Shown: in pieces, positions 1 through 64,000 of the stretch
Layout of the letters: each line of letters starts with the position of its first letter
How positions within the stretch are numbered: the stretch's first letter is position 1
DNA from: Oculina patagonica
Taxonomy: Eukaryota
Direction: 5' to 3'
DNA length: 64,000 nt
Assembly (NCBI RefSeq): GCF_052425735.1
Contig: NC_135758.1
Location: 28,334,001 to 28,398,000, forward strand
The notes under the pieces: model-generated
Told to the model about the DNA's origin: nothing
Seen by the model: the letters and a program-made list of their open reading frames with translations, nothing else
Databases searched by the model: none
Position numbers and translations under genes: made by a program

Positions 1-349
1 TTTTTTTAAAAAATATACATGTATTATGACCAGATTATGACCAGCCTTTCTTATGTTGGGTATTCATTAAGTGCTATTACCAGGTATAAAAGTGAGTGCT
101 GATTTATAAAATCATTCATAACACTGACTAGTGGAGAGGATGGTTTCCTGTCCAGGGGAGGTCATGGGGAAGAGATATTGAAGATAAAAGTGATATGGAA
201 TTTAGGTGAGAAGGAATTTTGGGATTGGAATAATTGAGATACTTTGAATTTTTACCCCACTTATTTAATAATGAATGGTATTAATTTAATTTGTACTTTG
301 TATTGGTTCATGGTATTTCTGGGATAAAGTATCAATTGGCACATTTTGA

Positions 350-590
350 GTCAAGTGGCCCCTCAGGCCAGAGAGCAGCTTTTCCCAGTTTTGGTAGCAT
401 AAAATGACTAGGAGTAATTCAACTCCCCCTGGATAGGATGCTAGTCCATCGCAGGGTTTCCCCCAGTAGTAAATTCACTGGTACCCATTTATACACAAGG
501 GTGGAGAGAGACACTATGAGAGTAAAGTGCCTTGCCCAAGAACACAAGGCAGTGCCCCAGCCAGGGCTCGACACGGCCCACTCAATCCAG
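350..590 (-). mobile_element. tRNA-derived SINE copy (5' degenerate)
   Basis: Reverse complement of the SINE body at 9339-9638 (GGGCAAG-CACTTTACTCTCA, GTATAAATGGGTACC, GGACTAGCATCC). Confidence 0.75.
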
Positions 591-752
591 TGGATGGGAA
601 CCACCAATATCCAATTTTACAACATTTTTTTTTTTTTTTTTTTTTGGGGGGGGGGGGTGGGGGGGGACTTTAATTCTTGAAGGTTACAAGACTCTTTGGA
701 ACTTAAACTGAACTTAAAACTGTGGTAACTGGATTATACTTTAACAACCTAC

Positions 753-2047
753 CTTAGGGTCATGAACAAATAAACTTCCTTTGCTGCCTGGAGGCATGTC
801 TCCTGTAGCCATGTAGTTAAGGCATTCTATAACTGACTGCAAAACATTAGAAGCAAAATTTTGCGGAAGTTAAGAAAAAAATATTGATAAAACTTATAAA
901 TAATAATATTATGGTAGTTGAGGTCTAGAAAAAGACCACACAATCAATATTATTTGCTTCTTTTGAAAGGGGTTTATCAATGTGTTAAATGTACTTAAAA
1001 ATATAATAAGGCTAATTTTTCACTAGCGAAGGAGTCTGGCTTATCCCACTTTATGAAGCATAAGCAACCCGGAGTACCCATATTACTACTCCTTCCTATA
1101 TGGGATGCTATTCCATTATTAGGTTACCCCAACGCTAAATTTGCCAGTATTCATTAATACTCCTGGGTGGAGAAAGGTACTATGAGGGTAAAGTGTCTTG
1201 CCCAAGAATACAAGGTAATGACCCTGGCCAGGGTTTGAGCCCGGGGGGGCACCCTGTATCATTTTTGGGTGGGGGTGTGCCGCTGGGAATTTGAAGGCCT
1301 TACCCTATCCTAGACCATTTTCAGCTGATTTTTGCAACCCTATACTAGACTAGACACCGAAAATCCCTACCCTATCCCAGACTTGCATTTTTTTAGAACT
1401 GTATCACTATCAGTGTTTTAATGGAAAACCATCTGTCAGCAACGATGCCGCGATGTTTTTATTAACGTTTAGGAAATCCTCTTTCTCTTCTGAGTTTCTA
1501 TTCCTATTCTGGACTTATTTCGTCATACCACCGATCAGTTTCCCGCAAAATGTCTACCCTTTTCCAGATCAAAACTCTCTGATTTCTATACCCTATCCCA
1601 GACTAAACTGCTTGAAAACCATACCCTTCACAGCGGCACATACCTATATAGCTCATGTATGGGAGTGCCCCCCGGGGGCTTGAGTCAGACACTAATCATT
1701 ATGCCACCGTACCTCCCTCCTCCCTCCTGGGCTCACTTGTACCCAGTTGCTACATGTATTCACAGATGTATCAGCCTGGAAAATATAGATATCTAGCCAA
1801 AACAGGTCTGGAGCAAGATCGACCAGAAATATTAATAGCAACTGGCAAAGGTGCAAGTCAGAGATGTAGATGACTGACATCGCAGCTCCACTATCATATA
1901 TTGAATATGCATTAAGTCAGTTACCGTCTTTCCTGCTCCATTTGGTCCAACAATCAATGTTAGTGGCTTTTGGAACTCAATGACACTTGGCTCAAGATGG
2001 GAATAGCTACGGATTCCTTGAATTTTCATCTTCTCTAGGGACGACAT
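753..2047 (-). CDS. RAD50: DNA repair protein RAD50, first two coding exons (gene continues beyond the left edge)
   Basis: Exon 2047-1925 = [15 protein letters not shown]...[14 protein letters not shown] (Walker A). Exon 836-753 = [32 protein letters not shown] boundaries in phase 0. Matches the known RAD50 N-terminus. Confidence 0.95.
1030..1717 (-). mobile_element. SINE copy interrupted by a MITE
   Basis: SINE body at ~1030-1239 and its tRNA-like head at 1677-1717 flank the 1240-1676 insertion. Confidence 0.65.
1240..1676. mobile_element. MITE with CCCGGGGG termini
   Basis: CCCGGGGGGGCAC...GTGCCCCCCGGG terminal inverted repeats. A related truncated copy lies at ~15205-15768. Confidence 0.7.
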
Positions 2048-2232
2048 CTTTAAAACCTGTGATTTGTCACACTACAGTACTTTGGTACTGTATGATGTTG
2101 AGCAACTTTCTGTAAAAAGGTTGTAAACTTAAGTTACAATGACAGTGCAAGCTGCATGTACCTTTAAAAATAAATTATTGTTGGGTTACAAAAACTTAAG
2201 TCATTAAAGGATACAATCATGTACTAGTGTTA

Positions 2233-2751
2233 GGGCCTGATTACATGAACCAGGCTGGCTGGGTTAGCCGGGCTGGCTCGGTTTGCTGAGATGACTTTCA
2301 GCCCGGCATTACATGAGCCTGGTTAGTCGGGCTGGCCTGGTTTGCCGAGATGACTTCCAGCCCAGTTTTATTAAGAATGCTCTTACATGTAGCACGGATG
2401 ATCTTGATCACCTTTTTCTGGCAATTTGGTGGTTAATTTTTTGCACTTATGCGGCTGAATGGGCTACTTTACCTCTACATCCTATTTAGAAGGAGGAACA
2501 TTGAATTTTTCGCCATATATTGTGCTCAAAAGAGAAATTTAATGCTGGCCGGTTTAGCCGGGCTGACCTGGTGAACAAGATTACATGGAAAATTTTCAGC
2601 CCGACTAGCCGGGATCTCGGCATCGCAAAACCGGGATCTCGGTTAACTGGGCTGGACGGGTGTCATGTAATCGCGATGTTGATTTTTGTTGCGTTTAACA
2701 GACGTACAGATCTCAGCAAACAGGGCCAGCCCTGCTCATGTAATCAGGCCC
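2233..2751. mobile_element. PIF/Harbinger-type MITE
   Basis: TIR GGGCCTGATTACATGA / TCATGTAATCAGGCCC with TTA TSD on both sides. Confidence 0.8.
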
Positions 2752-3140
2752 TTACAGTTGAGTTCACCCAATGTTAAAATGTGTGAGTAAGGAGATGTCA
2801 ATTGGTGTAACGTTACACTTGCATACAGAGTGAAATGCTACCATTTAATGTAACAACCCTGCCCGTCATCTCACTTTAGGGTGCAAATTGCTGATTTTGG
2901 TCTAAGGCCTGGTCATTGTGAGGTGTTTTTTTGCATTTGCGTGACCTTGCCGTTATGCCAATATGTTGCTAGTGTGTCAGAACCAGGCCTAACCAGGTAA
3001 AGCAAATATTTTTAGTGATCAAGATGTTGTTTAGCACTGTCATACTGTATTAGCACCCTAGAATGGTCTTCTTTTGACATTTTAGTGATTTGACAAGAAT
3101 CCCCTTTCTTTTTATGTTGGAGTCACTTCCCCGCCCCTGG

Positions 3141-3225
3141 TAGCGAGGCCTAGAGGACACAAACAAAATAAATAAATAAACATGCTTGTAAAATTTATTT
3201 TGTTTGTGTCCTCTAGGCCTCGCTA
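3141..3225. repeat. 33 bp perfect inverted repeat (hairpin), probably a MITE core
   Basis: TAGCGAGGCCTAGAGGACACAAACAAAATAAAT and its reverse complement, separated by 19 nt. Confidence 0.8.
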
Positions 3226-3260
3226 TCAAGCTGAATTTTGCTATCATAGAATTGATTGAT

Positions 3261-3881
3261 CCCGAGGTATCCAATCGAACGTTCGGTATCGAACTCAACG
3301 AACACCTTCGATTGGGTTCGTATCGAACATAATCGAACTCACAATAAAATTTGTCATCGAACTCAACGAACGTTCGATTACCGAACAACCAACAAACGAT
3401 CCGACGTCGATTACCGAATCCTTTTTTTATACTGCGTACATATTGTATGTGCACCATCCCCCTGCGATCGCCATACCTCGGGATGGACGATTCTGCACAG
3501 CCACGGGCACACCAGTCTGCCGAAGTTGGGAGATTGCCATTTGTTCTCACAATACACACTCCTATGTTGCAGTGAATGAAATGGTGCAACTTCTGTTGAT
3601 GTAGTGAGCAGGGCAGACCATATCTCCCTAAAGAATTTAACAATGTGATTTCAGTTTTTCCTCTTTTTTCTCTTCACCAAATATATCTACATTGACATCA
3701 GTTATTTGGTATTTATTTTATTCAATAAAGGTTATTTATAGTCCTTTACTACGAGAAGATTCAACAAAATCGAACCCGATTGAGTTATGGAGACGAACTC
3801 ACAGCAAAATAGATGTTCAGAACCGAACCACGACGACGGGCGATTGATTTTGGTTCGATTGGTTCGATTGGATACCCCGGG
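3261..3881. mobile_element. Non-autonomous DNA transposon with CCC termini (CACTA/EnSpm-like)
   Basis: TIR CCCGAGGTATCCAATCGAAC (19/20), subterminal ATCGAAC repeats, ATTGAT on both flanks. Confidence 0.75.
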
Positions 3882-4193
3882 ATTGATACAGCGCATCAAA
3901 CATCTGCTGTGTAATACACAAATACAACGCAGCGGTATTCAAAGAAAGCAACCAATAACCAATTTTGTTTGCACTAAGAACGTCAAAGATGAGTTGAAAT
4001 GTTTATCTGTTAATAAGCTTACTAAATGGCGCTTTTGCCCAAAAAAAGGAACGTGAAACCGTGATCCTGCGAAAGACCGCAAAACCAGTCAGGAATTTAC
4101 CGGAATGCATAAAATGCGAACGGATCAAAAGAAACTTTACATATCTGTGTCCGCTATACTGCACTGGAAAATAAAACATATTAATTAACTTAC

Positions 4194-4460
4194 CTTGATG
4201 GCTGATGAGGTGATCTCATCCAACAAACAAAGGAAATCAACCTAGCAGTCGCCTTCATTCATTCCCCAAATCTCCCGCCATTTTGAGAAAAATTAAGGCC
4301 TGGCAACTAAGCAAAGATTGGTTACAAAGCTGATACCGGCCGGCCGGTGTGGTTTGAAGTCAGCGTTTTCAGAGCTCATAAAATAAATAAAGGGCACTTA
4401 AATTTATTAAAAAGAACTCTACGTTCATATTTTGCTAGGATAAATTCATTTCCGACAATG
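4194..4460. promoter_or_regulatory. Probable bidirectional promoter shared by RAD50 (non-coding exon 1 ending at 4194) and the CISD3-like gene
   Basis: Minus-strand donor AG/GTAAGT at 4193, YY1-type AAAATGGCGG around 4276-4285, a CCAAT box (ATTGG ~4317), CpG cluster at 4335-4347, CISD3 ATG at 4458. Confidence 0.55.
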
Positions 4461-7400
4461 AGCCAACTTCCCGTTGAAGGTGCTTCGTGTGATACTGGCA
4501 AAAAGGCGTCCAAAGGTGGTAACCTGTGTCCAGCGGTAGCAATGGTAGGGTATATACTTTTCTGTGCCTTCATTTGTCGGTCAGCACTCATCTCCATATT
4601 TCAAAATGACGTGACGTCATGCACGAATTCCGAAGCACACTTCGGGTAAGCACTTCGGAAAGTGAACATGGCGGACAATAATAGTCACAGTTTACACATG
4701 TACCGAGTCTGGTTTTAAAATCAGAGATCGCTTGCAACAAACATCTATTGTTGCATTGGAAAGGTGAAGGCAGGCTATTATTTTTTTTCTACTTCTCATA
4801 GTCATACAGGATTTCCTACGTGAGCTTAATGCCTGATTGACTCATTCGTGATCTAGTCGTTTTGAAATATGGAATAATGCTCCATACATCAAAATGACAT
4901 CTAAGAAGTTCATTATCTTTCCTAGCTAAAAAACAATTAGAGTGAGCAAAGAAGGCAATGAAATGGCCAAAAGAAATGTTAAACAAGAAACTCTAGTTAA
5001 AATCTGAGATCATTTTATTATTAAGCTTTCCAAGTTTATTCCAAGTCTTACCATCACTTAAGAAACTTAATACAAAATCAAAAATTTACTGATTTGGCTC
5101 AGTAAGGAGCTCGTTACTGAAAAAAGCTCAATGCATGTTGAGTAACACTTACAAAAACTCAAATTACTAAAATACCAAATCTGCATGCAAGGATAATGCA
5201 CCTATCAATGTTAAGCCTGAGGGGGGGGGGGGGTCGGGCAAGGGGTGGGGATTTTGACATTTTCTATAAAAAAATGTCAAATTCCCCACCCCCGGGACAA
5301 AATAATTGGTCAAAATCCCCATGAAAGGTGGTCAGATGTCCTTCAAACCTTCTATAAATGACCAAAATCCCTACCCTGGGGGCATCACGTACGATCAAAA
5401 TCCCCACCCTGGGGACAGCGCTCACGATCAAAATCCCGTGGTCAGCCCGACCCCCCCCCCCCCTCGGGCTTAACATTGATAGGTGCATAATTACTGTTGT
5501 AACTTTTATTAGCATTGACTGCATGGTTGTGGAATCATCCAGGATCATAGAAATATTATTGTGATATCTTATAAGTAAATACAAGGCTTGATTTTGGCAC
5601 CTCGGGGGGTTAAAGTGCAGCATATTAAATAGGACAAAGAACCTAGCTGTGGACATGATTATGTGCTTCCAGAAAATGTCTATACTCCCCCACAGAAGGG
5701 ATTGGAAAATTCCTGAGGGTGGGAGGGGTTTCAAAGGCTAAAACTTAAACAAAATGTACGAAGCTTTATTGGAATTTCCGGAAGGGTGGGAGGTCCTTAG
5801 GAAAAATCTCTTTTGTGGGGGAGGTATGGATAATTTGCGGAACAACACATTATGAAAAAGAAACTCAATGGGGGGTATGAAATGATATGAACATTGACTC
5901 GGTTCAGAACTAAAGGTGATAATTTGATTGACTCAAACCATAATTTGTACAAATTATACAAACTCTTTTTAGCATATTAATTGACAAAGCATTTCTTTCT
6001 TGTCCCTTTGTCAAGCTGCAGCTAACAGCCTTGGAAATGTTATGGAACTGCTGTTATGTTTTCGCACCTTTCAGTATTACATGTATTTTTCTAGACTGGA
6101 AAATCACCATTATGAAGGTGCTTTGCCTGGACATTTCACTAATGGTATTATCAGAGAGTAATTTTCTTCATCATTTTACTTCAATCAATCCTTAACCTTG
6201 ACATTCAGATAATGTAAATAACCATCAAAGAGAAATGTTCATACACCTAGCAGTAAATCGCTGGACTAAACTTTCATTAACATTTCATCTGAATGTCCAG
6301 GCAGGACAACATTGTCCTACAAGTTGATAGTTTTTTTATTTGGAGAAGGGATAGGGAAGATAAGGGAATACTCATGGATGTTTTATGGCTTTCTGACAAC
6401 AGCTGACTAGTGCAAATGGGAATTTCTTGCATTCTTGCCTCTGCATGCATCACAACTCCACTTCCTTTTGCTGTTAATTACCCAGTCAGGAATGTTCACA
6501 CAGGTTGGATGATACCATTGATTACACTGAGAACACTGTACATACTCATTGTTGTCATTTGGCATTCTACAAGCGCAGAAGATGGGCACGGTTGTTCTGT
6601 GGTTGCTGGGATGGTAAGGTACCCTCCGTGGTGCTCTTGGAAAAGGAACCATTTTTAGCGAATCAAGGCAGCTGACATAATGGGCACGCATTTTTTCTTG
6701 GTCATAGGATTGAGTCACTGGATCTATGCCATGGCACAAATCTGTTGCATATGCAAGTGCAAACAAGCCACAGTCACTCATGTTGGTTTGCTTTTGAACC
6801 TTCTCATTCGAGAATAAAATGGAATCCCCAGCATGCATGAGCATGCGGCAAGAATGGCGGATCGCAATAGGATTAACTCTTTGGAACAAGCTGTCATATA
6901 TCTTGATAGTTCCAGGCCTGCAAGGAATGGTACTGAGACATACCCAATGATTACCTCCTTGTTTTGAAGGGATGATCACTCTCCTGAAAAGCCAAGTTAA
7001 ATTTCAGGCTTTATAAAACAAGTGTAATAATTTTATTATTTTGATTGCATGAGACTGATAATATTGTCACTCATTTTACCTTTTGTGTTGCAAATTTGAC
7101 TTTTTCATTTTTCTTCCTGTCTGGACCATGCTGGCAATAAAATATTTTAGATCCAATTATCATAAAAGGAACTCCATCATAATGTAGTCTGTCACTTTTA
7201 AAAAAGATTTTCCTTGACTTACTGAATGGATCTGTGCAAAAATAAGATTTTTTTTTAATAACACAATGCTTTGTTGTTAACAATGCTAATGATAGTTGCT
7301 TTAATTTTTAAAATGGCAGGGGTGTCATGAGGGCCGGCTGCCGGCTAATTTCACTGGCTGAAAGAGGACATAAATGCCCTCCTCTGAGTATCTCATGTAT

Positions 7401-9043
7401 CCCCTGTGTATGTTGTGTAGCCCTAAAATAAAGGGGTCTTAATTTTTTCCTCACCACTCACCCCCTTCCCCCACAGGAGACCCTTTGATATGATATTCTA
7501 AAACCTGAACATACACTGTTTCGAAATTGCCCGCGAAAAAACCTGCAGTGTCTCTTGGGTTGGCGGAAAATAAACTTCGCCTATTCGGTATGCAGTCGTC
7601 GGTCGTTCGGAAATTATCGTAACCTAACGAACGTCCTCGCGAACGTCAGTTTCACGTATGGAGCCAATTCCATACTTCAAAATGTCCAATGCTTTTTTCC
7701 TCCGTTTGATGACTTTGATGAACCCAGAATTTTTAGACACGATCAGACTTTCAGTTATTATTTTTTTAAGCATTCTTCCAAAGTCATAAGAGATAAACTT
7801 GAAGATAAAATGTTTTGAAAGACTGTTTGTAAAGGGCCCGTAAATAGCCGCCTCGTTCGGCGCAGTCAAAAGGTAATATTATTCTTATGACAACACTTAA
7901 ATATAATTACTATTCTTACCATAGCAAACGCCTGCATTTCTGAGGAGAATAAACTGAATAAAGGGCAATGCAGACAGGGTGTGTGACTGTGTGGCGTTAC
8001 TTTTAAAATAAGCCGAAGTGTATTGACGAACCGAACCCGAAGATCGGGAATGACGTCACGTCATTTTGGAATATGGAGATGAGTGCTGACCTCATTTGTC
8101 GGCTCGATATTTGCATCTAGCGATTTCAAAATGGGTCATACTGCTGCCAAATATCTTATGGAATCCATTGCTGTGTATTTTTACTGTAAATTTCCACGGG
8201 AGAGCTGTCTAAGGTGACATTCATAGACAAGTTGATAGACATAGACATTCGAGAGCGGGAGAGGGGGGGGGGGGGTGTACCAAATGGAAACCCTAAGAGG
8301 GGCGGAAAAGTGCCCTGAGGAAAAGTCTTCTCCCCACCCAGTTAGTGCTGTTTGCTTGTTAATTGCTCTTTAGTGTTTTGTTGCCATTAATTGGATGGGG
8401 TGAAGCGGTGGGGTGGTGGATAAATTAGAGCGCACATTTTTGGCGAGAGGTGGGAGTTATTAACCAAGTTTGAAAACACAAATGTTTCAATTTTTTGCAC
8501 TATTATTTTTTCTTTTTACAAAATCATAGTATGGGCCTTGCAATGTTGAAGATTTGAAACCAGGCAAGACCATGAAGTGGTGTACATGCGGACTGAGTAA
8601 AACGCAGCCATGGTGTGATGGTGAGTTAAAGTTTGTTTTATCATAATTCACGAAGTAAAAGAAAGGATGGACTGTTGGACAGACAGACAGACTTGCAAAC
8701 AGACAGACAGATGGGTGGACTGACTGACCAACCAACTGACCAACCAAAATGCAACTGTCAAATGAATGGATATATAGATGAATCTGTATCAACCTTTTAC
8801 TGCATAATATTCTTAGGAGCCCATAAGAAAACTGGTTTCAAGTCACTAAAATGGAAGGTTCCTGACCATCCCCAGAGGATCTACTCAATTTGTGCCTGCA
8901 AGCACACCAAGAATCCACCCTTCTGTGATGCAACCCATGTCAATCTTCCAACAGTGGTAACGGAAAGACAAAAGAACTGCAAAAGCGCTCATGAGAAGGA
9001 CATGAAATTATGCACTGGCTGTGGGTGGGTTCCCAAGTGGTAG
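4458..9043 (+). CDS. CISD3: CDGSH iron-sulfur domain protein with two CDGSH motifs (CISD3/MiNT-like)
   Basis: Exons 4458-4544, 8530-8620 and 8817-9043 join in phase: ...LCPAVAM|YGPCNVEDLKPGKTMKWCTCGLSKTQPWCD|GAH...CACKHTKNPPFCDATH... Confidence 0.88.
5197..5487. mobile_element. MITE nested within the MULE (TAA TSD)
   Basis: TIR TGCACCTATCAATGTTAAGCC with TAA at 5194-5196 and 5488-5490. A second MITE follows at ~5660-5852. Confidence 0.8.
6407..7240 (-). pseudogene. MULE coding remnant: CARF-like N-terminal fragment plus Ulp1-like (C48) protease and PHD finger
   Basis: 7071-7240 reads YDGVPFMIIGSKIFYCQHG (resembles CARF/MULE-associated N-terminal domains). 6407-6960 has the NHW..YDS..QTNMSDCG triad and a C4HC3 PHD (CAC..CSQCNQWYHPTC..WSCDAC). 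No DDE core seen between them. Confidence 0.75.
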
Positions 9044-9338
9044 ATAACAAGGATGAAATAATTAAAATGCAAGCATTTTATATTTTTATACAGTATATTC
9101 ACAATACACATTTTGTGGTTTTTGGCTGTTATGGAATAGCAGCAAAACAAAATGATGCTCATTTGAAAATTGAAGTTTCCCTTTTTTATCAATTACAATA
9201 ATTAATTAATTATTAATTATTGATGTTATATATGGTATTAAAATAATTTAAAGTATTGAAAAGAAAGAAAAGTTCAGGCCATCTTTCTCCTAGCCTTGCT
9301 GTTTATCACTGGTTTTAATCCAAGTTTACATACATGAT

Positions 9339-9638
9339 ATTGTGGGAGGCGCGGTGGCCTAATGGTTAGTGCGCCGGACTCCGGATCGAGCGGTCCGAGT
9401 GCGAGCCCCGGCCAGGGTCACTTGTGTTGTGTTCTTGGGCAAGACACTTTACTCTTATAGTTCCTCTCTCCACCCAGGTGTATAAATGGGTACCGGCGAC
9501 ATAATGCTGGGGGGGACCCTGCAATGGACTAGCATCCCATTCAGGGGGGAGAAGAAATATTCCTAGCCGCTTAATGCTACGGAAACCGGGATAAGCTCCG
9601 GCAGTGTGGGCCGCTTGGATCGTGGCTTCTCCTCCTCC
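9339..9638 (+). mobile_element. Full-length tRNA-derived SINE between the convergent CISD3 and ITPA 3' ends
   Basis: A/B-box-like head (GGTGGCCTAATGG...GTGCGAGCCC), (CTC)n tail, 13 bp TSD TTACATACATGAT at 9326-9338 and 9639-9651. Confidence 0.85.
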
Positions 9639-9995
9639 TTACATACATGATGTGTGTTCCATCACAGCTACATCTTTCCTTTATTTCAGTTTCACAACAT
9701 ACATGTAGTAACAATTTATTTTTCTATAATTGCAAAACCCCGAAAAGTAGGTTTCCAAGAATAAGGTTATCATTCACATTCTCCCAAATACTGTCAAATA
9801 ATACAAAATTAGAGTAATAATAGAGACTTGTAAGAAGATAAGTATTGTGATTAATGACTGCAGTGATTTAAATTAGGTAGTGAAACAAAGTGAAATGCTG
9901 AAACTGTTGGCACTCAAAGACTCTTTAATAATAAAATCAACAAAAGTAACAAATATACATCAAGTACTATTATATTAATTTAGTATTGATAGTGG

Positions 9996-12900
9996 TCATC
10001 TTTTCTCAGTGAAATTCCTGGGTTTTTTGTTTTCTGGTTCATCACTTTGCCTTTCACTGTTTGCCACTGTACTCTCAAAGTATTCTTTTAAAGCCTTCAG
10101 AGCTTTACCCCTGTGCGAGATGGAATTTTTGGTTTCTGATGGCATCTCTGCATACCTATAGAATTTAAACAAAATCAAACTTCAGGAAATGTGGATCCTT
10201 GGGAAGGGGGAAGTGGGTGCACACCTGTACTTGCAAAGAGTGTATGAATATGTTGTGGTTTAAATTTATCTTTGGTTTAAAATTTTTCAAACAGTTTGAT
10301 TTTTAGTTTTCATTGTCTCATATTCATTATCATAATCTAAAACAAAGGGAACTAAAAATCAAACTAGTTTTAAAAAAAATTAAACCAAGGAAAAAATTAA
10401 ACCACAACAAATACATGGAAGCAGGGGGGTCGGCAGATACATTGGTAGAGGAGAGGGAGGAGAGAGAAGAGGGAGACTGAGATGAGGAAGGGATCCATTT
10501 TTCCTTAATTGTCTCTAGACATCCCCACGCTCCACCATCCAGAAAGAAACCCACAAGGTTGCCTTGGTTTTCGGTCCTTGAAAGTCTATTTTTTTTATTG
10601 AATGTCAAAAGGCTTCAAGGCAATGAGAAGACTGCCAAAATAATCGATTTTTTTTAGTTCTTCAATAAGCACATCAACGGCACAACAGACTGGAAGTCAT
10701 TGATTTGGGGTAAATTTCATGAAAAAAGTCCTTGTAATTTCCAAGAAGGGTCCTGGAAAGTCCTTGAATAGTCCTTGAATTTTTGGCCTGAAAAAGTGTA
10801 CGAACCCTGGATGTACCAGTACAAAAAATTAATTCTGACTCAGTACACCAAAGGCCCAAATTGAACAACAGGTACATGTACAACATACATGTAAATTATG
10901 TTGAAGTTCTTCAGGTCAATTCTGTAATGATTGCACAAAGGCCTGGCCAACTGGCCAAGCAATTAAATTGGTAATTGTTGATAAAGATAACAATCAAATT
11001 ATTATTAATCAATTTAAATAACCGGCAACCAATTGAAGAAGGATATTTTGATTTTCATTGATTGTCATCATTGACAATCATGGATAACAGTTGTGTCTAT
11101 AAATAGGTCATTGATTGGCTGATACCAAACAATACTAATTTAATAACTAACAATTATCAATATAGATATTGATTGATTTCTGATCATTGATTTTCATTGC
11201 TTGGTAAATCCAGGATCATTTGATGACAGGAGCAATGATTCACTATCAACATACATGTACAACTGTCGAGTGAATTAAACATTAATTTACATCTGATTAC
11301 TCAACATCGTCACTCAAGAATTAGTTTTAACTTAACAATATCATAACTCACGTCTGATCAAAGCCATCCGGCTGAAAACATGGATCCCATCCAAAATTCC
11401 TTGGACCTCTGGGTTCAACTATTTTCCCCTTTGAAAATAACGTACATAATTAGTACAACCTCATAGACCTACCTTGTGCATAGATAATGTATACATAAGA
11501 ATAATTATTAACAATTATTCACGGAAGTGGAGGTGAATAGTGGTGGATATTTACCAAGCCGCAAAGTGGCAAGGTAAATATCCACCCACATTCACTGACA
11601 CTGAGGTGAATAATTGTCTTAGTATAATTATACCACACAAGTTGAATAACTAGCAGACTTAAACATCACTTTCAGTAAACGAAGCGACTCGCGAAAGCAG
11701 TTTGTTTCTCTTTAGCTGCTCAGAGGTGAATAGAACTTTGCTAATCACCTTTGAGTCAACCAATCAGCGAGCGCGAAAAGCACTATTCACTTGTGTGGTA
11801 TATACTAAATATAAATTATTTCATGTAATGAGACTTGAGTGCTGTCTTATACATGTACATCACGTATGCATTTATAACAGAATACAGTCTTAACATACAT
11901 ACATACAACCTTTATTTATACACGATGAAAGATAAAAGCTACAAGCTTGTGGGGTCTTGTACAAAATTAAAATGAAAAAAAAAGATAAAAAAAAATTAAA
12001 AAATCGTTTTAAAATGGCGCACTATCTACGTATTAAAAACTATAAATAATTATGAATTCGAATGAGTGAGAATAAAAAGTTCAAAATATGTATGGGATAA
12101 AAAGTTAAAAATAAAAAGTTAAAAATATGTATGGGATCCATGTTTTCAGCCGGATGGCTTTGATCAGACGTGAGTTATGATATTGTTAAGTTTAAACTAA
12201 TTCTTGAGTGACGATGTTGAGTAATCAGATGTAAATTAATGTTTAATTCACTCGACAGTTGTACATGTATGTTGATTGTTGATTGTTTGTGGCGCTAAAA
12301 TGATGAAGTTAAAATCCCTAAAGGCTCACCCGTAATGTTGTAAATAATAATCAAAATGATATCTAAGTTGTGCAGTATACGTACACATAAAAACATTTGC
12401 ATGTATGAATTTGCTATACATGTATTAAATCTGGTGCACAAGTTGTGACAACAATGCATAATCATTTGAAATACCATAGTTTTTCCTCTAAAGAGCATGA
12501 TGGGGTCGTCAAGATTTCCTGTTGAATATGCAAAGGTACAGAGTGCATATGCTGACTTATCCTCCCAGCCTGTTAAAAGTCTGTGTAGACCTAATGAAAG
12601 ATAATAGATAAAGTGAGCATAACTTGCAGTGCATTCTCATATGTACTACGAAATTGCCCAGAGACCTCTTGTGCGATCCAAAGTGAAATTTTGAATAATA
12701 TTAGTTACATTGAAGAATTTTGGAGTATGGGCTCAAAGATCCTGGGTCTGATTGTTTTTGCCCCTTTTTGGCTAGGGTTTTTTTCTACACATTGCCCTCA
12801 TGACCTTATTGGTTTTTACTTGTATGGAGATAATCTTAACCAAGCAGCAACCAATTAGAGTCCAATACTGTGTAGTGCTGTGCGTAAACCATACATGTGC

Positions 12901-15900
12901 ATGTACATGTATTAATTATCAGTGTAAAAACCTTATCTTTATGTGGTCAGTTGAATTGGTGGTTGTGGCTATCCTGTCTCTTTTGTTACTGTTCACACTT
13001 AATGCCTTGACATTAGGAACTGTAAATACAGTATGTTTACCTTCTGGTCCTAATTTCTTTAAGAACCATTTCCTAAAAGTAAAGAAAAAAGAATATTACA
13101 GTCAACTCTCTCTTAACGGACACCTCTATAAGACAAACACCTCCATAAGACGGACACCTGGTAATGGTCCCTGCCGTTTTTCAGCACTGTCACCAAACTT
13201 CCTATAAGACGGACGTAGTAGTCTCTGTAGTCCTCTCTAAGATGGACTACAGACACTTTGAAATCTTTAACGGACACTTGAGAAGTGTTAGTAAAAATAC
13301 TTCCAAACTTCGTATCAACCTAAAGCAAAGTTAGTCAGCGCCCTAAGGATACATGTATGCCAAGCTTTACTAACCAAAAACAACTACTTCTCTGTATGGA
13401 CACTAAAGAGGTCGTTTTCTACTTACAGTATTACAGTTTGTAGAAGCTCTCAATGTTTGCTTTAACAAGCAAATAGGGTCCTTTTTAGTCTTGTTGCAGT
13501 TAGCAAAGGTTTGTTGCATCATGCAAAGGTTTAGCTATATTATCTCGGAATTACTTGTGTCATGTTACTTCAACTCTCTACAGAGCCGACACCTCTCAAA
13601 GACGGACAGCTGCATCCTGTTCCAAAGGTGTCCGTCTTGAAGAGAGTTGATTGTAACCATCATTTACTGTAATGCTACAGTTACTGTGCATGCTTCAGGT
13701 AAAGTATTGATCAGTCTGTTGACATACCACAGACTACCAGTAAAAATAAAAAAAATAATGACAGTTCTTACAACTCACACATAAGGTCCTGGAAGACCTC
13801 CCAATGCAGAGAAACACAAACAGGTGTCCTCAACTATCACTGGACCCCCTATCTAGTTTTTAAGACAAAAGACAAAAATTAAAAAATAAATACATAAATA
13901 TGCATGCATACATGTAATAGAGCGGTTTTCACTTGAGTGTCGAAAGTAATTTGCGTTTGCTTTGGTTTTGCATTCACTATGCTTAGTCATTGGTTTAAAA
14001 ATTTCGCTCCACTTTCTCAGCCAATCAGGAGTAAAACCAAAACCAATCGTGACTCGCTTGCGCATGTATTTGCTTCGAGTTTTGATTGGTTAATTGGATT
14101 GTCTGTGTCCTTTGTGATTGGCCAGAGTAATAACTTTGGTTTTGGTTTTGGTTTTACGACACTCAATTGAAAACTGCTCTATCAAAATACAGATTAAAGT
14201 TAGTTCTTGCATGTACAACAACTGCCCACACTGGCGGGGGTACACATCAAGAAAACATTGGACTAATTTCTCTAGGTTTAATTTGTCAGGAGAGCAGTTT
14301 AATCTACTTGAATTGAATTACAAAAAAATGCCTTAAAGTGCTATATTTTTTTTTTGTTGTAATTTGTTTATTTTTTTCCAACAAGCAGGTTAGAATACAC
14401 AGAATAACTTATTTACATTTCACGTTACAATACATTACTTATACTTATAACTTAACTCTGTGACTTATTTACAATACACTACTTGCAGTATATAGCTTAG
14501 AATAACCTACAGTACATAACTTACAATTAACTTCTTACATTACACTAATAAATTTACATTTTTCTTAAAAAAAAAATTATAAAACACAAAGACAGTGCCA
14601 TGCCTACAGGCAATATATATGTATAACGACATACAGTTCAGTAAGTTGCCTTTAATTGATTAGATAGCTGTTTCGAAACAAGAAGTGCCACGAGCTTGCC
14701 AGCTATGTTAAAATGAGAGAAGGTAGCCTAACAGATCCTTCCATTTGTCATAATGAAAGTTGATCTTGTTATTTTCTTTAGCAATTAAACGTTCAGAATC
14801 AAAGACTGCTTTCAAAGTTTTTGTGAAACTGATTACGCTAGGAAGAGAGTTGTTATGTTTACATCTGAAAATATGTTGTTTTCCTAATAGAATTAGATGA
14901 TTCTTTAGAAATGCATTTTCAACGTGCTATATGATAATGTGTGTAGCTTCTTTAAAGGCACCTACCTCTTTAGCAGCAACTTTGCATTTTTCCTCAGATA
15001 TTTCATCAGGCTCACCTTGAAATTCAGGTACTACAGAGATATAATACCCACTGTTGTGATTTTATTATATTATTTTAAAATAAAAAAAAGTAGTCGTAAC
15101 ACCTTTCTAATATTTAGGGGACAGGAAACCTGAAGAAAGTGGAAATGAAACAGAGTAGTATTTTTGATAATGCAATTGTCATAAAATGGAATTGCTTTAG
15201 GTACAGGGGTGCCACTGGGGGTTTAAAACCCTGACCCTGTTTAGGACAATAAAAACCTAAAATACCTACCCTGTGTAGGACAACACCCCTATTTAGGACA
15301 AAGGACAACATCGACAATCATTTACGCTTTATCGTGGTTGTGTCCCGTACGCGACGTTCAACGCATTGAAATGCGAACACCAATCCCACCAAATAAAATA
15401 ATGCTTTTTATTGAAGCAAAAGTGAAAACAATGGGCAAGATTTCCGCAGAGGACCCTACATTAATTATGCATACAATATTCTGACTGATTCGTTCTTTTC
15501 ATGACTGCTGTTTATGTATAGTGATAGTATGAAATAGTTGCATACATAATTAATGTAGGGGGCTGTGCGGAAATCTTTCCAAACAATGTTCATACTCAAC
15601 GACAGTCTTGTAGCCATACCCTGTCTAGGACAGGTTCAGGCCCTGTTTAGGACAGAGGAGTTTGAAATTATATACCCTGTCCAGGGCCAGAGAAGTAAAA
15701 AACCATACCCTATCCAGCGGCACGTCCCCGTATAGGCCATATAGGGGAGTGCTCCCCCCCCCCCCGGGTTTTACACCTCCCTCCTTCTCCTCCTCCTCCC
15801 TCCCCCTCTCCCCTCTGCTTAAATCGGATTATCTCAACCTCGTTCCCAGGCCTTTTTCTACAATTTATTAACACTTGGGTTTATCATAACACTCTTCTTG

Positions 15901-16505
15901 AGCTAGTAACTAGTACTTACAATCTATATTTCTGGATTCTACTTTCCAGGGAAATGCGTCCCCTAGTATTGCAACTACCTACGATCGGGAAAATATTACG
16001 TAACGTTAGGAACAGGCGACCGTGTATGATTTGCCAATAGGTTAAGTACCAATTCGCAGCTTTCTATATGCTCCATCGATGATTTATTTTGCCGATTTAA
16101 TAGATGCTCCATCTGCCGCCATCTTGATTATCGTGACACAGGTCATGAGAAGTTTTGTCACGCTATTCAAGATGGCGGCTCAAGCTTCGGATCGACGATC
16201 GAATACGCTTCGTTCTACAAAGCATTTCGCCACATAAGATCATGAAGTGGCCGTGTAAATCCTCAAGTAATTGGATTAGTTCTGAAATTTGAAGAGGCGT
16301 TATAGGGCTTTTTACAAAAGATAAGCTTGAACTAAAGATTTTTTTCGCTTTTGACATCGACGACAAAATTCACTCGAATCACCATTCTTAAAGTAGGGGA
16401 AATCAGCTGAAGTGAATAGCAAAATCGACTACTCTTTGTTAGAATACTTACTTCTCTGAGTTTGTTCTGATTCCCTGTCACAAATGATAACGTATTTCTC
16501 GACAT
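9996..16505 (-). CDS. ITPA: Inosine triphosphate pyrophosphatase, complete, 8 coding exons
   Basis: Exons 16505-16452, 15978-15921, 15030-14966, 13852-13779, 13072-13041, 12590-12475, 11428-11352, 10155-9996. Motifs FVTGN, EFQG, VEDT, LPGPY, FGWDP, SHR. All GT/AG and phase-consistent. Confidence 0.96.
11510..11815. repeat. Palindromic interspersed repeat
   Basis: ACAATTATTCAC..GGTGGATATTTACC / GGTAAATATCCACC..GTGAATAATTGT imperfect hairpin of ~105 nt, followed by a further repeat-like segment. Confidence 0.6.
11893..12130 (-). mobile_element. 3' tail of a CR1/L2-type LINE
   Basis: Minus strand ends AAATAAAGGTTGTATGTATGTATG after a T-rich UTR-like stretch. No ORF left. Confidence 0.45.
13099..13653. 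mobile_element. Tc1/mariner-type MITE
   Basis: TA|CAGTCAACTCTC ... GAGAGTTGATTG|TA. Confidence 0.75.
13916..14181. mobile_element. MITE family (second copy at ~43143-43382)
   Basis: TIR ATAGAGCGGTTTTCACTTGAGTGTCG / CGACACTCAATTGAAAACTGCTCTAT. The same termini recur at 43143-43382. Confidence 0.75.
14347..14923 (-). mobile_element. 5'-truncated L1/Tx1-type LINE
   Basis: Minus-strand [21 protein letters not shown]...[18 protein letters not shown] resembles a Tx1 ORF2 C-terminus. Poly(A) at ~14347-14355 and TSD GTGCTATAT at 14338-14346 and 14924-14932. Confidence 0.75.
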
Positions 16506-17309
16506 TTTCTTCTGATCTCCCAGTCCGTAGTGGAAAGTGACGCGCTGGCGGGAAACTGAAAGGGATTACCGAATTACTCGTCCCCAGGGCCTTTTCGACG
16601 TAACCGTCGTCGCGCGGACGTTTCGAGCGTGAGGCCACGTATGTGTCATCTGCGTATGTGTGTGTTTTAGTGAGGCAGAGAGTTACAAACATGTCTGTTT
16701 TTAGAAGAATTTAATGCTGGCGGTGAAGACAACTATGACAACTATTAAAGAACTAATAGATACGCTTAGAGGTGCTTTTTTCTAATTTTTCTAATATGCT
16801 CACAGAAACCGCTCTCCTCGTTTTGATCCTCGTTCCACTTTCTCTTTCGCCAATATACACAGCATTTGCACAGTGCGATTTGCACAAACTGAAGGTTATG
16901 TAGTAACAGAAACTCATGGTAGTACATTAGACTGATGTGTAGTTGAAAGGTTTTATTCGAATGTTGTTGTCATAAATGTTGCTAGCCTGAATCATTGTCA
17001 TTACGTTGTTTAGAAAATAGAAAATGATGAGCGTGTCCACATAGCCCCGTAAAAAGGGTATTGGTAAAAGTGCTACTTGCCAATCAAATGGCGCGTAGTG
17101 TGGAGCAGACTTGCCATGAAAAGCCATTAATTCTCGCAGCTGCTTCATCTAATATACCGTGCTATAAGACAAAATGACTAAAATGCCAAGGGAAATAGTT
17201 ATTCTCAAAAGAGCCCCTCCTGGCCGCGAGTCGAACAAAAGAAATAATCGTTTTCTTCGTTTTTAATGACAAATAGATCATTGATAATACAACTAGAAAA
17301 TTAAGATGA

Positions 17310-17376
17310 TCCATCGATCAATCAATCAATCTATCGGGCGGTCGATCAGTCGGTTGATTGATTGACTGATTGATTG

Positions 17377-17421
<45 letters not shown>

Positions 17422-17493
17422 CTGCCTGACTGACTGATGATTGATTGATTGACTGTCTGACTGATTGATTGATTGACTAACTGACTGACTGAC

Positions 17494-17524
<31 letters not shown>

Positions 17525-17596
17525 CTGCCTGACTGACTGATGATTGATTAATTGACTGTCTGACTGATTGATTGATTGACTAACTGACTGACTGAC

Positions 17597-17662
<66 letters not shown>
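17310..17662. repeat. (ATTG)n/(ACTG)n compound microsatellite
   Basis: Directly visible. Confidence 0.95.
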
Positions 17663-17664
<2 letters not shown>

Positions 17665-18044
17665 GGGAAAAGATGCGGATAATCAAGTTGTTGATGCCTT
17701 TTACGATTCTCCCAATGGGAATAAAGAGAAATCGATGCCGCGCGATAAATACTGCGGCACCAACCTCAAGCCATGCAACAACCGCTTATTTCCCGAAAAA
17801 TCAAACACCCTTTAGACCTTGTTTTACGGCCCCCGTTATGAACTTAGACTGGGTGAAAAGTTTCAAGGGTTTTACATGAGCGACTGCAGAGAAGATGAAA
17901 AGTCGGTTGTCAATTTGAAACTGTCAACTACCGTTGTTTTGTCGAAAGCTGCACGTTTCAATCGTTTGCCCTTCGTTGGAGCAAAGAGAAGTTCCTAGAA
18001 CACTGAGATATCTGGTGGCTCTTTCTAAGACTCCATTTTGCGCA

Positions 18045-19294
18045 TTAACTTGCACACAGTCCTAAGCTAACCAATGCAAAGAGCCACAGTATGTAAGACG
18101 GCAACGAAGTTGATGATCTACTACAAGGATTCCCCAGATGCATGTTACACAAGTCGCTATCACAACAGAACTTGCAGTGGGTGGTTTTCTGGTATTTGCC
18201 AAGTGTCCACTTCATGGGGAAGAGTCTTTTACAATCTCTGTCACAGCCTCTCACCACTTGGGCTGTTGTTCCATTAGGGAAGACCATCCTATACAGAGAG
18301 CACTGGTTAAACCAACGGGTGCACTTTTGAGGCCTTGTTCCTTGCATAGTGTCCGTGCTACAAGGTCCTTCCTTGGAGTTACAATAGTGACACTTGATAA
18401 GACCTACAAGATATCGAATTTGAAAGAAAAAAGCCTATTTCAATCTTAAGGATTAGTCAGGGGGCAGATGGCTCAATGGTCCCGACGCTTTACTCAGGTT
18501 TCTGTAGCATGAATGATATGCTATATTCTATCGCAGGTTAGTAGAAACTCAGTCACTTGTTCTACTGGAATTCCGCGAATCTGATTGGTTCTCCCATTGT
18601 TTTCCATTCGCTAATACAACGCGATCGTGCGCGCGTTGCTCTTTAAAGGGACAAGTATTCTTAAATTTTGGCTGGAAAGTACATAAAATTTTGAGTTATG
18701 GACTGCAGTCCTTCCGAGTTGCTACTAAAACAATTGGACTACTTGCCCTCGTTTTCTATGAGCGTTAGTCAACTCGCTGCGCCCTTGTTGACTATTCGCT
18801 CAAAGGAAACTCGGGCTCGTAGCCTAATTGTTAATTTTGTTGGGCTGCTCGAACAGCTCCTTGGTACTTCAATTATACTCTTGTGTGGAGAGACAGGGCA
18901 CCATGTTAATTATGTGTTTTGCCAAAAAAAAAAACACAACATGACACCGACCAGGATTAGATCCGATCCAGATCAGAGAGTCCAGCGCACTAGCTAACGA
19001 ATTCGAAAGGCCACCGCGTAAACGATATCCCATTTGAACTTGAAAATTGAACAGCAGTGGTATACCCCATCACAGACTCAAAGTTTAAAACGGCAGCCGA
19101 CCATATTATGTTACTATGGAGAAACATTGTGAGACGTACCCAACTGTATTGACTTCAAAGGAAACCTTCAATGGGCGATTGCAACAATTCTCGTATTCAA
19201 TTTAGAAATTAGATGTAGATTTACCTTTTATCACTGGGACATCCGTGAACAGGATGATGCATAAGACGACGCTACGAAAATTTGAACTAGGCAT
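18045..19294 (-). CDS. GPI-anchored Ly6/uPAR (three-finger) domain protein, copy A
   Basis: Signal-peptide exon 19294-19225 (MPSSNFRSVVLCIILFTDVPVIKG) spliced in phase 1 to exon 18403-18045 (LIKCHYC...CCDSDLCN plus hydrophobic C-terminus). Probable upstream non-coding exon with donor near 20223. Confidence 0.85.
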
Positions 19295-21684
19295 AAGTAG
19301 AAGTAAAAGCCAAGCTAGGAGTGCCTTTGGTCCTCCCCTAAGCAAAATTGATACTACAGAGTTACTCCAGATACATTCTGATCTATGGCACCTACAATAA
19401 AATAAAGAAATGAAATGACGGTTATATTCAATATCATATAAACGCCGTGACTACCAGACAAGGTGGATGTTATGTCACTGGAACGTAAACGCCGTGTCTA
19501 TTTTTCGACCAATTCAAGACCCGAAGATAAATTAACTTCCCAAACAATTACCACGTGATTAACACAAGGCAAATACATAGACCCCTAAAATGAAGGTTTT
19601 GACACAAGATACATTTTCTATCAGACTGCGAAACCACAGTCAGGCAAAATGAAAATAGTCAGTAAATTCTTATAAAATTCGCCAGGAGACCGTGGGCTTT
19701 GTGAAAACACTGTGTCCTTAAAGTGCAAAAACGTTTTTGCATTGTATATTCAATAAGTAGCCATTTATTTATATAGAAAAAGAACGCTTTTGTTTGTGCG
19801 GACTCTGTCGTTAATAGTACTTTCTTGCAGGGCTTTATGATCATTTGCCTGAATTATTTAATTTAGCTTGAAATGGAAGAGTTATTTTTTGGAATAAGAT
19901 CGGAATAACTGCCTGATGAAAATAAACAGAATACTGGTTCTGAATTTGAATATGCAAATGCGGGTAAAAAGCACACGATACGACAGTAAATACAAAGGCT
20001 GCTGATAAAGGCAAGAAGACTGATGAGAAACTAAAGTCGAATGATGATATGTAGTAGAATATAAATAAAATAGACTTTAGCTTGGATTAAAGTTTCTTTT
20101 TTAAACAGATTACCACAAAATGTGAATTGAAATGATTTACTTGTAAACGCACCTGTCTTTGCAATGTGACATTAGCATTAACAGCACGACTTAAGACAAA
20201 TCCGCTTATGATTAGGTACTCACCGATGCCCTTGGAAATATCTTAATGGGATTACTAATCTATCGTGCACGTTCAAAACTCGAAGCTGGGCCAAAGAGAA
20301 AGCTTAAGCCGCTAAGAAGATATATGAATATTTACATGCTGGTGAGCGTGGTGTGGTTGCTAGGCTTTTTTAAGAGCCATCTGTGACGTCATGTTTCGCG
20401 CGGGTATGCCGCCAATTGTCAACTGAGCTTGACTTGTAGGCATGCGCCTTATACAATGAATGTCGGTATGATTTTCGGTGGTATTGGGACGTCTCAAAAG
20501 CATAATAGGCAATTGGAGCGTTAGTAGCGTTACAGAAGCAGACCAGAGGCAGCTTATGATAGGCAGATTAAGGGGCATGATAGTAGAAATTTAAAGTAAC
20601 TCTGAAAAGGCTTAAACTAAGGTGATATCTCCCCCCCTCAAGACAAAAAAGAACAACATCAAATGATTAACGGAGCTCTTTTGCTATGAGAAGTAAATTT
20701 TGTCAGAACAAGTTTTTTTTTGTACTAAAAGATTTACGACTTTTTTTATCATCGTGAATACAATGGCACATAAAGTACATTAAAAAAATCGTGTCAGTGA
20801 TGCGAGTACTTAGTACATCATTTACAATACTACAACAATGCCTTGAATGATAACGTCCAACGAACAATTCAGAGCAAGTCGAGAGTTGTGTGTCAATGTT
20901 GTTTAATATTTAGAAACAACAAGTTGCGACATTTACAGAAACAAAATGAGAGCTGACACTCTTGTACAACTTTGTGTCTGTTGTGGTTCATTTTTTCCCT
21001 TGGTACAATCTGGTATTTCCTTCGTTTTACATTCCTTAATTACGTAAGAAAAATACTAATTTGTACCAATGGCAAGATTGAACTGCAACATGTCCACTAG
21101 TTTGGGAACAATAATGGGTGTCTTCAGTCGTCTGATAGTGCATGCAATGACCCTACTGTAAGTGAGGGAGCTGATGCAGTCCTTTTAAGTCGAGAAATTA
21201 CCGAGTCACCGATCGCCGTTGTTTCTTGGCCATCGTAGCTTCGTAGTGGCATGGCTTATGCATCATGAATACAACTTTGTGACAACGTTATTGAACAAGC
21301 TGGTGTGGCATTTTATCCAATAAGCATGTTTACTTTACTCAGGCTCTGGATAAAAGGATCTGAGTTTTTTGTACAAAGTTTAAACATTTTAACAGGTTTC
21401 AATTATAACGTTTTTGACTAGTTCTTATTGTGATTTTCTTCACAAGGTCTCTTTAAATAAAAAAAGCATATAATCTGTATAAATAAAAATATCTAGTAAA
21501 ATAAATATGTAAAAAATAACTAGTGGGTGCGTTTTAGTCGTGGATTTAACTCCATTTTTAAGTGCTGCGTCTTTGATGGCCATATTTTCGCGACTGTGAT
21601 CATTCCGCGCTATGCCGATCCACGAGACAATTCTCGCAAAAATACAGACCAAATGTCATGTAGTATGCAATGGAACTGGCTCAT

Positions 21685-22801
21685 TTACAATAAGTAACGT
21701 AAAACAACCGCTAGGACACCCAGAAGTGAAATGGTAAAAGTCTCGTATCCCAAGTGTCCCGCCTTGGATGGATTACAAGGGTCCATAGTAAAGTTGTTAC
21801 AAAGATCCTGCGAACAGCAAAGAACGCAGTGTTTGGTGGTAGCACCTTCTCTGCCTGTTGTGTATGTAGTGTTGAATTTCAGGCATTCAGTGGCGCAGTA
21901 TCGTACGTATTGATGGTTGGACGTGTTGCCGTCAGGGGACGGTGGTTCTTTCTTGTAAACCGCGCAGTGAGACTCGCCACTGCGGCACTTTCTCGTGCTC
22001 ACTCCATCTAGTGACTGTGGAATGCAACTTTTGTCGTCATTTGAGTTGCAGTCATAGCAATTCGCAGCACCTGAAAGACAGCCATAATGTAAATGTACAA
22101 ATAATATAAATTATAGTGTGTAATGTACTTTTTTACTTTAGCTTGTATTCAGCCAGTCGTTTCTTACCGAGGACAGGGCCCAGTTGTCCAAAGGTTTGAT
22201 AACGCTATTCACCGGATATATCATTATCCATTATTCAATGGACATTAAAGTGCTGACAAAACAAGCTACGCTATCTATTGGATAGTGATTTACCCGGAGG
22301 TGGATAGCGTTATTCAACCTTTGAACAACCGGGACCGGGTTTAAAGATACCACTGAGGTTGCGACGGTCCAAGATCGTCCGCTCCCTAAACCGGCCTCCG
22401 AGGAAGCATAAGATTGATGGCTAGTTACTTTCGATAATATGAAGTACAACAGATAATTACCAAAAAGAAATCCCGGATCAAATGAACCAATCAGAACTCA
22501 AGGAAAAACATGTCACGTGGGCGGGAAAACGCGCGTAGGGTAAGTCACGAGTGATACGTTGCCAGATCTTGATTGGCTAAATAAGAACACTGAACATCTT
22601 GCCCAAAGACGTTTAGCAATGTTACAAATTTGATAAGTAAGAGCTCAGCAAACACAAACCGGCCCTCGCAATTTGACAGAACTTGGACAGTCCATTGATG
22701 TCGAGTCAGTTGTTATAATTACCTTCACTTGTCAAATAAAAGCAGGCTGCCGCCAACACCGCGTAAAATGTGACGCGCGCATAGACAGTGACTTCAGTCA
22801 T
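21685..22801 (-). CDS. GPI-anchored Ly6/uPAR (three-finger) domain protein, copy B
   Basis: Signal exon 22801-22723 (MTEVTVYARVTFYAVLAAACFYLTSEG) spliced in phase 1 to exon 22070-21685 (NCYDC...CCSQDLCN plus hydrophobic C-terminus). Same structure as copy A. Confidence 0.87.
22176..22337. mobile_element. Short MITE in the Ly6 copy B intron
   Basis: Imperfect TIR GGCCCAGTTGTCCAAAGG..GATAACGCTAT / ATAGCGTTAT..CCTTTGAACAACCGGG. Confidence 0.6.
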
Positions 22802-24584
22802 CAGTGTCGTGTAGTGTGGCTCTACAAAAATAACAGGAATAAGTTTTGAGATATTCTGATCTTTGCTAGAGCATAAAAAAACATGTTTATACTGCAAATA
22901 GAAACCAAAAATTGCGTAGAAGAGGCCCAGCAAGTTTTACTGAGCTTGTAAAAAACATCTTTACTTAAATTTTTATATTTTTCGGACATAAACACAAGAT
23001 ATTTTCTTGTCAAAGAATAAGGCAAGGCATCAACTGGATGAACGGCACAGCGGTATAGTTCACAAGGTACTTCATATAATTATAATTACATGCAAATAAA
23101 ATGAAAGTAAGTGTGACTTCTGGTGAATGACTTATCGATCAGAACATGCACGTATGAAAACTTATTAAACTTTGCCACCTTGTAATTTGTTCTCATAATA
23201 TTTGGCGACCTGAAATTAACCTACACTGTACACATCTGGCAGGTAGTCAATAACAAACACAAACCAATAGTCAGCGAAGATTTGAATAATTTTCGGTAAT
23301 CATGTTTGACAAAATCGGTTACGAATAGCGAATGGCTGAAATGGCAATAAGGTGGCGTTGTAAGAGGCTCTTACGGTTTAACAACGCATCTTTTAAACGT
23401 CTCACCGCGAACGAAATACTTAAAGGTTGGCCTTATGAAGTTCTTATACAACCGTATAACTTACATTATCAAGTCACTCAGCGCTTGATCGACGTTTATA
23501 AGTTTGACAATTCAATCAAAATACTAACTGCACTAACACACTTGTGAATGCAGCAGTCGTCCCTGGTTACCTTCAGGTTACAGCCGGCTGACCTAAAGTC
23601 CGTCGTTTTTAAAAAGTCTTCTGAAGGATCCCTAAATCAGCGATCGCTGACCCTGTTAGTAGAGTACTTTTTGAACGTAAACCTTTGTCGACATCTTCAT
23701 CTCGAATCTTCAAATAACACACTCAACAGCCTGTGTTTGTCACGCTTTCAAGCATATTAAGTGGGTATGTATTGTTTTTATCGACGTCAGAATGTAAATA
23801 AATGCTCTCATTTGCATGAAGACAAAACCATCGTGACTACCCACCGTGGAATCGTAACTATGGAAACAATGAAACAACAGTGCATCTCAGGCTGAGTGCA
23901 TCTTTAACAAGTAATTTGCGTCTGTGGTTTGGAGTTCTTGAGAAACAGGACAATGTCTATTACGTATTCGGCGACTTGAATAGTTTTTTTTAGGGCCATT
24001 TTATGCCATTTGGACATGTTTTTAGTTTGTTTAGTTTTCTCAATGTTAGACTGTCTTATAGCCGACGAAAAGACAAGGTGCTATTCGAAATTAGAACAAG
24101 AGAAATTCACTGTCTTGGAACAGCTATCAAAATTAGCTAAAATTAATAAATGAATATTCAGGAGCTGCTGTGAGGCAGTTAAAGTTGTGAAACACAGCTT
24201 TATCGATCTTTGTGATTTAAACAGCAAAACGTTTTCCTGGCTGCTATCCAATGAAATAATCTGCGTTCAGAATCTTTCTCTGTTCAGCAAACCAGGAAAC
24301 GCGAAATAATGTATTTTTGCACGTCATGTCCGAGTACTCAAATTGACTGGCAACTGAATGAAACACAGGAAGTCAATGCCAAATGTCATTCATTTAATTA
24401 AACCCGATCCGCAAATCAACGCTCGCTTTTTCCCTTCTGATGACAATCAAGGAAAATAGCGGACATGATACATCCATGGTAGCATCTGAAAATACGGACG
24501 GAAGGAAAAGGTATGCTGTAAAAGGTATTTAACTCCGTAAGATACGTTTAAAAATTGTTTAATTGTAGTCAGGTGATGACATAG

Positions 24585-24880
24585 TTTGTTTGTGGTTTGA
24601 CGCCGAAAAGACGTTTCGGCTAGTGCTTTTTAAAGCCTTTGAGCTTCATCAGTGAAAATACTGAAACTGTTACACGCGATTTAAAAGAGCAACACGTTAA
24701 GAGCGCGCGCTGCAAAAATAAAGTGTAAAGTTCCAGAAAGACTGAACGTGGCGCGATACTCATGCGCGCGCGTGCCAAGGATTTGTAGACCTCTGGGATT
24801 GTAATGTGGTCGTTCCCAGAGTGCGGATCCTTAATTGACAACCAGGCTTCCAAAAAGAGTCGCTCGTGAAAATTGCGCTC
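24585..24880 (-). mobile_element. Penelope-like element 3' relic (GIY-YIG C-terminus plus degenerate hammerhead-like core)
   Basis: NFHERLFLEAWLSIKDPHSGNDHITIPEVYKSL followed by CTGATGA (24652-24646) and GAAACGTC (24617-24610). Confidence 0.65.
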
Positions 24881-27134
24881 ATGTCCAACCAGGTCGACAG
24901 CATTTCGGTGTACAGGTGCGGAAATTGCCTGTAGTCGTATTCGTACTCCGGAGAAACGGCAGGACTACCAGAGTGGAACAAAGATGTCGTTGACACTGTT
25001 AAACTGCACAGTCAATCTCAAACTTCGTTAACTCGAATTCCCGCTACAGTAGAAACCCGCTAGTAAGCTAATTTTTTAAGGTTAGCCTAAACAGGTTCTT
25101 GCATATAGGATAATTAACACAAAATTAGGTTTTTTAGGTTCTTAATAGGTTCTTATTTTCTAAAAAAGAATTACGTTATTGCTAATAGAATTTACGTGGT
25201 ATTCGGCCTATTTATTGGATAAAATTTGCATACCATATAAGTGCTTTTGGGAATTTTGTTATCGGTTACCTCACAACGACAGACGCGTGCTTCTATTTTG
25301 TCACGGTGGTCCATGTAAACAATCCTTAATCATGCATACACGGAAGTGGAAAATCTAGGTTCCTAAATTCTCGCCGAACAAATTCAGTTTTAAAAGCCTT
25401 AAAAGATCTTAGAAGTATTGATACAATGGAGAAACTATAGCAAGGCATCCCAAAGCTATTCTCTTCCGTTTTTCTGTTATATGCGGCGGCTTGTCAGATC
25501 TAAGCTTTGGCAAGGCACATTTAAGAATTTTGTATTTGACATATCAGGTAACAAGTTGTGCATTTGTAACCAAAGCTATGACATCACGTTCTTGTTCAAA
25601 AAACATTCCAGAAAATGCTAGTCAAATAACAGACACGGGCCGCAGAGAAGATAAATATGAACGTAGGTGCCTAATTTCTACCATATGAAATGATCTTGCT
25701 AGATAAAATAAACAAAAAATGACCGAACGGTGTAGAGTCATTCGATCTTGTTACCAGCCTCGAAGCAGACACCACCGGCTAAGGGAACTCACAACGTTCC
25801 TCGAAGGGCGAAACCATCAGGGCGCAAAACTAAATATGAATTAAACGTAGCTATCGTACGCTCTCTTGTTTGCAATTTTACGTAGAACAATTATAAACGG
25901 TGTCGTGACAATGTATTGGGGTATTTCGTGACTCAAATAATAAAAACATTCAACAGTTTACACTGTTTTGACAGTCGCTTCCCCTTTAACTGAAGCGGGG
26001 TCATGTGCGACTTGAATTTCACTCCGTTTAAAGCCAAAATTCCGTCAACAATTATTTCCTCACGGTGAAATACCAACCCTAACTCAGCAAAAACCATTCA
26101 CAGACATCGTGAGCTGTTGAAGAAACGGCGCTCTCTGTCTTTTCGATTGTACAAATCCGAGTGCTTTTGTCGAGATGTGCAGCTTGGAAACGTAGGATTG
26201 TTGCTTTTGAAAGCACATGTCAAACGAGGAACCAGATCTTGTCTCGTCGAATCGTCTAGTTTGTCTTTAGTTTGCGAGTGTGACTTACTGGATTGGCTAG
26301 CATCAAAACTGCGATTTTGAGACTCGTACACTGAGACTTTGAAGGTAATGTTAAAAAATCCTTTCTCGCAATTTTGCATAACTGTCATAACTGTTGTTGT
26401 CATTTTTCGGCAGAGTATTGAGTTATTTCCAACTGGTACCTTAGACCTTCCTCAGTTTTTTTCACCTTTAATTTCGATATTGGCCATGTATAGCGAAAAC
26501 ATTTCGATACTGCTAAAAAGAGCACATCCCGATTATTAAAATAGCGAAGTTTGTGACCCGTATCTTCCAAAGTCGCAAAGCTCTCCGCAAACTTTTCGAG
26601 TTACAGACGCTTGTATGCCGGGGGCAAGTTTTTGTCCGGAGCGCACACACGTCTGTCAAATCATTTAGCGACTTTGTAGAACCACATTTTCGCTATTTTA
26701 CAAGATATTACACTCAAACTTGGCCATTTTACAAATTTTAAGACACCCCTTCTAGCAACAGCGGTAGATTCTCGATTCTTTGCCAATATCTAAAGAAAAA
26801 TGGTACGATCTTTTTTAAAGTTGTAGCCTGCGAATACGGCCGCCTCTCATTCGCGTCCCGCAACGAAGAGCGAAACACGAAGAAAGACGTCAAAAAGTTG
26901 CGATGGCCTTCAAGTCTAAGAATCGTTATACTCGCATATTTGAGTAGTAGCACCGTGTAATGTACCCTGTATTATAATGATAAAGTTTTCTGCTATAAAC
27001 TTTTATTTTTTGTCCATCTTTCTCACGGTTCTTGTACATGCAATTGACTGGATTTTTCTAGTTTTAATTTAATATTCTCTATTATTTTATAGCATCTTCT
27101 TCCTTATTTGAAGTGGTTACATTTCCGCATCGAC

Positions 27135-41750
<14,616 letters not shown>

Positions 41751-43304
41751 TTTGTTTTTTATTGTTACAGTCCGGAGAACGAGTGTGAATTTCGGTAGTT
41801 AACTAAATGCGCGCGAATACTCGTTAAAAGAAAAACAAAACTGTTTTCAAAGAAACTTTCAAACGTGATTCGAGCTTAATTTGTGAACACAATCGAGCCC
41901 TGTATATACAGACATTAGAAGGCCAATAGAAAATTTCATTATTAGCAAGGTGTCCCTGTTAAGCCGATACTAGTCATTTAAGAGGAAATGCATGTAGGAG
42001 TTATTACTGTAATGTTTGTGATAACGGGGTGTCAGGAGTATTAGGCGGAGGTCTCGTAAGGCGGCGTTCGACTTTAATTATTTCTTCCTGAGTGAAATCA
42101 GAGTGTTAAATTTGCCTTCACTAAAATTCATTTTTTTATTCAGTTTTGTTTAGATAGTGTACAGGAGAAACCTTGTATTAAAGGTATCTATTTTAAACGA
42201 CTTCAAAAGTTAGAGACAATCCTTAAAAATTGCCAATTTTGTAAAGTGCTCACCAAATTTGAAATTAAAAAGCTAAATAAAGTTAAAAAACTATAGATAG
42301 ATAAATATATGCTTGAGTAGAATGAAGTTAATTTCGTGTGTGATGTAGTACGGTGTTATCGCGGCATAACCTAGGTTCGCGTCACTTTATTTTAAACTCA
42401 TTTCATCGATAAATGTGCACTTTTTTTTTCATTCGCCTTATTAGGATGGTCTGGCGTATTGATCAATTGACTACCCTACGGGTTTTGTCGCAGTTACACT
42501 GTCCAGGTTATTTTTATTGAAATATTCGTGTTCAGCACCAATAATTTTTAGAACTCTTGAAAGCTTTAAAATATAGTCGCAAACCGTTAAAATTGACGAT
42601 TGTTATGAAGTACAACGAAGCTAATAACAGACTAATTGTATTTGACTTATTAAACTAGACGAAAGTCTTCAAGGCATCATATCTCATAAACTGGAATGAA
42701 AGTCCTAATGTAAATATGCCGGGCTATTGTACGGTAAAGATTAGGTAATTGCAGGTTTCTTTTTCTAAGATTTGATAGTGTCGTAATAAATTTCCCTTGA
42801 TTAGTTAAGCTTTTAGTTGTAGAATTTTTTTATAAAAGACTGTCTTCATACTTCTTTAATTTCAAATAAATTTTTGTTAATAGCTGGTGTGAGTTTTTAT
42901 TTTACAGAATTATTAAAAGTGAAACTATTATTTGTTCATGGTTTTGTTTATTATGCTATACAGGTGGTAACTTTTAGACGGAGCCATTGTCATTCTGCAT
43001 ATGGTTCGCGGTGAGGTACATTTGTTTTTGCTCTTGACACAGTGGTTTGAACACTGGCCTAAATATTCAAGTTACTTGAACTTATTGAATCATTATTTTC
43101 ATGCCAAGTAGGTAATCTGTAGTTATAGTTACCGCGTTTATTTTAGATCGGTTTTCACTTGAGTGTCGAAAGTCAGAATTCGTAAATTACGATTAGTATT
43201 AGTATACTACGCTTAGTGATTGGTTTAAAAATCTCGCGATCGCGCCACATTCTTAACCAATCAGAAGTGAAACCACCAAAACCAATTTGCTTCTCCCTTT
43301 TTTC

Positions 43305-43343
<39 letters not shown>

Positions 43344-43970
43344 GTTTTGGTTTTTACGACACTCAATTGAAAACCGCTCTAGACCCTGGTTAGAGCGGCC
43401 TGCGTTATTACAATGATTTCTTTGGAGGGGACGAAATCTCGTCTCCGGATGTCGAGGTTGACCGGGAGTCTGTAGAGCGAAGTAACCATCTCGCGGTCTT
43501 GTAACGTTCATGAAATATCGTAGGAAAAGGCCTATTAAACGTTAAGATTTAAAGGAAATCCTCCCAAGGTTATCTTAGAAAAAAAATATTACTAGGCAAT
43601 GAAAATTATTTTAAGGTTTCTGAACATTAACATTATCCTGAAACAACCAAACGCTCAATTTTCAACTTTTTAATGCTGACTGCAACTAGAGGCTAAAATT
43701 TCCCGGCATTGAATGCCTTTTACTTCTATGAGACGCCAAGAGACTTCAAGAGACGTTAAGTTGGGTCTCTTGTTTGTTCGAATAATGAATAAAAAGGAGG
43801 GTGTTTTACAATCTGTTGACTGGTCTTCACATCAACACATCATCTTTGCTTCGAAAACACAATAGATCGGTAACAACCAGTCCGCATTGGGGCCGTGCAA
43901 TATGGCAACATTGGCAACATGTCTCCTGGTCTGCTGCCTGTAAGTGCCATATCATTCGAAATCTTGTTTT

Positions 43971-45286
43971 AGGCCCCTCCACCTGACGGGGAAAACGAGA
44001 GAAAACGCCGCGAATGCCGTCCACAGGGGAACGACATAGTAGAGAGGTCGAGGGAGTCAACAACCAGTGGCCCCTGCTTAAAATACACTATTCACGCTCC
44101 AAGTCCAAACGCTCATGGGAGGGAAGCCCGGGGACGAAAACGCCGCGGGGACGGGGCCAACCGGAGAAAAAAGATGCGTCAATTACCCGGGTCAGTGTGG
44201 ACGGGGCCTTAGACGTACAATAAGTCAATATTGCGTGCGCCAACACAAGATTAGTTCAAGGCAACCAGAACAGCAAAGAATGACAATAATTCCGTTGTAA
44301 TACGGTCATTGTCGTTGACAAAAAAGTATAAAAGAAGAGCTTTTTACAAACAACACTTCTAGCTTATTATTTGTCTTCTACAGATTGGAACGACCATTGT
44401 CATTTTCCAATCATAATTTGGCAACTTTTCCTAATTAGCATATCTACTTAATTAGCAAATAGTAGCTCTTATTTGAGTTGATCGTGATCAGTTTGCTTCA
44501 GCTTGTATAGTGGCCGATATTCTATAAAGGTAAGTCCATCCCTTAAGCTAATTTGAAGAAAATGTAGAATCATGCACTGGCCACGCTAGTTCGGTGACCG
44601 TGAACAGAAAGCACACCGCGGGTTTGGACTATAATATATTTTTCCGATTTGTTTTTAAAAACCAAAGCAACGTAACGGAGGATTGTTTTTTTTTAACGAT
44701 TGTCGTTGTAAAGTCTGTATATATATATAGGCCCCGTCCACACGTATCCGTCGTCGTTAGTTGACCGAAAACGTTTTTTTTTGATAGCGCTCGTCAGAGA
44801 AGAAAGTTTTGAAAATGCTGTTTTCGTGTTTGCGTATGGACGGTGACACGGAACTTTTTAAAAATCAATGACGTCACAGTATCTGATCTCGCGCCGGATA
44901 AGAATGACTTACGGTGGATTTCCACTGGCGTAATTTTACGAACGTTAACAGGCGTGAGTTGAATGGTTTGCGTGCGCCGACACAAGCCGTTTTCTCTATT
45001 TAATTTTACACACGCAAACCATTCAAATTCGCACGCGACAGTGAAAATCTACCTTTACAGCAAATCTTATGCTAATATTTCCTTGAAAGTAAAATGTTGA
45101 AGCTTGTTATCAGTGTTATTTTAGAATACGACTTAATCAGTAGGGCTTAGAAAGACCTCGGAGGTGCTAAGTTAGACAAGTGTGTAAAAGTGCTGCTGAT
45201 ACAACTTTGAAGACCAAACACTGAATCAGTGGAAGAGAGGGTAAATTCAAGAATGTTTCAAGGCACAGATACGTGTGGACGGGGCC
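43971..45286. mobile_element. Two Harbinger-type MITEs with GGCCCCGTCCAC termini (~43971-44208 and ~44730-45286)
   Basis: GGCCCC(G)TCCAC ... GTGGACGGGGCC ends. TTA flanks the first element. Confidence 0.65.
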
Positions 45287-47551
45287 TCAGTTAGAAATAT
45301 TTTACTATGCTGTAGGCTAGTTGCGCCAGGATAGAAAATCATTAAGATTAATTATGGAAGAAAGATTTAGAGCATTTGGCATATAACTAAAGTACTTTTT
45401 GGTTTTAATGTGGGACGTCTACTCAAATCGCGTCAAAATTGAGAGATGTTTGCTTTAACGAGAAATGAAAACCGAAGTGTCCGTAGAAAACCTTCTAAAG
45501 GCGAAAGGATCGGCAAACCTTGAAAAAAAAAAACTGTACACGACTCCCTACAGGAAAAAGGCTCCCTTGCAGCCGTTTTAGTGTCGTCACGCAACACTCC
45601 TCCTCGTTGTGAGCGTTGCGTGTCGACACTAAAAACGGCTGCGCGCGAGGGAGACTATGCAGGAATCGAACCCAGGCTATTTTGGTGGGAAGCTAGTGCA
45701 CACGCTGACCCTGCTGGTCCCCCGAAGGAGCAGGGAAAACTATGGGACAGCCGTTCTCGGCTCTCGTCACATGACACTCCATTGATATAAAACAAAAGAA
45801 AAATGACAGCTAGAGTTAGATGACAAATCATGAGTAGATGGCATAACTGCGATAAGATACTGGTTTTGTGGTGCACGTTTAAAAGTCTTCATTGTTAAGA
45901 CTGTTGTTATGAATCGAGTTCCGGTTGAAATAGAAAGGAAATGCTTAATTTTAAGTATTTCTTTTTCTGTCTGTATAAAAATAAACTCTTCAGGATGTGA
46001 TATTTTAAATATGACATTGCATTGTCAAACTTCCTTTGAAGTTTACGCAGGAGGCTTTCATTGCAGCTGTTTTGGGTAATCACTTTTGTACGCCGAAGTG
46101 AGTATTGGCTCTTTCTTTGTTTCTCAAAGTAGTTGAGCTCTGCAGTTCGTATGTACTTTTTCTTGTAATTATCAAGTAATTTTTCTGTAATCAGCTTGTT
46201 CACAAAGTGAACCTTCTATAATTCGTTGCTGACGACATGTCTACCACAACTCCTTTAGCTTCAGTGTAAATTGTAAGTGTATTTTCTTTTTTTAAAACTG
46301 TGCTCCTTCAATTTTTGTAAAGTTCGCTTTCACTGTCCTCAGTGCAATATTCTTTATCCTGCCACAAATGATTAATCTATTTTAAAATTTGATCTTTCAT
46401 TTGCCTCGTCATCTTGGTTACTTTTAGTTTTTGTGGTTTCTTACTTAAGGCTTCAATTTGCCAACCGTGAAAAGGTTAACCAATCCGATTGTATGTCGCA
46501 AACTCAAGCCGTAAAAGTTGGCAGAGTTTTAAGGCCCTAAATATTGTCTACAGTATGTCATTGTTAACAAGCATCCTTTTTGTCAATCATTCTCAGAATG
46601 GTGTTTACAAATGTTTGTTTATGAGACCACATACGTATTTTTTCTTTCTTTAGGACAATCTGGAGAATGTTTTTCCTCCAATCAATGTATAGCCATGACT
46701 ACTTGAGAATACAACCCACTACTTGATAGGCCATTGGTTGCCTCGCGCTCAGATATCTCCGCACCGTTTAGTTTTTGTTATGCAAATATATTTTCCTACA
46801 CGATAAAAGTTCGGACTGAAGGAAAATATTAGTGTGAGAGCGACTGGCCTACGGATTGACTGTAACGGTAAAACGAATTGGACATCGGATAAGGGGTAAG
46901 AGGTCGACTGTTTTATGCTGGTCGTGAACATACTGTCAATTTCCATGCTATACGTATATTCAGCTCGTTGGCAAAATAATTCTCAATTCTTGACAACAAA
47001 TTCGACACCTGTTCTTAGATCAAGTAAGTTTGAGAGAAACACAGCTCCCTTGAGAATATTTTCGGAAAAACAGAGGCAATTGTGATATTTTTAATACCGG
47101 ACGCCGTGATTAATTATCTGACTGTTTATAATTTCGCACAACTTGCCTAAAGATATCATACGTCAGGGACGGATAAATTGTGGTATTTTTACATACGTTC
47201 GGGACAATTTTGCATAACAAAGATTCCGTTTGTTGATTGATACGGGTTTCTGAACTTAGCAGGTGAAGATTTAGTAGAACTGAATGACACCAATCGAGGA
47301 AGTGTAATATTCTGTTCTGCAAAGAAAGCAACTGAAGGGTGCTAAACAGTATTTTAGCAACACTGAGGTAATCGCAATGAACTTGAGTTCTCAGTTAACT
47401 AAAACTTACCAAAGTTTCTTTAATGTCTTCGAGCGAATTCTTAGTATTATTGTTATTTTTTTTATTTTTAACTAACTTCTTATATGCACTACAAAGGAAT
47501 AGATTATAGTGCTTGAACAAACTAACCTTAAGCGGAATTTTCTTTCCACAG

Positions 47552-50500
47552 AAATCCGGAAAAGCTGTAAAATATGGAGTGCCAATCTCCCTACGCTTAT
47601 CGCTTGTTGGTTGCGTCTAACATTGCATGTCCTTGTTCTCTGGGATATAAGAGGTCAGTTTATTTGTGTGTTGTTTTTCTTGTCCTTTATCACAACAGTC
47701 TGTTAATAGACCTTGCATTTGGGCCATAAGTTCGATTCGTTTTATTCTGGATAAGAAGTTTTGTTTAGTACCACTTCTGGGGTTTTGCAACTGATAAGCG
47801 AATCCGAGGTTTACATGTAACAAAATGTTATCTTAGCTCTGTGTTTTGAGCATAGTTAGGCAAGTAACCTAACTTCATGGAGGACAACTGCTGTATTTCC
47901 CCAGGGAACATTTTACCCTCATAGTGCAGAGTAGTTGAGTGGACCTCGGTTAACTTGGCGAGATGCGTTATTTTGAGTGTTAAAAAATAAAGGATATGAC
48001 CTGTAGCTACAGTTAATTTAGCTGCCGGTACGAAAATTGTGCGCCTGCCGCAAGGGCTCCACAATCGTTCAGTCATTTTCGTGCATGATATATTTTGGAT
48101 CGAATTTACACCACCTGAAAGATTCAAAATCGCAGCTGATTCACCTTTCATTCTTTGAAACACATTTAGCTAAACATGGATGGGTTCTATTCACTTGAAG
48201 TTGTTCATTACGGTGAAATGGAAATCGCAGCTTATTTGAAACCTTTGTAGAATTAAATTCTTTATGGCAACTTATGTTATTATTAAGACAAGGAAAATCT
48301 TAAGTACAGTATTAAACCTAAAATAAATCGGTGAAATTATGAGAAAGTTGTAGGAATGACTGCAATCGCTTGCAATCTGTTCAGAAAGAGGAAAAGTTTA
48401 AAATAATTACATTCATAAATGTGCTGAATCACTCTATGTGGAGTTATGTTTTGGTGTCGGTATTGTTTATTCGTGTTCGTAAGTACGTCATAACAGCCCG
48501 CTGGATAAAGTGAAAAATTTACATGTTATATCCGAATCCATTATTTTACGTGTTGTCAGCCGTGATGAAGAAAACTGAAGAATAGAGACTTGTGACCTGC
48601 TCAAGTGTTGTATATCGAAAAGCTTTTGCCTTTTTATTCGTTTTCTTTCTTGCGTGTAGTTTTTTCGTGTGGTTTAAAACACCGCTCAGTGACGTAAAGC
48701 AACAGGACTTAGTTATAGACGAAAATATAACGGCTGGTTTTGCAGACTGGTCACGCACAGATTGGTACGCAGCATTCAGATGAGCAATTTCGTTTTTAGT
48801 AAATAATAAAGAGGGTAACTTTTAAGCTCCAGTCGGTGATAAATAATGAAGACGATTTTTTCAACAATGACACTGAGCCCCCGACGGGAATCGAACCCAT
48901 GGCGTCCCAGATACCGTTTGGGCGCTCTAACCATGCAACTGAGCTACGAGAGACTCGTGGTGAAATGGGCCATTTACTAGGTTGATATGTGACACGTGTT
49001 CTGCATACTGCTAGGATCAGCTATGTCGAAATCATCAAGTGTGCTAGTAAATAAAAGTAAAGATGGTATTTTTTTAAGCTCGGTGATTGTAATGAAGATG
49101 AATTTTTCAACAATGACACGAGCATGGAACAAAGAAAAATTCTGAGTCCCCGACGGGAATCGAACCCATGGCCTTCCATATACCGGTTGCAAGTCAGATC
49201 AGTCTAAAAATAGGAACTAAATGCGATATTCAATTTAGAACAGCATTTAATGGCTCTATCGATATTTATAGTCTTCGCCAATTCCGCTTGGATACAACAA
49301 CAACAATAACGGCCGCGACATTCACCATGGCGAAGTGCAAAGATATTGGACCGAGAAACTTCGGAGATACTTGAACTTAATATTCTGATGTCATTTGCTC
49401 AATCGGCAAGCTTATTGATACGCAAGTTATGACTTTCAGTGTAAAACCCTCAGTGACGCTGAATCAATTGCGTGCTAGATTACTGATTTTGGTCCGAATA
49501 TGAGTGTCAAGAGTGCAAATTGACTCTCTACCCTCACTTCCTAGGAACAAGACATATGTCAATTGACGTGTTAAAACAGATACTTTACGTATATAGAAAT
49601 AACGGATGTATTACTAATATCAGTATAGACCGCAAAGCCTACAGTCTAATACGGGCACTTGCGGTAAACACGAACAGGAAAAAAGAAACAATGGCACAGA
49701 ACAACACTTGAACGCAAAGAATACTGGACCTGCTTTTGCATTTGAAATGACGCAACGTACTTTTTCGATCACGATTCGCCTTCGGGCGATTCCTGTTTAG
49801 AAGTAAACAAAATTTTCAGTCTTAAACGTTTGTTTATTTTATTATTTCGTTGAGCTGCTAGAAGAAACGACGATCACGGAGCCAGGCTAACCATACACGT
49901 GGGAAATTTAAGACACCAACTAATTAGCATTTGCAAACTGTCGCTAGCAAAGTGCTTATTCCTGGCGTATGACAACTGCGCATTGAAGTTTCTGTATTTA
50001 TAATAGCTTAATAAAGAGCATGCACGGTTCATTTTTAGATTTGTAAATGCCTTCTTTCAATTCTTTCTTCTTGATACCTGGTTTTGAAAAAATGTACGGA
50101 CTGACTGACTGATCATGACTTACTTTCAGAATGATAGGACTGACTGTCTTATTGCTTGTCTGTCTGACCGACTGCCGGACTACCTTTCCGTCTGACTAGT
50201 CCCGACTATTATACGACTGAATGACTGACTGACTGACTGACTGTCTGTCTGTCTGTCTGACTGACAAAGAGACTGAGAAACGGACTGACTGACTGTCTGA
50301 CTGACTGATCGATGCCTGACAGACTGAGAGACTGACTAACCGACTAACTGACTGACTGACTGACAGACAGACTCGCTAATCTGTTGGCTGAATGTATCCT
50401 GTTACGCTCTCAGGTATTCTTTGCTGTAAGAATGACCCCAGTCTCTACTTCATCGACGACCATAGGATCAAATGTGCTGCCGTTGATTCTTTGGATCAAT

Positions 50501-53500
50501 CAAACCCCGCCTTTCAGACGGTCGTCTCCAACATCGCTGAAGGAACATCGATTGATATGGACGTGCGGAACAGGATGGTTTACTGGAGTGACACCCATTC
50601 GTGGACTATAAACAGAATGAACTTGACTTCTGGAGAAATTAAAGTCATCATCAGAGATAACATTGGAGAGGTTTACTCCATGGCTGTTGAATGGGAAAGC
50701 GGCTTAATCTATTGGACGGATTTTATCTTCGAGAGAATAGAAGTAGCGAATGTAAATGGAAGTTCTCGACGGACCCTAGTAACACAAAACGTAAGGTCGC
50801 CAATTGGAATTGCAGTAGATCCAAGAAATGGGTAAGTGACACGGCTTGTACCTTGGTTGAATGCTTCTAACATAAGTCTTAGTATTTGAGTGTATTTATC
50901 GACAGCCGTGTTTGTAAGCTTTACTGCACTCTTTTTAAATTAAGCCACTAAAGAATTTTTGTAGCGATATGCAAAAGCAGTTTTCTATTACACTTTGCAT
51001 GATTGATTATAGATTCTTAATCCTAGTGAATTAATTTTAAGTATGAATATCATCTTAGAGTTTTAAGTAGTTTTAAATTATTATTGTATTTATTTCATTG
51101 TCTTTGAAAAGCCTCTAGNNNNNNNNNNNNNNNNNNNNNNNNNNNNNNNNNNNNNNNNNNNNNNNNNNNNNNNNNNNNNNNNNNNNNNNNNNNNNNNNNN
51201 NNNNNNNNNNNNNNNNNNNNNNNNNNNNNNNNNNNNNNNNNNNNNNNNNNNNNNNNNNNNNNNNNNNNNNNNNNNNNNNNNNNNNNNNNNNNNNNNNNNN
51301 NNNNNNNNNNNNNNNNNNNNNNNNNNNNNNNNNNNNNNNNNNNNNNNNNNNNNNNNNNNNNNNNNNNNNNNNNNNGAGAATATTAGGCGAAACGAATGAA
51401 ACCTTTCTGGGATACGGTATTCAACATACTTGGCTACAGTTTAATCAACTTTATGGAGAATGCTGAGTAAGGGGAAAGGTAGAGACTAATTTGGATTGAT
51501 TTGATTGGTTTGTTGATTGGGTGGTGCGAGTTTTTTTTTAACCAATCATAATGCGTGGTATTAGACGCAAAGCCAAAGCAATTCTTGTCTCTTTCGTCAC
51601 TCAATCAAAAACGCTTCTATAAATAGCAATCACAACTGGAATTTAACCAGCCGACTTAAAAAGGCGATGCATAATAGGAACTTGCTCTTAACCCGTTCAG
51701 TTTCTTTGTTCAAAATAATCATTATTTCTCTTTAGGGATTTTCATATATTTCTTTTGATGTTAGTCCTGAGAATATGTCAGCGTATCAAGACATGAATTT
51801 TCGTCACTTGGTTCCTTAATTTCCATCTGATGTTTTCAAAGCAAAGAGAAAGCTGTTCTTAATCACTCTTGAAATCTGAATTAAGTTTTAAGGCTAAAAT
51901 CGCTAGTAGTGAAATAATTTGCTATTTAGTTAGTTGGATATTTCAATTTTTCTCATCATTCCATAGTTCACGTTCATTTATTTCCCTACAGATACATGGT
52001 TTGGTCAGACCACGATTACGCTGCACCGAGGATAATGCGTGCAGATTTGACGGGTGAAAATCCTCGCGTGTTGTCCAGACATTTCCATGGCTTGCCTTTT
52101 TATGTCATCATCAATTACAGCGAGAACCGAGTCTACTGGACTGACATCCACTTCTTATACACTTTCATCGGATCAGTTGGTCTAGATGGGAAGTCATTTA
52201 GAGGAATAAGATACATTCACCCCGTTTACTTCCCATTTGATCTGGCAATCTTTAAAAATGACTTCTACTGGGCTGACGAGAATTTACAAGGAGTTTCGTG
52301 GTTCGATTTCAAGAATTCATCTTCTAATGTGGCCACTCTGCGAAGGTTGTCTCAAAACTACTTGCTCGGAGTAGTGATATCGGATCCATCAACACAGCCA
52401 ATGGGTATGTGGTAATGAATGCCTTTATTTAATACATTATTATTTATAGCTGTGGAAACCGCGGTGGTCTTATAGTTAGTGCGAGGTGTGCCTGGCCTGG
52501 CAGTTGTGTTATGTTCCTAGACAAGATGCTTTATCATCACAGTACCTCACTACATCTAGGAGCATAAGTGGGCTCGGCGAAATGCTGAGGCCACAAAAAT
52601 AAAGGTGCTTGGAAGATAATACCAATCCGTTCAGGGGGAGTGGCAATTCCTCCTAAACTCCTCAAGTTACAGAAATTAGATTTAAGCCTCGGCCTCTAAA
52701 GCCTCTAGGGAGGAAACAGGCTAGGGCGGAAATCGAAAGAGCTTTACTTTTATATGATTGTCGTTTGTATACTTTGTCTTTTGTTTAGATTAAAATGTAA
52801 ATATTAATAAATTCTTGTCTCTCTCTGCAGCTGCAGGACAACAGCCATGCGCAGTGAATAATGGCAACTGCAGCGATCTATGTCTGCTAACTCCAGGAAG
52901 AGGACGAAAGTGCGCATGCCCTCAAGGCGTCACCTTGAGTGCAGATGGAATGACTTGTGCTAATGGTAAGCACATAGCTTTAGGTTATACCAGTGGTTAT
53001 AAGAAAAATAAAATCATTGTAGATTACAATGAAGCTTGTCTCAAAGGGGGGGGGGGGGGGGGGGTCCCTGGAGCCCCGGAGCCCAGAAATTTCTGCTTTG
53101 GAGCCCGGAGCCCGGTCATTTTACTGACTGGAGCCCTGATTCTTTTTTGGCTGTGGAACCCAGAGCCCAAAGAAATTTTTCGCGGAACCCAGAGCCCAGC
53201 GTTTTAAAATTTGATCATTCCCGATCCCAGATGGCATTTTTTCTTTCCAAAGATCAACGCTACGTGAAAGATGTCAAGAACTTGAGACCTTGAGTTTCAG
53301 TCACATATAGCAAAGAAATCTGATCCGCTGCATGACCTAAGTGGGGACTTTTTAATAGTTGGAGACACGATAACCGTCGATAACCGGCTTCTTGGGTTTA
53401 AAAAACTGGTCGGAATTGCGGCCTTTTTTATTTGCGGACTTGATTAAGCGTTACAAAATAGCTTTTATATCTTAAGCTTGTAGACCATAGTGGAGCCCGG

Positions 53501-53925
53501 AGCCCGAAAGCAGATGATATGGAGCCCTGGAGCCCTAACATTTTTGTCTTGGAGCCCTGGAGCCTTGCAATTTTTAGCCCGGAGCCCTGGAGCCCTAAAC
53601 CCCTTTGAGACCCTGATAGCTGTGCGCAAGTGACATTTGAAAAATCATGCTTCGTGTTTTAACAGTGCGCTGTGCCATTTTATGAAGACAAGTTTTTTAC
53701 TACTTGGATTTAATAGTTCCCTTTTTTAACCCTTAATATGCTGAAATTATTCCTAAAAACGCGTTTTTTTAACCGTTAATCGATTTTCTTGGCTCTACGG
53801 TCCAAAAGTTCTCTAAATTTGCTAAAAATGCACTTTCTGAAAATGAAGGAAGATTTTGATGAAATTTCCATGTAAAACTGTACAATGTCCTGTACAATAT
53901 TTTACTTTGGCGCATGCGCATAAGC

Positions 53926-53965
<40 letters not shown>

Positions 53966-56900
53966 AACCGTTCCGATTTTTTTCCTTGCTCCTTTCCTTT
54001 TCGTTTTTCTCTGCTTTCTTATTCTCTCTATCTTTCACTCTGTGCTCCCCTTCTACTGGCCTGAAAAGTTTTGATCTGAATCAATGGAAAACCCTGGAAA
54101 GGAGATCATGATCAAGTACGGGTATTTTGGCCTGTTTTAGCACCAATTTTACACCAAAAACTGATCGCGTTTTTTTCGATTAGCTCTGTCGGAATGCAGT
54201 CAATATTGAAGATGGACAGTCCTGTGGAAAGATCTATCCAAGCTCTATAAGATGCAAATTACAAAAATCTGCTGACGTGTAAATTGGTGACGTCATAAGT
54301 GGCAGAATGGCCATTCCTCCAAATCCCGGAATAATCCGTGCTTAGCATGATAAGGGTTAAGTAATACACGCCTCTTGGAAATTTAGGACAATACTAAAAG
54401 TGGCTAAAGGTACTTTGGCGATCATATAATTCTAAAATCGTTTCTATTTATTTAGAATCTGCACCTGCAACTCAGCCACCACCACTTCCAGGTCAGTATG
54501 CTATGTAATATACTTTTTCTCACTTACTACCTTTTTTACGAGTTTTTATAACACTGTTGTTGTTTGTTTACGTTCGAAAACTATTACCGGTATTTGAGGT
54601 TTTATTCAATTTGAAAGAAATCAGAAAAATGACTTAAAATATTGTGACATGGCTCCTTTAATGGAAAGTGGTTTTACAAAGCAAGTCCTAAAACTATAAA
54701 TGCTATAAATACAAAGGAATTGCATCTAAATATTTAGCCTGCGAACAGGCTCCCGAGTGGGGCCGCGAGGAGGAGAGGGACGAGCGAAGCGAGAGAAGAG
54801 CGGGGCTGAGGTGGAGTGGGGGGGTGGGAGCCGTGGACAGCGAACCGCCGACAGAACCAGAAAAGACGAGGCAGACCGATGACAACTGAGCGTGAAAGAA
54901 GAGCGCAACAAAAGTTTGGAAGCTTGGTGACATTGATTTCCGATCCCGACGCCGACGAATAGCCCGATGCCGAAGATCCTGACATGTGCTCGGAGTATTG
55001 TTGGGTTTGCGAGGGAATAGTCGGGCGAGGCGTGTAGTTGGGGAGGAGATGAAGGCGGTACACACAGGAGAGAAAGTCGGAAAGGGAGCGAAGAAAAACC
55101 CAGGTGTCCCAGCTTTCTTGAGCTAATCACATTGTGAAGCACAAGTCAGGGGACCACTGGCCGCCTGAGGGAACAGTTCGACGACAAATCCGCCCGTTGA
55201 AAATACCCAAGTGCGCGGGATGTTGAGAGCGAGGAGAAGACGGCAATTACCCGAAGATGTACAGGAAAAAGGGACGGAGGGGGAATCAAACAAAGTCACA
55301 GGCTCCCCCCAGGCCCCGCTCTCCGCGCGCCCGGCCGCCGCGCGGAAACCCCACTCGGGAGCCTGTTCGCAGGCTACTAAATATTAAGAATATTATTTAC
55401 TGCTATACTTTTTTGACATTTCAGCAATCGAAGTTCGTCTTGTCGGCTCCTTATTGGTCAACAGAGGTCGTGTTGAAATACGTTACAACGGACAGTGGGG
55501 AACAATATGTGATGACTACTGGGGCATAGACGAGGCACACGTCATCTGCCGCATGCTAAACTATTCAGGTGCAGAGTTTGCACCTCGTAATGCGTTTTAT
55601 GGCCGTGGAAAAAGATCCATGCCTATTCTATTAGACAACGTAAAGTGCCGAGGTGACGAGTCGACAATTGCCGCTTGTAGGCACGGTGGATGGGGTCAGA
55701 ATGACTGCGACCATTCAGAAGACGCTAGTGTAGTCTGTTGGACCGAGTCTGCATCTTCTGGTCAAGGTAATGAGCTCATATCGATTAAATGTCTTTGAAA
55801 ATATAACAATTTAGGATTTTAACCATGTACGTTCATATTCTTGAAGATTATGGCGTTGCTTTATATGTTTATCGACACAGTTAGTAACTCAACCACCTAT
55901 TATAAAAGACGAAAAGCGAAAGAAAAAAATGTCTAGCATAGGGTTTTTTTCACATTCACGGCTTAGCTCTGGCTATGATCTAGATAGATAGTTAGATAGA
56001 TAGTTTATTAATACAACTTCGCAACCTAAAAGGTTGAATTATGTCATATTTACAAATTTATAAAGCTATAAAAACTAACGATAAAATGTAAAAATATTTA
56101 AAGAACTATACAAGAGTGATTAAAATCCAAACTTAAGTACATTAGAGACAATAAAACTATTTCTAAATCTATTAGTCTTAAAAACAGGGTTAAACTGGCG
56201 TGACTTTCTGAGGTTATAACTACTAAGATTCCGTGGGGGCAGTAAATTCCTCAGCCTACTGTCATTGTTCTCTAAAATGTTGTTAAACAATTTGTCCGTC
56301 AGGGCTTGTCTTCGACCTGACAGAGTGACTAGACTTGCCTAAACAATGTAGGACGTTTTCCCAACACTATCAAAAATTAACAAATTTTAATGGTTCTATC
56401 ATAAATTTCTATTTAACTTTGCAGAACCAACTCTGGCTCCTGGACCACACCCAGGTATGTGTTTGATTTAAAATTCCCAAATGGTAATTCAATATGAGCA
56501 GGAGTAAATATGAATATGAGTAAAACTCCGCTGTGTATACTATTAAATGCTGCATAAAAAAAATCACAAGCAAACGGAAATATCACCTCCTGATTGGTTT
56601 ATATTGTCCACGTGGGCAATTGGTTGCTTGATTATGCTTTATACAGCCCCCTGTACTACTTTCGTCAGTGGTAATGATTCTTTAAGCTTATTTAGCTCTG
56701 TAACCGGAAAATAAAAATAAAAAAAACGTACCAACTACTCCTGTCCAGAAGGTTACAACAAGCATGCTCAATCAATTTAAATCCAAACAGAAACCAGTCT
56801 TGACTTGATTGGTTACAAGGTGTCTCGTGTTCCGATTGGCTCATTACGTTGCAATGAACGTAGCTGCGATTGGCCAGATGTGATTATTTTGGATTTTGTT

Positions 56901-59900
56901 AATATACGACCGTGACTGAAAAAAACCGTTCTTTTTCGGTAGAAGAAACTTGTGACTACTCACTTAGACCTGTAAAAAACTGTAAACGCTAGCCATTTAA
57001 GCCAATTTGTCGTCTCATCTAGAACTAAAAGTGAGATTGCACGGTGGAGACTCGCATTACAAGGGAGGAGTGGAAATTTACCTGAACGGGACCTGGGGAA
57101 CAATATGCGATGACTCATGGGGGATTGAGGAAGCTAACGTCATATGCCGAATGCTGAATTTCACCGAGGGAGCTCTTAGTACGCAGTGCTGCGGATTTTA
57201 TAACAACTACGGTGTTGCGGAAAAGATTTGGCTGGACGATGTCCACTGTGTTGGTGATGAACAGAGCATCGCAGAGTGTCGCCACAGTGGTTGGGGAAGA
57301 CACAACTGCCGACATAGTGAAGATGTGGGAGTTGTTTGCAAGCATACACCAATATCAACTCCAGGTATATTTTTTCATCTCTTCGCATCGCTTCATTTTT
57401 TCAATTAAATTTTCTTTCTAGTCTCAGAGTTCCTCTGTTTAAATGAAGTAATTACATACCTAACTTTACTGTTTAATATACCCTTTCATTAGTGGTTTCA
57501 TTTTTCTGAATGACTTCGATAAATTCTTCTATTTTAGATCATTTTGAAATTGTATTGTTTCTGCGGGAAAACTAGTTTACCTCAACGAGATACCCTTCAA
57601 GTTCATTTTAACGTTCAGTCCTAAAAAAGCAAGAAGTAATGCTTTCTCTGTCACATATCATAGAAAATTAATCCTACATCCTAAGATGAACATGTATGCT
57701 GCTCGATACTAAAACACACGAAATTTGAGGGATGTCGATTAGCATCTCTTGAGAGACGTTACTGCCAAGTACATTGGATTAAAGCCCCTACGTAGGTTGT
57801 CTTCGTGTTAAATCTTGGGTAATTGACTGAGGGGTGTGTAGTGTCTTAAAAGACAGACATTTCTAAACCTTCTAAAACAATATATGTTAGTATGTATCTA
57901 ATTCGTTTAAGTGAAAAAAGCGATATATTTTTTTTTCTTTGCGATTTTTTATTTTTCAGGCCAAATTGTGAGACTGGCAGACGGAGCTAGAGAAAGTGAA
58001 GGACGTGTGGAAATATTCAATGATGGCGAGTGGGGGACGGTTTGCGATGATAACTGGGACATCAACGATGCAAATGTCGTTTGCAAAATGCTTAATTATT
58101 CCAGAGCATTACGAGCTCCACGACAAGCATTCTTCGGCCGAGGGAATGGCAAAATCTGGTTTGGTAACGTCAATTGTCGCGGTAATGAAAACTCTATTCT
58201 GCAGTGTGGATTCAAGGGTTGGAATATTGACCATTGTGACCATCATGAAGATGCTTCTGTTGTCTGTGAAAGGGAAGCAGCACATTTAGGTAAGCCAATA
58301 CGGGAGAGCTTCATAGGCTTCATACAAATTTAACACTTAACAATTCGCCGCTTGTTATCAACGTATGTTTTATCGGATTCTCTAGTTTGTCCTTCATATC
58401 AATTGTTCAGTTAATGTCGGATATTTTTTCGCGATAATATTTATGTACCAATGCCAGAGTTCGGATCGGCCTTTGATTGAGAAAAAAAGAAATTTTAAAA
58501 GGATGTTGAATAGGCTAGTTTCGTGTCTTGGAATAGCTAAAAATGAAGCTATTTTAGGACGGGATATGCACCAATCTGAACTGAGAACATAAACCAGTGA
58601 AATATTAACAGCTAAGTTTGCCGTGCTAAAAAGCGAAACTTATACAATAACGACAAAAAATTCCTTTGTTCTCATTTCAGAATCAAACAGTTTCATTTTG
58701 GCCTGTGGGTCCGGACGAAGTCTTATCTACCACATCCCACTTGACCCCAGTCTACCGGAGAAGGGAGTACCTCTTGCATTACAGACGAACAAGCCACTGG
58801 CAATAACATTTCACAGCAAGGAAAAAATGGCATACTGGACAGAACAATCTGGGTCCATCATTCGCGCTTATCTAAATGGTTCTAGGGAGGTTATAGCAAT
58901 GGGCTTCACTCGTCCATCAGGAATTGCAATAGACTATGTCGGCCAAAATCTGTACTTCGCTGACCAAAATGGCATCAAAGTATCAAGGCTTAATGGTTCA
59001 TATCAGGTGAACCTAATAAACTTAACGTCTTGCCATGGAATTGCTTTGGACAGCGACGCAGGGTAAGACGTCCATGGAATCCTGTTTATTATTTTTTTTA
59101 GCAAAACAGTCAGACACTGTTAATGTCCTTCAATGCAAAGTGCTTGCTGCTCGCAAGACAAATTCGATAACTGTTCGTGCTTGCAAACAAACAAACAAAC
59201 AAGCAGACAGACAAACAAACAAACAAACAAACACAAAAACAAACGTAGTGTTCGCATGCTCGCAAATACCTTTCGTTACTCTTTTGCGCATAAGCGCTAG
59301 CTGTCCCGAACGTGTTACTTTTTTTTTTAAAAACACGAAAACAAGATCTAGACCTTATAACTTCAATGCGGTGTGTTCAATAACAACCGGTGTTCGGTGC
59401 ACCCCTATTTCCCATGTCAAACCATTAGAGCTCCTTTTGAATTCATTGTTTTTTTTTCAGTTATACTTACTTTACTTTGACTGGTGCCAATCCACAAATA
59501 CTGCGTGCAGACATGGATGGTAGAAATGTCGTTGTCTTGCTGAATGTGTCCTCCATCAGGGGAACTACACTTGACATAGCATTGGACAAAGTTAACAAAC
59601 GTCTTTACTATTCCGACGAAAGCAATAACTTGATCAAGTATCTCGATCTTGCCACTTTTATGTCTCATTCTGTGCTGCTTGGCAACCCTCGTAGACCGGT
59701 CGGTCTCACCCTGTTCAAAGGAACTCTTTACTGGACCGGCGTTGGAGCAGCGGAGATGTTCAGTGGAGCTGTATACAAAGCTGATGCCAACAATGTAAAT
59801 GGTAGCATCGTTAAGGAGGTTGTAGACCTCATTTCGTACCCCAGAGGATTATACGCTCATGACTCTACAGCCAGCGAGTCACCAGGTAAATTTTTTAATT

Positions 59901-62900
59901 GCAAAGCAATGGATACCCCATAACTATTCAGATGTAATTGTATCGGCGGGCCCCATGTAATGTTAAGTTTATAAAAAAGTACCAATCTCAAGTCCTAAAG
60001 GTCAGTTTGATTAATTTCGATTAAACGAATTCGTTTAGTTTTCCAGTCTTCAGTCATGTCTCCACTGTTGAATTCGGTAAAGGATATATTTTTGTCTTTG
60101 TTTTTCTCCTTCCACCGTCACAAATATTTTGAAATAAAACTACGCTCATCCGATTTTTGGCACTTCGATTCTCTAAATATTTTAAAACGTTTTTGTCTAT
60201 TTTATAACTAATGCATTTGATGCTCACTCTATTGAAATGACAATAACGTTTTCACGTTCAAGACATTTGGTGAAATGTTTTGTTTAACTTTTCTTTTCTT
60301 TTTTTTCAGCCTACAACCATTCGTGTGCAAAAGACAATGGCGGTTGTTCCCATCTTTGTTTAATAAACCCTACAGGCTATAGTTGCGTGTGCCCAGGCGG
60401 GCCGTGCCAGACAACATTCACTTCATCGATCTCCACTAAGAGCAGTGCAAACATGTTTACCGTGACGTCTTCCACTACTTCAACGCACAATGCTCTCAGC
60501 TCCAAAGAAACTCACACCTCGGTTTCAGTTTCAAGCTCGTCTTCGACACCCTCGTCATCCGTGTTCTCTTATCTCGCCTCAGCATCTTCCTCCACACCCC
60601 ACGTAAGCATGGCCATTTCCTCTAGTTTCTCAAAAGTCAATTCTCCTACCACGCACCTGGCTCCAACCAAGACGTCCTTCGTCAATTCCGTTTCTACCGC
60701 TACTCCTCCTATTACCGATTACTGCTCCACGCATGAACCTTGCGAGAACGGCGGCCTTTGCCAAGTTGATGGGCTCAGCTACAAATGCGTGTGCAGTGAA
60801 TATTTTATTGGACAGCACTGTTCGATAGACATAAGTAAGTTTTTGTTTTATTCAATGAATCTTTAAATGGTGCATTAGATTTTTCTTCTTACATTGACAG
60901 ACACTTTGTTATTTTAAACTGTATTTTCAGCTTATATACTTTTTATCCCTTTTAAAACTAAAGCAAGTCACTAACTGTTCGCCGTCTATTTTTATTTATT
61001 TAATTATTTGTTTATTTTTTCTTCAGGTGGCGGAGCAGTTGTAATTGTAATAAACATACCAGGAAATCAGGTACTGTTACAGTGGTACACTGACTTGTGG
61101 GTTTAATAAGATGAAGCAGGGGACGTTAAAGAACCCACAGGCTTATTGCAAAGAGTAGTGCACGAAGTTCGGAGTTGTGGTCTGGTCTTTGCCTGAAGCA
61201 ATGTCACGGTTGGAATGGGAATGCTCGGAGACATTGGCTGTTTAAGCTACTATATTAAATCGGATGGTAAACAAAGTATTCAGTTCAGTTCAGTTCAGCT
61301 TTCTTTTAGCCTATCACTTCTAACAAAATGAGCGCACTTCAAGTGAAACACCTATGTACCAAGTACCAATACTCTTCACTTTAAGTTGCAAAAAGTTTTA
61401 TTGAGAAAGAGTCATTTAAAATTGTGTAGAAAGCGTAATGTAGTCAAACGAGAGTCAAATTTTCTCAGTAAGATTTTATGTGGGTGTTGACGAATACGCG
61501 ACTGACTCGCACTAAAATTGACTTTTACTCTAATAATATTTGCATTTCTTTTGTTCCAGTTAAACAAAACAGAACTGATACATATCATTACCAAAATCCT
61601 GAACAATCTCTGCGAAGGTGCAAGCGACAGATGTCCACTACCACTCTCAGAGTAAGAACTCTATACAGTAGCAGCTAGCTTATGATCCTTCAAGACAGGC
61701 CCCCATTTTTCAATTTCCATGTCATTTACAGGGTCGAGACAGGCTCCCTTTTTTAATTTCCATGTCGAGACAGGCTCCCTTTTTCAATTTCCATGTCATT
61801 TACAGGGTCGAGACAGGCTCCCTTTATCAATTTCAATGTTATTTACAGGGTCGAGACAGGCTCCCTTTGTCAATTTCCATGTTATTTTCAGAGTCGAGAC
61901 AGGCTCCCTTTTTTCAATTTCCATGTTATTAACAGGGTCTAGGCAGGCTCCCTTTTTCAATGTCCATGTTATTTACAGAGTCCGTGGTCTTTTGTTTGAG
62001 AGATTTACAGGATGTTTTATGTTTTTTACATTTGTTTTCAAATATGTACATGTTTTTTACAGTTTTGAGAAGAACATGTTAAAGGGAAAAAACTATGTAA
62101 ATCATCCTTAACGGTGTCTTTACATGTTATTTACATACTATTTAAATTCTAAACTTTCCAGTGTTGCTGCAAGCGGAGGAAATAAAAGACGGCTTCACAC
62201 AGGCTATCCCTTTAAAGCCTCATTTTTATTCATATTTCCCGGTAGAGAAGGGTGGTATCATTCTTTGTTTTCGGTAATAAGCACCATTGAAATAATGTTA
62301 TTGTTCCTGCTTAATCTCAAATAGCCGGAGTTGTTGTTCTGTGCAAAACATTTAAATTCAAAGCTTAATCAAAACTTGATTAATTTCCTATCTGACCTCT
62401 AAATAAACTTTTTCTCATTTTCATAGGGGCACAAGGAGAAGACGAGAGATAAGTAAGGTTACATTCAAACCTGAAGACGTTATAGTACTGGATCCCAAAC
62501 AAATTGACGAAAACCTTCAAGTAGAGCTGGCTGTTGTTAAAATTGTGCCAGGCGGGTCGTTTGTTGTTATCTCTAGTAAAAATCTTACTCAAATACTGCT
62601 CGAGTCGGCTGTAGAAATCGGCCAGAGACTTGGAGGAAGTGTAGTAAGCATAAAGCCAAGATTCGCTAGACCAACAACTCAAGCACCGCCAGTCGTAAAA
62701 ACATCAGTACCTGGACCAAGTCGTACACAGCCTGAAACTGGAAAAACGACTACAGTAACGCAAACACCGCCAGTAGTAAACACAGCAGTACCTGGTCCAA
62801 CTACTCAGGCACCAGTAGGTCCGGGTCAAGCAGCTGCCAGCAAGGGTGGAAACAATGGTGGGGTCATTGGTGGTGTGGTCGTGGCTGTGCTTGTGGTTAT

Positions 62901-64000
62901 CATCCTGGTTATAGCGTTGGCGGTCTGGTATTTCAGGTAATAACAGTTGAAGTCTTTGGTCGTCCTTCTTTTACTTGAAGTTTAGACAGTTTGGTTTCTG
63001 ATGACAGTCAACTCTCGTTTAAGACTGACACCATTGGGACCGGCCGCATTGTCTGTCTTAAAACGCTTCCACTGCTAGGCGTAAAGGCATACGTGTAATA
63101 TAGCCGGCATAAGCGTAAAGTAAAAGTGAGAACAGAGGCAACATCAGCATTGTTAACTGCAGGCACAAGCGTAAAATAATGAAAGGACCATATTCTTCTT
63201 TATAGTTGTCACTACTACAAATTTTTTTTTTTTTCAACTTGCGATATAAGCATTTTCAAAAATAAGCGCATGAAGAACAGTTTTGTTCCCTTGTGCTTAT
63301 ACGTTTGCGTTATACCTCATGCCGCTGTGATTCGTATAGTACAGTGACCTCGACAAAAGGATCCTCGACGAGATTTCTTATGGAGGTTGTTTATAGGGTT
63401 GTTTTTTTTTTTTTTTTTTTTTCAAAATTATCTCGTCGCCAATGTAGAACCGCCAAAAGTTCAATAAAAGACAAATCGTATTTTAATCGACTTGTCCGCC
63501 ACGGCACATTTCACAGTACACTACTTTTGTTTGTAACTAGAATGCATTACCACCAGCCTAATATATTCGGAAAACAATTAGCTGACATCGATTGGCTCTT
63601 ACGACATTCCTTCAACAATTCACAGAAGCTCGACACTACAGTGAGGAGAGCATATGAAAAATGATAGCATTCGTTGTTCCCATCTATGCATCGTTTACTC
63701 TTTGTTCATACTTTTTGTCGTGCGCATGGTTACATCACAAAAAATAACTGTCTAGGAAACTCATCCTCGAGTTGCATCTAATGACAAGAAAAATTCCATT
63801 AGATCGAATATTAAAAATGGGATGATATGGTCCACCTTGTCATAGGTGAAATGAAATAGGGAGTAGCCATCAATACTAGAAAAAATCTTAGACATGTCTT
63901 GGTTTAGTTTACTTTAAAACAAATTGCCTAACACCTCTGTTAGTTTTGACTCGCACAGCCTTTTTATGTTTGAACAGGGTAAAAATTCCCGGTCTTCCAT
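47552..64000 (+). CDS. LRP-like receptor 2: propeller-EGF, 3xSRCR, propeller-EGF, S/T stalk, EGF, SEA-like, TM (3' end outside window, start codon unresolved)
   Basis: Exons 47552-47653 (probable signal), 50414-50831, 51992-52404, 52831-52965, 54456-54491, 55425-55766, 56425-56454, 57023-57364, 57960-58289, 58681-59062, 59461-59885, 60310-60834, 61027-61070, 61560-61651, 62427-62936, probable 63978-. SRCR motifs [50 protein letters not shown]. Confidence 0.85.
48820..49190 (-). repeat. Tandem tRNA-derived repeat (~1.5 units)
   Basis: CCCGACGGGAATCGAACCCATGGC occurs twice (B-box GGTTCGATTCCC on the minus strand), each preceded by TTTTTCAACAATGACAC. Confidence 0.7.
50097..50375. repeat. Degenerate (ACTG)n microsatellite
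   Basis: Directly visible. Confidence 0.85.
51119..51375. other. Assembly gap (N run), intronic
   Basis: N characters. Confidence 1.
52450..52710 (+). mobile_element. Degenerate copy of the tRNA-derived SINE
   Basis: GCGGTGGTCTTATAGTTAGTGCG..GACAAGATGCTTTA..CAGGGGGAGT, co-linear with 9339-9638. Confidence 0.55.
53038..53615. mobile_element. MITE with GGAGCCC subterminal repeats
   Basis: GTCTCAAAGGGG / CCCCTTTGAGAC inverted ends and many GGAGCCC(T/G) direct repeats. Confidence 0.6.
53730..54356. mobile_element. piggyBac-type non-autonomous element
   Basis: TTAA|CCCTTA ... TAAGGG|TTAA. Confidence 0.75.
54735..55376. mobile_element. GC-rich non-autonomous DNA transposon, TAG..CTA termini with 9 bp TSD (AcademH-like)
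   Basis: Perfect 28 bp TIR TAGCCTGCGAACAGGCTCCCGAGTGGGG. Exact TSD CTAAATATT at 54726-54734 and 55377-55385. Confidence 0.85.
55980..56300 (-). mobile_element. 5'-truncated CR1/L2-type LINE tail
   Basis: Minus-strand [35 protein letters not shown] (resembles a LINE ORF2 C-terminus), then AATAAA and a (TCTA)n tail. Confidence 0.6.
61692..61980. repeat. ~43 bp minisatellite (about 7 units), intronic
   Basis: Repeats of TTTCAATTTCCATGTCATTTACAGGGTCGAGACAGGCTCCCT. Confidence 0.85.

Follow-up and report, generated by a model that had tools for sequence, protein, structure and literature searches.

An expressed coral cell-surface receptor gene combining LDL-receptor-type propellers with three SRCR domains

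In a 64,000-nt stretch of Oculina patagonica contig NC_135758.1 (positions 28,334,001 to 28,398,000; hereafter the window), the second of two tandem receptor genes, receptor 2, is a real, expressed coral cell-surface receptor gene that carries LDL-receptor-type propellers together with three SRCR domains. It lies on the plus strand, spans the window from 50.4 to 64 kb and continues for ~0.5 kb past the window end. The explanation that we favour, and judge likely, is that receptor 2 is an expressed mosaic receptor from a family built on an SRCR-bearing super-module, that it lost EGF2 plus P3 from that module, and that it would work by an endocytic mechanism.

Two contigs from public runs of two studies (X1 record 1, 3318 nt; X2 record 5, 5209 nt) join the EGF exon, SRCR1, SRCR2, SRCR3 and a propeller exon in spliced form, with six consecutive GT..AG introns absent between the EGF exon and the P2 exon. 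Parts of this path are backed by two more runs, and the junction from SRCR3 to 58681 is present in four. The runs carry a guessed library type ('RNA?'), their RNA origin being read from the intron-free joints. As the contigs are assemblies rather than single molecules, they could be chimeric or record rare read-through, with the SRCR exons belonging to a separate nested gene. We consider this extremely improbable, given that identical joints recur in two to four runs of different studies, depending on the joint, that all joints are GT..AG and keep a single frame through 360 codons, that four other assemblies preserve the order of the exons, and that an independent RefSeq model also joins SRCR and LDLR-B domains. 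The claim of an earlier note on this DNA that the SRCR exons share one transcript with a propeller is thus borne out. The resulting 15-exon model forms one open frame of 1515 aa and explains the 5209 nt of the longer contig; within it, the exons at 61027-61070 and 61560-61651 and the tail junction were placed from sequence, not RNA. No signal-peptide 5' exon was found upstream of receptor 2 or in any family member, and the length of the protein is given as at least 1515 aa.

The predicted product is a type I membrane mosaic protein. It opens with YWTD propeller P1, encoded by exons 50414-50831 and 51992-52404 (span 50414..52404; Pfam, splice sites and frame; P1 clade 100/99), the intron between which includes an N gap (51119-51375). 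There follow, all in phase 1-1, the 135-nt EGF1 exon (52831..52965; Pfam FXa_inhibition E 7e-14, spliced contigs), a 36-nt micro-exon for a Pro-rich linker between EGF1 and SRCR1 (54456..54491; contigs X1 and X2 with GT..AG borders, translation), the 342-nt SRCR1 exon (55425..55766; Pfam SRCR E 4e-30, spliced contigs), a 30-nt micro-exon for the linker between SRCR1 and SRCR2 (56425..56454; contigs X1, X2 and X8), the 342-nt SRCR2 exon (57023..57364; Pfam E 3e-31, spliced contigs, PDB alignments, SRCR2 clade 98/93) and the 330-nt SRCR3 exon (57960..58289; Pfam E 3e-33, spliced contigs). The second propeller, of P2 type, occupies exons 58681-59062 and 59461-59885 (span 58681..59885; SRCR3 junction, P2 clade), with a phase-2 intron after DSDAG. 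The earlier note had the SRCR exons exactly right in coordinates, sizes and phases, with all splice sites AG/GT, as it did the splitting of propellers by a phase-2 intron after D-x-x-x-G; it had missed the two micro-exons, both RNA-verified, and the inferred 92-nt exon described below. A Pfam scan placed Ldl_recept_b, FXa_inhibition/EGF and SRCR on these exons as that note had expected, PF00058 and PF14670 exceeding the gathering cut-off on the P1 and EGF exons, and the divergent second propeller was recognised by a family HMM and by phylogeny.

Beyond P2, a single exon (60310..60834; Pfam, frame) encodes two EGFs, the first of them truncated, on either side of a Ser/Thr-rich stalk, and Tara scaffold L010 shows the same arrangement of P2, truncated EGF and Ser/Thr stalk. 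A 44-nt exon with a beta-strand-like translation (61027-61070) then opens a juxtamembrane alpha/beta domain; it is followed by a helix-like 92-nt exon (61560-61651), placed by conservation and frame because without it the 44-nt exon and the TM exon would not share a reading frame. The TM exon (62427..62936) carries, besides the TM helix (...AVWYFR), an RRRR dibasic (furin-type) site, an alpha/beta region and a Thr/Pro stalk; a phase-2 intron comes directly after the TM, as previously described. The cytoplasmic tail exon starts at 63978 (63978..64000 within the window), with its stop at 64503 in extended coordinates, past the window end, and contains the motifs AFENPGYE (FxNPxY) and SNPIYSEIG (NPxY).

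The three SRCR domains score 104-115 bits against a Pfam gathering cut-off of 26.1, and in the PDB they match CD163, CD5L and DMBT1 best. SRCR1 and SRCR3 have six Cys each; SRCR2 has eight, two of them forming a vicinal CC (STQCCGFY) that every paralog keeps in its own SRCR2. In SALSA/DMBT1, cation sites have been shown to be essential, the residues in SALSA SRCR8 being D1019, D1020 and E1086, and D1058, D1059 and N1081 (PMC7043408). Reading the receptor 2 translation against that work, we found CDDxW and HxED in all three domains. The second site is present as LDD plus N in SRCR2, which retains 6/6 acidic or amide positions, and as LDN plus D in SRCR1, and it is degenerate in SRCR3 (FGN, H).

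Receptor 1, on the same strand, has an ectodomain (28783..36139; Pfam and family HMM map) of three propeller-EGF pairs, each propeller in two exons followed by an EGF exon: P1 at 28783-30287 with EGF at 30891-31019, P2 at 31810-33358 with EGF at 33675-33821, and P3 at 34038-35486 with EGF at 36014-36139. Neither Pfam nor the family HMM map found an SRCR in it. Its juxtamembrane region (38075..39331) begins with a 44-nt exon at 38075-38118, the counterpart of that in receptor 2, as the earlier note had it, and continues in an ORF at 38822-39331 (ORF bounds; acceptor unplaced) with the dibasic site, alpha/beta region and TM, again followed by a phase-2 intron. The tail exon or exons (40383..41461) encode FNNPGY (FxNPxY) and DPLYAEIG.

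Neither gene has LDL-A repeats. A home-made HMM built from 120 LA repeats, which found 3/3 repeats in an LRP5/6-like protein used as control, returned none on both strands of 154 kb, and Pfam PF00057 matched no receptor 1 or receptor 2 exon scanned. A YWTD-SRCR hybrid free of LDL-A and unlike LRP1/2/4/5/6, as first described, therefore stands. With the LDL-receptor superfamily (LDLR, LRP4, LRP5/6) receptor 2 shares six-bladed YWTD propellers with an FXa_inhibition-type EGF after each, an O-glycosylation-type Ser/Thr stalk, a single TM, an FxNPxY tail and split-propeller exons; it has both the YWTD-then-EGF order and, in the model, the single-pass type I topology with NPxY, but not the LA repeats. 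It differs further in the SRCR trio between EGF1 and P2 and in the juxtamembrane alpha/beta domain with its dibasic site. Whereas LRP5/6 has four propeller-EGF pairs, three LA repeats and PPPSP motifs, receptor 2 has two propellers, no LA and no PPP[ST]P in its tail. The likeness to SRCR scavenger receptors (DMBT1/SALSA, CD163, MARCO) lies in tandem SRCRs with conserved acidic cation-site residues. Unlike in those proteins, the trio sits between YWTD propellers rather than with CUB, ZP, collagen or trypsin partners (CUB and ZP, found in DMBT1/SALSA, matched no exon ORF scanned), each SRCR is one phase 1-1 exon, and SRCR2 has the extra vicinal CC.

Receptor 2 is not alone in this arrangement. 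On the same strand, 35-75 kb downstream, the HMM map shows three tandem propeller-EGF-SRCRx3-propeller-EGF-propeller-EGF modules with one TM exon after the last; the phase-1 compatible exons between them, the lack of intervening TM exons and a single RefSeq model indicate that they are probably one giant gene. This gene also has the 44-nt exon. In both SRCR and propeller searches, the best own-genome paralogs of receptor 2 lie 40-70 kb downstream on its strand. A minus-strand neighbour is a family member with one propeller. The super-module P1-EGF-SRCRx3-P2-EGF-P3-EGF recurs at loci in at least four other ENA assemblies. By domain content, two automatic models, both of which look partial, can be likened to it. 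Acropora digitifera XP_015757898.1 (Adi017, Table S6, PMC10855680; no TM or signal row) lists nine SRCR plus LDLR-B plus FXa, with an SRCRx3/LDLR class B/FXa-EGF unit repeated three times, which is the periodicity of the downstream gene. Exaiptasia AIPGENE595 ('DMBT1', 890 aa; PMC6626399) combines SRCRx3, LDLR class B and FXa/EGF. The combination is therefore not unique to this locus, yet published work lists it only in supplementary tables or one figure, with no description of a family. A Nematostella 'LRP6 isoform X2' (P0024) is likewise a cnidarian YWTD-EGF mosaic without LDL-A, and its first propeller is sister to the family P1 clade (100/99), but its four YWTD-EGF pairs come with HYR, Sushi, ephrin-receptor-like and ShK domains, it lacks SRCR and its C-terminal half is different. 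Taken together, sequence comparisons place receptor 2 in a conserved and barely described family of corals and probably sea anemones, its taxonomic breadth being a rough estimate. Its conserved unit is the phase-1-symmetric super-module, and members differ by gain or loss of whole modules.

The earlier note had proposed that a tandem duplication gave rise to receptors 1 and 2 and that exon shuffling then put an SRCR cassette in place of the middle propeller plus EGF in receptor 2. The two genes do adjoin on one strand, share exon structure and differ at exactly that position, and the SRCR exons are in phase 1-1. Phylogeny tells a different story, and we regard such a swap as highly improbable. 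R2_P1 clusters with sp2, sp4, B and C (100/99), and the second propeller falls in the P2 clade (99/97), the type found directly after the SRCR cassette, rather than with P3. AU tests reject sisterhood of receptors 1 and 2 at every tested propeller (p = 0.002 for P1; 1.5e-8 and 6e-64 for the second propeller). The closest kin of receptor 2 comprise modules B and C in the downstream gene plus the loci in other assemblies, each with both an SRCR cassette and three propellers. R1_P2 and R1_P3 lie at the base of the P2+P3 clade with weak placement, and R1_P1 groups with A_P1 at only 90/79; receptor 1 may either have lost the cassette or predate it. Since each of SRCR1, SRCR2 and SRCR3 is orthologous by position between paralogs and between species, the cassette in receptor 2 was inherited. 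Receptor 2 would thus descend from an SRCR-bearing three-propeller ancestor by loss of EGF2 plus P3. Exon shuffling remains a fair account of the first origin of the architecture, because the exons are phase-1 symmetric, but not as a swap between tandem paralogs.

The tail motifs FxNPxY and NPxY and the acidic residues of the SRCRs suggest that receptor 2 is an endocytic scavenger receptor. The SRCR trio would use its conserved cation sites to bind ligands of polyanionic or microbial nature, with the propeller-EGF pairs as spacers or additional binding faces, and uptake would run through clathrin adaptors that engage the NPxY motifs; cleavage by a proprotein convertase may occur at the conserved membrane-proximal dibasic site. 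The same anatomy and origin could instead serve a signalling co-receptor or an adhesion or matrix receptor, with the propellers used as in LRP4/5/6, whose type binds protein ligands directly. Outside the family, the nearest matches of the propellers indeed include an LRP5/6-like protein and LRP4 homologues, and AIPGENE595 shows mild upregulation in the adhesive pedal disc (PMC6626399). We think such a role unlikely, as the tails show no PPPSP-type motifs, their conserved elements are FxNPxY and NPxY, and the SRCR cation sites are intact. These tail motifs are conserved in receptor 1, receptor 2, the giant downstream gene and another species.

Corals have to recognise microbes and algal symbionts innately and take them up, and SRCR proteins and LDL-receptor relatives are recurrent candidates for this task. 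Tentatively, and with odds that we put below even, one may picture an undescribed coral and anemone family of endocytic pattern-recognition receptors, in which an SRCR trio stands in for LA repeats as the ligand-binding part on an LDL-receptor chassis and which diversifies by gaining, losing and tandemly duplicating whole super-modules in frame. If so, a ~1300-aa super-module would have given forms from one-propeller genes to a giant with nine propellers and nine SRCR, and the family may help to take up or sort microbes or symbionts. As the family mounts an SRCR cassette for binding on an endocytic frame that is LDLR-like and bears NPxY, it offers concrete receptors to test. It also offers a clean natural case of shuffling by super-modules rather than single domains. 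Automatic annotation conceals it under names such as 'DMBT1', which reflects the SRCR part only, and 'LRP4/6-like'.

The juxtamembrane domain matched no Pfam family at threshold, SEA included; sub-threshold KIAA1549 matches occur in 7/16 homologues, and Atlas look-alikes at 0.84 include SEA-named clusters. An AlphaFold model of the juxtamembrane exon taken alone had a pLDDT of 55. Of 16 aligned sequences, 13 cover the position of the dibasic site, and all 13 keep it. Two minor features of receptor 1 complete the picture: an N gap (33413-33574) lies within one of its introns, and its Ser/Pro-rich, mucin-like stalk, in one ORF with EGF3 (36140..37774; ORF listing, composition), makes the GC skew strongly negative at 36-38 kb.

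The window lies on a chromosome-scale contig (C1, NC_135758.1) of a 529-Mb genome and carries both described plus-strand genes. Across the ectodomain of receptor 1 (28.8-36.1 kb, plus strand), Pfam identified three Ldl_recept_b (YWTD) propellers, each encoded by two exons with an FXa_inhibition-type EGF exon after them. For receptor 2 (50.4-64 kb, plus strand), the scan returned one propeller with its EGF, three SRCR domains (104-115 bits) and a further EGF, while a divergent second propeller, situated between SRCR3 and the further EGF, was recognised by the family HMM. The Ldl_recept_b, EGF and SRCR domains that an earlier note had read from the sequence were thereby found on the receptor exons, and the exon sizes and phases it gave agree exactly with the splice sites read: the EGF exon (52831-52965) and the three SRCR exons (55425-55766, 57023-57364 and 57960-58289) are all on the plus strand and phase 1-1, with AG/GT at every splice site read. 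The absence of LDL-A repeats also held, since a home-made LDL-A HMM that recovered 3 of 3 repeats in an LRP5/6-like protein detected none on either strand of 154 kb. Receptor 1 has a mucin-like stalk, a tract of about 1.6 kb rich in Ser/Pro dipeptides (SPSPSP...; 36140-37774) and open in all three plus-strand frames, which accounts for a spike in GC content (0.50) and GC skew (-0.57).

Fifteen public sequencing runs from five studies cover about a fifth of a 5.9-kb stretch of receptor 2, which corresponds to its exon share, and splice joints were examined in four of these runs. In two spliced contigs (X1 record 1, 3318 nt; X2 record 5, 5209 nt), the EGF exon, the three SRCR exons and the propeller exon after them are joined in that order, with each intron removed at GT..AG, and runs X8 and X4 back some of the joints. 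The SRCR exons thus share a transcript with a propeller exon, as the earlier note had supposed. The contigs further revealed two plus-strand micro-exons absent from that note, one of 36 nt at 54456-54491 and one of 30 nt at 56425-56454. Each is phase 1-1 and encodes a Pro-rich linker; the three-SRCR cassette and these linkers add 360 codons, and the spliced product is open throughout. Our extended model comprises 15 GT-AG exons in one ORF of 1515 aa, with the stop 503 nt past the window end. It includes a predicted plus-strand exon at 61560-61651 (92 nt), without which the 44-nt exon and the transmembrane (TM) exon would not share a reading frame; conserved counterparts of it occur in the downstream gene and another species. 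The length of the 5209-nt contig fits this model, leaving about 0.7 kb for the 3' UTR. No signal-peptide exons were found, and tblastx of the regions upstream of receptors 1 and 2 yielded microsatellites and no common 5' exon. Within the receptor 2 introns, the stretches 53000-54800, 55200-55400 and 55980-56400 showed very high depth and many short, loose-ended contigs in each of the four runs; dispersed repeats or transposon fragments, not exons, are the likeliest explanation.

Within the same genome, SRCR3 and the second propeller have their best matches on the same strand, 40-70 kb further downstream. Mapping of the 90 kb downstream with HMMs built from local exons revealed three consecutive modules (A, B and C) on the plus strand (C1:28432600-28475600), each of the form propeller-EGF-SRCRx3-propeller-EGF-propeller-EGF; after the three come one juxtamembrane/TM exon and an NPxY tail. 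In both A and B, the final EGF exon has a phase-1 end and a GTAAGT donor, the first exon of the following module opens in phase 1, and the HMM map contains no TM or tail exon between modules. Judging from this arrangement, A-C are probably one giant gene, whose product would exceed 4000 aa and carry 9 propellers and 9 SRCR domains. Between receptor 2 and this locus, beyond the window, lies a minus-strand member of the family with one P1-type propeller, an EGF and a juxtamembrane/TM exon (L001:5767 to L002:1340).

Maximum-likelihood trees of 32 and 34 whole propellers resolved three family clades: P1 (support 98-100), P2 (93-94/90) and P3 (97-100/99-100). The first propeller of receptor 2 clusters with those of modules B and C and of two family loci from other assemblies, sp2 and sp4 (100/99); its second propeller and a copy from a Tara scaffold together form the sister group of the P2 propellers from sp2, B and C (99/97). 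The propeller of the minus-strand member is the sister branch to the rest of the P1 propellers (99/94). Receptor 1 P1 pairs weakly with module A, and receptor 1 P2 and P3 branch at the base of the P2+P3 clade without a resolved placement. The earlier note had proposed that receptor 2 arose by exon shuffling between the tandem paralogs, with SRCR exons replacing a propeller. AU tests, run after the tree was seen and on groups set by that hypothesis, rejected receptors 1 and 2 as sisters in P1 (p = 0.002) and rejected placing the second propeller of receptor 2 with receptor 1 P2 (1.5e-8) or P3 (6e-64). Such a swap with receptor 1 is therefore contradicted, the receptor 2 propellers grouping instead with sp2 and the SRCR-bearing modules B and C. 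Although the short SRCR tree has poor resolution, it shows position-specific groups (S1, 92/86; S2 with B, C and sp2, 98/93). From the propeller and SRCR trees and the AU tests, the parsimonious history would therefore be that the three-SRCR block predates the split between receptor 2 and the three-propeller modules, and that receptor 2 later lost EGF2 and P3. Receptor 1 may either have lost the cassette or have diverged ahead of its insertion.

Family loci in four other ENA assemblies were reached via exon-sized relatives in protein libraries. These include a complete module with TM and tail (L015), a module with the next directly after it (L018), a module junction identical in phase to that of Oculina patagonica (L029) and a module start with 10 kb of empty sequence before it (L030 and L031). 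The Tara scaffold (L010) carries an orthologue of the receptor 2 second propeller (63-68% identity), with the truncated EGF and Ser/Thr stalk after it as in receptor 2, and the two-propeller form is therefore an established lineage and not an assembly accident. An extra vicinal Cys pair, ST[HQ]CCG[WF]Y, occurs in a loop of SRCR2 in every family member (57180-57200 in the window; also modules B and C, L015 and L018), giving this domain 8 Cys in a pattern unlike classical group B SRCR. In the representative protein library, the P2b exon matched only exon-sized fragments, multi-propeller LRPs and bacterial YWTD proteins, with SRCR in 0 of 150 and no full-length family protein. Homologues of the first propeller of Nematostella 'LRP6 isoform X2' (P0024) were dominated by LRP4, LRP2 and LRP1, and none of 266 had SRCR, the family TM exon or the tail; a search with the P1a exon of module C for spliced inter-module fragments returned genomic exon ORFs only.

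Traces of the combination exist in print. One paper remarks on it for the sponge Stylissa carteri (PMC4772301); a gene model from Exaiptasia, annotated as DMBT1, has one YWTD, one EGF and two SRCR (PMC6626399); and the domain listing of A. digitifera XP_015757898.1 (3613 aa) shows an SRCRx3, LDLR-B, FXa periodicity (Table S6, PMC10855680) exactly the same as that of the giant gene. Given these three occurrences, we rate the YWTD-SRCR receptor as a family and not a single odd gene. The architecture is absent from the text and the available tables of a cnidarian scavenger-receptor survey (PMC5119243), and no paper on such a family emerged from literature searches that combined SRCR with Ldl_recept_b or YWTD. 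Of the possibility, raised earlier, that this is an already described widespread family, "widespread" holds among the assemblies reached and "described" does not.

What might such a receptor do? A TM helix is present in the sequence, and the tail motif [AS]F[EN]NPG[YF] occurs in 4 of 4 tails (receptors 1 and 2, the giant gene and another species). NPxY followed by EIG/DIG is found in all of these except receptor 1, which has DPLYAEIG. The juxtamembrane exon opens with a dibasic site (RRRR in receptor 2), which is conserved where the position is covered (13/16 aligned sequences). In alignments to CD163, the SRCR domains retain acidic positions matching the cation sites of SALSA/DMBT1, where they bind ligand-bridging cations and their mutation abolishes binding (PMC7043408). 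Together, the helix, NPxY tails, dibasic site and retained acidic positions suggest that receptor 2 is an endocytic scavenger-type receptor. Ca2+-dependent capture of polyanionic or microbial ligands would fall to its SRCR domains, and the NPxY motifs would recruit clathrin adaptors, as the NPxY of LDLR does. By analogy with LRP1 or Notch, a proprotein convertase may cut close to the membrane. The juxtamembrane region, termed SEA-like in the earlier note, gave no Pfam match at threshold; KIAA1549 matches were sub-threshold, Atlas look-alikes were weak, with SEA clusters among them, and the predicted exon structure (pLDDT 55) was too poor for a fold search.

An intronless rhodopsin-family GPCR ORF (7tm_1, E 4e-31; L002:6993-8015, minus strand) lies between receptor 2 and the giant gene. 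At 6410-7003 (minus strand), an ORF with an Ulp1 protease C-terminal domain and a PHD finger probably belongs to a gene that is transposon-derived or SUMO-protease-like. Two Cys-rich minus-strand ORFs (18048-18434 and 21688-22110) have the Ly6/uPAR three-finger pattern (CCxxDLCN), with Pfam QVR and UPAR_LY6 scores just under cut-off, and a third lies past the cluster (extended coordinates 146067-146471, minus strand). A 'snake toxin-like' domain is likewise listed for AIPGENE595, the Exaiptasia YWTD-SRCR model.
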